From positions 1 through 54,064 of the IMG/VR virus record IMGVR_UViG_3300042309_000278: a DNA stretch of 54,064 nt; one strand, given 5' to 3'. Within the stretch, counting starts at the first letter, position 1, and each line of letters starts with the position of its first letter. The notes under the pieces were generated by a model, which had not been told where the DNA came from, did no database searches, and saw only the letters and a list, made by a program, of their open reading frames with translations. A program made the translations under genes and the position numbers. Below, piece after piece: positions 1 to 54,064 of the stretch. The stretch comes from a virus (taxonomy: Duplodnaviria > Caudoviricetes).

Positions 1-258
1 TCCACCGCCAAAGTCAGTATTGGTGTCGCTAGTTGCAACAACTTCGTATTCTTCGGTGACATCTTCTTCTTCGGACTCATCGTCCTCAAAGTCTTCGTCA
101 TCGTCAAACTCTTCATCATCTTCGAAGTCTTCTTCATCTTCATCAAGGAGTTCCTCCTCGACTGGCTCTTCTTCGTCAATGGTATCATCCTCGTCAACTT
201 CGTTGTCGGTGTCTTCAAGGATCTCTTCTTCTTCGTAGAACTCTTCTGGCTGAGGCAT
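1..258 (-). CDS. gp22: Prohead core scaffold protein (gp22-like), 5' part only; runs off the window edge
   Basis: Manual translation MPQPEEFYEEEEILEDTDNEVDEDD... is extremely acidic. AGGAGA RBS at 265-270, late-promoter-like TATACATA at 281-288, and position directly after gp21 as in T4. Confidence 0.75.
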   Translation of the reverse strand, partial: MPQPEEFYEEEEILEDTDNEVDEDDTIDEEEPVEEELLDEDEEDFEDDEEFDDDEDFEDDESEEEDVTEEYEVVATSDTNTDFGGG

Positions 259-280
259 TAGAAATCTCCTTTGTCTTCCC

Positions 281-288
281 TATGTATA
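281..288 (-). promoter_or_regulatory. T4-type late promoter variant TATACATA
   Basis: One mismatch from the T4 gp55 consensus TATAAATA; intergenic, just upstream of the gp22 RBS. Confidence 0.6.
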
Positions 289-292
289 TTAT

Positions 293-940
293 TTAGAGTT
301 TTGATATGAAGTCCTTGAAGACTTCTAACTTTGCTTCTTCTAGTTCTCTTGAACTAGCCTTCTTTATAACTTTTTGGTAGGAGGAAATGGTCTTCTCCTG
401 TAGGATTCCATTATTCCAAACCCATTCCTTTCCTTCCATGATGCCGTTTACAAAGGCATTTGGGGCGGATGGGTCTGCAACGATATCGACCGTGGCAAGA
501 CTGAAATCATCCTGAACTTCGTTGATTCCATTCACTTGCTTGAGCGAACCCATGCCACGGGATGAAACTCCAAGACGAACACCCTCATCAATAAGATTCT
601 TTACGATGTTTCCGAATGGGGTGTCGAGGATCTTTGCCTTGCCATAGACAACCGTGCCATCCATGTTCATTTCCTTGATGATGTGTGAAACACGATCAAG
701 GTTGAGGGATGGACCCTGTGGGTGTCCTAGTTCGCCAAGAGAACGGCTGCTCTTGATGTAGTTCTCATTGTACTTCTCAACCTCACGCTCCATGATGGAT
801 TGTGGGTAGACGCGACCATTCTTGTTCACTTGCTCGGATTCCATGAACACACCACGAATGTAGTAGTTCTTCTTTCCGTTGCCAGCATCCTCAGCAATGG
901 TCTGAATGTTTGTCTCGTTGTGTTCTGTAATCAGTAGCAT
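293..940 (-). CDS. gp21: Prohead core protease
   Basis: Motifs NKNGRVYP, LGELGHP, GVSSRGMGS and DIVADPSAPNAFV typical of T4 gp21; synteny. Confidence 0.96.
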   Translation of the reverse strand: MLLITEHNETNIQTIAEDAGNGKKNYYIRGVFMESEQVNKNGRVYPQSIMEREVEKYNENYIKSSRSLGELGHPQGPSLNLDRVSHIIKEMNMDGTVVYGKAKILDTPFGNIVKNLIDEGVRLGVSSRGMGSLKQVNGINEVQDDFSLATVDIVADPSAPNAFVNGIMEGKEWVWNNGILQEKTISSYQKVIKKASSRELEEAKLEVFKDFISKL

Positions 941-946
941 GATTCT

Positions 947-1204
947 TTAGCCCTTCTTTTTCGAGCGGAGGAGTTTGAAATCTTTTGCGTCCAATTTACC
1001 ATTCTTGTTCATATCAATTTTGTGTTGATTGCCAATAAGGTTTTCATTGACATCTATATCGCCATAAATGCCTTGACCAACTTCTGCACGAACATCATCG
1101 ATGTTGTCTGCAACAGTGGAGAAAAGAAGGCTGTTTGTAAGTTCCTTAGCAGCGACGAAATCTTCGTCCATGATTGCTCTGATTAGATCTCTTGAGTCGG
1201 ACAT
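947..1204 (-). CDS. Small prohead core protein (gp67/gp68 position) with C-terminal EF-hand/dockerin-like loop
   Basis: Lies between portal and protease; contains DMNKNGKLDAKD; upstream ATAGATA and AGGAG. Confidence 0.6.
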   Translation of the reverse strand: MSDSRDLIRAIMDEDFVAAKELTNSLLFSTVADNIDDVRAEVGQGIYGDIDVNENLIGNQHKIDMNKNGKLDAKDFKLLRSKKKG

Positions 1205-1224
1205 TTTATTCTCCTAGATTCTAT

Positions 1225-1231
1225 TATCTAT
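1225..1231 (-). promoter_or_regulatory. Late promoter variant ATAGATA
   Basis: Overlaps the portal stop codon, 21 nt upstream of the 947..1204 start. Confidence 0.45.
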
Positions 1232-2907
1232 TGTTTCTTATTACTCTGTGTTTGTTCACCGCCACCCATTTGTGCTTGCATCTGTGCCTGAGCCTGTTGC
1301 TGTTGCAACTGTTGCTGCATCTGAACATCGCCTGTCATCTGTTGTGTAGTGACCTGTGTAGCAATCTGTGTTGGGATGGAATTGTTTGGGTCTTGCTGCT
1401 TATCTTGCTCCACCTGTGCATTAATGTCTGCAACTTCTTCTTCAGTCAATCTCAGGATATTCTTCTGAATGTATGACTTGGAGAAGTACTTGCCAAGATA
1501 TGGATCGGCAGAGTTCACAAGATTGAGGCGATTTGTCATGATCTCGTTTTCCTTGGCTTCCGTGAAATAGGAGTCCTTACGGAAATCGAAGCGGATCATT
1601 GGGTGAATATAATCCCAATCTTCCTTCGTGATTACACCCTTGAGTAGCAACTGAGTCTTCAGTGCATCAAGGAAAAGTTCTGCAAACTTCTTCCTGAGTC
1701 TTTCGATGAAACGGAAGAACTTGAGTTCGTCTCGCGTGATTTCCGCTTGGCGACCCATGTTGAAGCCGTTCTGATCCGTCTCAAGACGGGACATTGGAAC
1801 ATTGAGAGACTTGTACAACTTCTTCTGAAAGTATAGAACATCGTCCATCTGCCCGAGGTTCTGACCACCTGGTAGGGTGCTGACTTCCGTTCCCTTGCCA
1901 CCTTCGCGGCGAGGCATCCAGAAGTCCTCAAGCATGGTCATGTGCCGTCGTTCGTCCTTCAGTTCTCCCGTAGATGCATCATAAACCAACTTGTTTCGGT
2001 AACGGTTCATGATGTCCTTGAGATACTGCTCTGCCTTGTTCTTTGGAAGATTTCCGACATCGATATAGAACACTCTACGTTCAGGTGCGCGAGATAGACG
2101 ATAGATGACAACTGCATCCTCGACCATCTTGAGTTGGTTGAGTGGCTTCAATGCCTTGTGTACATACGACAGGACTCTCTTCTTACCAGAGTCAAACAAA
2201 CCACTGTGAATATAGCAGATCGAATCTGTGGCAATCTTCACACCCTTTGTTGGTGTGGCAGGAGTGAATGCAGCAGTGGTTGTGGATGTTTCTTCTCGCT
2301 CGCTGTAGACGAAGAACTCATCGACCTTGGTGACAAGATCGGCATTGGTTGCCTTGTCCTTCTTCTTCTGAACATTTCTGACTTTTCTGATGTGAGTCGA
2401 TTCGATTGGACGAAGTTCAACAAGACCCTTCTTTGGGTTTTCCTTGTCGATGATCTTGTGATAATAGAGTCTTCCATCTATGTACCACTTGCGGAATATC
2501 TCGTATCCCTTGTCTTGAAACTTTAGGAGTCTGAGTATTTCATCAAACTCCTCTTCAATCTTGGTCTTTATCTTTGGAGATAATTTTCTATTGTCAACTA
2601 CTATCTCAACGGGACGCTTTGTGTCATCATAGACAACTGCTTCATTGCAGATGTCATCGATAGCCATCTCTACTTCTGGATAGAGAGCCATCTCTCTGTA
2701 CTTTCGAATCATGTCTGCTGTTGACTTGATCCCACCATCGAAATCCATGTACGAACTAAAATAGACACCAGAAGAAATGGGCATAGCCCCGTCATCAAGA
2801 TCAGGAGGGGCGAACGATGCGTTCGTCTTGATATCCTCCTGCTCAAGTTTCGGGGCTATTCTTTCACCCGCTCTACCGAGCGACCAACCAAAAAGTTCAA
2901 AAGCCAT
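1228..2907 (-). CDS. gp20: Portal vertex protein
   Basis: YRLSRAPERRVFYIDVGNLPK, LEDFWMPRREGGKGTE and ITRDELKF are T4 gp20 hallmarks; Gln-rich C-terminal tail. Confidence 0.97.
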   Translation of the reverse strand: MAFELFGWSLGRAGERIAPKLEQEDIKTNASFAPPDLDDGAMPISSGVYFSSYMDFDGGIKSTADMIRKYREMALYPEVEMAIDDICNEAVVYDDTKRPVEIVVDNRKLSPKIKTKIEEEFDEILRLLKFQDKGYEIFRKWYIDGRLYYHKIIDKENPKKGLVELRPIESTHIRKVRNVQKKKDKATNADLVTKVDEFFVYSEREETSTTTAAFTPATPTKGVKIATDSICYIHSGLFDSGKKRVLSYVHKALKPLNQLKMVEDAVVIYRLSRAPERRVFYIDVGNLPKNKAEQYLKDIMNRYRNKLVYDASTGELKDERRHMTMLEDFWMPRREGGKGTEVSTLPGGQNLGQMDDVLYFQKKLYKSLNVPMSRLETDQNGFNMGRQAEITRDELKFFRFIERLRKKFAELFLDALKTQLLLKGVITKEDWDYIHPMIRFDFRKDSYFTEAKENEIMTNRLNLVNSADPYLGKYFSKSYIQKNILRLTEEEVADINAQVEQDKQQDPNNSIPTQIATQVTTQQMTGDVQMQQQLQQQQAQAQMQAQMGGGEQTQSNKKQ

Positions 2908-2925
2908 TCATTTCTCCAAATAAAA

Positions 2926-3495
2926 TTACACTGTAGGCGTGAAGTTACTCAAAACAGGAAGCGTAGATGCGTCTGGCGTACCGACGTTTGAAGTGAAGTA
3001 TGAGTAAGCAAGGGTCACACTAAACTCTTCAATCTGATCAGTTGCTTCGTATGATAAGTCGATTGACGAGATGTCTGTTGGGAAGCAACCAATCAACTTG
3101 TATGCCTTGAGTGGTTTACCAGTACGATCAAGTTGATTGACTTGCCAATCTTGGAATATTGGTCCTGCAAGATTTGTAAACTCTGATGAAGCAACATTTC
3201 GCTCCATTGCTTGAATGCTGTTAACCCAAAGTTCAAACAAGTTACGCAACTGAAACTTATTGTCGTTGATGATTGTGATAGACCAATCACCAAATGTTCT
3301 GTCGCCAGGAACTTTGATTCTTCTTCCACGATATGGAATTTCGATTGTTCCTAGTGCCGTTCCTGGTAATGATGCAGACTTTACAAGGAATGGGGTGAGA
3401 GGACTTTGAGTCCCACCGATGTTTCCTTGAACTTCAAAGAGCGATGGCTTAACGCCCGCTCCCTGCATTGCATTTGCAAATCTCTTGATGTTCAT
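2926..3495 (-). CDS. gp19: Tail tube protein
   Basis: LPG...IEIPYRGRRIKVPGDRTFGDW, FPTDISSIDLSY and IEEFSVTLAY motifs; follows the sheath genes. Confidence 0.95.
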   Translation of the reverse strand: MNIKRFANAMQGAGVKPSLFEVQGNIGGTQSPLTPFLVKSASLPGTALGTIEIPYRGRRIKVPGDRTFGDWSITIINDNKFQLRNLFELWVNSIQAMERNVASSEFTNLAGPIFQDWQVNQLDRTGKPLKAYKLIGCFPTDISSIDLSYEATDQIEEFSVTLAYSYFTSNVGTPDASTLPVLSNFTPTV

Positions 3496-3516
3496 TCTTT
3501 GTTACTCCCTATAGTC

Positions 3517-3523
3517 TATTTAT
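3517..3523 (-). promoter_or_regulatory. Late promoter ATAAATA upstream of gp19
   Basis: Exact core of the T4-like late promoter, overlapping the sheath stop codon, followed by a GGGAG RBS. Confidence 0.6.
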
Positions 3524-6255
3524 TCGATGGTGGTTAGGTTGAAGTCACTTCTCACAGCAACGAAGTTCAACTGAACGAAGTTGATGGACTTCAATGGCTT
3601 GATATAAATGTCTGCAACAAACTGATTGTTGTCGATTACTTGCGATGTATTGTTCGTTTCATCACAAATAACCTTGAAATCAGCAATACCGCGTTGTGCT
3701 TGAACATTAGAAAGGAATGGTGTTACAAGATTGCGGAATTGAGAACGAGTAAACTCATCGTTGAATTCAAAGAGAGAATACTTGGCTGCTTTGGCAATAG
3801 CCTTCTCAAGGGCAATAAACACTCTACGAACATTTATGCGATCAAATGCACTTGGCTTCGTCAACATGGTCTTATCGCTGTAAAGAACAGTTCCAGAACC
3901 ATCGTTGAACTGAACAAAGAAGTTGATTCCATTCTTGTAGAGTTCGTCGCGATCTGCCTTGCTGAAGTTTGTTTCCAACTTCACAGCATTTCGGATAAAG
4001 CCTCTTGAGAATCCTGCTGGAGACTCCCAAGGAATTTCTTGGGCGCAGAGAATTCCAGCAACATCTGACGAGAGAGACATCTTTCTCAACTGATTGTTGA
4101 AGGTGTCGAAGAAAACTTTTCGACCAGCAACAAGAATTGTGTATGAGTTCGACGGAACTTGTAACACATTCTTTCTGAAATTGATGGTGTTAGTTGCTGT
4201 CTGCGATGAATATTGATTTGGGTTTGATGGCTTTGGTGTTGGTATGACAAGCACAGTGTCTTTTCGTGGTGATATTACTGTGTCATACGCAATTCTTTCA
4301 ACCATATCTTCTACTGCTTGAGAAGTATCACTACTAACTGATGATTCTGGAACAAACAGAATATCAACAGCCGAGTCATCATCCGCAAATATTGAGTATG
4401 CTTTCGTATATTCCAGAGTTGACGGACCTGTTAGCGAAGACTCTCCGTGCGCTAGTTGAGACTCATAGAATCCCTTTCTAGTATAAGTGGTTCCGTCAGC
4501 AGCAACGTATGAATAAATGATATCTCCAAACGCCGTGGTTGCATCAGATGATGCGTTTCCACCACCACTTAAACCAAATGGTTTGGTGCAGTAAACAAAC
4601 TGAGAGTTGTTGTTGATGAAATCTTTATAGTAGATTGACTCGCCATCAAGATTCTTTGCATCAGTTGCCTTAGAAAGAAGTTGGAATTTCTCAAGCAATC
4701 CGTTCTTTGGTCCAAACTTTCCTCCCGTATCGATAACAGCGAAACTAATTTCGTCATTTGAACCACCAACATTAGAAGCGAATTCTGATGTATTTGGAAT
4801 CTTGTCGAATATTGAGTTAGAAGATGCAAAATCGCTTGTAGGGGTTGTTACAGTTGTGGCAAAGGTGGATAGATTTCCAACTTGCTTCATACCAAAAGAA
4901 AAGTCTCTCCGAATTCCAGTCAATCCGCCAGTTGTATCAAAAGTCACCCCAACACTTTGCTGAGTTCCATTTACAGTTTTTGTGAACGTAACACCGCCAG
5001 TTAATCCAACTAGAAGGTTCCAACCCTTTATGCTTGTAGATGGTGGCGTTGAACCAAATATATCAGTCGATACTTTAGACCATGTATTTCGGTATAATGG
5101 AAATAGATTTGATGAACCAGAGGGGAAATTTCCACTATAGATCAAACTACCAAAATTAGATGGTATACCACTTGTTAAGTAGTTCTTTGTCCCAACCTCA
5201 CCCGGTCTATTACCGAAAGTGAGTGTTGGATGCATATTTGTAGAATCTGCATTTAAAAACAGAATATCAACTGCTTTGGGGCTAGTTGAATTTATTTTTG
5301 CAAATACAGTTTTTGGACTGTTAGAAGAATTGCTGTATTTATTAAATGGATTGTATTTTGTCCCAACAGGAGAGATTGATTCCAACGCATAGTAGTTTTG
5401 GTTGTTGCCGCTAGGATCAGATCCGTTGTTTGTTAGGGTATAATTGCTGGATGTTGTTCCTGTTGCGTATAGGAAATTAATTGCCGATGTTGTATCCAAT
5501 GAATTTATAAAAGTAGTTGGTTCAACTCCACTTGGCGGAACAATGGTAATCATTGTATATGTGTGAGTACCAGATGTAGTACCAAGAAGTTCATGTCCAT
5601 TTGAATCTATAACAGCATCTGGATCCGGAGAACCGTTATAATATGTAAAAGTATATCCAATTGCTCCTGTGCTTATACCCGCCATCGTAGCGAGTGCATA
5701 TCCACCAATCAGATTAAAATCGGTATATGCGGCTACCGTGGTGTTTACAGATTCGGTTTCATTAGTTGTACCATCCCACACAATTACCTTAAGCGAGTCA
5801 CCAAAATTTCCTGGATATCTCGCACGGAAATTTGCTATGGATTCAATTCCATTTTGACCAGAGAACCCACCAAGTTTTGCAAATTCTTCTTCGTTGGTTA
5901 TTCTAGGATATGTGCAGTTATTGATGCTAGTTATTCCAGCCTCTTGAGAGGTTGAATTTGTATCGCTTGATTGTTCGATTCGAATAACCTTGAGGTTGTT
6001 TGAATACTTCAAAAAGTTTGCTGCTGCGAAGAAATCAATTTCACTCAAACTATCTGATGGATCAAGTGTTGGTTTTCCAAATAAAGCAGCAAGATCGCTT
6101 TCTGATGTTACGCGGTTAGCAACTAGGCACGGACCCCAGTTAAATGTTCCAACCATACCACCACTGTTAAGCGATTCTGGTTGAACGAATTGTGAAAGAT
6201 CGATTTCCGATACATTTACACCTGGGCTTAGTTGTGTTGGGATTGGACTAGCCAT
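3520..6255 (-). CDS. gp18: Tail sheath protein, paralog B (911 aa, enlarged central insertion)
   Basis: N-terminal LSPGVNVSEIDL and FNWGP; C-terminal WESPAG, SAFDRINVRR, FEFNDEFTR and IYIKPLKSINFVQLNF. Confidence 0.93.
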   Translation of the reverse strand: MASPIPTQLSPGVNVSEIDLSQFVQPESLNSGGMVGTFNWGPCLVANRVTSESDLAALFGKPTLDPSDSLSEIDFFAAANFLKYSNNLKVIRIEQSSDTNSTSQEAGITSINNCTYPRITNEEEFAKLGGFSGQNGIESIANFRARYPGNFGDSLKVIVWDGTTNETESVNTTVAAYTDFNLIGGYALATMAGISTGAIGYTFTYYNGSPDPDAVIDSNGHELLGTTSGTHTYTMITIVPPSGVEPTTFINSLDTTSAINFLYATGTTSSNYTLTNNGSDPSGNNQNYYALESISPVGTKYNPFNKYSNSSNSPKTVFAKINSTSPKAVDILFLNADSTNMHPTLTFGNRPGEVGTKNYLTSGIPSNFGSLIYSGNFPSGSSNLFPLYRNTWSKVSTDIFGSTPPSTSIKGWNLLVGLTGGVTFTKTVNGTQQSVGVTFDTTGGLTGIRRDFSFGMKQVGNLSTFATTVTTPTSDFASSNSIFDKIPNTSEFASNVGGSNDEISFAVIDTGGKFGPKNGLLEKFQLLSKATDAKNLDGESIYYKDFINNNSQFVYCTKPFGLSGGGNASSDATTAFGDIIYSYVAADGTTYTRKGFYESQLAHGESSLTGPSTLEYTKAYSIFADDDSAVDILFVPESSVSSDTSQAVEDMVERIAYDTVISPRKDTVLVIPTPKPSNPNQYSSQTATNTINFRKNVLQVPSNSYTILVAGRKVFFDTFNNQLRKMSLSSDVAGILCAQEIPWESPAGFSRGFIRNAVKLETNFSKADRDELYKNGINFFVQFNDGSGTVLYSDKTMLTKPSAFDRINVRRVFIALEKAIAKAAKYSLFEFNDEFTRSQFRNLVTPFLSNVQAQRGIADFKVICDETNNTSQVIDNNQFVADIYIKPLKSINFVQLNFVAVRSDFNLTTIE

Positions 6256-6266
6256 TTGCTCTCCTA

Positions 6267-8168
6267 TTAGATGATCTCAGTGAAGGTGCTATCTGTTCTC
6301 GTTGCGATGAAGTTCAATTGAATGAAGTTAATCGACCTTGCTGGCTTGATGTAAATGTCTGCCACGAACTGATTGTTGTCAATCACTTGACCAGTATTAT
6401 TTGTTTCATCACAAATAACTCTAAAGTCCGTAATTCCTCTCTGTGCTTGAACATTTCTGAGATATGGAATGACTAGATTGCGGAATTGAGAACGAGTAAA
6501 CTCATCGTTAACTTCGAACAATGAGTATTTAGCGGCAGTTGCGATAGTCTTTTCAAGAGTGATGAAAAGGCGACGAACATTGATACGATCAAACGCACTC
6601 GGCTTCTTCAATAGAGTTTTATCTCCAAAGAGAATGGTTCCTTCTCCGCTGAATGTTGCAACTGGATTGACTCCCGCAACATAGAGAAGATCGCGCGATG
6701 ATTGATCTGGATTAAAGGCTAGTTTAATTGAATTTCTTATAGTTCCGCGATTGAGTCCTGCTGGTGAGAACCAAGCCTGTGTTGCCGATTCACTTCTTGC
6801 ACAAAGACCAGCAATATCGGAGTTCAACGGAATATAACGGAACATGTCATTGTACTTATCGTAGATGTACTTCCATCCACTATCCATGACGATATAGGAT
6901 GAATTCATTCCATAAGTTGTATTTCTTGTTGTAATGACACTCGATGTGGCTTGAGCCTGTGTCTTGTTCAAAACATCGCTAAGTGTTGGTGACACAAACA
7001 GTACACAGTCCTTGCGCTCATTGACAAGATCTGCAAGAAGTTTGACTGTTGTTGCATCAGATCTACCCGATATGAGTAGTGATATATCTACGTTGTCGCG
7101 ATCAAGGAACTTACTATATCCCTTGGTGAAGATATTTGCTGTTGTCGATGATGCACCAGTTCCTCCACTTAGGCTATAACGAGATACCTTTGCAGCAGCA
7201 TATCCTCCGCTAATATCAGAGAAGGAAGTTGTGAGATCTTTAGCAATGGTTTCGCCCCAAAGTTGCTCCAGATCACCAGCCCAAATATAGTTTGACTGTG
7301 TGTTGATTACAGAAGTAACATAGTTTGGTTGACCATCGTTGTTGCGAGCATCATATGCTTTCGAAACATTTTGGAATGTTTCTAGAATTGTTCCCTTGGT
7401 CCCCGTAAACAAACCATCTTCATCGATGACCACAACATTGAGTTCGTCGTTTGCGCCACCCTTGGCGGCGGCTTGTGTGCTTGTCTCGGCAGTTAGTTGG
7501 AAAAGATCCGCATACTTACTACGGAACTTCATGCTTGCGCTTAGACCAATTGTACTCGCAATATATGTCTTTGTGGTGACAGTATTTCCTGCGGCAGAAT
7601 CGACAAGGAAAGTTTGTGCAAATTGATTTGTTTGGAAAATCAATTTGTCGTTTTCTTCAAGGGTTCCGCCAAGAACTGTAGAGAATCTGATGGTATTTGT
7701 TCCGATTGATGCCGTTGCACCAACAGTAAGTGTGGCTTCTCCATCACCGTCGATCACAACAACTTTCAGTGAATTTCCCAATACTCCTGGATACTTGGCA
7801 TAGAAAGCAGCCGTAAGTCCATCAGTGCCACCAAGAACATCTTCATTGGCATATTGCAAACCAGTAATACCGGAAGAATTTGCATTGGTTTCATCGCTGC
7901 CTATAGCACGAACAACCCGAAGATCGCGACCGTATTGAAGAAAGTTTGCTGCACAGTGGAAATCGATTCCGTTATCATCACGGAGAGGCTTTCCGAAAAC
8001 TCTTACCAAATCGTCTTCTGATGTGATCGTGACTATTTTTTCTGCTGGACCCCATTGAAATACTCCAGCGATTGCCGCTGTAGTACTTGCAACATTTGGT
8101 GTGACATTTGTGAGGTCAATTTCCGAATAATTCACACCTGGGCTAAGTTGTACGGGAATTCTGCTCAT
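6267..8168 (-). CDS. gp18: Tail sheath protein, paralog A (633 aa, canonical size)
   Basis: LSPGVNYSEIDL, FQWGP, WFSPAGLNRG, SAFDRINVRRLF and IYIKPARSINFIQLNF. Confidence 0.96.
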   Translation of the reverse strand: MSRIPVQLSPGVNYSEIDLTNVTPNVASTTAAIAGVFQWGPAEKIVTITSEDDLVRVFGKPLRDDNGIDFHCAANFLQYGRDLRVVRAIGSDETNANSSGITGLQYANEDVLGGTDGLTAAFYAKYPGVLGNSLKVVVIDGDGEATLTVGATASIGTNTIRFSTVLGGTLEENDKLIFQTNQFAQTFLVDSAAGNTVTTKTYIASTIGLSASMKFRSKYADLFQLTAETSTQAAAKGGANDELNVVVIDEDGLFTGTKGTILETFQNVSKAYDARNNDGQPNYVTSVINTQSNYIWAGDLEQLWGETIAKDLTTSFSDISGGYAAAKVSRYSLSGGTGASSTTANIFTKGYSKFLDRDNVDISLLISGRSDATTVKLLADLVNERKDCVLFVSPTLSDVLNKTQAQATSSVITTRNTTYGMNSSYIVMDSGWKYIYDKYNDMFRYIPLNSDIAGLCARSESATQAWFSPAGLNRGTIRNSIKLAFNPDQSSRDLLYVAGVNPVATFSGEGTILFGDKTLLKKPSAFDRINVRRLFITLEKTIATAAKYSLFEVNDEFTRSQFRNLVIPYLRNVQAQRGITDFRVICDETNNTGQVIDNNQFVADIYIKPARSINFIQLNFIATRTDSTFTEII

Positions 8169-8194
8169 TTTGTTCTCCAGATGATTCTATCATG

Positions 8195-8201
8195 TATGTA
8201 G
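8195..8201 (-). promoter_or_regulatory. Late promoter variant CTACATA upstream of sheath A
   Basis: Intergenic, about 27 nt before the ATG, with a GGAGA RBS in between. Confidence 0.5.
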
Positions 8202-8219
8202 TAAATTTTAGTATTTCAC

Positions 8220-9875
8220 TCAATACCATGAGTTCATGTTGGAGTCTCTTTCTCTGAACCAGAGAGAGCCATCTTCTCCCTTTTCAGGAACAGAATCGTC
8301 CACACCATCATCAATAAAACCAAAAGGAGTCATTTCCTCCTCAAGTTTGTCTATAGTTTCCTTGTAGACATCTTTCCTAATATCAAGGGACGACAAGTCC
8401 TTAAAATATGGTTGTGTTGATAGCCACCCAAACAAAACCAAGGTCATAACAAGGTCATCGTTGTATCCGACCTCTGCCTCAAACGAGTTTTTCTTGGAGA
8501 TAAACGCAAACAGTTCCTTAATCACATCAAAATCCTGAATGATCATTCTATCTGATTCAATCAATGACTTTAGAATGGAACAGCCAGTTCTCTTGACAAC
8601 CTCAGTTGTTCTGACTCCAAACTGACTCGTTCCAGATCCAAATCCCCCGTCGAGTACCTGTCCTTTTCTTCCGCGCATTGTAGACGAGAGGAGATTTTCA
8701 TACTCCATTTCAGCATGAAGTATGTCTGCCACCTGACCACCCATGTCGTTGATTTCAACAAGAACATGGGCATTGTTGTACTGCTTTGCTGCCACATGGA
8801 TGGCATTTGGGAAAACCATAGGGGACATATTGTTGTTCCTGAAGGTGGCTACGAGTTTGTATGGAGCCGCCGTAATGTCCATGATGGTAAATGCCGAATA
8901 GTCCTGTCCAGTTCCTCTAGAGACATCCACACACATCACATATATGTGCTTCTCCTCTGGTTTGGCATAGACCTTGAATCCCTCTCCGTTCTTGAACACA
9001 GGGTCGATGTATGCCAAGGTCTTGAGTTTGGATGGGGATATCAGAGTATGAATAGACCCCACGAAGTCGCAGTCGAACTCTGTCCTGAATTGCTCCTCAG
9101 AGGTGTTGGCAATTGTCTCCTGTTTCCACTTCTCATCTCGACCAGGAACATCCGACCAATGTACATCAATAGGAATGTATGAGTTTCTTCCGTTTGTGGC
9201 ATCAGTCCACAATTTGTAGTACAGATTCATTCCGTGGGGAGTAGAAACTATGAATACCTTCGTCTCTTGACCCGATGAGATCGTTGGATATACGGATGAG
9301 AAGAACTCCTCTGCAACATTCTGCGGAACATATGCAAACTCGTCCAAGAAGATCATGTTGAAAGATCCACCACGGACTGCACTTGATGATGTTGCAGATG
9401 CTAAAACTTTGGACCCATTCTCAAGTTGAATTGATCCTTTGTTCCATTCCACGACACCCTGCTGAAGCCACTTTGGGAGATACTCGTATGCCAGTTTGAG
9501 TCTAGACAGAAGTTCTCTTGCTGTACTCAACTTGTTTGCAAGTATGGCAACATTCACGCTTTGATTGAATAGGACATAGTGCAGAATGTATGCCGTGACT
9601 GTAGTTGACTTTCCGCTTTGTCGTGGAAGTTTCGCAATAACGAACCTGTTGTTGTGAACAGTTCGAACCATCTCCTCTTGAAAGTCATATAGTTCAAACG
9701 GAACAAGACCCTTGTCGAGGCTGATGATCTTCACATAGTTCTGTACAAAATAGATCGGGTCGCGAGCGCACTTGGCATATTCCTCAAGTTGCTCTTTCGT
9801 CCAATCATGCTTTACATCCGAAGCCTTTAGATTTGGATTGCCAAGATAGTTCTTGCTATTCTTAGTATCAGCCAT
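8220..9875 (-). CDS. gp17: Terminase large subunit
   Basis: Walker A PRQSGKST, Walker B IFLDEFAYV, VSTPHG, and nuclease motifs DVSRG and NDDLVM. Confidence 0.98.
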   Translation of the reverse strand: MADTKNSKNYLGNPNLKASDVKHDWTKEQLEEYAKCARDPIYFVQNYVKIISLDKGLVPFELYDFQEEMVRTVHNNRFVIAKLPRQSGKSTTVTAYILHYVLFNQSVNVAILANKLSTARELLSRLKLAYEYLPKWLQQGVVEWNKGSIQLENGSKVLASATSSSAVRGGSFNMIFLDEFAYVPQNVAEEFFSSVYPTISSGQETKVFIVSTPHGMNLYYKLWTDATNGRNSYIPIDVHWSDVPGRDEKWKQETIANTSEEQFRTEFDCDFVGSIHTLISPSKLKTLAYIDPVFKNGEGFKVYAKPEEKHIYVMCVDVSRGTGQDYSAFTIMDITAAPYKLVATFRNNNMSPMVFPNAIHVAAKQYNNAHVLVEINDMGGQVADILHAEMEYENLLSSTMRGRKGQVLDGGFGSGTSQFGVRTTEVVKRTGCSILKSLIESDRMIIQDFDVIKELFAFISKKNSFEAEVGYNDDLVMTLVLFGWLSTQPYFKDLSSLDIRKDVYKETIDKLEEEMTPFGFIDDGVDDSVPEKGEDGSLWFRERDSNMNSWY

Positions 9876-10347
9876 TTTCTATGATTTTCTTTGAAGAATC
9901 CAATATCGAATCTGTATCTTTGATAGCCTTTGCGAAACTTCTTTTCGGATTTATAAGTTCTTGTAGTTCTTTCGTAGAACCTAAGAATATGGCATTTGTG
10001 GTGTTGTTCACCGTCTTTTGCTCATACTTGTCTTCCTTGATGGTCTTCATTCTCTGGTGGAGTTCCACAAGATCCTTATTCGTATCAGCAACAGCCTTGA
10101 TCATTTGTGCAACCACTTCATAGGCTCGCGGGGAATCACCCTCACTTGCTACCTTTAACACACCATCGATAGCCTGAAAGCCAAGATTGACAAGTTCCTT
10201 GAGGTTTTCTCTTGCTCGCTGAAAGTCCTTATCAGCATCATCCATTGCAACTGTAACTTCCTTTGGCTCAGTTGACCTTGTTACAATGGGCTTTGGTTCA
10301 GGATCCATGTTTAGGATCTCCGATAGGTTCTCATCCATTTTACTCAT
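9868..10347 (-). CDS. gp16: Terminase small subunit
   Basis: DFQRARENL, SPRAYEV and NAIFLGSTKELQ motifs; overlaps the gp17 start. Confidence 0.92.
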   Translation of the reverse strand: MSKMDENLSEILNMDPEPKPIVTRSTEPKEVTVAMDDADKDFQRARENLKELVNLGFQAIDGVLKVASEGDSPRAYEVVAQMIKAVADTNKDLVELHQRMKTIKEDKYEQKTVNNTTNAIFLGSTKELQELINPKRSFAKAIKDTDSILDSSKKIIENG

Positions 10348-10353
10348 GATATA

Positions 10354-12819
10354 TCACCTTCCTACGAACTGATCAGTCGATCTATACTCCACAAGAGTAG
10401 TTATATTATTATCCTCAAAGTATTCGGTTGCAGCAGCGAGTTGTTCTTTTGATAGTTCGAAGTAGGCATCTCGCAGGATTCTATATGCAGAACCAATGCT
10501 AATATTACTTGGATCAGCCCATTTATCTCGCAACGATGTGTTTTTATACATTATAGATTCTTGATTTAATGGAACTAGGTACCATCTAAATGTCCCATTA
10601 AATCCATATGGTATCTTGGTGTTGCCGCCAGATAGTCCAGTGTTTGATTCATAAACTCTGTAATCGCTAAATCGACCAGATCTAAACGTATTAAAATAGT
10701 TAGAGTGATCTGTTTCTGCGGCGGTAAGACCAAGATCTTCAGATAGAGTTTCTGAAAATGTTAACATTGATTGTAACTGTTGTAAATCAAAGAAATATGT
10801 TTCAAGACCTCGGATGAATGCTGTAGTTGAATCTGAACCAGATATACCACCATTTGTAACAACTTTTGTATATTCACCAGAACCCCTTGCGATGTTTCCA
10901 AGATAGAAACCATTCAACAGGAGTTGATCAATATCATTTTTAAGAACGAAGCCATTCGCTGGAACAGTTCCATTGAACATTGGTTTGATAAGGTATTCAA
11001 CAAAATCTTCTGGCTTATAGGGAACTGAACCGCCCCTTGTCAAATCATAATCTTCATTTCTACCAGAAACTAATGGGACTATCCTATAGTTGAACTTACC
11101 TCGTCCATCAAGCAACAACTTCCACATTTTGAGTGATGTGTGAATAGTATCTTTCATCGATTCTTTGAGATTGAATAGTCTTTCAGCCGTGTTTCCGCCC
11201 ATGTCTTGGTGAATCGTGCAATCTCTTCGGGATGTGTGGTTGCGTGTGCTAGTTCCTTGATAAGAACCCTTTATCTGCATGGGTATAAATGGGTTGAATT
11301 TCGGAACAAACTCCATTACAAAGAAGTTCATATCTTTGTATCCACCATATTCCAACTGCTCTTGATAGATGTCATAGTAATATGAATCAAGGAAGTTCAT
11401 GGTGATTCCAAGTGGACCTAAAGGTCCAGCATTGTCAACAAACAACTTGAGGACATTTGCGGGAAGTAACCTTGAAGCCTGATATGTGTTAGATGCCGCT
11501 GTTGTAGCACCGCCGAGCATGAAATATTCATTGTAGAATGAAGAATCAGCAGCCACTGATTTGTGGTAACTGTTCCATCCAGATGATCCACCCGAACCAC
11601 CAAATGCAGTTGCGCCCGTCGATCCAAGATAGTTGTAAGTACTTGGTGGTGGATAGAATGTAATACCCGCTATTCTGTTTAAGAAATAGGATGCTCCTGA
11701 ACTTCCGAATGGACCTGTACCATCTCTTGCTATGCCTGGTGTTGGTATTGACGAATTCCAGCCAAACACAGACGTTGTATATGGATAAGAATATTGTCCT
11801 AGATTCGCCCCAACAGATGGTATTGATTTGTATCTTCTTGGATACGTCTTAAACTCTGTAAAGAATCTTTCGTTGAAACTCTTACTAAGATTAAATCCGT
11901 CGAGGTTAATATAGTTTCCTGTCTTACCAGAACTACGAATCAATTCCGCAGTCCATGCTGGATTTGCTGAGTTTCCAACATATTGGGAGATCATTGCTGT
12001 TTGACCATCCATGAAGTCGTTGTCTGAATACTTTATGAATGAGTAGTATGGTTCAAACGAAGTCACAAGACCAGAGAATGTCATTCCTCTATCTGACAGA
12101 ATCGCAAAATTTCTTCTTGTTGAAAAATGAATATCTGGTGTGAAGTATATTGATCTTACTGATGCACTCAAACCAGTATTTGCAGATAGCCCGAAATACA
12201 ACGGCGAGTCCGCTGTTGCAGTTGGAAGACCGTTACTGTGAGTAAGACCAAGAACAGATGGATGTTCAAGCAATTGAAATGGAGCAAGAACTCCACCAAA
12301 GTTTACTATTGTATAAGTTCCAGCAGATGAACCCTTGAGGGTAACACCAGTGAATGCAGTTATTCCTATAGGTTGATTTGAACCTGTGATACTGTAGAAC
12401 TGTGGATATTGAAGAAGAATATTCGTATTGTCATAAAGAGATTTGAAAGCCCCGTATGATGTTGAATATCCTATGGAACAAAATTCGGCTTCTCTTAATT
12501 GATCCGCATCATAAAGAACTTCATGTCCTAAACTTTGAAGGTGTGTAAGACCAGCAAAGAATCTACTGTGTTCATATGTTAATCCATCTGCCACACCAGT
12601 AAGAGAATTGGTGAATGAGTTACGATTTTCTGTTGGGGCGAAATATGGAATAATGCTTCTACTGAAAAAAATCTCGGGTGTGATTTCTTTCTGTTCAACT
12701 GTAATTCGTATCTTCTTTATAGTATTTGCGGTGGTCAAATCAGCAGATTCAGTAGCAATCGTGATGATACGATACTGATTTAAGAATCCATCTAGATTTC
12801 TTTCTGCTGTTGATGACAT
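10354..12819 (-). CDS. Hypothetical 821-aa protein, probably a virion component
   Basis: Long ORF in the late operon between gp15 and gp16; rich in G-x-T/S motifs; no family recognised. Confidence 0.8.
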   Translation of the reverse strand: MSSTAERNLDGFLNQYRIITIATESADLTTANTIKKIRITVEQKEITPEIFFSRSIIPYFAPTENRNSFTNSLTGVADGLTYEHSRFFAGLTHLQSLGHEVLYDADQLREAEFCSIGYSTSYGAFKSLYDNTNILLQYPQFYSITGSNQPIGITAFTGVTLKGSSAGTYTIVNFGGVLAPFQLLEHPSVLGLTHSNGLPTATADSPLYFGLSANTGLSASVRSIYFTPDIHFSTRRNFAILSDRGMTFSGLVTSFEPYYSFIKYSDNDFMDGQTAMISQYVGNSANPAWTAELIRSSGKTGNYINLDGFNLSKSFNERFFTEFKTYPRRYKSIPSVGANLGQYSYPYTTSVFGWNSSIPTPGIARDGTGPFGSSGASYFLNRIAGITFYPPPSTYNYLGSTGATAFGGSGGSSGWNSYHKSVAADSSFYNEYFMLGGATTAASNTYQASRLLPANVLKLFVDNAGPLGPLGITMNFLDSYYYDIYQEQLEYGGYKDMNFFVMEFVPKFNPFIPMQIKGSYQGTSTRNHTSRRDCTIHQDMGGNTAERLFNLKESMKDTIHTSLKMWKLLLDGRGKFNYRIVPLVSGRNEDYDLTRGGSVPYKPEDFVEYLIKPMFNGTVPANGFVLKNDIDQLLLNGFYLGNIARGSGEYTKVVTNGGISGSDSTTAFIRGLETYFFDLQQLQSMLTFSETLSEDLGLTAAETDHSNYFNTFRSGRFSDYRVYESNTGLSGGNTKIPYGFNGTFRWYLVPLNQESIMYKNTSLRDKWADPSNISIGSAYRILRDAYFELSKEQLAAATEYFEDNNITTLVEYRSTDQFVGR

Positions 12820-13482
12820 TTACTCGTCCGTTAGTTCTCTAAAGGTTAGATCAATTTCGCGAATAAGACCAGAGGTTCGCACTGGTCCAAAAATATAAGA
12901 CTTCGTCTGAAAGATTAGTGAGTGTGTAATCAATCTTCGTTCGTTCAAATCGCCTTCGTAATCCTCAACGCTATTAATCGAAGAAAGGATAATTGGCACA
13001 TCCACTTTTCTATCTAGTTCTGTAAAGTTCATACTTATAGTGAAGTCGGGGGTGAAATAGGGCAATATCTGCTCTATGATTTGATATCCATCATCAATGT
13101 TTCTATTCATGATATTCAGAGTAAACTCTATGTTGTATGGTACTTCACTGTAAGCATATGATATTGTGCTGTCATTTTCATCCCGAACAGAATATACCTT
13201 GTTCAGGCTATTGAGTTTTCTGTTGTTGTCATAGACCATAGAAGAAATTTCAAACGACATTCTCGGAAGAATGTTTTCAAAACTTTTTCTAGCAGGATCT
13301 GCTTCGTCGAGTTCTCTGATCTTCCGCACAAACTTTTCTTTTGGACCATAGGAGATAGGAACCTTTATCTTCTTTTGTTCTGTGCCATCAGCCTCTTTGC
13401 GCGAGATGTATATCTCATTGAACAACGAACCGAATGCAACTACTAACTTCCGAATGCTTCCGTGGTAGAAATAGCGAAACAT
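12820..13482 (-). CDS. gp15: Tail sheath stabiliser/terminator
   Basis: YFYHGSIRKLVVAFGSLFN, LPRMSFE and QIIEQILPYFTP. Confidence 0.95.
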   Translation of the reverse strand: MFRYFYHGSIRKLVVAFGSLFNEIYISRKEADGTEQKKIKVPISYGPKEKFVRKIRELDEADPARKSFENILPRMSFEISSMVYDNNRKLNSLNKVYSVRDENDSTISYAYSEVPYNIEFTLNIMNRNIDDGYQIIEQILPYFTPDFTISMNFTELDRKVDVPIILSSINSVEDYEGDLNERRLITHSLIFQTKSYIFGPVRTSGLIREIDLTFRELTDE

Positions 13483-14336
13483 CAGTAATTGCCCTCACTG
13501 AAAGGATCTTTATCGGTGAAGTCAATTATGTTCAACTTGGCACGTTCCTTTTCTATATCACCACCATCATCAAGGTTAGCATCGATATACTTCTTCTCAG
13601 TTGTAGTGGCGGTATCGTAATCAGCGGAAGCATTAGATTGCTCTCCCTTGATCCTCACCAACGATGATGGTGTGCCAGTCTCCGTGTGAACTTGGATCTT
13701 ATTGACGAGTGAGTCAAAGTTGAGGATAGTGGCAGACCAAGATGCAGAACCAAAACAAGAACCTTGATAGACTTTTTCTCCTTCATAGAAGGAACCACAT
13801 ACCCCACTAATAGTAAATTCTCTGACATCAGTAACCAATTCAGTTTCAATATCATCAACTTCTTTAATTTCTGTGTTGATTTGTTCGCCAGAGTATCTGA
13901 AGAGTTCGCATGAGAGTTCATATGCAAAGAATGAATTTCTACTTCCAACGTACTTTATTTCATACAGTCCGCCATACTCTGGAAAGTAAATGAGGTCGCC
14001 TTCCTGCGGAGCGGTGTCTGTTCCATATCTTGCAGCCTCTTCGGAGAATCTCTTCTTGGAAACCATAAGCGTGACAGAATCCTGAAGATTAATTCCAAAC
14101 TTGTCCATTATTTTGTTCTGTGATTCAAAGAACTCGTAGTTAGAGACAAACATTTCTATCTGAAAACTCTTTTCGAATTTTGATATAGTATCTTCTCCAA
14201 AGAGGTTGTCTAGATTCTGAAATTTACGGAAGATGTAATGGACATCAAAGCCATAGATCTTGATCTGCTCGACAACAAGTTGCTCAAACAGATCAGATTC
14301 GCGAGAGGAGACTTTGAAGTAGTTGTTCCGTGCCAT
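13482..14336 (-). CDS. gp14: Neck protein
   Basis: EQIKIYGFDVHYI, PQEGDLIYFP and IIDFTDKDPF. Confidence 0.93.
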   Translation of the reverse strand: MARNNYFKVSSRESDLFEQLVVEQIKIYGFDVHYIFRKFQNLDNLFGEDTISKFEKSFQIEMFVSNYEFFESQNKIMDKFGINLQDSVTLMVSKKRFSEEAARYGTDTAPQEGDLIYFPEYGGLYEIKYVGSRNSFFAYELSCELFRYSGEQINTEIKEVDDIETELVTDVREFTISGVCGSFYEGEKVYQGSCFGSASWSATILNFDSLVNKIQVHTETGTPSSLVRIKGEQSNASADYDTATTTEKKYIDANLDDGGDIEKERAKLNIIDFTDKDPFSEGNY

Positions 14337-15106
14337 TAGCCCACCATGAAATCTGTTGGTAGTTCATACTTACTCTGTACAGTATCCTCAATCTTTGTGA
14401 GTTCTGTCATCGCATCGTTGTACATATCGCGAGCATCGAATTGCATTCCTCCAGGCAATGCAATATTTGAGAACTTACTTAGATTGGCTGCCCACTGTCT
14501 TTTGATGAGTGCTGTGACGTATTGTTTCAAGAGAATATCGTTGTATATCTCAGGATAAGTTTCTGGATTCAATGCAACATAGGCTTGAACTAGTATCTTG
14601 TCGCCAACCTCAAAAGATTCAGACCAATCCGTGTTTATCTTGAGTTTGTTGGTGACTCTGCTGAAACTAATGCTTTTTTCAGGACTCAAGAATTGTTGTA
14701 ACAACGAGAGATACTGCTTTGTCGTGTCGTAGTATGATAGATTCGATGTACCTGTGAGGAATCCGTTAAAGTAATCGTTAAGCATCAACTGATACTGAAC
14801 ACTGAACATTCCGCTCTGAACAGACTGATCGACAATGAATATCTTGGTCACGCTTATAATATTGCCACCACTAGATCCAGTAGAAATACTGTTGGTGTCA
14901 ATATATTTGTTGTTTACATCTGTTTGTGTGATAATGTATGGAACATAGACTTCTTCGACTCCGTCAAAGTGATATTCGGAGAAGAATTGAATAGCATCAT
15001 CAATGCGATCCTCGACTTGAGCATCATCAACATTTATTTCAATGACAGGAAAGCCAAGCCGACGAAGGGCATAGTCTTTGAGATCTTCGCGTGATGTTAT
15101 TGCCAT
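14336..15106 (-). CDS. gp13: Neck protein
   Basis: LRRLGFPVIEINVDDAQ, YHFDG and LKQYVTALIKRQW...LPGG. Confidence 0.95.
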   Translation of the reverse strand: MAITSREDLKDYALRRLGFPVIEINVDDAQVEDRIDDAIQFFSEYHFDGVEEVYVPYIITQTDVNNKYIDTNSISTGSSGGNIISVTKIFIVDQSVQSGMFSVQYQLMLNDYFNGFLTGTSNLSYYDTTKQYLSLLQQFLSPEKSISFSRVTNKLKINTDWSESFEVGDKILVQAYVALNPETYPEIYNDILLKQYVTALIKRQWAANLSKFSNIALPGGMQFDARDMYNDAMTELTKIEDTVQSKYELPTDFMVG

Positions 15107-15108
15107 TT

Positions 15109-15396
15109 CTACCTCCTAGCATTTCGAAGATGTTCAATATGCTTTTCGTCCATCTCTCTCTGTTGTTTACAGAGTTTTATCTGTGCTTTGTTCTTTAAGA
15201 TATTCTCACCAAGATCATATGGAATACTCAAGCCAACTTGAGTCAAACCATCAGATTTATAATGTTTCTTGCCGTCGTAATAATGAATAGTATCTTCTAC
15301 AACGTATTCCGAAAATACTGCCTGAACATCTTTAACGGAGAAAATTTCTCCATCAATAATAAAGATATCACCAATACGCTTAAATCCAGTTATCAT
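15109..15396 (-). CDS. Hypothetical protein
   Basis: Co-oriented ORF coupled to the upstream gene by an ATGA overlap. Confidence 0.65.
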   Translation of the reverse strand: MITGFKRIGDIFIIDGEIFSVKDVQAVFSEYVVEDTIHYYDGKKHYKSDGLTQVGLSIPYDLGENILKNKAQIKLCKQQREMDEKHIEHLRNARR

Positions 15397-17354
15397 GGTG
15401 TAAATATATCGGGTTCTTCTGATACAAATAGCACTTGCTTTGTACCACCACTCGTCTTTCCGTTTTTAACCCCGCTCTTTGTTGTTGCTGCCACCATTTC
15501 TCTTTTGACTGATCTATATTTTTCATCAAGTCGAGCATAGTAATCAAGCAAATCAAGACGAAGATTACTTATCTGTTGTGCAGTCAGCATTCGATCAAAA
15601 TTCAATCCATCGGTAAATCTATAACTAGATAAGCATATTCCTTGGGTGGCAAGCAATCCACTAGTCAAAATATAATTTAATGTGTTGTTATCAAATGGAT
15701 TTATAAACAACGAATTATACGAGCCTGATGTGTAACCGTATGAATCGCCTTGTGAGAATAATCTACCAAATGGATTTCGTCCCAATAGAGTATCAAAAGC
15801 ATTACCAGATGAGCCTCTATCTCCATAAGCACCCTGAATTAGTTCAGATCGCTCAAGCATGTTTTCGAATTTGACGTTAGTGTTATAGTGATTAATGAAA
15901 TCTTGAAGAGTTAAAGCACTATCCGTAATCGACGTTAGATTGAACGAATAGTCGTAATCAACAACATTTCCTAGCGTTGTTCCGAGTGGGAATGGATTAA
16001 AGTATCTTCTTGAGATGGGACCATATGCAAGAGAAAATCCTGTAGCATCAGCATATGCAGTGACGCCAGTCAACCCTCTTTGATGCCGATATACATCACG
16101 AACGCCAACACTTGCCGTCGTTGCAAGACCAACATTTCCGGATGGTAAGAAAGTGAGATCAGTTAGTCTAGAAACGATACCCACCAAGTAATCTGTGCTT
16201 TCTGCAAAGAAAGCATCATACCCATCAAGGTTATTGAAGTTCATTACAAAGCAAATATCTTGTGAAGTGTGACTGAATCCCGCAAGAGTTGGGACTCCTG
16301 TAAGTGTATTACCACCATATGGGTAGAAGCCATACGCTGAAACAAAACCACCTGTGCTTTCCGCATCAAATACTCTTAGTGAGTCAATATAGCCATTGAA
16401 TGATTCGCTGCCTAAATGATTGTTGCCAACATAGATACCATTAGTATCATTATTTTCTGGTATAGTTGATGTAGTTACACCAAGTGTAAATCGCCTTGTG
16501 GTATTGAAATATCCACTGATATCAGCATTAGCGGATGCACCACCAACTCCTGTTTTAATAATAGAAACAGCAACATGATTCCAAGTATTCAAACTTATAC
16601 CAGCGGCATTTACTATATTTTGAGATTGATTATATCCTGATGTAGTCCCATCAGTCTGCCATGCAAATTGTAGGAATCCAGCAGCACTATCAAAACTAAG
16701 TTTCCAATTTGCTGATGCTCCAGTTGGACCTTTTTGCAACAATGTAAAATTGTTTGATAGAGATGTTGGGTAAAAGAACATCTCAAACCCATAACTGGAA
16801 CGAATCGTTGGTGATGTTGATCCAACACCAAGTCTATTATGTGGTGCCGCGCCACCAAGAGTGCTGCTTCGTTTTACAATATTTGTTACATAAACAAATC
16901 CACCCGTAGCACCACCAGCATCGCGCGTAAATTTACCAGAAGATGTTCCGAATTTCTTGACTGTTGTTGAATGTGTTGGCTTTGTAGCAGAACTGTTGGT
17001 GTTATAAACAACAGTTGTTTTTGTTATGTCTTGGACAATTGGCGAGTTGAATGACAAGTATGGATATGGATTCTGCATTCCAAGAATGACTTCGACTCTT
17101 GGATCATAAAACGTATTGCGCTCTATGTTTTGAATTATCCTTGATCCATCAATATTAAAGTCTTCGTTTGGAGATATGGCATTTTCTAAAGCCAATAGTT
17201 CAGCACCAGTTGGCAAATATGCTTCATCGATATAAGCATACAACCTTCTATTGAGAATATCACCAAACTCAGGAATATCAAAATCTGTATATGCCTTTGG
17301 ATATATTCTGGTGATCTTTCCGTATTGATTAAGTGTGACTAGTCTAAAAGCCAT
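15393..17354 (-). CDS. Virion structural protein with a LamG/concanavalin-A-like lectin domain
   Basis: KKFGTSS, FEMFFYP, LNTWNHVAV and FNGYIDSLRV are LamG-like signatures. Confidence 0.75.
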   Translation of the reverse strand: MAFRLVTLNQYGKITRIYPKAYTDFDIPEFGDILNRRLYAYIDEAYLPTGAELLALENAISPNEDFNIDGSRIIQNIERNTFYDPRVEVILGMQNPYPYLSFNSPIVQDITKTTVVYNTNSSATKPTHSTTVKKFGTSSGKFTRDAGGATGGFVYVTNIVKRSSTLGGAAPHNRLGVGSTSPTIRSSYGFEMFFYPTSLSNNFTLLQKGPTGASANWKLSFDSAAGFLQFAWQTDGTTSGYNQSQNIVNAAGISLNTWNHVAVSIIKTGVGGASANADISGYFNTTRRFTLGVTTSTIPENNDTNGIYVGNNHLGSESFNGYIDSLRVFDAESTGGFVSAYGFYPYGGNTLTGVPTLAGFSHTSQDICFVMNFNNLDGYDAFFAESTDYLVGIVSRLTDLTFLPSGNVGLATTASVGVRDVYRHQRGLTGVTAYADATGFSLAYGPISRRYFNPFPLGTTLGNVVDYDYSFNLTSITDSALTLQDFINHYNTNVKFENMLERSELIQGAYGDRGSSGNAFDTLLGRNPFGRLFSQGDSYGYTSGSYNSLFINPFDNNTLNYILTSGLLATQGICLSSYRFTDGLNFDRMLTAQQISNLRLDLLDYYARLDEKYRSVKREMVAATTKSGVKNGKTSGGTKQVLFVSEEPDIFTP

Positions 17355-17361
17355 GATTTCC

Positions 17362-18369
17362 TCAAATGCTGAATCCGTTGCTTACCAATGTTGCCAAACT
17401 ATAAGAGTTTGTGTATGGAGATACTAATCCTTGATTACCCGATCCGTCTTCTGGTTGTTTCATATATGCTGGTGGTTTTACAGACTGATAGTTATTTCTA
17501 TATGCGATAATTCCAAATAATGATGGTAGTAAATTTTCCACAGTTGGTGTCTGTCCAAATCCACTTCCGACTATATTAGAATAATCTGCTGAATGGGCAA
17601 ATGGGACATAGTTGTAACTTGCGTAACCACCTGTACCAAGACTAGTAGATGATGCTGCACCACCTGGAGTATAGACTTCAGACCATATGAATCTAAGTGG
17701 TTGTGTCCCAACAATTCCACCAGAAAATCCAGTTGGTAGAACAAATGTTGAGAGTTGTGTTGATGAATTTTGAACATATGAACTAGCAACACTACCAAAG
17801 TGAGTTGCATTAGCACCAGCATCACTATCCCACCAACGAGTCATAGTTTCAAATTCAATATTTGTGATTGATCCATTGAAAGCAGCATATTGGCTGAAAT
17901 CTAATGGGAACACAGATTGGCTATATTTTGTGGAGATTGACGATCCTGATCCAGCATAATAGTTGAACTTGTGAATAGAAGATATTGATGAAACCACATC
18001 TATACTTGAAGTTTTAGATGCTGAGTATCCAAAGTTACCAACATAGGCTGCACAAGCATTCAAATTTGCACTTGAGGTATTTGCAACAAGATAAGAACAC
18101 AATCTAGAAAATACTGCAACCGACCCCTTTGCAGTTAAATTGCTATTCTGTACGGCAACATAAGAACCACCTATTGCAGCATTTTGACCGACTATTTGAT
18201 AATCATATGAAGTGGGAGCAGTTCCTTGTGAAACAGACTCTCCGCCGGGATTAAGTGGTGGGTTGGTCCCATCTTCCGATGTGGTAGAACCATTTCCCTG
18301 CGTAAGAATCTCACCTTCTTCTCCGCTAGAACTTCCACCTTCATAGATTAGTGGTCCATTAATTCCCAT
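17362..18369 (-). CDS. Ser/Gly-rich putative beta-helix tail or fibre-associated protein
   Basis: Repetitive small-residue beta pattern; TAATG-coupled to the upstream gene. Confidence 0.55.
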   Translation of the reverse strand: MGINGPLIYEGGSSSGEEGEILTQGNGSTTSEDGTNPPLNPGGESVSQGTAPTSYDYQIVGQNAAIGGSYVAVQNSNLTAKGSVAVFSRLCSYLVANTSSANLNACAAYVGNFGYSASKTSSIDVVSSISSIHKFNYYAGSGSSISTKYSQSVFPLDFSQYAAFNGSITNIEFETMTRWWDSDAGANATHFGSVASSYVQNSSTQLSTFVLPTGFSGGIVGTQPLRFIWSEVYTPGGAASSTSLGTGGYASYNYVPFAHSADYSNIVGSGFGQTPTVENLLPSLFGIIAYRNNYQSVKPPAYMKQPEDGSGNQGLVSPYTNSYSLATLVSNGFSI

Positions 18370-20255
18370 TAGAATGCCCCCGTCCAGTTTGTTCCTGGTC
18401 TACCTTCCAAAGCACCAGTTCTAATTGCTATGGATAAAGTTTTTTCTGTCACATCCCAATGATATACTGTTCCTCTTATCTTTCCATCCGGTGAAGAATA
18501 AGTCTGTCCTGGATTGAAAGATGTTTCGGTGAAATCTAAAGTAGATCCAGCCTTATCTTTCAATTTCAATTCTGTTATGGATTGACCACTAAATGCCGAG
18601 AAGCATCTGTCTGTTGTAATAGTAGATCCATTGAATGCACAGAATCCATGAACTGATCCTGTACAAATACTACCAAACAACTTGACATATGATGCATTGT
18701 TGGATATCACTCCATATGAACAGTTGCTTACGACAACGCGATTTAGATTGGCATTCGTACTCCGATCACAATAAACCCCAACATGAAAATCTTTGAATCC
18801 AACATTTCGGAATAATCCACTGCCAAGATTTGCTGGTTCATTTTCAACTTGTTCACCTAATTTTGATCCAGTTGCATACAATCCCGCTTTGTTACTGTAA
18901 CCCGAAGTGTTGTATTGTCCAGTACCAATTAAGTTGTAATGGAAGCCTTGCGATTCACCATCAAAAAAGATGTTTTGAATCTTTCTCAATCCACCTGATT
19001 TGATAGCAATTATTGTTCCATTTCTGCGGAATACAGTTGGAATAATCTTAACGGTCACTTCGTTTGAATTTACAGTTTTCCATCCCGCAGAGAAACCTTC
19101 ACCACTTGTTCCACTCACATTTACACTATAAACATGATGGTTTGGACCAAATCGAACTGCATCATTGAGAAGAGTTCCCGCTGGTCCTGTGGCAGTAAAT
19201 TGAACTGTGGTATTGTCACCACTGCCGTCTATCTTTTGTTTTGTATAACTTAGCGTTGAATTTGCAGTATTTCCTGTGGGGAATGTTATTCCTCGGAAGT
19301 TTGATGTTGCTCCGATTGGATTTCCGTTGGATGCGCTTGATCCATAGAAACCAACGGGAATGCTACTCATTGCAAATTCCCGCACCGATGTTTGAGCGGT
19401 GAGCCAAGAGTTAACACCATTGATGTTGTTATCCATAACCTGTGCATCTGTTAAAGATGCAGTATCGTACATGTTTCCACGATAGCCATTACCATAGAAT
19501 CGCGTCCACACAGCAGCAGTGTTTCCACCAGTGTTTGCTAGTGGCATAGGAACAGCAAACCAATTATCTCTAATTGAAGACTCAATAGCCAATTTTCCAA
19601 CAGGTGGCGAAGAACCATTTGTTGTACCAGCAGCGATTAATTTATGACAACCGAGTATTGATGCTTGTCGCGCAATATTATTTCTAAATTCATACGGATA
19701 TGCAGCATAATAGAATGCTGGATTGTAATCGCCATTAAAGGTTAACGTGTAGTCCTCGACAATTACTCCACAACCAGGAACTGTAAATTGTGATGCTAGA
19801 GGATTGGTTTCTGATATGGAAGTAAATCCAGATCCTGTGGTTGTTGCATAGCAGCAAGCCATGGTTATGCCGTGAAGAACGCCACTATAAAAGCCAGACA
19901 AACCAGCGGCTGTATAGCCACGGGTTTTATAGTAATCAACATATCTCAACTTCAAAAGTTGAGATGGACTACCAAGTAGAGCAATTCGTTCCCCTTGAGG
20001 GTGGTCAACTTGCAACACCTCATCAAGGTCATATATTCCAGCAGCAAAGTTAATACTTACAAATCCAGCCTCTGAAATAATCTTATCGGCTAAAAACTGA
20101 AAGGCTCTTTGTGGTGTTCTAAATGGAGAGTCTTGTTCGATACCACTGTTAAGCACATCATCACCTGTAGTAGAAACATACAGGTTTAAATTTGTTGCGA
20201 TGACTGGTTTTTCACCAGCCCCAATAGTTACTCTATGTGCCGAAAACTCGCCCAT
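18369..20255 (-). CDS. Putative tailspike with a pectin-lyase-like parallel beta-helix
   Basis: LYVSTTGDD...SPFRTPQRA...AAGIY N-terminal motif of beta-helix proteins; C-terminal repeats VGVY, CSYGV and VHGF. Confidence 0.65.
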   Translation of the reverse strand: MGEFSAHRVTIGAGEKPVIATNLNLYVSTTGDDVLNSGIEQDSPFRTPQRAFQFLADKIISEAGFVSINFAAGIYDLDEVLQVDHPQGERIALLGSPSQLLKLRYVDYYKTRGYTAAGLSGFYSGVLHGITMACCYATTTGSGFTSISETNPLASQFTVPGCGVIVEDYTLTFNGDYNPAFYYAAYPYEFRNNIARQASILGCHKLIAAGTTNGSSPPVGKLAIESSIRDNWFAVPMPLANTGGNTAAVWTRFYGNGYRGNMYDTASLTDAQVMDNNINGVNSWLTAQTSVREFAMSSIPVGFYGSSASNGNPIGATSNFRGITFPTGNTANSTLSYTKQKIDGSGDNTTVQFTATGPAGTLLNDAVRFGPNHHVYSVNVSGTSGEGFSAGWKTVNSNEVTVKIIPTVFRRNGTIIAIKSGGLRKIQNIFFDGESQGFHYNLIGTGQYNTSGYSNKAGLYATGSKLGEQVENEPANLGSGLFRNVGFKDFHVGVYCDRSTNANLNRVVVSNCSYGVISNNASYVKLFGSICTGSVHGFCAFNGSTITTDRCFSAFSGQSITELKLKDKAGSTLDFTETSFNPGQTYSSPDGKIRGTVYHWDVTEKTLSIAIRTGALEGRPGTNWTGAF

Positions 20256-20265
20256 TTATGAATCC

Positions 20266-22098
20266 TTATAGTGCTGTGCCACCACCGTATATGGTGAGGC
20301 TTAGATACTGGAAATTGTCGCTGAATGTCGCACCCATAACATCGTAGACCTTAACACCAAATGTAAGACCTTGAAGACTATATGGATTTGCCAAGAACAT
20401 CTGCGTGGCACCAGATCCATTTTTAATCACAGTTGCTTCAACTATGTATTTTTCTTGATTTGCGGTTCCAAGTTCTGCCAACATATCGTGGGTGAAACGA
20501 TAATCTCCTTGCCCAACTCTAGAAACAGTCCACGTTCCGCTACCATAAGAAATATCTACCGTGCAACCAGCACCAGACGATGCTCTTGCCCATCTCTTTG
20601 CAGTATTCTTTGCGATAATTGCTCCACCACCAGACGGACCAAGGCGATAGATTTTCGCAACCGAGTCCTTTCTAGTTTTAATGATCCAAATGGCAACCAT
20701 GTGTTGTGGAACATTATTGTGTGCGCCATTAGCACCAGCATTTCCAATAGTTCCATTAACAGTTGGAGTAAGCCCATTTGCACTTATGTTTATAGTTCCA
20801 TTGACAGTATGGTTATGCGCTCCCGCTATATCTAAATCTGTGCCGCCAGTTTTCTTAACATAAACATTGTGCTGACCTTGACCTGTGGCAAAGGCTTTGT
20901 TTGATTCAATTGCTACATTTGGGTGTCTATGCCCATCTACTTGATTTGTAACGAGATTGAACGAAACTCCGATAGGACCAGATGTAGTGATGAATGATGA
21001 TAATGATATCCCGTGACTATGGATTGGTATCTCATCTGTAGTAAGAGTGTGTTCTTCTTCTCCACCGAATGTTCCGACTGTATAACTGTTGAATGCAGAA
21101 TTCTCAAGACCTGTAATACCCCGAGAATCGCCAATGATGAATCTTGCTCTCAAATCGGGTTTCTTAAATTCTGTTTTCGATGGACTCACTACTTTGTAAA
21201 CTGAATCTACGTCATCAAGACGAATGAGATCATTATTTGCTAGTTGATTATTGTGGTGGCTACCAGCAGATGCGCCGTCTATGAATAGTGGATTGACAAA
21301 TGCGCTAACACCCGTGACCTGTGTACCAGATGCATTGGGTGTTCCTGTAAGGATTGTGCATTCTATTTGTCCATCAATTCCTGCCTTGGACACAAAGAAC
21401 TTTTTACCTACAACATTAGTGGCATTGAGAACTTGTGTTCCAGTTGTCTGTATATCAAGAGTCATGCCCTGAATGAATCCATACAACTGCCCATCATTGA
21501 GAGCGGTATATAAATCAGAGTATGTTGTGACATTTAAAAATCCACCATCGCAGATAGACCAACCGTCTGGAATATCATGGGTTGTTCCTGCAAAAGCAAG
21601 AATGGAACCAACAGGTTGTATATCACTGATATCAACTGCCGAGTCTCCGACGATAACATCACCCGCCGTATTTACAACAACACCATCAACTTCATCGGTT
21701 CCATCAATAGTTGTTCCCGAGATAATGATGACAGGTTTGATTACACTTCCTGGTGAAGTGGGCGCAGTTGTTGTTAACTTTCCTGCGTTGGTGTCGGAGA
21801 GGTATAGAATATAAGATGATGTTGATCCACTGATTGTTGTCATCAATGAATCTGGTAGGGAGATTTCACCCGAATATACAATGGAGAAATCCGTAGCATT
21901 TATAGATTCAATGACTCCCAAGAAATTTGCATTGTTTTGAGAGTTTGCTTTTGCAAGCATGTATAGATCAGTGGCAGGATCCCATCGAACCACATCTCCA
22001 ACAGACAAAACATCACCTGTAAGACCAGCGTGGGTGATCTTATTTTTAACAGTTCTTGTATCGGCTAATGCTACTGGATCAAACGCGCTACTGCCCAT
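20266..22098 (-). CDS. Tail fibre with a phage tail-collar domain
   Basis: PVGSILAFAG...PDGWSICDG...YSDLY, PDLRARFIIG, GGEEEHTLT, HxH repeats and HNNVPQ...WIIK. Confidence 0.85.
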   Translation of the reverse strand: MGSSAFDPVALADTRTVKNKITHAGLTGDVLSVGDVVRWDPATDLYMLAKANSQNNANFLGVIESINATDFSIVYSGEISLPDSLMTTISGSTSSYILYLSDTNAGKLTTTAPTSPGSVIKPVIIISGTTIDGTDEVDGVVVNTAGDVIVGDSAVDISDIQPVGSILAFAGTTHDIPDGWSICDGGFLNVTTYSDLYTALNDGQLYGFIQGMTLDIQTTGTQVLNATNVVGKKFFVSKAGIDGQIECTILTGTPNASGTQVTGVSAFVNPLFIDGASAGSHHNNQLANNDLIRLDDVDSVYKVVSPSKTEFKKPDLRARFIIGDSRGITGLENSAFNSYTVGTFGGEEEHTLTTDEIPIHSHGISLSSFITTSGPIGVSFNLVTNQVDGHRHPNVAIESNKAFATGQGQHNVYVKKTGGTDLDIAGAHNHTVNGTINISANGLTPTVNGTIGNAGANGAHNNVPQHMVAIWIIKTRKDSVAKIYRLGPSGGGAIIAKNTAKRWARASSGAGCTVDISYGSGTWTVSRVGQGDYRFTHDMLAELGTANQEKYIVEATVIKNGSGATQMFLANPYSLQGLTFGVKVYDVMGATFSDNFQYLSLTIYGGGTAL

Positions 22099-22108
22099 CG
22101 TATTCCTC

Positions 22109-24688
22109 TTATAGTTCGGATTCCACTTGGAAATTTATAAATCTATCACCGGACGTTGTTCTTGTTATGCGGAAACCCTTGTCAGATTTCGCAATATTTG
22201 TTATTGTTGTTGTGCCACTCTCTTTAGTATCAACTGTAGAAGATGAACCGCGTCTGATATCGATTGGATATCTCACATCAAATGTACCAACATTCTGTAC
22301 ATAGATGCTGTCTGCGTCGGATGAAATAGAAGCAGAACCGCTAGTGACATCTTTAAACGGTGTGTTCACATTTGTCGTTTGATAATATCTCTTGCATCTG
22401 TTTAGTTCAGTTGTCTTGTCGTTCAACTCAAACGGTGATGCATTTTGACCATATTCAAACTGAACTTGTGCAAGATAGATTGAATAATCGTTCACACCAG
22501 CCAAATTTGGATTGATTGCTTCTGTTACGTCTTCGTCAACCAAATCTGAACCCGCACGAACAAAGAAGCGTATTTCCGGACCGTCATTACCACACGATCC
22601 GATCAATCCATTAGATGAGTCGGGTAGTGCAAATGTATGGCTAAATCGAGTCCATCGTGTTGGGAGAACCATAGTGAAACCAGGTTCCTTTTGAGAGTTT
22701 GGTTCAACACCCGTAGTTGCATAGTCTGGTGCAGTTCCACCACCAAAATCACGTCTGAATGAAACACCCAATCGTGCATTTGCTACTGAAGCCTTTGCAT
22801 AGAAAGAGATAGTTGCATATCCAGATGGGAAGTGTTCTATTCCTTCAACTCGTTGGAACAGATACGTTTGGCTTCCAGCCGTATATCCACCAGTCCCGAT
22901 TTGCATTTGCATTGCGTATCTAGAATACGCAGATGAATCTGCAAGATCTCCAAGAGCCAATGAACTACGATTTGTTGAAATGTTTAGTCGGTCTGCGGTA
23001 CTTCCGCCACTATTAACCAACTTCCAACGATCTGCATTATATCTGTCTGCTTCAGTTGTTGGATTTCTATATGAGAAAGTCGTGCCTCTTTGCCAGAAAT
23101 CGAAATTTCCATTTATCAACTTATTCTTGAATCCAGATCCGCTCTCAGGAATAAGAATGCTTGTGCCTGTGTCTGTATTGGTGTTGACCAACAAACCGAC
23201 ATAATTTTGCACAATACCCGACGTTGGTGTAATGGCAACCATCATCGGCTTTCTGACTTGATTTACTGTATTCGGTGGTTGTACTGTGAGAGAACCTTCT
23301 TCTGCTGCGAGGAAATATACTGATCCTGGTGTAAAGGTAAGACCCGAAGCAGACAAATCAATATAACCCGAAACAGTCATGAGAGATGCTGCTGAATTAC
23401 CCGCGTAAGTAACCTTGGAGATTATTCCAAGTGCTTCTGCTTCTTCGACATTATTGCAAGAAGCCTTTACATAAGAACCATGAGGCATTGTCGCTGACGT
23501 AATGCCTTCTTCAAAGCGAACGGTATCTCCTATAGAGAAGTAATTTGGATCATGCTTGATGACAACAGTCGATGCATTCAACTTAGAATAGAGCGTGTCG
23601 ATATCAACAACTTTATTGCCGACATAATTCATCACCATGGCTTTGTTTGAGCCGAGTGCATAAAGTATGGGCTTTCTAACCGTTCCTGTTATTGTTGGAG
23701 CAGTCTTTGTAATCTTTCCTGCATCTGAATCTGATAAGAAGTAAAACTCACCAGTTCCTAGCGCAGAGGTTGCATCTATACTAGCAATACAGTTAGCAAA
23801 ATTTCCTGTGACATATCCAATGGTGTTAACATCCACAATCTGACTTGTGCTATTAACATGGACTGCAATACCAAGAGATTCTGCGTTTGAAACATTGTCT
23901 GCTTTTGCTAGAGTTATTCCACCAGTATTTACATCATGACGAACAACCATACCAAAGGTAAGACCAATGGCAGAAATATTTGATACTCCATCAAATCTCT
24001 TGATGAGAGAGGAGTTTATCATTCTTGAAGAGCCATCACTAAGGAACGACATTGCTCCATAAGTGGCTCCTGGTGAATCGAAGTATGTTTCTACATCTAT
24101 GGTGTTTCCACCACCGTGTGTTGTCACCATCAACTTAGATGCTGGTGTATTATCATTTCCCTCACTCAAAACAAACTTGTTGTTTGCTGAATAAAGTTTT
24201 GCATCACCAGCAAAGGCAAGACTATCGCTAATTCTCCATGCGGTATAAGTCTTTCCTCCATCAAAAGCCTTCCAGAGGAAATACTTGTCTCCACAAGCAC
24301 CAGCGATTACGATACCACCACCACCCGCGTTGGTAATGATAGAATCGGAAGTTCCACCCGTTCCACCACTTGAGTTGACTGCACCGAGAACGAGGTTGTA
24401 GTCATCAATCGTGACAAGGTTTGTGTTTACCGTGGTTACGGTTCCATCAAACGTAATATTACCCGTAAAGGTATGGTCGCCAGGAACAACCGTGTCGAGA
24501 TATACTGTAGCAACACCATCATTGCCCTGATTAACCGCAATACCAGTTGCGCCGTCTACTTCATACACCTTGATGCGATTCAACTTGTCGATGATCTCGC
24601 CATTGGTGAGCGTATACCATTCATAGAAGGTATCAGCCAGTGTCAACTGCGGGATTATGTAGTTACTATTTGCTGGACCAGTCGGCAT
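22109..24688 (-). CDS. Tail fibre/baseplate-attached fibre with a C-terminal carbohydrate-binding-like domain
   Basis: N-terminal DTFYEW..TN attachment motif, two internal repeats, and NKLINGNFDFWQRG...ADRW...AQVQFE...ELNRCKRYYQ. Confidence 0.8.
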   Translation of the reverse strand: MPTGPANSNYIIPQLTLADTFYEWYTLTNGEIIDKLNRIKVYEVDGATGIAVNQGNDGVATVYLDTVVPGDHTFTGNITFDGTVTTVNTNLVTIDDYNLVLGAVNSSGGTGGTSDSIITNAGGGGIVIAGACGDKYFLWKAFDGGKTYTAWRISDSLAFAGDAKLYSANNKFVLSEGNDNTPASKLMVTTHGGGNTIDVETYFDSPGATYGAMSFLSDGSSRMINSSLIKRFDGVSNISAIGLTFGMVVRHDVNTGGITLAKADNVSNAESLGIAVHVNSTSQIVDVNTIGYVTGNFANCIASIDATSALGTGEFYFLSDSDAGKITKTAPTITGTVRKPILYALGSNKAMVMNYVGNKVVDIDTLYSKLNASTVVIKHDPNYFSIGDTVRFEEGITSATMPHGSYVKASCNNVEEAEALGIISKVTYAGNSAASLMTVSGYIDLSASGLTFTPGSVYFLAAEEGSLTVQPPNTVNQVRKPMMVAITPTSGIVQNYVGLLVNTNTDTGTSILIPESGSGFKNKLINGNFDFWQRGTTFSYRNPTTEADRYNADRWKLVNSGGSTADRLNISTNRSSLALGDLADSSAYSRYAMQMQIGTGGYTAGSQTYLFQRVEGIEHFPSGYATISFYAKASVANARLGVSFRRDFGGGTAPDYATTGVEPNSQKEPGFTMVLPTRWTRFSHTFALPDSSNGLIGSCGNDGPEIRFFVRAGSDLVDEDVTEAINPNLAGVNDYSIYLAQVQFEYGQNASPFELNDKTTELNRCKRYYQTTNVNTPFKDVTSGSASISSDADSIYVQNVGTFDVRYPIDIRRGSSSTVDTKESGTTTITNIAKSDKGFRITRTTSGDRFINFQVESEL

Positions 24689-24689
24689 C

Positions 24690-24860
24690 TCAGTTTCTCT
24701 TTACTAGAAGTTCGTTTACTTGCCTCTTAAGTATATTTATCTCGTCCTTAAGAGACTTTATTTCCTCTGTCAATTTTCTTCTATACATAATCTCCTTTTC
24801 CTTTTCAGGATTGGAGAAAACAAGTAGACCGTTGTTCTTATCTCTGATGTAGTCTTTCAT
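24690..24860 (-). CDS. Small coiled-coil protein (56 aa; below the ORF-track cutoff)
   Basis: Manual translation MKDYIRDKNNGLLVFSNPEKEKEIMYRRKLTEEIKSLKDEINILKRQVNELLVKRN; ATGA overlap with the upstream gene; fills the gap exactly. Confidence 0.75.
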   Translation of the reverse strand: MKDYIRDKNNGLLVFSNPEKEKEIMYRRKLTEEIKSLKDEINILKRQVNELLVKRN

Positions 24861-27800
24861 GAGAGTGCTACTACCTTGAGATTCTTGATGACAGGCACAA
24901 GGGCTTTGTTGTCCGTATACAAACAGATCTTTACAGCAAATGTGTCGAAATCTGATACTCCACTTAGAGTGTAAGACACTTCTCTGAAATCGGATGGGTT
25001 TGTTCCGCTGACAAAGGAATTGTCCTGATAGAATCCACTTGTGGTATCAAGAGTAAGTGCGCTGTATGGGCGACCAAGTTCTCCTGTAGCATCAGCGGTT
25101 CCAAAGATATATGTTTTAGCATATACATCCACTTTTGTGTTTTTTGGATTGTTTGTGTCAAATACAACCTTGAGTTCTTTTGCTTTTTGTCTGTTCGGAA
25201 TCTTCATCTCTCTTGTGATATATCTTGCGGTATCATCAATGCTGCCACTGAAGGGTGCTAGTTCGCTGGTCGTGTTTGAAGAACTGACTACGTTCTTCAC
25301 AACATATCCAACACCAACAACATTGCTTCTATCAAGATCAACCATGAAGGTATTCTTGCCTTGACTTTGATTACTTACCGTTAGTTGTAAATCTATATCT
25401 CCAGCATCATCAACTGTTCTCTCTTCTGGAAGAACGAAGTTTCTATAGAGAGTTGCTGAATAATTAGACCCACCAATATTAATCGTGGTGATGAGACTTA
25501 CATTTGGTGGGGTAAATGCATAAAGATTTGGTTGGAGAATAGCAACTCGTCGTGCCTTGGGGGGAAGAGCATTCTCAAGTGTGACGTTATCCACAGTTGA
25601 GAACTGACACCTATTGAGTTTAAACGTCAAATCTGTGCTTTGATCTGCTGATCCAATATCACTATTGCTTGCATTGAACAAAGATCCACCCATAAAGGTT
25701 GACGATATTCTTTGTCCCGTTGTAATATCCTTTTCTCCTATAGAAGCAGCAAACAAAGAATACTTTGTTGTGTTTGATCTAATGAGAATTGCGTATTGTC
25801 CAGGTTGCAAATAGACTGGAGATGAGAATTTAAAGTTTGTTGCAACAGGCTTTGTATTGTCTACAACAACATTACTAGGAGACTTAACAACAGTGCTGAA
25901 TGGAACGATGTAAGATGTCTGTGGTAGACCACTAACAGTTGGGCAAATCTCTATAGTAACGGGAAGTGTTGAATCCTTCTCGCTAAAGTAAAGATCCACA
26001 CTCTCCAAGTAGATGCCATCTGGGTGTTCATTTGAATCCACAAGGAATGTTTGAGCAAGTGGGTCAATCCATTGATCATATTTGGTCGAGTTAAAATTCT
26101 TTCCTCTTTGAAGTGGATTAGAAACAAACTTGTTGCTGCTTGGTGTTTGTCTTCTCAATTCGGGTAATCTGATAGATGCTACATCAATCGGATTATCTTT
26201 CTTAATTCCAACAACAGAATAAATACCTTCCGCTATAGTCGTGGCATTTGCAATTACGCCATTTGAGTCGTCAATGATTCGAACACCCTTTTCACCAACC
26301 AAGAACGTACCTGGTGCTATAGTGTATTGCACATTGAGCAATGCTCCACTATCTGATGTTGTGAAATATGTTGAACCAGAAACACCATTCAACGTGCATT
26401 GAGATGTAATATTAGTATTATCGAAGAAAACATAGACATTCGTCTTTGGTTTCATGTTGTAGGCACTAATGGTGATTGGCTTCTCTCTGACGTAAGGAAT
26501 CACACTCTGATTCAAAATCGTGTCAGAAGCGATATTAAGATAGTTCTTATCAGTTCTGATGTCGAATGAAAGAGTATCTTTTCTATTTTGCTGTGACTCT
26601 TCGGTGAACCTAGTTACTTGATCTCTTGCACGGAATGCCTCTTGAATGCCAGTCACAGCAGATTCTTTCTTACGGGCTGTAGAGAAGAACTTGTTGTTTG
26701 CTTTTCTTTCAGCATCAACATCAACTGCAATTCCACTCCAGTTACTTTCCCAATCTGCCCATTGAGTTCCGTGTCCCTTTGTATAAACATCATCGGGGTA
26801 GAGTTCGGCAGATATTGGTAGTTTTCTACCCATGTCACCAGAAACCCAAGCATCATTTCGTCCAGTGTCATTATTCTTTATATAAGGTCTTCTTATAGTG
26901 TCATACCAATAATCAGCATGAGGAGTTATCTTGAGTTGACCAACCCAATTAGGCAAACCAAATTGATTCACCTTTATTCTTGAACTTGCTTTTTGCTGTG
27001 CTGCAACTGGAGTTGCATGTTGTGTATATGAAGCACAGAAGATGTTGTCTATTGTGGTCGTTGTGCCAGCAACAACGCCTGTGTATTCAAACTTGAAAGC
27101 ATCTGATATGAATGCTGGACGAAGTTCTCCGTGTTCGAAGTCAACAGAGCATCTGTAGTCTTCGTTCATCACATCACCGATGGAATGTCCCTCAAATGCA
27201 TCAACCAAAATTGCTCTCTTGATTCCTTCGTTTCCATTTGAGAGAGTTAAATCTGTACTAGCAATGCTTGCTTCAAGATCTGAAAGGACAGCAAATTGCT
27301 CAAGATTGTCGATTCGATCAGAAAGATCATTTATATCTTTCATTGTAAATCGATCAACACCAGCACCTTCTCCCTTGATGTCTGCTGCGTTGAACGTGTA
27401 TGCAGGAACACTGATTGAATAAAGTGTCATGGCATCACGGAGATCTTCTGGTGCAACTGGTGACTCGTTTGCAGAACCGGGTATTCTGAATACTGTTGTA
27501 TCATCACCATCTGCCGCTATGTTGCGGGAGATTGCTATCTTATCGATGCGGGGGAGATATGCTTCGTGGTCATTGCGAATGCTGTTTTGCATGGTGTGTA
27601 CACCACCAACATGTTTGACAGCAACACGATTATCTGCTAATGGAGCATTTGTTCCAGAAACAAATGTACCAGGTGCACCAGTCGATCTAATTGGAACATA
27701 TCCCTCAACCACTAGATTGTGTCTGAAGTCAACCATATTTGCCAACTGATAGGCTTTGCCTGATGTTGGGCTAACATAGGTTGGTATATTTTCATATGAA

Positions 27801-30121
27801 ATACCCGCGTAGGAATTAGCAACAAATGGACCGCTTCCAGAATGCCTAAAGTATTTGTATGTTACGGTGAAATTGAAGGTAGTTCCTCTTTTATACAGAT
27901 ACAAGTATTCTGGCTTCACATACAGAACGCCCCAACTATAGAAAGAATCTTGTTGACCTGTATGGAAACGGAACCTATTAGTAATATCCAATCCTGTGGA
28001 ATCAACTATACTCTGAATTGAATTAACGTCTGTATTTGTAAGTCTAAAGAGTATTTGACTTGGATTTCCACTGTCATCAGATACGATCACTCGTTGCCAA
28101 GCGTTGTTGTTGACACGATTACTACCATCAGTACTTGGTATAAATGTGTCTACTGCGTCTGTTAGTGTTTTTGTCCTTATAGAAGAAAGATTTTGACCTT
28201 CTTGTGTCTCATACTTGGTCTTTCCAACAAGCCAATATTGTCCAGCAGTAAGACCACTTGCAGATATTCTTACTTTATCACCATCAGCAGAAATCACACC
28301 AGTCACTCTTAGTGTTCCTGATGGTAGTTCCGTCGTTGGTAACACAACCCTATACATCAATCCAGAGACGTTATTTAAAAGGTAATAACCATCAGCAGCA
28401 TCTATTGAAACAGGACTACCATCAGGAACTTCGCCCGTGGAGGTACACCAGTTGTAGTCAGATCCCAAATTCAATAATACATCTTTACTTTGTGTACCAT
28501 CAGCCCATGAGAATGATATTGATGCTTCTCTAATGTATTCAAGGCTATCAACAGTCTTGATCATTGTTGTTGATGCATTTGAATTGAGTGGATAGAGCAA
28601 TGTACGTTGATTAGGTGCTGTAACCACGGGAACCGCAGTTCCCTGTTCCACTGTTATATTTGACAACAACTTAGTAGAAAAAAAAGTCTTTCTATTAAGA
28701 TAGTAGAGATTTAGCGGATATCCATTTGTTGCTGTTAATCCTTTTGGGCTATAGTGTGATATAAGAGCGACAAATGGAATGGGTGAATTATTAGAGGAAT
28801 ATGTTGTGCTAGAAACTATAGGTTCTGCTGAAACTAGCCATGTAGTAAACGCCAATTTCTCTGCATTGTTCACAAATCCACCCGTACCGAATTCACCAAC
28901 GGTTAATGCTGCTGTCGCCCCGTATATTTCATACTCAACTGTGTAATCATCCACTCCAGTATTTTGTAGGGGTACAGTCAGATTACAGGTGTTGTCATAG
29001 TTTCCACGAATGTAGTTACCATAAAAATTGTTAGTTCTAATGTTCGTGAAATCGGCTGTAGTTCTTGCTTTTGGTATTTCAATGATGTCTTTAAATCGAC
29101 TCTCATACTCATAGCCATAGACGTATGCCTTACCAGCACTTATTTCTGCGTAAGCGAATGTATCTCCACCTTCTTTGAACGTGATATCAAAGTTGGATGA
29201 AACATAGTTGCCACTCTCTTCATATGTTCGTTTCGCAAACAAATCCATGATGTCAGAGTATTGCGTATAGTCATATTTCTTAACAACAGTTCCACCGATG
29301 TAATTTACAAGACTTATGAAATTTTCTGATGGGCTGTCAGCAAAAGAAAGAACAAGATCGATTTTATATCGGTGTGCGCCAGGAGCATTGTAGTTGTAAC
29401 TTCCGTTGGCGGGATCCTTGATTGTGTAGTCATCTTTCTCTGTAACTATTGTGTTTCTTACATCAAATCCCATCACACCAGTTGGGGTCGAGAAGTCACG
29501 AATAAAATTCGTAACTTGATATGCTGGTTCCAACTGATTGTCGGTTTTAACAAAAGAACCATTGATGTAGTAGATACCACTGCCAACAGATACAACTTTA
29601 GATTTGCCGCCATGCGGGACTGTAGAACTTGATGGTGCAACAGTTACTACTGATGCAGGGGTTGCATCTGTTGTGAGGGTGCTACCAGCAGTGAATGTAA
29701 CACCCGAAAGGTATGAAACAATAGCGACAGCATAGGGATCTGAATCGCTATATGTTGCAAGAAAATCTAAAACCTTTGCCTTTGCTACAACATTGCCGCT
29801 ACCGTCAACTTGAATGAGGTTGTTGCCAACGATATCTTCTGCGGTTAGAGTTGCAGATGGGCTTGCTACTGTTGATGGCAACAAACGAACAAAATCTAAT
29901 GTTTGAGTGGAAATTTCACCGCCAATTATGCGGCTTCCATCCTTGAAAATATGATTCCCGAATCGTTCAATTTGATTTTGTAAAATAGTCTGTAGTTGCG
30001 TCAGTTCTCTAGACTGTACCGCATACCCAGGACGGAAAAGCATCCGCAAGAACTTCTTGTCCTCATTGAAATCATCGTAATATGGACTTGTGTTGAAAAG
30101 TTCTGAATCGTAAGACGACAT
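24857..30121 (-). CDS. Large baseplate-associated structural protein (DUF4815/VrlC-like)
   Basis: PYYDDF...LFRPGYAVQSRELTQLQ, APGAHRYKI, RTYEESGNY and DPLAQTF. Confidence 0.85.
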   Translation of the reverse strand: MSSYDSELFNTSPYYDDFNEDKKFLRMLFRPGYAVQSRELTQLQTILQNQIERFGNHIFKDGSRIIGGEISTQTLDFVRLLPSTVASPSATLTAEDIVGNNLIQVDGSGNVVAKAKVLDFLATYSDSDPYAVAIVSYLSGVTFTAGSTLTTDATPASVVTVAPSSSTVPHGGKSKVVSVGSGIYYINGSFVKTDNQLEPAYQVTNFIRDFSTPTGVMGFDVRNTIVTEKDDYTIKDPANGSYNYNAPGAHRYKIDLVLSFADSPSENFISLVNYIGGTVVKKYDYTQYSDIMDLFAKRTYEESGNYVSSNFDITFKEGGDTFAYAEISAGKAYVYGYEYESRFKDIIEIPKARTTADFTNIRTNNFYGNYIRGNYDNTCNLTVPLQNTGVDDYTVEYEIYGATAALTVGEFGTGGFVNNAEKLAFTTWLVSAEPIVSSTTYSSNNSPIPFVALISHYSPKGLTATNGYPLNLYYLNRKTFFSTKLLSNITVEQGTAVPVVTAPNQRTLLYPLNSNASTTMIKTVDSLEYIREASISFSWADGTQSKDVLLNLGSDYNWCTSTGEVPDGSPVSIDAADGYYLLNNVSGLMYRVVLPTTELPSGTLRVTGVISADGDKVRISASGLTAGQYWLVGKTKYETQEGQNLSSIRTKTLTDAVDTFIPSTDGSNRVNNNAWQRVIVSDDSGNPSQILFRLTNTDVNSIQSIVDSTGLDITNRFRFHTGQQDSFYSWGVLYVKPEYLYLYKRGTTFNFTVTYKYFRHSGSGPFVANSYAGISYENIPTYVSPTSGKAYQLANMVDFRHNLVVEGYVPIRSTGAPGTFVSGTNAPLADNRVAVKHVGGVHTMQNSIRNDHEAYLPRIDKIAISRNIAADGDDTTVFRIPGSANESPVAPEDLRDAMTLYSISVPAYTFNAADIKGEGAGVDRFTMKDINDLSDRIDNLEQFAVLSDLEASIASTDLTLSNGNEGIKRAILVDAFEGHSIGDVMNEDYRCSVDFEHGELRPAFISDAFKFEYTGVVAGTTTTIDNIFCASYTQHATPVAAQQKASSRIKVNQFGLPNWVGQLKITPHADYWYDTIRRPYIKNNDTGRNDAWVSGDMGRKLPISAELYPDDVYTKGHGTQWADWESNWSGIAVDVDAERKANNKFFSTARKKESAVTGIQEAFRARDQVTRFTEESQQNRKDTLSFDIRTDKNYLNIASDTILNQSVIPYVREKPITISAYNMKPKTNVYVFFDNTNITSQCTLNGVSGSTYFTTSDSGALLNVQYTIAPGTFLVGEKGVRIIDDSNGVIANATTIAEGIYSVVGIKKDNPIDVASIRLPELRRQTPSSNKFVSNPLQRGKNFNSTKYDQWIDPLAQTFLVDSNEHPDGIYLESVDLYFSEKDSTLPVTIEICPTVSGLPQTSYIVPFSTVVKSPSNVVVDNTKPVATNFKFSSPVYLQPGQYAILIRSNTTKYSLFAASIGEKDITTGQRISSTFMGGSLFNASNSDIGSADQSTDLTFKLNRCQFSTVDNVTLENALPPKARRVAILQPNLYAFTPPNVSLITTINIGGSNYSATLYRNFVLPEERTVDDAGDIDLQLTVSNQSQGKNTFMVDLDRSNVVGVGYVVKNVVSSSNTTSELAPFSGSIDDTARYITREMKIPNRQKAKELKVVFDTNNPKNTKVDVYAKTYIFGTADATGELGRPYSALTLDTTSGFYQDNSFVSGTNPSDFREVSYTLSGVSDFDTFAVKICLYTDNKALVPVIKNLKVVALS

Positions 30122-30133
30122 CTGCTATTGCTC

Positions 30134-32437
30134 CTAGAACCCAATCAAGATTTTGAATTGTTCCATTTGTTCTATATTTCTTTGAACTGGTCGTATATTT
30201 TCTATGTATAACAAATCTCCAGAACCTATATCAAGTTCGGGATTGCTTATCGCATTGATGGATACTGTAGTAAGGCTTGTGTCTGCGGTTGTTCCATATG
30301 GAGTAAATGTCAGTTGGTCTGATGAATTGAATGTTCCCTTTACATTGCAAAGTTGTGCAATGCCAGTAAAACCAACGCCACCAGCCACAGTGAAATCAAT
30401 AATATCAGCAGTCACCTTTTTCAAGGTAGTGGAATCTACTTGTGATAAAGTTCCATCAAATGCATTTGATCCTGCGATTATGCCATCTGTAAATGCACTT
30501 GAGTTTACAAGAGTTAGTCTTGTGGCAAGTCTATACTCTCCAAGATTCTCAATCACTCTTGGAGCAAATGCTGTTGATGCAAACCTACCGAAAATTTCAT
30601 CGTTGCCGAATGTCAATCCGACAGTTCCACTGGTAGAACCAAAATTCATTTGACCAAATTGTTCACCAAACTCTTCATCTAAGTCTACGATATTTGCTCC
30701 GCTTAAAGTATAACCACCAGAGAAGGTTAAAGTCTTGCCAGAGACAAACGATCCAAAGGTAGTGTCAATCACGACACTTCGATTGTAATGGTCATACGAT
30801 GTGATAACACCCGATGCAGAAAGCGTAAGACCAATCACATTAACATATTGGTTTGCGGTATCACCAGTTGCGAACGCTGCCGAGAATCCACTTGTATAGT
30901 GAATTCTAACTTTGGTCGAAGCATCTTCCGAAAGTCTGAAATTACCAACTAGATCAGTCAAGAATATTTTATGGAATCTAGTACCGGGAACTGTTTGTGA
31001 GTCCACAATACGAGCCGATGCCTTGGTTTCTTTGCCCAAGATGTGATTGCCCACGACAAACGTATCGGCAAAGTATAGTTCGTCCTTGTATGGTGGTCGC
31101 TTTACAAGTGCTTCTACAACTTTATCCTCGTTTGAACCAGCCAAAGTCAATCCACCATAAAGGTATGGATTTTTGATGAGTCCAAATTGGCGATATTCAT
31201 TGCGTGTTGAGAGTTTGTTCCCCTCTGTTCCTTCAAGTTCAACAACCAACATTACGTCCGATGCACCAAGTTCTTTTACGGCATTGTATCCGTGTCCCTT
31301 TGGTGTAGAGAGATTTGTTGTTATGGAGTTGTTTAGTAACTGAACTTGAGATCCTATGGTCACACTTCCGCTCTCAGTTGTGACTCTTGGTTTAGCATAT
31401 GAATAATTTTTACCAGAATTTACTACCGACAACGAAGTAATTTTTTGATTTACCGATGTGGTTGGAATGACAACGGCGTTTTCACCATCCCCATCAACAA
31501 CAACATTTGGAACTATTTTAAATGTGCTTTGGTTGGTTATATCTCTGTTTAGTGAAGGATATACGTTTGCGTAGTAGTAACTAACACCAGATCCACCCTT
31601 TACGAAATTCAATATTCTAAAATATTGACCGATACCTGGTCCACTACTAATATAGATGGCGTAGTTGTTGTAATATCCATTAGTAGGAACTCCGTCTTCG
31701 CCAACTGGAACAAAGTGAATATATGAAGACCCAGCGGCATTTACGGTGATTCCGAGATCAGAATATATTGTTCCCTTATACAAATCACTTATAGTACGAT
31801 CATATTTGAATATCTTGGAGAATGTTGGACTCAACGAAGCAGTCATAGAAACAGAGTCTATTGAACCAGGCTTCGCTGTATTTTGAACCTCTCGCTGCTC
31901 CAAGTATTCACCAGATGAAACAAAAATTGGAATGTAGTCCAACGTGATGTATTCGATGTCATCTTCAGATACTGTATAGAGATACTTCCATTTATACCCA
32001 TCTGCTAATGTGATCGTGTCTGATGATTTACCTGTTGGCATGATGGTAGATGCACCAACAGCACCCATACACTTATAAACATTGAAGTCTGTGGTTATGA
32101 CATAGAATGACTTACCAGCCATATCAGTTGTTTCAGAATATGGTGTGTATGTAGTTCCATATGTCCATGTGATTCGCGGAACAACAAAACGCATATTCTC
32201 TGGTTGAATCCGCTTTGCATAGATCATGTTTCTAAACGAATCATATTGATTGCGCGAAGATTCTGCTACGGAAGGCGGATTTGTATCACTCTCAACACTT
32301 GTGGTTGTTTCTGCGTTGTCTTCGTAGGGAACAGATCTGCCAACAAACAAGTAGTAGTTGTTGCTGTTCGCAATAGAAGATCTGATTAGATCTATCAGGT
32401 CAGTTTTCAACAAGGTTTTGAGAGCGTTGTTTGCCAT
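30134..32437 (-). CDS. gp8: Baseplate wedge subunit
   Basis: YYLFVGR, FYVITTDFNVYKC, DGYKWKYLY, GHGYNAVKELG and GDLLYIENIRP. Confidence 0.9.
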   Translation of the reverse strand: MANNALKTLLKTDLIDLIRSSIANSNNYYLFVGRSVPYEDNAETTTSVESDTNPPSVAESSRNQYDSFRNMIYAKRIQPENMRFVVPRITWTYGTTYTPYSETTDMAGKSFYVITTDFNVYKCMGAVGASTIMPTGKSSDTITLADGYKWKYLYTVSEDDIEYITLDYIPIFVSSGEYLEQREVQNTAKPGSIDSVSMTASLSPTFSKIFKYDRTISDLYKGTIYSDLGITVNAAGSSYIHFVPVGEDGVPTNGYYNNYAIYISSGPGIGQYFRILNFVKGGSGVSYYYANVYPSLNRDITNQSTFKIVPNVVVDGDGENAVVIPTTSVNQKITSLSVVNSGKNYSYAKPRVTTESGSVTIGSQVQLLNNSITTNLSTPKGHGYNAVKELGASDVMLVVELEGTEGNKLSTRNEYRQFGLIKNPYLYGGLTLAGSNEDKVVEALVKRPPYKDELYFADTFVVGNHILGKETKASARIVDSQTVPGTRFHKIFLTDLVGNFRLSEDASTKVRIHYTSGFSAAFATGDTANQYVNVIGLTLSASGVITSYDHYNRSVVIDTTFGSFVSGKTLTFSGGYTLSGANIVDLDEEFGEQFGQMNFGSTSGTVGLTFGNDEIFGRFASTAFAPRVIENLGEYRLATRLTLVNSSAFTDGIIAGSNAFDGTLSQVDSTTLKKVTADIIDFTVAGGVGFTGIAQLCNVKGTFNSSDQLTFTPYGTTADTSLTTVSINAISNPELDIGSGDLLYIENIRPVQRNIEQMEQFKILIGF

Positions 32438-32438
32438 A

Positions 32439-34436
32439 TTAGAAATTCGGTGATACTAGGGTTGAACTTTCGATTAGACCATACTCATTATTTGCACCCG
32501 TTGTGCCAAGATACGGGGTTCCTGCTGAATTTGAGTGGAAGTGATATCCAATAGGCATCTTAAAGAATGGTTTCAAGCAAACTGCTCCGAATGAAGCACC
32601 AACACCAGTTCCACCCTGCCACATGTTGGTGAGTCCAACTATTCCTCTGATATTTGGGTGATGATAAATTCCCCAATAAGAATAACTGAACCCCTGTGCT
32701 TCTATGTATCCCTCAACTCCAAGGCTGCTACCAAGTGGTCTGCCTTGTGGGTTGTGAGTAAAGCCGCCCGTTTCAGGAACAATACCATGACCGAATCGAA
32801 CCATTTGTATGGTTGCAGTATTTCCACTGCCACCAACAAGAGTGAGTGTCGATCCTTCAACAAATCCACCACCTGTTATAGAACCGAGATCAAGGAGATT
32901 GAAGTCTATTGTCTTGAGAAGCAACGCACCTTGAGTTGGACCCATGTAGGCGAACTCAAATACATTTGCGCTGATGATATTCCCATTTGAACCAGATGCT
33001 GCGATAGAACCGAAAGTCATTCCAGCAGTAAATGTAAATCCTACTGGCGTGATTATTAGTTTTCCGCCACTTGAGCCATAGTTCTGATATGAGTTAAACG
33101 TATTACCGCGAGGATTGAATCCGCTTGTATAAAGGTAGTACAAGTCCGCAGTTGTTCCCATTCTATATGGAGTGTAATGCCCAATGTATGGGATTTCATA
33201 TCGCTGAAACTCTGAGTGGAAAGGCAACGAATCAACCAAATTGCGTTTGATCAAAACCTCACCAAACATCTTAAATCCAGCGGGGTGGATTAGTTTCTTG
33301 TATGTTTCTCTGTAACGCGAAAATGCGATTTCGCTGCGGAGTACATAAGAGAAGTCTTGATAGTATGACCCATCAAACATTCTCTTGTTTGAACTCAACT
33401 TTCCATCATTGTTTGCATAGTAGCCAGTGTAGTTTGTCACACCACCGACCACAGGAGTCGCAGAAAACCCACTACCAGTGTTGGTTGCTACGCTAATAGA
33501 AACCTTATTAGCCTGATATCCAACCCCCGAATCTATAATTCGGAGAGTCTTGATCTCCCCCTCTTCATCCAAGAGTTCTATTGCAACGGAAAGCCCGACC
33601 CCATCTCCACTATTTCCAATCACCACATCGTCGGTCTTGGAATAGTTAGATCCGCCAGTTATAACTTCAACCGAAGAAACTACGGGATACACAGTTTCAT
33701 TGAATGAACTTACTGTTGAAACGACGGCTTGATTCGGAACAAAATCTCCGACAAGATCCTTCAAGAAAAGTTCGCACACATTGTAATACTGCTTTTGGTA
33801 TTGAACAACTTGTTTAACAACACCAGAACCAATCACCTCACCACTAACAGGATCTAGTTGGTAAACTTGGCTCCCTTCAACTGCATAGTTTGCAGTGCCA
33901 CCCACATTTGTTGTTTTTATAGAGATTGGTTCTATCCATCGCCCCGCAGATGTTCTTAGTATGTCTTTGGTTGGATAGTAAATTTCTGCTGTTGCATTGT
34001 ATAGAAGTCTAAACAAGAACTTGTAAGCCTTCTCAGTTCCCTTTGCTCCGTAGAAAGCGCGAGCATTTTTAATGAAGTTTGCTTCGCTTACTAGATTACC
34101 CGACGAATCTGTGGCTAACTGATATGGAAAGTTTTTGAGATATGTCTCTCTGAAGTCAAGAAAGAATATGCTTAGACTCTTATCAACATCCATCAAATCC
34201 ATGAAACCATCAATAATACCGAATGGATTTTCGGCTCGCTCCAGCCATTCATAATAGGTTTCCAAAAACGATCTAAAGTCTTCGTGATCGCGATTGATGA
34301 AATCGGGAACCTGATCTGCAATCAGATTGCTAGGACCAAACCTTTTGATTATTCGTGGAGACTCCTCCGACAGAGCCAATGTCTGTATCGTTGGTGCGGA
34401 GCCAGTTCCGCCGAATAACAGTGGTAATGATGCCAT
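32439..34436 (-). CDS. Baseplate wedge subunit (gp7-like)
   Basis: QVPDFI...FLETYYEWLE, FYGAKGTEKAYKFLFR and YYQDFSYVL...HPAGFKMFG; lies between gp6 and gp8. Confidence 0.75.
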   Translation of the reverse strand: MASLPLLFGGTGSAPTIQTLALSEESPRIIKRFGPSNLIADQVPDFINRDHEDFRSFLETYYEWLERAENPFGIIDGFMDLMDVDKSLSIFFLDFRETYLKNFPYQLATDSSGNLVSEANFIKNARAFYGAKGTEKAYKFLFRLLYNATAEIYYPTKDILRTSAGRWIEPISIKTTNVGGTANYAVEGSQVYQLDPVSGEVIGSGVVKQVVQYQKQYYNVCELFLKDLVGDFVPNQAVVSTVSSFNETVYPVVSSVEVITGGSNYSKTDDVVIGNSGDGVGLSVAIELLDEEGEIKTLRIIDSGVGYQANKVSISVATNTGSGFSATPVVGGVTNYTGYYANNDGKLSSNKRMFDGSYYQDFSYVLRSEIAFSRYRETYKKLIHPAGFKMFGEVLIKRNLVDSLPFHSEFQRYEIPYIGHYTPYRMGTTADLYYLYTSGFNPRGNTFNSYQNYGSSGGKLIITPVGFTFTAGMTFGSIAASGSNGNIISANVFEFAYMGPTQGALLLKTIDFNLLDLGSITGGGFVEGSTLTLVGGSGNTATIQMVRFGHGIVPETGGFTHNPQGRPLGSSLGVEGYIEAQGFSYSYWGIYHHPNIRGIVGLTNMWQGGTGVGASFGAVCLKPFFKMPIGYHFHSNSAGTPYLGTTGANNEYGLIESSTLVSPNF

Positions 34437-36283
34437 TAGTAGTTTCCAGTAGCAGAATCAAGGAAATTGACTGTTATTGCGGTTTGGGAGTTCGTATCAA
34501 CCTGAAGAACTTGGTTTCTCTTCGGGATGATGTCAAATCGTTGATCTGGTACCACCCCGAAAACAATGTAAGGTAATGTGCCAGTTCCGATTGGAAGGAA
34601 GCCTCGTAGATTCACTTTGCCTGTTTGATAATCTATAGTTCCTAGTTTGCTCTTTATGACAACCTTTTCAGAACCTCGCATAGAGTACAGAGTCAGTTCG
34701 CCAGCACCATCATCTTCGATAAAGCAGTCTTTGATCTCATTGTTTGAGTCCCTGTGCTTGAAGATAGAAGTTTTTACGATGCTTTGTTCGTATCCCTCGT
34801 AAGGATGATTTAGAGCAATATCAAAATTAAGCGTGTAGTTTCCAGCGAATGATATTGATGGGATTATCTTCTTATACAACGAAGTTGATATTCTATTGCT
34901 CATTATGCTATTGCTGGCAAGATCGATATATCTCGACAACACAGAGTAGCGGAAAGGAGCATTAAACTTGCCAAGATACAAACTAAAGTAGTTTCGTATC
35001 GCTGCCATAGCAGCATCTTTGATAGTTGATTCAGAAACAAATGACCGTCTAGAATCGTAGGTAACGAAACATGTAACATTGACGAATGTGTAATCGGGAT
35101 CGACTATTTCTGGTGTGATCGAAACGGTCTTCTTCTTCTCAAGAATATCTCGCTTGATCGCTTCTTTCTGAGCATCACTCAACAGTGTGGTGTTCTTCGG
35201 CAAAATTGAAATGAAAACTTTTCCGTATATCGGTGGGTCGTTTTGATCCCCACCCCAAACACGCGCAGAGTCCGCTCCCGCATATTCTCGTAAAATGATT
35301 GCTTCATAGTCATCAACGGTCACAGCACGATTTTGTGCTTGGTAAAACTTTGGAGCGGTATATCTGATCTTTTCTTCTGTCTCACGCTCCCCACCACCAT
35401 ACGATGGAGTTATTGTGGCTACCTCTGCACTAAAATCATTCCCACCGATTCCTTCGAATGTAAACGCTGGCGACTCTTCGGTTTCGCCTTTACCAATGTC
35501 GTTTGCGAGCAAGCCATCAGTTTCAAAATAAAGAATACTGATAAAGTTTCCATCAGTTGGCTTTTGACCAAGAATTCCATCACCAAAACTTATTTCGTAG
35601 TTTCCACGATAGTTTTCATTAATGAAGAAGACTTTGCTGTCTGAAGCAATGTCTAGAAAGTCCGCACTTTCCTTCCAAGTTATGTCCATGTTGGTCAAGT
35701 CCGACTGCGAAGACATGACGTATATCTTGGTGAGATCCTTGTCTATGTTCTTTGATGGTATTTCAAATTTCGTTGTATTGCTGTTTGCGTTGTATACAAA
35801 CGAAGCAGAACGATAGACGCCTTGCCGAATCTCGACGTTTTTTGCTGTATACGGAACTGTAGACTTGTCTATTGTAAAAACATCAGTTGTGGTGAATGTA
35901 TAGTTCTCCCCATCTTTAGATGAGAAGAATCTAGTTCCTTGTGGAATACTAGAAGGAACTCCACTGGTCGTTCCAAAAGTAACATCAACAACAGCCGTCG
36001 CAGCGTTCCTTGAGTTTGGAACATACCCCAAATTCTTTGCGAGTGATACTATAGAACGTCGAAGAACTGCTGAATCGATGAAAGACTCTGCTGCAAGCAT
36101 GTTTGCATAGAGAGCCATGTAGTGTGTGTTGTAGGCAAGAAGATCTAAAAGGATATTTGTTCCCGAGCCTTCATAATCGAAGTCGCTGAACTCATTTGTA
36201 CCCGAAAGAAACGTCTTCAGGTTTTCCTTGATTCCGTCAAAATCAAGATCTGTTACTGGTGTGGTTAATGCACGATTTGGCAT
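34436..36283 (-). CDS. gp6: Baseplate wedge subunit
   Basis: LDFDGIKENL, DYEGS...LLDLLAYNTHY, FGDGILG and QNRAVTVDDY. Confidence 0.95.
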   Translation of the reverse strand: MPNRALTTPVTDLDFDGIKENLKTFLSGTNEFSDFDYEGSGTNILLDLLAYNTHYMALYANMLAAESFIDSAVLRRSIVSLAKNLGYVPNSRNAATAVVDVTFGTTSGVPSSIPQGTRFFSSKDGENYTFTTTDVFTIDKSTVPYTAKNVEIRQGVYRSASFVYNANSNTTKFEIPSKNIDKDLTKIYVMSSQSDLTNMDITWKESADFLDIASDSKVFFINENYRGNYEISFGDGILGQKPTDGNFISILYFETDGLLANDIGKGETEESPAFTFEGIGGNDFSAEVATITPSYGGGERETEEKIRYTAPKFYQAQNRAVTVDDYEAIILREYAGADSARVWGGDQNDPPIYGKVFISILPKNTTLLSDAQKEAIKRDILEKKKTVSITPEIVDPDYTFVNVTCFVTYDSRRSFVSESTIKDAAMAAIRNYFSLYLGKFNAPFRYSVLSRYIDLASNSIMSNRISTSLYKKIIPSISFAGNYTLNFDIALNHPYEGYEQSIVKTSIFKHRDSNNEIKDCFIEDDGAGELTLYSMRGSEKVVIKSKLGTIDYQTGKVNLRGFLPIGTGTLPYIVFGVVPDQRFDIIPKRNQVLQVDTNSQTAITVNFLDSATGNY

Positions 36284-36284
36284 T

Positions 36285-36680
36285 TTACCTTAGCCTTTCT
36301 ATTGTTACAAAAACCTTTGAGTTTTCTCTCGTATTCAACAACATGAAAGATATCGTTACTTCGAATGTGTTCGTATCTTCGTTGAATATGACGACAACGT
36401 CATTTATTTTTGCTCTTGGTTCGTATCGATTCAAAATATCTATGATGTTTGATCGAACCATTACAGCGGTCATTGGAGTCGCTGGTTCAAACAACAATCT
36501 AGTAAGCCTTGCGTCTATTTGAGGCTTGAATGGCTTGTCGTATTTGTTCATCATGACAAGATTACGAATCGCTCGCTTAACTGCCTCTGCATCTGTCTTC
36601 TGTGGGACATCAGATGTCATTGGGTGTGGAGCAAAGTCTAGATCTAGATCTTTGAAAAGGTTTTTTCGTATCTTATTCAT
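36285..36680 (-). CDS. gp25: Baseplate wedge subunit
   Basis: DLDLDF..HP, AVKRAIRNL, LLFEP and YEPRA. Confidence 0.93.
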   Translation of the reverse strand: MNKIRKNLFKDLDLDFAPHPMTSDVPQKTDAEAVKRAIRNLVMMNKYDKPFKPQIDARLTRLLFEPATPMTAVMVRSNIIDILNRYEPRAKINDVVVIFNEDTNTFEVTISFMLLNTRENSKVFVTIERLR

Positions 36681-37327
36681 CTATAGTCTTTGGCTGAGTT
36701 CAGCAGGAATGAGATTTGGTCGCGGGTATATTCAAACTCTGTTTTGGTTGCAGTTTCATCTACATTATCCAGAGTTCCCAAATCACACCATTCAATTGTT
36801 ATGTATCCATAAACCACCAAACTATCATTACAAAAAAGTGGGAGAATGGAGAAAGCGATGGTGTCGTGCAACTCGTAGAACTTTTTGGTGTTCGACTCAA
36901 ACAAGCCGCTTGTCATTCTGATATGAGAATCGTTGTCTCTGAGTTGTTGAATGATCTCAACGAACCGACTCACCAAAACATCCTGCCTAAACTGCATAGT
37001 GGATGGTGTTTTAGGATCGCATGATTGATGAGATATACTCATTCTTCGCATACAAGAGCCGTCAGCAAACTTACCACCATTGTGAAATTGGGTAAGTGAG
37101 GTTCTTGATGCCTTGCTTTTCATACGCAGTTCACCCAACATATCGGATATCCGCATGTTGACGTGATTGAATGTCTCTTCTCTTCTTGCGGCTGTTCTTT
37201 TCTTAAAGTACCTAATAATAGGTTTTAATGCGATAATCGCCGTTATAAGAGCGGTCAATGATCCCAAAACAGCACCAAGAACCTCAACCCAACTAAGTAT
37301 TGAATCTGTACCCATATCTTTCTCCAA
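36677..37327 (-). CDS. Single-TM membrane protein with a GAF-like soluble domain; putative holin
   Basis: One N-terminal hydrophobic helix followed by basic residues, a QFHNGG motif, and its own ATAAATA late promoter at 37337-37343. The architecture recalls T4 holin T (inference). Confidence 0.5.
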   Translation of the reverse strand: MEKDMGTDSILSWVEVLGAVLGSLTALITAIIALKPIIRYFKKRTAARREETFNHVNMRISDMLGELRMKSKASRTSLTQFHNGGKFADGSCMRRMSISHQSCDPKTPSTMQFRQDVLVSRFVEIIQQLRDNDSHIRMTSGLFESNTKKFYELHDTIAFSILPLFCNDSLVVYGYITIEWCDLGTLDNVDETATKTEFEYTRDQISFLLNSAKDYR

Positions 37328-37378
37328 AGTGTGAAATATTTATCAACTACAAAATGATAAGATAATCACCATCAATCA

Positions 37379-38260
37379 TCAGACTGATCTATTCTTTAGA
37401 CTTGGGATAAGACTCAAAAAGTCCACTGGGGATCCCTCAACTGCCACCCCATTTTCTGCTGCCAAAGATGACAACTGACTACTTGCACCTGGCTGCGTTA
37501 TTAGATTTGTTATAAGTTGACCACCATAGCAAGGATCTGTCAATATGCTTGAGATTAGACCATTCGCTAAAGCATAATCGGCTAAAGCGATGGCAGCAGC
37601 AGCATAGGTTGCTTTATCTGCATTTTCAAACCCTTGCATAGTGGTTGTAAGTTCGCTTATGTTTGTGGACAACTGTCCGAGTTGGGAAAACAACGCACCG
37701 AGTTCTTGTGTATTCACGCCTTGGCTTAGACCTAGTTGATACCCAACCTCACCTAAAAGCCGACCAATTTCATAAGTGTTTGCGGCGAAATTATCAAAGA
37801 AAGGACCGACAATTCGTGGATCTAAAGAAGAGAACCCCTGTGTAAAATTATCTTGTAGAGTCTCGCCAGGATCTTTCAAAACTTCCTTCATGGAGTTGTA
37901 AGCAGACATCACACCAATAATTTGATCAAGTGTGTATGCGGGATCATCCCGTAATACGCCACTTAATCTATTTGTGTGTTGTTGAAATTTCTGAAGTTGG
38001 TCATTCATTGCATCTAAATTTTGATTCAATTCCGCAAGATCTTGGGTCGCTGCGCTAAGTCCTGCAATTTGTCCAATTAACCCATCAAGTTCTGGACCAA
38101 GGATATCGAAAATCTGTGTGAGTGGATTTCTCAATAAGTTTCCTGCCATAAAGTCGTTTATGAACTTTTTGGCACCTGGTGGGATTAGACCAGCAATAAC
38201 GCTGCAATTTGCAGCACTGAAAATACTAACACCCGTTTGAACCGAACTAAACGAACTCAT
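37379..38260 (-). CDS. Hypothetical alpha-helical protein downstream of PAAR
   Basis: 293-aa ORF abutting the PAAR stop codon (TAAATG). Confidence 0.7.
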   Translation of the reverse strand: MSSFSSVQTGVSIFSAANCSVIAGLIPPGAKKFINDFMAGNLLRNPLTQIFDILGPELDGLIGQIAGLSAATQDLAELNQNLDAMNDQLQKFQQHTNRLSGVLRDDPAYTLDQIIGVMSAYNSMKEVLKDPGETLQDNFTQGFSSLDPRIVGPFFDNFAANTYEIGRLLGEVGYQLGLSQGVNTQELGALFSQLGQLSTNISELTTTMQGFENADKATYAAAAIALADYALANGLISSILTDPCYGGQLITNLITQPGASSQLSSLAAENGVAVEGSPVDFLSLIPSLKNRSV

Positions 38261-38524
38261 TTAACCAACCTCCACATCGCTATGGGATAAAAGAACATGA
38301 TTACAAGATGCAACATCACCAGTTCTACACACACCAAAATCCTCAACAAGGACTGACGTAAATGACGTGACCATTTTTGCTTTTTCGTGTTCATCTTCGT
38401 CGTGGGATGAAACCAAACTACCAAATCTTGCCACAGGCATATCGTTTACAAGCACAGAGTATGTCCCTGTCAATACGACACCACCACCAACATAACTTCT
38501 ACCAACCAATCCGACGTTTGGCAT
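38261..38524 (-). CDS. PAAR-like spike tip protein (gp5.4-like)
   Basis: VLVNDMPVARFGS..SH and VCRTGDVASCNH...DVEVG; follows gp5. Confidence 0.85.
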   Translation of the reverse strand: MPNVGLVGRSYVGGGVVLTGTYSVLVNDMPVARFGSLVSSHDEDEHEKAKMVTSFTSVLVEDFGVCRTGDVASCNHVLLSHSDVEVG

Positions 38525-38718
38525 TAGAACTCTCCCCCATCCAATCTAGTTATGTTGAACCCTGCAAGTAGTTCAAAACCAGATTCGTAGAAATATGGAG
38601 GAATACCCCGAGTTTGTTTTTTGCAGATATAAGTGAATCCGTCATCAATGTAATAAACCACATCACCCACATTGTAGGTTGTGGTTAGATCGAATGTTCC
38701 TTTCCAAACTATTTGCAT
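38524..38718 (-). CDS. Small protein with a CBM5/12-like repeat
   Basis: WKGTFDLTTTYNVGDVVYY...TYIC; C-terminal LDGGEF. Confidence 0.6.
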   Translation of the reverse strand: MQIVWKGTFDLTTTYNVGDVVYYIDDGFTYICKKQTRGIPPYFYESGFELLAGFNITRLDGGEF

Positions 38719-38721
38719 CTA

Positions 38722-39888
38722 TCAAACTCCCCCAAATGGATTTGGATAAACGCCAGGAATAATAAATGCATCACTAGCAGACTCGCCTTTTCTAGAAAGG
38801 CAATTCAATTTAATACTAGTGGTCTTACCAGAAAGTGCCAAATCACTACCAATTTTAGTTTTCAGAATCACATCACCAATAGCAGACGACACAACAAATC
38901 CACCAATTCCATAAACCTCATGGACACAGTTTCCCATGACCTTGGTGTATTTGTTGCCTATTATTGTTTCGCGATAATCGCCAAGAACAGAAACATCCCA
39001 TGTTCCATATACGATAGCCCTAACATCTTTTAGTGCTTGTAGATTTACATTACCGTCAACTTGAAGATTTAGACTTCCGCCCGGAATACCACTACCAACA
39101 TAAATGCTTGCATCACCATTTACAGTTATTTTTGCTGCACCATTTATCTGTACAAAATCACTTCCTGCTATCAGTTCATAGTTGTTGCCAACAATCTTGT
39201 GAACTCTCGTTCCCGATGGATTGCCCGCAAATCCATTTGCAACTTCTTCAAATGATCCACCGGGATGATATGTGTGGTGTCTTTCTTTGCCTGACGTATC
39301 ATCCCACTCTTCCACCATACCAGAAGCCGTGGCAAAGACTTTGTTGTTTGGATATTGTGGGTTGTATGGAGTTTCTGGTTCGGACCAGCGTTGTGTGTCA
39401 AGAGCATCCCATGCAACAGGGACTAACTTCGTGGTTCCATTCTTTTTGGACTCAACAATAGTCTTGTCTGTGTGTTCACCCGTGGCAAGAAAGTTGACAT
39501 CGCTATGCTTTGCATCAACATATTCTTGAGTGGGATATGTTCCTGATGGATCGTTGAACCCAACCTTCTTATCTGATATTTCTTGTGGTATGCCACCAAC
39601 GGAAAACATCACAATCGGTTGTTGTGCATTGATTCCATCTCTGAAAAATCCAAACACATGGGTTCCCGTCAAAAGTCCAGTTGGAGATTTTCCAACTCCA
39701 CTTATCGACGCGCTAGTGATGTCTAGCAGTGGATGCGCCCAAGGCAGATCTTCCGTTGGAAGATTTTTCTTGTTTTCGGGATGATATCCGAAGATGCGAA
39801 CACGAACTCTACCGAGTTTTAATGGGTCATTTGTGTCTTCAACGACACCAAACCACCAAACAAATCCAGTCTGACCCATTATGTTCAT
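38722..39888 (-). CDS. gp5: Baseplate hub/spike protein with no lysozyme domain
   Basis: OB-fold WWFGVVED..DPLKLGRVRVRIFGYH, LPWA and YPNNKV...EWDDT; C-terminal beta-helix repeats; only 388 aa. Confidence 0.92.
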   Translation of the reverse strand: MNIMGQTGFVWWFGVVEDTNDPLKLGRVRVRIFGYHPENKKNLPTEDLPWAHPLLDITSASISGVGKSPTGLLTGTHVFGFFRDGINAQQPIVMFSVGGIPQEISDKKVGFNDPSGTYPTQEYVDAKHSDVNFLATGEHTDKTIVESKKNGTTKLVPVAWDALDTQRWSEPETPYNPQYPNNKVFATASGMVEEWDDTSGKERHHTYHPGGSFEEVANGFAGNPSGTRVHKIVGNNYELIAGSDFVQINGAAKITVNGDASIYVGSGIPGGSLNLQVDGNVNLQALKDVRAIVYGTWDVSVLGDYRETIIGNKYTKVMGNCVHEVYGIGGFVVSSAIGDVILKTKIGSDLALSGKTTSIKLNCLSRKGESASDAFIIPGVYPNPFGGV

Positions 39889-39891
39889 CTA

Positions 39892-40032
39892 TCATCGGTT
39901 CCTTTCAGAAGTACCGAAGTTTTCATTGCCCCATCTCTCCCAATCAAGGAGTTCTTCCTTGGTGTAAGGCAACTTCCACAACTTTTCTTCCGTTTCTCTT
40001 GGCGTAATTACCTTCTTTTCGGTTTCTTCCAT
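39892..40032 (-). CDS. Small hypothetical protein (46 aa)
   Basis: Manual translation MEETEKKVITPRETEEKLWKLPYTKEELLDWERWGNENFGTSERNR with a GGAG RBS; fills the gap before gp5. Confidence 0.6.
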   Translation of the reverse strand: MEETEKKVITPRETEEKLWKLPYTKEELLDWERWGNENFGTSERNR

Positions 40033-40056
40033 AGTTCAACTCCATTTCAAATAGTA

Positions 40057-41361
40057 TTAAATCTCAAAAACGTCAGGGATTCCTTTAATCAACGAATCCT
40101 TAGCCAACTCCAACGTGGTGTTGTATCCATCCTCCCTATTTATCTTGTGTTTCATGGAGGTGATGATGTATTTGCCACTCAAAAACATGTCTTCCCAATC
40201 CTTTTCATTGGTGTCAAGGAATCCTATTTTCGGTATCTCAAAATCGATGACATCCAACAGACGCAGTGTGGAGTTTCCATTTACGAGCAACGACAACTTA
40301 ATCGTGTTGAACTGCCGAAGTACACTTGCCCTAACAGGAAAATAATCCTGTGGAGCATCGTTGTCGATGATTGAATCTGTTCTCTTGGTTTGAACAGGCA
40401 TATAGTTCAAAAACCCAAGTTTTGCATTAGTTAGTTCTCTATCAGCAGAGGATATCAATTTATGCTCATTTAAGTGATATGTTCTGTCAAAAGAGTTGTG
40501 GTAATCATATTCGTAATACGACATCTTTTTAGTAGTGATGTCGTGAGTCATAAGATATCCCGAATACATCCCCGTCTTATATTCCATCAATCTATCAAAA
40601 TACGAAGACACATTGTAATCTTGTACTTTTTCAAGATATCGATTTACGTTGGAGGTGTTTACAGAATTGTTAGGCTCGTAACGATACGTCATTACTGGCG
40701 GTAAAATAGACCTACCAACTATGTCTGCAAAATGAAACCCATCAACGTCCTCATAGAAGACAAAGCATGATGGACCTCTACCATTTGACGGACCTGGAGT
40801 AAAGGCTCTCTTCGCTAACCAGTTGATTGAATTGATTGGTGTCCAGTATGGAAATATAAACTGAAAAGACTTGTTGTTTGTTTCATCTATACTGATACCG
40901 ATAGAACCTTTGAAGTTTTCATCAAATATTTCTTTGGCTATTTTACCTATCGATCCTTTTTTAGAACACGATATCTTTCTCTTGTTATTATCATATTGAA
41001 CAACACTGATAAACTTCATTTTGCACGTTTCAGACTTCTCGTTGGTGGTTCTTGATTTGCCGAAAATGGCAAAAATCCTGGCAACTATGTCAACAGTATC
41101 TTTTGCACCTTTTGTTCGATATGAAATTTCAATTATTTCATTCCCAACAAGTGGAATAGTTTCAGAGTAGTTTAGGGTATCAACTATCGTCAACTCACCA
41201 ATCATTTTGGTATCAAAGATGGTTTCGTAAATAACAACCTCAACAAACTGCGGCAGCAAGTTTATAGGGTCGCCACCTTTAGTAGATGTGATCTGTAACT
41301 TGAGTATCTCAAAGTCATTTTGCTTTATATAAGCATTTTCTTCTTTTGCGATATTAGGCAT
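40057..41361 (-). CDS. Baseplate hub protein (gp27-like)
   Basis: IYETIF, FVFYEDVDGFHF and LSGKYIITSMKHKI; lies between gp53 and gp5. Confidence 0.75.
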   Translation of the reverse strand: MPNIAKEENAYIKQNDFEILKLQITSTKGGDPINLLPQFVEVVIYETIFDTKMIGELTIVDTLNYSETIPLVGNEIIEISYRTKGAKDTVDIVARIFAIFGKSRTTNEKSETCKMKFISVVQYDNNKRKISCSKKGSIGKIAKEIFDENFKGSIGISIDETNNKSFQFIFPYWTPINSINWLAKRAFTPGPSNGRGPSCFVFYEDVDGFHFADIVGRSILPPVMTYRYEPNNSVNTSNVNRYLEKVQDYNVSSYFDRLMEYKTGMYSGYLMTHDITTKKMSYYEYDYHNSFDRTYHLNEHKLISSADRELTNAKLGFLNYMPVQTKRTDSIIDNDAPQDYFPVRASVLRQFNTIKLSLLVNGNSTLRLLDVIDFEIPKIGFLDTNEKDWEDMFLSGKYIITSMKHKINREDGYNTTLELAKDSLIKGIPDVFEI

Positions 41362-42223
41362 TTCTCAAAAAGTTCTCCACGTCTCTGTTTACATCTCTGA
41401 GATATCTACCATCAACAAGAACTATATTTCGCTTCTCATCATTTTGTGATATCTCGTAGTCTCTATTTGTAACAAGTTCATTGGCATAGTCTTCCAAGAC
41501 GTAACGTCCAAGTGGGGTTGCCCCGAAAGTAAACCCAAAACTTGAGGTGGACAAAAACTCACCATGAAGAGATGATGGAACTCTTGGATCAAGTATTTCA
41601 CCATCCGAGTTTTCAAAGTGGTGTGCTGCATATGGTGACTCTATCACTTTTCCTATTCTGGCAACGTAATAAGTTGTAACACCCAACGCATTGGTGTTTG
41701 CACCAGCAATGTAGTCTCCTTCAGCGGGAATCCACGCGGTCTTCTGTGTGAAGTCCATCACCAAACGACAATACTGAGGATCGTATTCTACGACTCTTGC
41801 ATTCATCAAGGAACTTTGAATAGATGGCTGTAGGCTTGCATTGGTTTGCGTGGTTGCATAGACAATGTCATTCGTTCTAAAAGAACCTTCAAAGGCTTTT
41901 GTTCCACCGACATCGGTGAGAAACAACGTGTAGCCGGGATATTTTTCGTTGACGTAGTTATCCAAAGAATTTGATGATAAAACCCAATCGTAGTATGGAT
42001 TGATTAGATTATTAAGACTCATCACCACCCAATTCATATTGGAGTCTTTGTAGACACGATCTGCCAAAACTTCTAAACGATCTGTGTCGTTTATAGTCAC
42101 ATTGATTGGGTATGCCCCCTCATCAATTACGGTTTGTTCTACCTTAAAACGAACCGTGATGTCGGACATCTCACGATAGCCATATGGAGTGATGTAGTTT
42201 ACTCTTGGTAGTTTATCGTACAT
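41354..42223 (-). CDS. gp53: Baseplate wedge protein
   Basis: RLEVLADRVYKDSNMNWVV...INPYYDW, HHFE and TNRDYE..NDEKRNI. Confidence 0.88.
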   Translation of the reverse strand: MYDKLPRVNYITPYGYREMSDITVRFKVEQTVIDEGAYPINVTINDTDRLEVLADRVYKDSNMNWVVMSLNNLINPYYDWVLSSNSLDNYVNEKYPGYTLFLTDVGGTKAFEGSFRTNDIVYATTQTNASLQPSIQSSLMNARVVEYDPQYCRLVMDFTQKTAWIPAEGDYIAGANTNALGVTTYYVARIGKVIESPYAAHHFENSDGEILDPRVPSSLHGEFLSTSSFGFTFGATPLGRYVLEDYANELVTNRDYEISQNDEKRNIVLVDGRYLRDVNRDVENFLRNA

Positions 42224-42224
42224 T

Positions 42225-43763
42225 TTAGTATCCGTGTACTATGTGTTCGTTTGTCAACTGTTCCATTTCTTGGAATCCAAGTTCAAGACGAATGAATGCT
42301 GGCTTTGAATCGGTGAAGGTCTTAAAATCACCAGCAGCAGCATAATCCACATTTATTGATTGGAGTGCGAGTCTTGGTAGTTTTGGTAGGTTGTCGTTTA
42401 TCACAATCATCCCGCTTGGTTCTTCGATTGTAAAAAACGACATCTCAAACTCCGCTGGAAATGTGAAGAAGTGTCCACCACCACCCTGAAGACCAGGATA
42501 AGCATGATATCGAAGCATTCGTATGATATTAAGAACCGTCTCCGCTTCCTTTTCATTTCGTGGGGCGAAATCGAAGGTGAAGTTGTGGCTACGAGTTCCG
42601 ACATCACGGAACATCATTTCCCTTCTAGGATTCTGAACTGTTCTTTGTTGTGCTGCTCGTATAGCACCCGCATTGACTTCCTGTAAATTCTCACCAACAC
42701 CAAAAGGTATTTTTCCTGCTATAGAACTAATTGCATCAGAAATTCCTTTTCGCCCAACTTTTTCAATCGCAGCAGATACGGCTCCTCTTTTTCCAGTTAG
42801 TGCATCTAACACCATTTTAGAAGTTCCCATCTCTTCTTCGGAATATATCAACTGATCATTTATAGAAAACTTTTGTGGCATGTAAAGGCATATGGTGTCT
42901 TTAGACTTCACATTTGCGTTATTGAAACGTCGGTTTGCCAAAAGTATATTTTGTTCTTCGCGCGGGCGATTGACTGCTCTACCCGAAGCACCTCTACGAT
43001 TATAGTTTCTTGGATTTTTGTTTGCTTCTGCAAGGTTGTCTCTGAGAGATGCTTCCCCATAACTAGCAACAAATTTCGTGGTGTTCAGTAAGCCTTCTGT
43101 TACAAAATTCCATGTTGACTCTATTATTCCAGCGTCACCAGCACCTTGAATAACTCTATCATTTGAACCTATGTTTTCATCCGATGTTAATCCTAAAGAT
43201 CTTAAACCTTCTGATGAGAAAATTGCTTTGGAGTACCTATCTGCTTGTGCTTGTGAGTAGCCAGCCTGAATGAGAGTATTATACGTTGCTGTCTCATTAT
43301 CGCCAATCAACCAGCCCTGTCTAGCCTCACCCGCAGACTGATTTCCGCCTTTAGCCAAAATGGAACTTGTTACTTGATTGTATTCTCTGGTTGAGAGACG
43401 AACTTCATCGGATGTTCCTTGATAAATATTAAGTGTGATGAAGTGTCTAAATCTTCGATTCTTACCCAACTCTTGTGGGTATACGAGAAATGATGGGATT
43501 CCAAGTATTGCGTTTTGTTGGTCTGGATCTATTTGAATGCGACCATTTTCGTCGGCTCCACCAAACTCAGAACCCATGTTTCCTTGTGATGATGTTGCAT
43601 TGATGAGTTCTTCTAATGATCGATCACCAGGACGGTAATATGATGTCTTTTCTTTGGAGCGCGAGTTACCACCAGCCGCACCGAGTATGGGATACTCAAG
43701 TTGGTTTGGAATCGTTTGATTTTCTGTGTAATATAACTTCTCTATGTTCTTTCGTTCAGGCAT
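42225..43763 (-). CDS. gp48: Baseplate tail-tube cap
   Basis: ICLYMP, NPRREMMF...RSHNFTFDFAPRNEKEA and LELGFQEMEQLT. Confidence 0.85.
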   Translation of the reverse strand: MPERKNIEKLYYTENQTIPNQLEYPILGAAGGNSRSKEKTSYYRPGDRSLEELINATSSQGNMGSEFGGADENGRIQIDPDQQNAILGIPSFLVYPQELGKNRRFRHFITLNIYQGTSDEVRLSTREYNQVTSSILAKGGNQSAGEARQGWLIGDNETATYNTLIQAGYSQAQADRYSKAIFSSEGLRSLGLTSDENIGSNDRVIQGAGDAGIIESTWNFVTEGLLNTTKFVASYGEASLRDNLAEANKNPRNYNRRGASGRAVNRPREEQNILLANRRFNNANVKSKDTICLYMPQKFSINDQLIYSEEEMGTSKMVLDALTGKRGAVSAAIEKVGRKGISDAISSIAGKIPFGVGENLQEVNAGAIRAAQQRTVQNPRREMMFRDVGTRSHNFTFDFAPRNEKEAETVLNIIRMLRYHAYPGLQGGGGHFFTFPAEFEMSFFTIEEPSGMIVINDNLPKLPRLALQSINVDYAAAGDFKTFTDSKPAFIRLELGFQEMEQLTNEHIVHGY

Positions 43764-44222
43764 ATGGTTAACCGAGAAAACAAGTTCCTACAGGGCGTAT
43801 TCAGTCCAAAGAACCCCAAGAAGTATAGGGGTGATCCCACAAAGATTATGTATAGGAGTTCGTGGGAGAGAAAGTTTATGGACTATTGCGATTTGAAGGA
43901 ATCCATCGTTGAGTGGTCGAGCGAATCAACAATCATTCCATACCACTACGACCTCGACGGAAAGACCCATCGATATTTCATAGACTTCAAGATTGTCGTG
44001 CGAGAGAAGAACGACATTCTACAAACGTATCTGGTTGAGATAAAACCAAAGAAACAAACTCAGCCACCAAAGCAGCCGAAGAGAAAAACCAAAACTTACA
44101 TGTATGAGTCTTTTCAGTACGTCAAAAACCAAAATAAATGGGATGCTGCAAAAAAGTATGCAGAAGTCAGAGGGTGGAAGTTCATTGTCTTGACTGAAAC
44201 AGATCTTGGAATCAAAAACTAA
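43764..44222 (+). CDS. gp4: Head completion nuclease
   Basis: PKNPKKYRGD...YRSSWE, HRYFIDF, VEIKPKKQT and NQNKW. Confidence 0.93.
   Translation: MVNRENKFLQGVFSPKNPKKYRGDPTKIMYRSSWERKFMDYCDLKESIVEWSSESTIIPYHYDLDGKTHRYFIDFKIVVREKNDILQTYLVEIKPKKQTQPPKQPKRKTKTYMYESFQYVKNQNKWDAAKKYAEVRGWKFIVLTETDLGIKN
43847..43854 (-). promoter_or_regulatory. Late promoter variant TATACATA inside gp4, pointing into the gp48 operon
   Basis: Same octamer as at 281 and 52310; about 84 nt upstream of the gp48 ATG; there is no intergenic space for a promoter. Confidence 0.5.
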
Positions 44223-44905
44223 TGCAAAATCAAAACGAGCCAATGACCCTCAAAGTAATCTTTGAGCAACTTCAGGCAATGAAGGACGAGGATTTGGATT
44301 CTCCAACGGAAGACCAAGAAGTAGCATCATTGCGGTGGTATGAGCAATACACAGTAGAAGCATACCGAGAAATAACAGAGACGAGTGAGCGATCATACAA
44401 AGACAAACAGCGAATTTTGCAAAACAGTATACCCGAATACTATACACCAATTCAAAAAGCGGGAACCATGTGGTCTTTCTTATATGAAGCAGACAGCGAC
44501 CGTCTTCAGTACTGGGACAGGATTCCGTTAGTCTTGAGAATGATCGACAACAAAGATGATACCAACACTTTCATGGGGATGAATCTTCACTATCTCTATC
44601 CCCGTTACAGAAAGATTTTGCTTTTGAGTTTGTTGCGGCGAGTTACGGGTGATTTGGAAAATGAAAATGCCAGAATAACTAAACTGAATAGTACATCGCT
44701 GTTCAAATTTCCTGATAAATATGGAAGAGCCTGTATTCGTCGCTACAAATACGACAACATTCGAAGAAAACCTATTCGTATACCACCAGAACACTGGCTC
44801 AAAATGATTTACCTACCAACATATCACTTTGTTGGCGGAAGACCTAATAAGGTGTGGGCAAAGACTTATGAAACAATGAAGAAGATGGGATTAACAAAAA
44901 GGTAA
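44222..44905 (+). CDS. gp2: DNA end protector protein
   Basis: LQYWDRIPLV, FMGMNLHYL, CIRRY and W...YLP; follows gp4. Confidence 0.85.
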   Translation: MQNQNEPMTLKVIFEQLQAMKDEDLDSPTEDQEVASLRWYEQYTVEAYREITETSERSYKDKQRILQNSIPEYYTPIQKAGTMWSFLYEADSDRLQYWDRIPLVLRMIDNKDDTNTFMGMNLHYLYPRYRKILLLSLLRRVTGDLENENARITKLNSTSLFKFPDKYGRACIRRYKYDNIRRKPIRIPPEHWLKMIYLPTYHFVGGRPNKVWAKTYETMKKMGLTKR

Positions 44906-44908
44906 TCG

Positions 44909-45847
44909 ATGACGCAGTTTCAAGGAACCAACAACCCCAACCCACTATACGTTCCACCCGATCTAGCAGCAAAAAGCGCACAACAGGCTCTAGAAGATTT
45001 GGGTCTTCGTGGTTCTTCTATTCAAGACTCAAATCCTATCACAAACTCAATCGAATCGCAGATTGCCCAAACCAACGCTAGAATCGAAAAGTTTTACGAC
45101 GATCTCATCAATGAAACTGGTGGTATGAAATACCGCGATCCGCTGACGAGTAATATCTCGCGACAGATGGCACATATTGCGGATATGAACTTTTACTCAA
45201 GACCAACGAGGTTCTATTTTGAAATCGAAGGTCTTGGCTGGGCGCAAAACGAAAGACTTGTTCGCAATTGTCAAAACACAGTAATGCCTGGTCGTGCATT
45301 GCAAACACAGCCACTAAAAATCTACGGACCACCTGTAGAGTATGCATATGAAGCAAACTATGCAAATGAGTTGCAAATGACATTTCGCGTAGGCGAAGAT
45401 CTATTCGAACGAGATTTCTTCGAAGGTTGGATGGGATCTGTGTATTCGCCAATGACAGGCGATCTTCTCTACCCAGACACTTACATGACAAACATGCGAA
45501 TCTACCAACTCGACCGAAGAGATCTCAAAGTCTACTGCACAGAACTATACAATGTGTTCTGCAAGAACATATCTGACATAGAACTGTCAACTGATGCAAC
45601 GGATCAAATCACGACGATAAACGTCACTCTTGCTTATTCCGAGTATCAAGTTGTTGGCAAGAGAAATTTCCCATACTATGTCAGAAAAGATCGCGGAGAA
45701 ACCGAAGAAACAACCACGATTCGATCCAAAATTCAAGATTCTATATCTCAAGCAGAAAAAGTACACCAAGTCCGTCTTGATCGTGGTGTCCAACGTGCTG
45801 GTGATATTCGAAATGAAGTTCGAGAAGCATTGAATCGAAATAATTGA
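44909..45847 (+). CDS. gp54: Baseplate tail-tube initiator (gp19-like fold)
   Basis: SRPTRF, MPGR, ERDFFEGW, IYQLD and VTLAYSEY. Confidence 0.75.
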   Translation: MTQFQGTNNPNPLYVPPDLAAKSAQQALEDLGLRGSSIQDSNPITNSIESQIAQTNARIEKFYDDLINETGGMKYRDPLTSNISRQMAHIADMNFYSRPTRFYFEIEGLGWAQNERLVRNCQNTVMPGRALQTQPLKIYGPPVEYAYEANYANELQMTFRVGEDLFERDFFEGWMGSVYSPMTGDLLYPDTYMTNMRIYQLDRRDLKVYCTELYNVFCKNISDIELSTDATDQITTINVTLAYSEYQVVGKRNFPYYVRKDRGETEETTTIRSKIQDSISQAEKVHQVRLDRGVQRAGDIRNEVREALNRNN

Positions 45848-45871
45848 TTGACCCTTTCAACAATGGAGTAA

Positions 45872-46576
45872 ATGATGTCACTACCAACACTTGGAATACC
45901 AAAATACAGAGTAACAATACCTTCTACGAAGAAAGAAACGACATTTAGACCGTTTCTAGTCAAAGAACAGAAGGTTCTCTACATGGCTCTTGAGAGTCAA
46001 GATGATAAGCAGATACTTGATGCCATGTGCAACATCATACAATCATGCGTTGATGGTATTTCAAGCATATCAAAGATGCCAATGTTTGACATTGAATACC
46101 TGTTCACCAAAATCAGAGCAAAGTCTGTGGGTGAAATTGTCGAAGTGAAGGCTAAATGCCCTCAATGCCAAAAATCGAATGAACTTTCGATCAATTTGGA
46201 TGAGGTTGAAGTCCAATTCCCCGAATCCATATCAAACAAAATCATGATAAGCGACAAAGTCGGCATTGTCATTCGATATCCATGCATCACCGATGCTCGC
46301 TCCAATCTAAACAACATGAGCGTCGAGGAAGTTTTGCACTTTGTGGCTAATTCGATTGAGACTGTCTTCGACGAAGACAACGTATACACAAGAAAAGACT
46401 TCACCGACGAGGAAATCCAAAAGTTTGTCGAGTCCATGACGAACAATCAGTTTGAACTCATTGGAAAATTCTATACCAATCTTCCAGAAATGAAAAAGGA
46501 TGTGGAATGTCATTGCATTGGATGCCAAAATGACTTCAAAGCATCGTTTACTGGGCTACAAGATTTTTTTACATAA
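45872..46576 (+). CDS. gp26: Baseplate hub assembly protein
   Basis: LP...PKY, FRPFLVKEQK, FDIEYLFTKIRAKSVGE, CxxC motifs and GLQDFF. Confidence 0.92.
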   Translation: MMSLPTLGIPKYRVTIPSTKKETTFRPFLVKEQKVLYMALESQDDKQILDAMCNIIQSCVDGISSISKMPMFDIEYLFTKIRAKSVGEIVEVKAKCPQCQKSNELSINLDEVEVQFPESISNKIMISDKVGIVIRYPCITDARSNLNNMSVEEVLHFVANSIETVFDEDNVYTRKDFTDEEIQKFVESMTNNQFELIGKFYTNLPEMKKDVECHCIGCQNDFKASFTGLQDFFT

Positions 46577-46767
46577 TGCTCTGTCACGATAGTCTTGGGA
46601 ATCTGTATAACACAAATTTTGCGTTGATGCAGCACCACAAGTATTCGCTGACAGAGTTGGAAAATATGATCCCTTGGGAAAGAGAAGTATATGTAAATAT
46701 GGTTGTGAAGTTTATAAAGGATGAAAATGAACGACTAAAGCAACAGCAGTTACAAACGAGCAGATAA
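46576..46767 (+). CDS. gp51: Baseplate hub assembly catalyst
   Basis: YNTNFALMQHHKYSLTELENMIPWEREVY. Confidence 0.92.
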   Translation: MLCHDSLGNLYNTNFALMQHHKYSLTELENMIPWEREVYVNMVVKFIKDENERLKQQQLQTSR

Positions 46768-48432
46768 ATGGCACTACCAAATCCAGGTTCAGCACCACAA
46801 ACAACACCACCAATCGACAATAGCATACGAGAAGCCATTTCGACGGGTATCAAGGCTGGTTTGTTGACCACACAGAGCAGGATATTTTCTAAAGTTCCAA
46901 GAATTCTTGGTGGTGGTATTTTTGCGGAGAGAGCAGAAGAGAAGCGACGAGAACTTTATGCAAGTCAAGGTCGCGATGTCTTGACTGGTAGAAAACTCAC
47001 CAAAGAAGAGATCGAAGAACGAGAACGTCGTAAGATGTCACAAGATGCGATGGGTGAGATCAACGAAAATGTTGATCTGATTCGCATATTACTTGAAAAG
47101 AATTTTGGTAAACCATCAGCCACAGCACTTCCTGCGTTGGGATTGGCAGGAATGCCGAATATTCTTACGCCGAAGAAAGATACAAGACCTTACGAGTTAG
47201 CAGATGACTCTGGTGGAATAAATCTTGCTCAAGAAGAACAGAAGATAGAGCAGCAAAAGGCAGACAAAGAAGTACAACTTGAGGTTCAAGAAAAAGATCA
47301 TTCATTCACGGAAAAACTTTTTGAGAAGTATTTCGGTAAGTCAAACATAGACAGATCCAAAGCAGGAGCAGAAGCAAAGGCTGGTGGTGGATTACTTAGC
47401 AAACTCGCTGGTGTCATAGACACATTTGCTGATTTGAAAACCTTGGGTATCATCGGCAAAGGTAGTAGGCTTGGGAAGATCGGTAGTGCCGTGGCTCGCG
47501 GTGGAATGGGTCTTGTTAGTGGTGCAGGAAGAATGATTGGTGGTGTTGCAAGAGGAGCAGTAAATCTTGGTGTAAAAGCGGCGGGTGCTGTTACAGGTGC
47601 AGTATCGGGAGCAGCAGCAGCGGGTGGCGGATTCCTTTCCAACATATGGGGTTCTGTGAAGAACATGGGTGGAAAGATTGCAGACACAGCAGGGAAATTT
47701 AAAGGTCTTGCGGGTGGAATTTCTGGTCTTGGAAAGATGGTGATTGGTGCAATCGGTCCTGTGATCGAATCTGTACTTTCATACCAAGACATAAATTCCA
47801 TCAAAAGCGACCCATCTCTTTCCGCGCAAGAAAAGAAAGATCAGATTGGGGAGAGAATTGGAAAAGCCATCGGTTCTATACTTGGTGGTGTTGGTTCAAT
47901 GGCACTTTTAGGTCCAGTCGGACCTGTAGTTACAACTGCACTTGATGCTTTTGGAGTTGGACCTGGTGCGCTTGGAGAATTCCTTGCAGAGAAACTTGGT
48001 GGCAAAAAGATCTACGACATAGCATCTGAAATTCCTGGTTTGGGTTTCATGAAAGTCGATGAGACAGCACCCCCAACAAAAGAAACTCTACCAGCAGAAG
48101 GGCAACTACAAACAAACACCCCATTCGAATCACCAGAAGACTACAACAAGTTTGGTATGAATTCGGGAATGCAAACTCCTGCATTAACTCCAACGCAAGT
48201 AGCCACCGCAGTTCCAAACATGACACCAACTTCTGCTGCGACATTGGGCAATCTTCAAGTTGAAAGTTCTGCTTTGAAGTCTGCACCTCAAATAATGCCA
48301 CCTGTTGTTGTTCCAACAAACAATGCGGTTGTGAACAACACCAACAATGTATCTTGGATGTCATCGCTGACACCAACGAGATCGGGTGCGGATCTTGATG
48401 AGAAAGTATTCAGACTTGGTCTTGCATTCTGA
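46768..48432 (+). CDS. Tape measure/baseplate hub protein (gp29-like)
   Basis: Follows gp51; helical and Gly/Ala-rich hydrophobic middle; C-terminal PVVVPTNNAVVNNTNN; 554 aa. Confidence 0.7.
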   Translation: MALPNPGSAPQTTPPIDNSIREAISTGIKAGLLTTQSRIFSKVPRILGGGIFAERAEEKRRELYASQGRDVLTGRKLTKEEIEERERRKMSQDAMGEINENVDLIRILLEKNFGKPSATALPALGLAGMPNILTPKKDTRPYELADDSGGINLAQEEQKIEQQKADKEVQLEVQEKDHSFTEKLFEKYFGKSNIDRSKAGAEAKAGGGLLSKLAGVIDTFADLKTLGIIGKGSRLGKIGSAVARGGMGLVSGAGRMIGGVARGAVNLGVKAAGAVTGAVSGAAAAGGGFLSNIWGSVKNMGGKIADTAGKFKGLAGGISGLGKMVIGAIGPVIESVLSYQDINSIKSDPSLSAQEKKDQIGERIGKAIGSILGGVGSMALLGPVGPVVTTALDAFGVGPGALGEFLAEKLGGKKIYDIASEIPGLGFMKVDETAPPTKETLPAEGQLQTNTPFESPEDYNKFGMNSGMQTPALTPTQVATAVPNMTPTSAATLGNLQVESSALKSAPQIMPPVVVPTNNAVVNNTNNVSWMSSLTPTRSGADLDEKVFRLGLAF

Positions 48433-48832
48433 GTTTGTTGAATAGTTTCATATCAAACTCATGTATGCCGTCATCCATTGTGTAGAAGATCTTATCGAAA
48501 CACTTCACACACCACGGCATACACTTCGGACAAGGGCGTGAGATACGCATCTGTCCGTGGCTGTTGAACCGAAAGTTCCACAGTTCAAGACCTTCGCGCT
48601 TGTCACACTTCAAGAACGCATCAAGTTCTGAATGCACCTCGCCAAAGAGATATCCGTGCTTAACGGCAAGAGGGTGTGTCTTGAAACGATTGATGCCAAC
48701 GGCAAGGATTCGATTCTTGTGTAGGATGATGCTGCAATGCCTCTTCCTACGGGGGATCTCAAGACACTTTGCATAGGCAAAGTCGATCAACTTGCGGTGT
48801 TTTTCGGGATCTATCATAATAAAGATTTTCAT
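48410..48832 (-). CDS. Zn-dependent deaminase of the cytidine/dCMP/TadA superfamily
   Basis: VHSELDA (HxE) and RPCPKC (PCxxC) Zn motifs, plus AVGIN. ATAAATA and AGGAG upstream. The start may be 48817. Confidence 0.85.
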   Translation of the reverse strand: MKIFIMIDPEKHRKLIDFAYAKCLEIPRRKRHCSIILHKNRILAVGINRFKTHPLAVKHGYLFGEVHSELDAFLKCDKREGLELWNFRFNSHGQMRISRPCPKCMPWCVKCFDKIFYTMDDGIHEFDMKLFNKLRMQDQV

Positions 48833-48848
48833 CCAATCCCGACACTCC

Positions 48849-48855
48849 TATTTAT
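48849..48855 (-). promoter_or_regulatory. Late promoter ATAAATA upstream of the deaminase
   Basis: Exact core motif immediately followed by AGGAG. Confidence 0.6.
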
Positions 48856-48876
48856 GGAGATGTCTGAGACTCATCT

Positions 48877-48908
48877 AAAAACATTCTATTCGAATTCAAA
48901 AGAATGTT
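48877..48908 (-). terminator. Possible intrinsic terminator
   Basis: AACATTCT...AGAATGTT inverted repeat followed by T residues on the minus strand, at the end of the small membrane ORF. Confidence 0.35.
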
Positions 48909-49021
48909 ATTGTTGCTTTTGCGAGTGCTGCGAGAATCAACATCGTGAAGGTAAATATCGCTAGCACCTTGGCAACACCTAGTGCTATCATTGCCGAATC
49001 ATCATCGTCTTCCTGTTTCAT
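48896..49021 (-). CDS. Small single-TM protein, probably leaderless
   Basis: MKQEDDDDSAMIALGVAKVLAIFTFTMLILAALAKATITFF; the ATG is 7 nt after a -10 box. Confidence 0.55.
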   Translation of the reverse strand: MKQEDDDDSAMIALGVAKVLAIFTFTMLILAALAKATITFF

Positions 49022-49028
49022 ATTCATC

Positions 49029-49057
49029 AACATACCCCCATATAATGTATGGGTCAA
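49029..49057 (-). promoter_or_regulatory. Sigma70-type early promoter TTGACC-N17-TATGTT
   Basis: Read directly on the minus strand. Confidence 0.55.
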
Positions 49058-49138
49058 GCAACACCGTGAATCAAATCTTTGAATCATTTGATTCTGAATC
49101 GATTCACGCGAGATAAAAACATTCTTTCTCTCACTTCC

Positions 49139-49166
49139 TTGACTTCCCTAAAGTAGACGCTACTCT
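49139..49166 (+). promoter_or_regulatory. Sigma70-type early promoter TTGACT-N16-TACTCT
   Basis: At the head of the plus-strand accessory operon; ATG 7 nt downstream. Confidence 0.55.
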
Positions 49167-49173
49167 TGTGTCG

Positions 49174-49260
49174 ATGAAGGTCATGGTGTCCTTCAGAGCG
49201 CAACTTGTTGAGGGAAGGACTCCTCGACGTATAGATATAGGAAGATTGGTGGCTTTGTGA
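49174..49260 (+). CDS. Putative leaderless 28-aa peptide
   Basis: MKVMVSFRAQLVEGRTPRRIDIGRLVAL; its stop codon overlaps the GTG of the next ORF (GTGA). Confidence 0.4.
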   Translation: MKVMVSFRAQLVEGRTPRRIDIGRLVAL

Positions 49261-49523
49261 AATTGTTCCGTATGCTCATAGATACTGACTCCAACCCAGA
49301 TGACGATGCCCCCATTGTCAAAGGAAAGGAGACTGGTATTATGGAGGAGAAGAACATGTTTGAAGGAGTTAGTGACTCTCGCAAGGAAGCAATGATCCAC
49401 GATCTCATCCTAGTGGTGAAGTCGGCAATGACGAAAGTGAATGCAAGGGAGCAACTTTGGTGCGACATCCTTGCTAAGACTGAAAATGACATTCGCAGGG
49501 TCGTAAACGAAACGATCCGATGA
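49257..49523 (+). CDS. Hypothetical protein
   Basis: ORF track; alternative starts at 49341 and 49356 have an RBS. Confidence 0.6.
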   Translation: MKLFRMLIDTDSNPDDDAPIVKGKETGIMEEKNMFEGVSDSRKEAMIHDLILVVKSAMTKVNAREQLWCDILAKTENDIRRVVNETIR

Positions 49524-49534
49524 AGGAGTGAAAC

Positions 49535-49921
49535 ATGAAAATGGAATTCGATCACAAGTTCGTGGCAGCATTCAATACGTTTATGACAAGCCTCAAGACA
49601 CTTGTCGAAACATCAACAGCATCATCTAGCACAGCAGACTACGAAGAAGGATACAAGTACATTCGTATCATTCTCGTTCGAACCGATGTAGACGGTTCTA
49701 AGAAGAAGTCTGCGTGGGGATTCATCGACAAGCGGACTGCGGACATCTTCCGTGCCGCGAGTTGGAAGGCTCCCTGCCTCAACCACATTCGCGGAAACCT
49801 CTATGATGAGGACAATGGTCTGAAGCATTGCCATTGGACTGGTCCTGCGTACATATGGGCAATAAACGATTCCAAGAAGGAGGCAGTCGCGGCTCAACCC
49901 GCTCCCGAAGGAGGGATCTAA
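49535..49921 (+). CDS. Conserved phage hypothetical protein
   Basis: AGGAG RBS; KYIRI...SAWGFID...IFRAASWKAP...RGN pattern seen in many phage early proteins. Confidence 0.75.
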   Translation: MKMEFDHKFVAAFNTFMTSLKTLVETSTASSSTADYEEGYKYIRIILVRTDVDGSKKKSAWGFIDKRTADIFRAASWKAPCLNHIRGNLYDEDNGLKHCHWTGPAYIWAINDSKKEAVAAQPAPEGGI

Positions 49922-50190
49922 TGGGCTACAGACTGCACATCGACATTCCGCTCAACCTCACCGAAGATGATGCAATCAAGCATAGCATTGCTATCATGTC
50001 TGCCATCGAAAACATTCTGATGTCGGGTGTGAAGACCGAAGCCGATACCATCAACTATCGTCTTGGTCACGACGATGATCGTCAGAAGTCGAACTACCTC
50101 GACAAGAATGAGAACGGACACGTCAGCAACAAGAAGTCAAAGATTCTTCTGAAGAGGGAGTTGACAGCAGCCGAAGACACGATAGAGTAA
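49921..50190 (+). CDS. Hypothetical protein
   Basis: Start MGYRLHIDIPL at 49921 with GGAGG RBS and TAATG coupling. Confidence 0.65.
   Translation: MGYRLHIDIPLNLTEDDAIKHSIAIMSAIENILMSGVKTEADTINYRLGHDDDRQKSNYLDKNENGHVSNKKSKILLKRELTAAEDTIE
50161..50188 (+). promoter_or_regulatory. Sigma70-type promoter TTGACA-N16-TAGAGT upstream of the tRNA cluster
   Basis: Perfect -35 box; the -10 box ends 11 nt before tRNA-Ile. Confidence 0.55.
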
Positions 50191-50199
50191 GTGAACAAC

Positions 50200-50274
50200 G
50201 CGCCGTGGGAGGTCTTGGCATCCTCAGTTCGATTTATAACCGAATAAGAGTTGGTTCGAATCCAACACGGCGTA
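50200..50274 (+). tRNA. tRNA-Ile(UAU)
   Basis: Acceptor GCGCCGT/ACGGCGT, loop TTTATAA, T arm GTTGG-TTCGAAT-CCAAC; A.C mismatch at the base of the anticodon stem; no CCA. Confidence 0.8.
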
Positions 50275-50350
50275 TTTCTCAAACAGGCTCTTCGCATATG
50301 AGTCGCTGCGATGAAAGCCAACAGTTTCGCGACTCACAGGAGATTTTGCA

Positions 50351-50674
50351 ATGTTCGGACTTACCAATAACAGCGTGTTCAAGTATGTCGGTGTTCTCTC
50401 TGCTCTCGTCTTTGTGTGGTTCACGTTCCTCTCACCAGAGAGCGCAAATGCAGCACAGAAGGCAAACTACGGTTTGATTGCCCTGTTCGCATCTCTCGCG
50501 TTGTATTACTATTCGCAGTTCAACCGTGAGCGTTCTTTCCAAGAGAACGACAATGTGTATCGTCGCATTGATGACGTTGAGCGTGAGTTCAACCTTCGCA
50601 TCAATGAAGTTGAGCGTGAAGTCAACGAATGTGTTGATAGCAAGTGCGCTGAATCGTGCAAGCGCGGTCGCTAA
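50351..50674 (+). CDS. Two-TM membrane protein with a C-terminal coiled coil
   Basis: AGGAG RBS; two hydrophobic segments. Confidence 0.7.
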   Translation: MFGLTNNSVFKYVGVLSALVFVWFTFLSPESANAAQKANYGLIALFASLALYYYSQFNRERSFQENDNVYRRIDDVEREFNLRINEVEREVNECVDSKCAESCKRGR

Positions 50675-50746
50675 TGATTGATGGTGTCCGTCTACCATGA
50701 GTGGCGGCAGAGGGTTCGCGCATTCTGCGAATAACGCGATTTCGTT

Positions 50747-50817
50747 GCGGGTATGATGTAGCGGCAACATGTGAGTTTTCCAAACTTTCCTCACGGGTTC
50801 GAATCCCGTTACCCGCT
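50747..50817 (+). tRNA. tRNA-Gly(UCC)
   Basis: GCGGGTA/TACCCGC acceptor, loop TTTCCAA, T arm ACGGG-TTCGAAT-CCCGT. Confidence 0.88.
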
Positions 50818-50821
50818 TTTT

Positions 50822-50911
50822 GGACAGATGGCAGAGTGGTCTAATGCTGCGGTTTACTAAACCGCCGATGGTTCCAGAAATCGTCCGAGGGTTCGAATCC
50901 TTCTCTGTCCG
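50822..50911 (+). tRNA. tRNA-Ser(ACU)
   Basis: GGACAGA/TCTGTCC acceptor, G discriminator, long variable arm, GCGGT-TTACTAA-ACCGC anticodon arm. Confidence 0.88.
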
Positions 50912-50912
50912 T

Positions 50913-50984
50913 TGATCTGTAGCACAACGGTAGTGCATCGACCTGTTAAGTCGAGGGTTACTGGTTCGAATCCAGTCAGATCAG
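50913..50984 (+). tRNA. tRNA-Asn(GUU)
   Basis: TGATCTG/CAGATCA acceptor; TCGAC-CTGTTAA-GTCGA anticodon arm. Confidence 0.92.
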
Positions 50985-50987
50985 TTC

Positions 50988-51068
50988 GGTTGTGTACTCA
51001 AGCGGCAACGAGGGCAGACTGTAAATCTGCTGACATAGTCTTCGGGGGTTCGAATCCCTCCGCAACCA
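50988..51068 (+). tRNA. tRNA-Tyr(GUA)
   Basis: GGTTGTG/CGCAACC acceptor; GCAGA-CTGTAAA-TCTGC anticodon arm; extended variable arm. Confidence 0.92.
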
Positions 51069-51073
51069 CTCAA

Positions 51074-51145
51074 GCCACCTTAGCACAGCGGCAGTGCATC
51101 GTATTTGTAATGCGAGGGTCGTGAGTTCAAATCTCACAGGTGGCT
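51074..51145 (+). tRNA. tRNA-Thr(UGU)
   Basis: GCCACCT/AGGTGGC acceptor; TCGTA-TTTGTAA-TGCGA anticodon arm. Confidence 0.92.
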
Positions 51146-51152
51146 TTCTTCC

Positions 51153-51515
51153 ATGCCATGTTATGCAATCTCAATCCGTGAAGACAAGGAACACCTCCTG
51201 AGAGATGGGGGTGGTTTCTTGTTCTTCAAGAAAAAGAATCTCGCAATTCAAATGTGCGATTCGATGAATGCACTACGGAAATCTATGAAGATTGACCAAG
51301 TGTATTCAATCTGCAAGATAGATGAGAAAGACTGGAAAGGTTTTCCAGTGATCTACGATCAGGAGTACGAAGATGACGCTACCAAGCGAGATGTTTCATG
51401 CTATACGAAACGCACGGCACTTCATGCTGGCGTTGATGGATCCGAAGGAAACTCCAAAGGTTCCAAGAGAAATAAGAAAGCGAGCGAGGGATCGACTCAA
51501 GCACTTCCCTTCTGA
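51153..51515 (+). CDS. Hypothetical protein
   Basis: ORF track; its 3' end overlaps the next gene by 143 nt. Confidence 0.5.
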   Translation: MPCYAISIREDKEHLLRDGGGFLFFKKKNLAIQMCDSMNALRKSMKIDQVYSICKIDEKDWKGFPVIYDQEYEDDATKRDVSCYTKRTALHAGVDGSEGNSKGSKRNKKASEGSTQALPF

Positions 51516-51696
51516 ATACGAAATTACAGAATTGGAAAAGATGTATTCATTCAAAGACAAGGATCCAAACATTCTTCTCAATGAGTGCATGAAGCGTCTT
51601 GACTCCATTCGCGGAGAACTTACCATAGTGAACAAGAAGGTTGGTGATGTCGGCAACGGCATCGTTGAAGTAATTCAAAACTCAAGGAGTCAATGA
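51373..51696 (+). CDS. Conserved phage hypothetical protein
   Basis: AGGAG RBS; MTLP.E...PKVPREIRKRA..LKHFP pattern common in phages. Confidence 0.75.
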   Translation: MTLPSEMFHAIRNARHFMLALMDPKETPKVPREIRKRARDRLKHFPSEYEITELEKMYSFKDKDPNILLNECMKRLDSIRGELTIVNKKVGDVGNGIVEVIQNSRSQ

Positions 51697-51697
51697 G

Positions 51698-51952
51698 ATG
51701 CCAAATAGTAAAGCAAAGAGTGTTGCTAGAAAGCACCGCAAGGCACGAAACCGTTGGAAGAGCAAGAATCGTGAGAGCCTCACTCATGCAAAGGTGAAGT
51801 CTCCACCAAAGAAGAAGCAATCTGTTTTTGAGCGAGCGAAAACATCCCCTCTGGCGGGGGCTTCCCCGTCAGCCGTATCTAACCCGCCAGAGGGGACTCC
51901 TCGCACCGCATCAACGATGTTGTTCACTGAACTCAAAGCAAAGGGTGGATGA
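51698..51952 (+). CDS. Basic hypothetical protein
   Basis: AGGAG RBS; Lys/Arg-rich N-terminus; ATGA overlap with the next gene. Confidence 0.55.
   Translation: MPNSKAKSVARKHRKARNRWKSKNRESLTHAKVKSPPKKKQSVFERAKTSPLAGASPSAVSNPPEGTPRTASTMLFTELKAKGG
51845..51896. repeat. Perfect 14-bp GC-rich inverted repeat
   Basis: TCCCCTCTGGCGGG (51845-51858) and CCCGCCAGAGGGGA (51883-51896). Confidence 0.85.
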
Positions 51953-52218
51953 AAATGGAAAAAACACAAATTGTCGAATCACTCCACCAAGGAGTCTGTG
52001 AAGTGGTGTTTACCAAGGCAGACGGCACGGAGCGTACACTTCGATGTACGCGATCTGCAAGCATTGCACCAATCACCAACACTAAAACCCTCCTCAATGA
52101 GGAGGGTGGTGGTCCAGATGTGATTCCTGTGTGGGACATGGATTCTGCACAATGGCGATCATTCAATATGAATACCATCAAGTCGTTCCGCAAGATTGGG
52201 ACTACTTTGAATGGCTGA
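51949..52218 (+). CDS. SH3-like/WYL_2-type beta-barrel protein
   Basis: VCEVVFTKADGTERTLRCT...VWDMD...WRSF motif of this widespread phage family. Confidence 0.75.
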   Translation: MKMEKTQIVESLHQGVCEVVFTKADGTERTLRCTRSASIAPITNTKTLLNEEGGGPDVIPVWDMDSAQWRSFNMNTIKSFRKIGTTLNG

Positions 52219-52227
52219 GTGAAAGTC

Positions 52228-52300
52228 GCTTCGGTGGCAGACAAGCAATGCATCGGTCTTTTAAACCGTACCCATGCGGGGGCAGTACCCGCCCGAAGCA
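52228..52300 (+). tRNA. tRNA-Lys(UUU) with non-canonical D and T loops
   Basis: GCTTCGG/CCGAAGC acceptor, loop CTTTTAA, T arm GCGGG-GGCAGTA-CCCGC. Confidence 0.78.
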
Positions 52301-52309
52301 TTTCTGATG

Positions 52310-52317
52310 TATACATA
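52310..52317 (+). promoter_or_regulatory. Late promoter variant TATACATA upstream of the HNH gene
   Basis: Followed by a GGAGG RBS and the ATG at 52336. Confidence 0.55.
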
Positions 52318-52335
52318 TTAGCGGAGGATGCTAAT

Positions 52336-52710
52336 ATGTGCGAATGCAGATACTGTGGTAAAGACATGGGAGAAAACCCCAACAGATCTAAAGGTGACAG
52401 AAGAACTCAATGCAATTCTTGTGCAGTGAGCAAGCGTAGATGGAAAGTTAAGTATGATCTGGTGACTGCAAAGGGAGGAAAGTGTTCTAGATGTGGGTGG
52501 GACAAACATCCAGCGGCATTGCAGTTTCATCATACAGATCCATCCAGTAAGGAGTTTAATCTGAATGCAAATGTTCTATTGCGTGAAAAAGGCAACTATG
52601 AGGAAGAACTTGCAAAGTGCATTCTTCTCTGTGCAAATTGTCATGCAATAGAGCATCAGAACGGTGACAGGTTTCTTGTTGAGTTGGGATGGAAATCTAC
52701 GGCGCGGTAG
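52336..52710 (+). CDS. HNH endonuclease, probably a free-standing homing endonuclease
   Basis: CxxC pairs and GGKCSRCG...LQFHH.DP...CILLCANCHAIEH; start moved to the ATG at 52336 behind GGAGG. Confidence 0.88.
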   Translation: MCECRYCGKDMGENPNRSKGDRRTQCNSCAVSKRRWKVKYDLVTAKGGKCSRCGWDKHPAALQFHHTDPSSKEFNLNANVLLREKGNYEEELAKCILLCANCHAIEHQNGDRFLVELGWKSTAR

Positions 52711-52773
52711 ACCAACGGCAGAGTCAGTTGACTTAAAATCAACACAGTGTGGGTTCGAATCCCACCCGTGCTA
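52701..52773 (+). tRNA. tRNA-Leu(UAA) with a short variable loop
   Basis: GGCGCGG/CCGTGCT acceptor, GTTGA-CTTAAAA-TCAAC anticodon arm, variable loop ACAGT, A discriminator. Confidence 0.88.
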
Positions 52774-52775
52774 TT

Positions 52776-53084
52776 ATGAAAAACATTGATTACCCAAAAG
52801 AACTTCGTAAGATGTATGTTGGCAACTACAACATGGTCATCATTCATGATGCTGCCGACGAGATCGAACGCCTTCAAAACCAAATCAAGAGTTGGGAAGA
52901 ACGCTTCAATGAAGTCTGTAAGGAGCGCGATGAGTTTTGGGATATGTTCGATAAGGCGCGGGGAGAACGGGATGAGGCAAGGCGTATTGCGTGTGGATTG
53001 ATATACGATCAAGCACCATCCCCTGCCACAAAAGAATCTATCGCAGAAGCGGAAGGTTGGGATTGCTATAAGGAGAACCCATAA
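52776..53084 (+). CDS. Hypothetical coiled-coil protein
   Basis: Starts MKNIDYPKELR right after tRNA-Leu; AADEIERL and ERDE repeats. Confidence 0.7.
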   Translation: MKNIDYPKELRKMYVGNYNMVIIHDAADEIERLQNQIKSWEERFNEVCKERDEFWDMFDKARGERDEARRIACGLIYDQAPSPATKESIAEAEGWDCYKENP

Positions 53085-53287
53085 TGAAACCAAAGATTAG
53101 ACATACTCTTTATGTTGTGACTATAACAATTCTCACAACAACACTTTTTATGGTGAAGTGTCAAGGGAATTTGTGGGCGCATCAGATTCGTCCGATTGCC
53201 ACAGAATCCGAAAAAGTGCGTCCACCAGGAGAGGGTGTCAAACTTGGAACAGGAAAGAATATGCATTACAGGATGAACACACAATGA
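53084..53287 (+). CDS. Small protein with an N-terminal hydrophobic/signal segment
   Basis: AGGAG RBS; TAATG coupling. Confidence 0.6.
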   Translation: MKPKIRHTLYVVTITILTTTLFMVKCQGNLWAHQIRPIATESEKVRPPGEGVKLGTGKNMHYRMNTQ

Positions 53288-53910
53288 AGACACTAATCGC
53301 AACAGCATTTATCACAACGACAGCACACGGAACTGGGACTCTCTGCACCTTTGAGAACCTTCCTGCTCCAACAACTCCTAGTATGAGTTCCGCTACCACG
53401 GGATTCTATTGGGATTACCTCTCCTCATACGAGGGATTCCACTTCACAAGTTCATTCTCCCAAGGAAACTTTCAATGGGGATACTACGATCTCGTTGGTG
53501 GTGGGGGATACGCAGGATACGATGAGGGAATCATCGGGGATCGTGCTTTGTTTACCCCGTGGGGTTCTGAGCAGAACAAGAACTACCGCATTCGTCGTGA
53601 TGATCTTTGGATTCTCAACAGCATTGAAGTCACATCAGTTTGGAATTCGACCGCAGTAGTTATAGAGGGATACCGATACGGAGAGGGTGTGTTTACTTAT
53701 ACTACACAACTCACAGCAGCACAGCGGGTAAAACTAAACATCTCCTCTGGATATCCTGGTCCGCTTAACAACATCACAGAGATCAAAATCTACACCAACA
53801 CATTTAGTTCCCATCTCGCTATCGATAATCTCAACTACACGGTGGTTCCTGCACCATCGGCACTTGCCCTGCTTGCGATTGTTGGTGCGGTTGGAAGGCG
53901 GCGACGATGA
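53284..53910 (+). CDS. PEP-CTERM-type (VPAP variant) exosortase-sorted surface protein
   Basis: Signal-like N-terminus MKTLIATAFITTTAHG; C-terminus IDNLNYTVVPAPSALALLAIVGAVGRRRR (motif, TM helix, Arg cluster). Confidence 0.85.
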   Translation: MKTLIATAFITTTAHGTGTLCTFENLPAPTTPSMSSATTGFYWDYLSSYEGFHFTSSFSQGNFQWGYYDLVGGGGYAGYDEGIIGDRALFTPWGSEQNKNYRIRRDDLWILNSIEVTSVWNSTAVVIEGYRYGEGVFTYTTQLTAAQRVKLNISSGYPGPLNNITEIKIYTNTFSSHLAIDNLNYTVVPAPSALALLAIVGAVGRRRR

Positions 53911-54064
53911 AAGACATTGCCTATGAACTTCGCGTTCTGAGCAAAAGGCAAGATCTGCCACCTGATGTAATTCGTACAATTTCAGAGGCATATGCTGAGA
54001 TTGTGGAACTTCGTAGTCAAGTAAGCAAATACGCTCTGGAAGCGATCACTCGCTTCGATGAAGA
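53907..54064 (+). CDS. Hypothetical protein, partial
   Basis: ATGA overlap; MKDIAYELRVLSKRQDLPP... is open to the window end. Confidence 0.6.
   Translation, partial: MKDIAYELRVLSKRQDLPPDVIRTISEAYAEIVELRSQVSKYALEAITRFDE

What the first reader, a model, noticed from the sequence alone, without database searches (positions are those of the whole stretch)
48410..50911. A34 tRNA-Ser(ACU) about 2 kb from a late-expressed HxE/PCxxC deaminase: possible phage wobble-editing or decoding module
Seen: a well-formed Ser-type tRNA (long variable arm, G73) with anticodon ACT at 50856-50858, and a free-standing Zn deaminase with its own late promoter. Known: bacteria normally read AGY with tRNA-Ser(GCU), and A34 is largely limited to tRNA-Arg(ACG), which TadA edits. 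A34 or I34 in the split AGN box risks reading AGA (Arg) as Ser. Inference: the tRNA may serve the phage's frequent AGU codons, escape an anticodon nuclease, or be edited by the phage enzyme. The enzyme could equally be a nucleotide deaminase unrelated to the tRNA.
Basis: partly seen in the sequence, partly recalled or inferred. Interest (0 to 1): 0.7.

Follow-up and report, generated by a model that had tools for sequence, protein, structure and literature searches.

The report
Phage serine tRNA with forbidden anticodon
A lake-water phage carries a genuine serine tRNA whose anticodon starts with A (ACU), a type that reviews list as missing from all life, and it most likely reads only the AGU codon rather than being edited by the small deaminase encoded 2 kb away.

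Summary
Both observed objects are real. tRNA-Ser(ACU) at 50822-50911 is called by ARAGORN and Rfam. A contig of a second lake-water run of another study matches 50845-50913, A34 included, without a difference. The tRNA belongs to a conserved clade: 56 of 120 viral contigs sharing its anticodon arm have A34, there are 34 distinct sequences, and 16 of 27 stem pairs covary. No locus holds both ACU and GCU.

The 140-aa ORF at 48410-48832(-) is an intact HSE/PCxxC zinc deaminase of the cytidine-deaminase fold. It belongs to a large, mostly viral, very basic family that Pfam does not detect.

The proposed editing module is poorly supported. Relatives with a 91-92% identical enzyme lack the ACU tRNA. 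Three of nine complete A34 genomes gave no match to the enzyme profile. I34 would read AGA, which is 45% of this phage's Arg codons. In E. coli, a published ACU-anticodon tRNA read AGU only and was not converted to inosine.

One result favours a link: the deaminase family occurs in 18 of 50 A34 contigs but 1 of 50 G34 contigs. This enrichment is not corrected for relatedness.

Best reading: a dedicated AGU decoder with unmodified A34, plus an unrelated or only loosely linked deaminase of unknown substrate. This scan has noted tRNA-Ser(ACU) before on other DNA.

The parts
50822..50911 (+). tRNA-Ser(ACU). The anticodon ACT is at 50856-50858 (A34 = 50856), with a long variable arm and G73.
   Evidence: ARAGORN; Rfam tRNA 51.2 bits; independent DNA contig with 0 differences; 16 of 27 pairs covary among 34 distinct A34 relatives.
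48410..48832 (-). 140-aa zinc deaminase of the cytidine-deaminase fold (H67-S-E69, P100-C101-x-x-C104, N48). It is very basic (pI 9.4) and its substrate is unknown.
   Evidence: ORF; family alignment A1; model pLDDT 85.8; fold matches; PHROG 174 E 3.7e-5; no Pfam or NCBIfam hit; pI.
48849..48855 (-). ATAAATA box 17 nt upstream of the deaminase start. It resembles a T4-type late promoter (7 of 8 positions).
   Evidence: 9 copies in the window; the 4 intergenic ones all lie 10-46 nt upstream of a same-strand gene start. A (C/A)TAAATA box is kept in most close relatives. Function is inferred.
50200..50274 (+). tRNA-Ile(UAU), first gene of the tRNA array, with an A31·C39 mismatch.
   Evidence: (32.7 bits).
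50747..50817 (+). tRNA-Gly(UCC).
50913..51146 (+). tRNA-Asn(GUU), tRNA-Tyr(GUA) and tRNA-Thr(UGU), packed directly behind tRNA-Ser(ACU).
52701..52773 (+). tRNA-Leu(UAA), last gene of the array.

Best explanation
These are two separate features of an uncultivated lake-water myovirus, a distant relative of the T4-like cyanophages. (1) tRNA-Ser(ACU) is a functional phage tRNA that took the place of the usual AGY reader tRNA-Ser(GCU). With unmodified A34 it pairs by Watson-Crick with AGU only, giving the AT-rich phage a dedicated reader for its preferred AGY codon. It sits beside other phage tRNAs that read A/U-ending codons. Serine identity does not depend on the anticodon, so a G34-to-A34 change costs nothing in charging; this point rests on established knowledge, recalled. 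(2) The 140-aa protein is an active-looking zinc deaminase of the cytidine-deaminase superfamily, from a large, mostly viral, strongly basic family. It does not need the A34 tRNA and most likely does not turn A34 into inosine. Its substrate is open. My odds are about 45% a free cytosine nucleoside or nucleotide (a dCMP-deaminase-like supply of dUMP for ThyX), about 40% a nucleic acid (tRNA, RNA or DNA), and about 15% other or inactive. Shown here: gene integrity, conservation, covariation, distribution and fold. Inferred: the decoding range, absence of modification, enzyme substrate and expression timing.
For: The tRNA is genuine and selected. Among 120 viral stretches with the same anticodon arm, position 34 is A in 56, G in 61, C in 2 and T in 1. 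There are 34 distinct A34 sequences, and 16 of 27 predicted pairs show compensatory changes. None of 144 loci has both Ser(ACU) and Ser(GCU), so one replaces the other. ACU and GCU genes interleave in the tRNA tree, and the window's gene groups with the GCU genes of L013 and L033. Codon use fits. In 38 window genes AGT occurs 237 times and AGC 150 times. The companion tRNAs read ATA, GGA, ACA and TTA. Published experiment (Schmitt et al. 2024, PMC11066159, passages read): in E. coli an ACU-anticodon tRNA decoded AGU (9.4%). AGC and AGA were below detection, AGG was 0.36%, and no inosine was found. Evidence against a need for the enzyme: 0 of 38 contigs with close enzyme homologues carry the ACU tRNA, either within ±6 kb or anywhere by the pattern GGTTTACTAAACC. 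The closest relatives (91-92% identical enzyme: L001, L003, L036) have Ser(GGA) at that slot, and 7 others have Ser(GCU). Three of nine A34 genomes that are at least 90% complete gave no match to the enzyme profile at E <= 0.001. The enzyme's fold and family are covered.
Against: The enzyme family is enriched where the A34 tRNA occurs. The A1 profile hits 18 of 50 A34 contigs (6 of 9 complete genomes) but only 1 of 50 G34 contigs with the same anticodon arm (0 of 4 complete). I searched 50 of 56 A34 loci and 50 of 61 G34 loci. The A34 set holds about 1.85 times more DNA, and its contigs fall into perhaps 4-6 lineages, so relatedness is not controlled. The enzyme lies in or beside tRNA arrays in several arrangements. 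It is very basic: median pI 9.44 in 39 members and 9.66 in 138 distant representatives, against 5.9-7.0 for the canonical dCMP-deaminase-like paralogues. It coexists with such a canonical paralogue in G086, G063, G011, G002 and G021. These points argue against a plain dCMP-deaminase role and for some nucleic-acid link. Codon use does not separate ACU phages from GCU phages: AGT/(AGT+AGC) is 0.61 against 0.57, so codon matching alone does not explain why A34 was chosen. AGT is only 17% of Ser codons here. No RNA data cover the tRNA, so its modification state is unknown.
Confidence: 0.6

Rival explanations
1. Wobble-editing module. The phage deaminase converts A34 of tRNA-Ser(ACU) to inosine, widening or retuning AGN decoding.
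For: The enzyme has an intact HxE/PCxxC site and is basic. It lies 2 kb from the tRNA, and inside tRNA arrays in relatives. The family is enriched in A34 contigs: 18/50 against 1/50. TadA structures are among the tied fold matches (6l2m Z 8.8, 2b3j Z 7.8).
Against: I34 pairs with U, C and A (established wobble rules). AGA is 297 of 666 Arg codons (45%) in this phage, so ICU would put Ser at Arg codons. A 91-92% identical enzyme is kept in relatives whose arrays hold no A34 tRNA at all. Three of nine complete A34 genomes gave no match to the enzyme profile. In most other A34 lineages, the tRNA-locus ranges and the enzyme places put the two genes roughly 18-30 kb apart or more. No TadA model matches any of 39 family members, even at E <= 10.
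Confidence: 0.06
2. The deaminase acts on nucleic acid in some other way tied to tRNA biology or host takeover. Examples are C-to-U or A-to-I editing at another tRNA position, or deamination of host tRNA, RNA or DNA. Its association with A34 phages would reflect that shared biology.
For: Net charge is +5 to +17 and median pI 9.44 across the family. It is a second, divergent deaminase beside a canonical dCMP-deaminase-like gene in five genomes. It is embedded in tRNA arrays. A late-promoter-like box precedes it. It is enriched in A34 contigs. tRNA-Ile(UAU) next to it has an A31·C39 or A31·A39 mismatch in 11 of 14 enzyme-linked arrays against 1 of 22 elsewhere (same lineage, so weak).
Against: No RNA-binding domain and no fused forms were found (weak evidence). 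The best sequence-level relatives are dCMP deaminases (PHROG 174; 2hvv and 1vq2). In two of the three cultured-phage homologue loci examined there is no tRNA within 4 kb (Sf-CH8 and Pa_AttikonH10); in the third (Peebs) tRNA genes lie 2-3.5 kb upstream. Two 93-98% complete relatives (G076, G078) have ThyX but no canonical deaminase, so there the small enzyme could be the dCMP deaminase.
Confidence: 0.3
3. A34 is an escape change. A host anticodon nuclease or other defence targets tRNA-Ser(GCU), and the phage supplies a resistant ACU version.
For: The G-to-A switch is confined to position 34 in an otherwise identical anticodon arm. ACU and GCU exclude each other. Codon use does not distinguish ACU phages from GCU phages, leaving room for a reason other than codon matching. 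That phage tRNAs can evade anticodon nucleases through loop changes is recalled from the literature; I read no paper on it here.
Against: No nuclease aimed at tRNA-Ser(GCU) was identified here, and nothing in the window points to one. A GCU-type phage tRNA would equally replace a cleaved host tRNA unless the nuclease reads G34 itself.
Confidence: 0.1
4. A34 is a sequencing error, a recent mutation or a dead gene.
For: None was found.
Against: An independent DNA contig is identical. There are 56 A34 stretches in the viral collection with 34 distinct sequences and compensatory stem changes.
Confidence: 0.01

Closest known systems
Bacterial and phage tRNA-Ser(GCU), the standard AGY reader
   Same: Same type II serine tRNA body, same anticodon arm apart from position 34, and the same slot in phage arrays. 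It interleaves with the ACU genes in the tree.
   Different: G34 reads AGC and AGU. A34 is expected to read AGU only (PMC11066159). ANN anticodons in split boxes are described as universally missing, in phages too (Ehrlich et al. 2021, PMC8007984, passages read).
Natural unmodified-A34 tRNAs, e.g. Mycoplasma tRNA-Thr(AGU)
   Same: A34 is kept unmodified and used in decoding (as summarised in PMC11066159).
   Different: Those sit in four-codon boxes, where loose reading is harmless. ACU sits in the split AGN box shared with Arg.
TadA with tRNA-Arg(ACG) (bacterial A34-to-I34 editing)
   Same: A zinc deaminase with HxE/PCxxC, and a tRNA with A34-C35.
   Different: The loop here is UACU, not UACG. 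E. coli TadA left an ACU-anticodon tRNA unmodified. The enzyme matches no TadA model. In the model, strands 4 and 5 follow each other without a helix between them; that this differs from TadA is my recollection of the deaminase-fold classification.
dCMP deaminase (T4 Cd, cyanophage S-TIM5 enzyme; PF00383, PHROG 174)
   Same: Best sequence-level relatives. The HSELDA helix resembles the dCMP-deaminase zinc helix. ThyX is present in 4 of 5 large relatives.
   Different: It scores below Pfam's cut-off: no hit at all for the window protein and 4 of 39 members at E <= 10. It is shorter and very basic. It coexists with a canonical dCMP-deaminase-like gene next to UvsY in close relatives.
Small tetrameric cytidine deaminases and blasticidin-S deaminase
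   Same: Top fold matches with the longest aligned stretches: 3b8f Z 9.6 over 121 residues, 3oj6 Z 9.6 over 120; Foldseek TM about 0.6.
   Different: Only 12-18% identity. Z values are tied within 1 unit with dCMP deaminase, TadA and guanine deaminase, so fold alone does not place it.

Membership tests
tRNA-Ser (type II, bacterial type) | Cloverleaf with a long variable arm | tested here: met
   ARAGORN structure with a 7-bp variable-arm stem; Rfam tRNA 51.2 bits against a cut-off of 29.
tRNA-Ser (type II, bacterial type) | G73 discriminator and 3-bp D stem | tested here: met
   Read from the sequence and the ARAGORN drawing. That these are serine identity elements is recalled knowledge.
tRNA-Ser (type II, bacterial type) | Charged with serine by SerRS | not testable with these tools
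   Needs an aminoacylation assay.
TadA / ADAT tRNA A34 deaminase | Match to the curated TadA model (NF008113) | tested here: not met
   No NCBIfam hit for the window protein at E <= 1, nor for any of 39 family members at E <= 10.
TadA / ADAT tRNA A34 deaminase | H(A)E and PCxxC zinc site | tested here: met
   H67-S68-E69 and P100-C101-C104 are invariant in A1. This is shared by the whole superfamily, so it does not discriminate.
TadA / ADAT tRNA A34 deaminase | Fold closer to TadA than to other deaminases | tested here: inconclusive
   TadA 6l2m Z 8.8 over 96 residues against CDA and BSD at Z 9.6 over 120-121 residues: ties within 1 Z unit.
TadA / ADAT tRNA A34 deaminase | Co-occurs with its A34 tRNA substrate | tested here: inconclusive
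   Enriched at 18/50 against 1/50. But 0 of 38 close homologues sit with the ACU tRNA, and 3 of 9 complete A34 genomes gave no profile match.
dCMP deaminase (PF00383 / PHROG 174) | Reaches Pfam's gathering score for PF00383 | tested here: not met
   No hit for the window protein. 4 of 39 members hit at E <= 10. Distant representatives do link: 29 of 43 at E <= 0.01, 10 of them above the cut-off.
dCMP deaminase (PF00383 / PHROG 174) | Is the genome's deaminase feeding thymidylate synthase | tested here: inconclusive
   ThyX is in 4 of 5 relatives. G076 and G078 have no other PF00383 gene, but G086 and G063 have a canonical one beside UvsY.
dCMP deaminase (PF00383 / PHROG 174) | Deaminates dCMP | not testable with these tools
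   Needs an enzyme assay.
Cytidine-deaminase-fold superfamily | Deaminase fold with the zinc site on two helices | tested here: met
   Model pLDDT 85.8. 12 Foldseek PDB matches at E <= 0.001, all of those listed being deaminases. VIA Z up to 9.6. 31 viral models at E <= 0.001.
T4-type late promoter | TATAAATA about 10-50 nt upstream of a late gene | tested here: inconclusive
   There are 0 exact TATAAATA in the window. ATAAATA sits upstream of the deaminase, the tail tube gene, a tail fibre gene and a PHROG-unnamed ORF in the baseplate module. There are no transcript data for the gene.

The most novel reading that the evidence does not exclude
The small basic deaminase family is a phage-encoded nucleic-acid (tRNA) deaminase whose spread is tied to the 'forbidden' tRNA-Ser(ACU). 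Phages would then carry both an anticodon that cells avoid and an enzyme that edits it, or edits the competing host tRNA. That would give the phage its own control over AGN decoding late in infection.
Probability: 0.08. Interest if true: 0.85.

Novelty: new variant of a known kind. Interest (0 to 1): 0.55.

Why it matters
Reviews state that tRNAs with ANN anticodons in split codon boxes are missing from all life and from phages (PMC8007984). They treat the avoidance of unmodified A34 as an open question (PMC11066159). Here a natural, conserved and widespread tRNA-Ser(ACU) exists in many uncultivated phages, and most of those contigs lack a T4-type portal. It is a ready natural system for asking how an A34 tRNA behaves in a split box and why cells avoid it. 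The neighbouring enzyme belongs to a large viral deaminase family: 3754 clusters at 50% identity matched at E <= 0.001. The family has no assigned function, is unusually basic, and is a candidate nucleic-acid deaminase worth an assay. My six full-text searches found no paper on a phage tRNA-Ser(ACU): searches found none, and the listings named none. Subscription journals, and the unreadable supplement of Morgado and Vicente 2019, could hold one.

Tried and rejected
Single-sequence search of solved structures gave only chance hits such as glutathione transferases.

The cultured-phage collection has no close copy of the window's tRNA-Ser (3 hits at 72-77% identity) or of the commonest A34 family. 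The four cultured-phage Ser tRNAs that I checked with ARAGORN were GCU or UGA, and that of phage 121Q is annotated UGA in its record.

A loose pattern search in five cultured phages matched no more often than its reversed control.

RNA libraries: contigs of X15 and X16 lie on 49436-49683 and 50290-50762 only. Nothing from this phage covers the tRNA-Ser or the deaminase, so neither expression nor editing could be read.

The search for longer, fused forms of the enzyme found none (weak evidence by the tool's own note).

The bacterial-genome scan found one hit only, on a 6-kb contig of a Flavobacteriales MAG with four tRNAs beside it. This is probably phage DNA in a bin and gives no host call.

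The supplement of Morgado and Vicente 2019 (the list of all predicted viral tRNAs) could not be opened, so I cannot say whether it lists a Ser(ACT).

The idea that C-to-U editing repairs the A31·C39 mismatch of tRNA-Ile(UAU) was dropped, because 4 of 14 linked genes have A39.

The sigma-70 promoter scan found no more sites than shuffles do (7 against 6.9).

Full report
WHAT THE WINDOW IS

The window is a whole IMG/VR virus record of 54,064 bases. CheckV estimates it at about 30% of a genome. GC content is 41.6%.

PHROG matches on 44 ORFs show a T4-type structural module: head maturation protease, portal, tail tube, two tail sheath genes, large terminase, and baseplate wedge and hub genes. The portal is 53-55% identical to those of Synechococcus and Prochlorococcus myoviruses. 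The phage is therefore a distant, uncultivated relative of the T4-like cyanophages.

Near-identical DNA stands in lake-water and freshwater metagenome runs. Fourteen DNA runs hold at least 79% of the sampled words. They come from 13 studies, one of which may be the source of this DNA.

THE OBSERVATION

ARAGORN finds seven tRNAs at 50200-52773: Ile(UAU), Gly(UCC), Ser(ACU), Asn(GUU), Tyr(GUA), Thr(UGU) and Leu(UAA). Rfam finds the same seven plus a weak tRNA-like match at 52228-52300.

tRNA-Ser(ACU) spans 50822-50911 and scores 51.2 bits. Its features are:
- a 7-bp acceptor stem
- a 3-bp D stem
- the loop UUACUAA
- a 7-bp variable-arm stem
- G73

In a run of another study, contig record 20 of X3 covers 50845-50913 without a single difference. 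No laid run shows another letter at 50856.

The ORF at 48410-48832(-) encodes 140 aa with H67-S-E69 and P100-C101-x-x-C104.

THE tRNA IS A MEMBER OF A CONSERVED CLADE

I scanned the viral collection for the window's anticodon arm with the wobble base left free. Position 34 was A in 56, G in 61, C in 2 and T in 1.

ARAGORN calls Ser(ACU) in 57 loci, the window included. These give 34 distinct sequences. In their alignment 16 of 27 predicted pairs keep pairing through changes on both sides. The anticodon arm itself is invariant because the search pattern fixed it.

None of 144 loci with tRNAs has both Ser(ACU) and Ser(GCU). In a tree of 115 distinct Ser tRNAs the ACU genes interleave with GCU genes. 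The window's gene groups with the GCU genes of L013 and L033. A34 is thus a maintained alternative to G34 in the same gene.

The carriers are not one phage type. A T4-type portal (phrog_213) is found in only 2 of 50 A34 contigs and in 0 of 9 A34 genomes that are at least 90% complete.

Earlier notes of this scan report the same tRNA type in other phages and in Patescibacteria. I confirmed the phage part here and did not test the bacterial part.

HOW THE tRNA MOST LIKELY WORKS

The window's 38 genes use AGT 237 times and AGC 150 times. The other phage tRNAs read ATA, GGA, ACA and TTA, all frequent in this AT-rich genome.

Schmitt, Tittle and Fisk 2024 (PMC11066159; passages read) measured an orthogonal tRNA with the ACU anticodon in E. 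coli:
- AGU 9.4%
- AGC below detection
- AGA below detection
- AGG 0.36%
- no inosine in the cDNA

An unmodified A34 in this anticodon is therefore a working, AGU-specific reader that host TadA leaves alone. I take this as the mechanism. It is inferred for this phage, not shown.

Two points weaken a pure codon-matching story. AGT is only 17% of Ser codons here. Loci with ACU and loci with GCU do not differ in the AGT share of AGY codons: 0.61 against 0.57 pooled, from 36 and 40 loci.

THE ENZYME

Pfam and NCBIfam find nothing for the window protein. PHROG 174 (dCMP deaminase) matches at E 3.7e-5.

The word-index homologue search returned 63 relatives of 79-158 aa. None has a Pfam domain, and one is named deoxycytidylate deaminase by its source. 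In an alignment of 39 members the invariant residues include N48, H53-P54, G60-Y61, H67-S68-E69, N86, R88-F89-N90, S98, P100-C101, C104 and W107.

A profile of that alignment finds 3754 clusters at E <= 0.001 among 1.84 billion representatives, and 606 at E <= 1e-10. Almost all of those listed are 100-170 aa. Of 43 of the listed representatives that I scanned, 29 match PF00383 at E <= 0.01, and 10 of these are above the gathering score. This links the family to the cytidine/dCMP deaminase superfamily.

The model has pLDDT 85.8. Fold matches are all deaminases and are tied:
- Foldseek against PDB: blasticidin-S deaminase and yeast CDD1 first (TM about 0.6), then dCMP deaminases and TadA.
- VIA-align 2: cytidine deaminase 3b8f Z 9.6 over 121 residues; blasticidin-S deaminase 3oj6 Z 9.6 over 120; cyanophage S-TIM5 dCMP deaminase 4p9c Z 9.0 over 105; TadA 6l2m Z 8.8 over 96; guanine deaminase 1tiy Z 8.7.

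In the model, strands at 114-119 and 122-125 follow each other with no helix between them. I read this as the hairpin type of the fold. That classification is recalled, not tested.

The close family is essentially viral. There is one hit in 185,579 species genomes, on a short MAG contig. Cultured phages have only distant homologues, at about 34% identity or less among the 40 records listed (all 156 are under 60%). They are Synechococcus, Streptomyces and phiKZ-like Pseudomonas phages, annotated as hypothetical or, by similarity, as dCMP deaminase.

IS IT THE PHAGE'S dCMP DEAMINASE?

Not simply. Two close relatives each carry a second, canonical deaminase of about 165-190 aa. These are G086 (86% complete, small enzyme 91% identical) and G063. 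The canonical gene scores 54-56 bits on PF00383 and 82-93 bits on PHROG 174, and it lies next to a UvsY-like gene. Complete A34 genomes G011, G002 and G021 also have a canonical gene plus a separate distant member of the small family.

On the other hand G076 and G078 (93% and 98% complete) have ThyX and no canonical deaminase.

The small family is strikingly basic. Median pI is 9.44 (range 8.75-10.11) in 39 members and 9.66 in 138 distant representatives. The two canonical paralogues have pI 7.0 and 5.9.

The gene has an ATAAATA box 17 nt upstream. The only other three intergenic copies in the window precede the tail tube gene, a tail fibre gene and a PHROG-unnamed ORF in the baseplate module. 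Most close relatives keep a (C/A)TAAATA box there. These traits suit a nucleic-acid-binding, late-made protein better than a nucleotide-pool enzyme, but none of them is decisive.

IS THE ENZYME TIED TO THE A34 tRNA?

Evidence against a tie:
- Of 38 viral contigs with a relative of the enzyme (58-92% identity), none has Ser(ACU) within ±6 kb.
- None has the 13-base ACU arm anywhere in the contig. The six one-mismatch hits are other anticodons.
- The three closest (L001, L003, L036) have Ser(GGA) at that array slot and no A34 tRNA at all.
- Seven others (L013, L014, L016, L021, L023, L024, L033) have Ser(GCU).
- Of nine A34 genomes at least 90% complete, three (G023, G030, G044) gave no match to the enzyme profile at E <= 0.001.
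- Inosine at 34 would read AGA, which is 297 of 666 Arg codons here.

Evidence for a tie:
- The enzyme profile hits 18 of 50 A34 contigs (6 of 9 complete). Five hits are strong (147-184 bits), two are medium (70-75 bits) and eleven are weak (23-48 bits).
- It hits only 1 of 50 contigs that carry the G34 version of the same arm (0 of 4 complete).
- The three weak and one of the two medium hits whose frames I read in full keep a KTH(P) loop, an H[AS]E motif and (K/R)PCxxC. They are separate genes from the canonical deaminases.
- In the window's lineage the gene lies in or beside tRNA arrays in at least three arrangements. In L161 it sits between Arg(UCU) and Ile(UAU) on the tRNA strand.

The enrichment has caveats. 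It is not corrected for relatedness. The A34 hits fall into perhaps four to six lineages by tRNA backbone. The A34 set holds about 1.85 times more DNA, by my sum of the contig lengths. In most non-T4 lineages the tRNA-locus ranges and the enzyme places put the two genes roughly 18-30 kb apart or more.

The two features are enriched together, but each occurs without the other.

VERDICT

The tRNA is a real and interesting exception to a stated rule. Ehrlich et al. 2021 (PMC8007984, passages read) list all ANN anticodons of split boxes as universally missing. Citing Morgado and Vicente 2019, they say that phages lack the same genes. In the latter paper (PMC6409571) I read passages only, and its supplement could not be opened.

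The editing-module reading is unlikely, at about 6%. A looser link between this basic deaminase family and tRNA or nucleic-acid biology stays open, at about 30%. The substrate of the enzyme is the main unknown and is easy to test.

Noticed in passing
window 52228-52300 (+), 52336-52710 (+), 52701-52773 (+): Rfam, but not ARAGORN, finds a tRNA-like gene with a Lys(UUU) loop and an aberrant T arm (39.5 bits). An HNH endonuclease ORF (PHROG 2255, E 2e-26) follows directly, and its end overlaps the start of tRNA-Leu(UAA). Relatives have a normal tRNA-Lys(UUU) in their arrays. This looks like a homing endonuclease lodged in the array.
   Followed up: partly
window 50200-50274; Ile(UAU) genes in L001-L011, L036, L159-L161: tRNA-Ile(UAU) next to the deaminase has an A31·C39 mismatch at the foot of the anticodon stem. 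A31 faces C or A in 11 of 14 deaminase-linked arrays, against a non-standard 31:39 pair in 1 of 22 Ile(UAU) genes elsewhere. The linked arrays are related to each other, so this may be simple inheritance.
   Followed up: partly
window 3520-6255 (-) and 6267-8168 (-): Two adjacent tail-sheath genes of 911 and 633 aa both match PHROG 23.
   Followed up: no
window 53158-53910 (+): A 250-aa ORF ends in VPAPSALALLAIVGAVGRRRR. Its last 35 residues weakly match PEP-CTERM sorting-signal families (NF038120, E 5.9e-4, 19.8 bits, far below the cut-off). If real, it would hint at a Gram-negative host with an exosortase.
   Followed up: partly
G086:C1:107780-108085 (L180) and G063:C1:25584-25910 (L181): Close relatives carry a canonical dCMP-deaminase-like gene next to a UvsY-like gene, in addition to the small basic deaminase. 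The window itself is only about 30% of a genome, so its own copy, if any, is out of view.
   Followed up: yes
loci (e.g. L092, L152, L157; L066, L119): A few A34 Ser tRNAs encode their own CCA end. Some have A or T instead of G at the discriminator position (alignment). Other A34 tRNAs also occur in these arrays: Thr(AGU) 3, Leu(AAG) 1, His(AUG) 1 and Arg(ACG) 15, of 1035 tRNAs.
   Followed up: no
window 50161-50188 (+): A TTGACA-16-TAGAGT sigma-70-like site lies 12 nt before tRNA-Ile(UAU). RNA-library contigs cover 50290-50762. The number of such sites in the region is no higher than in shuffles.
   Followed up: no
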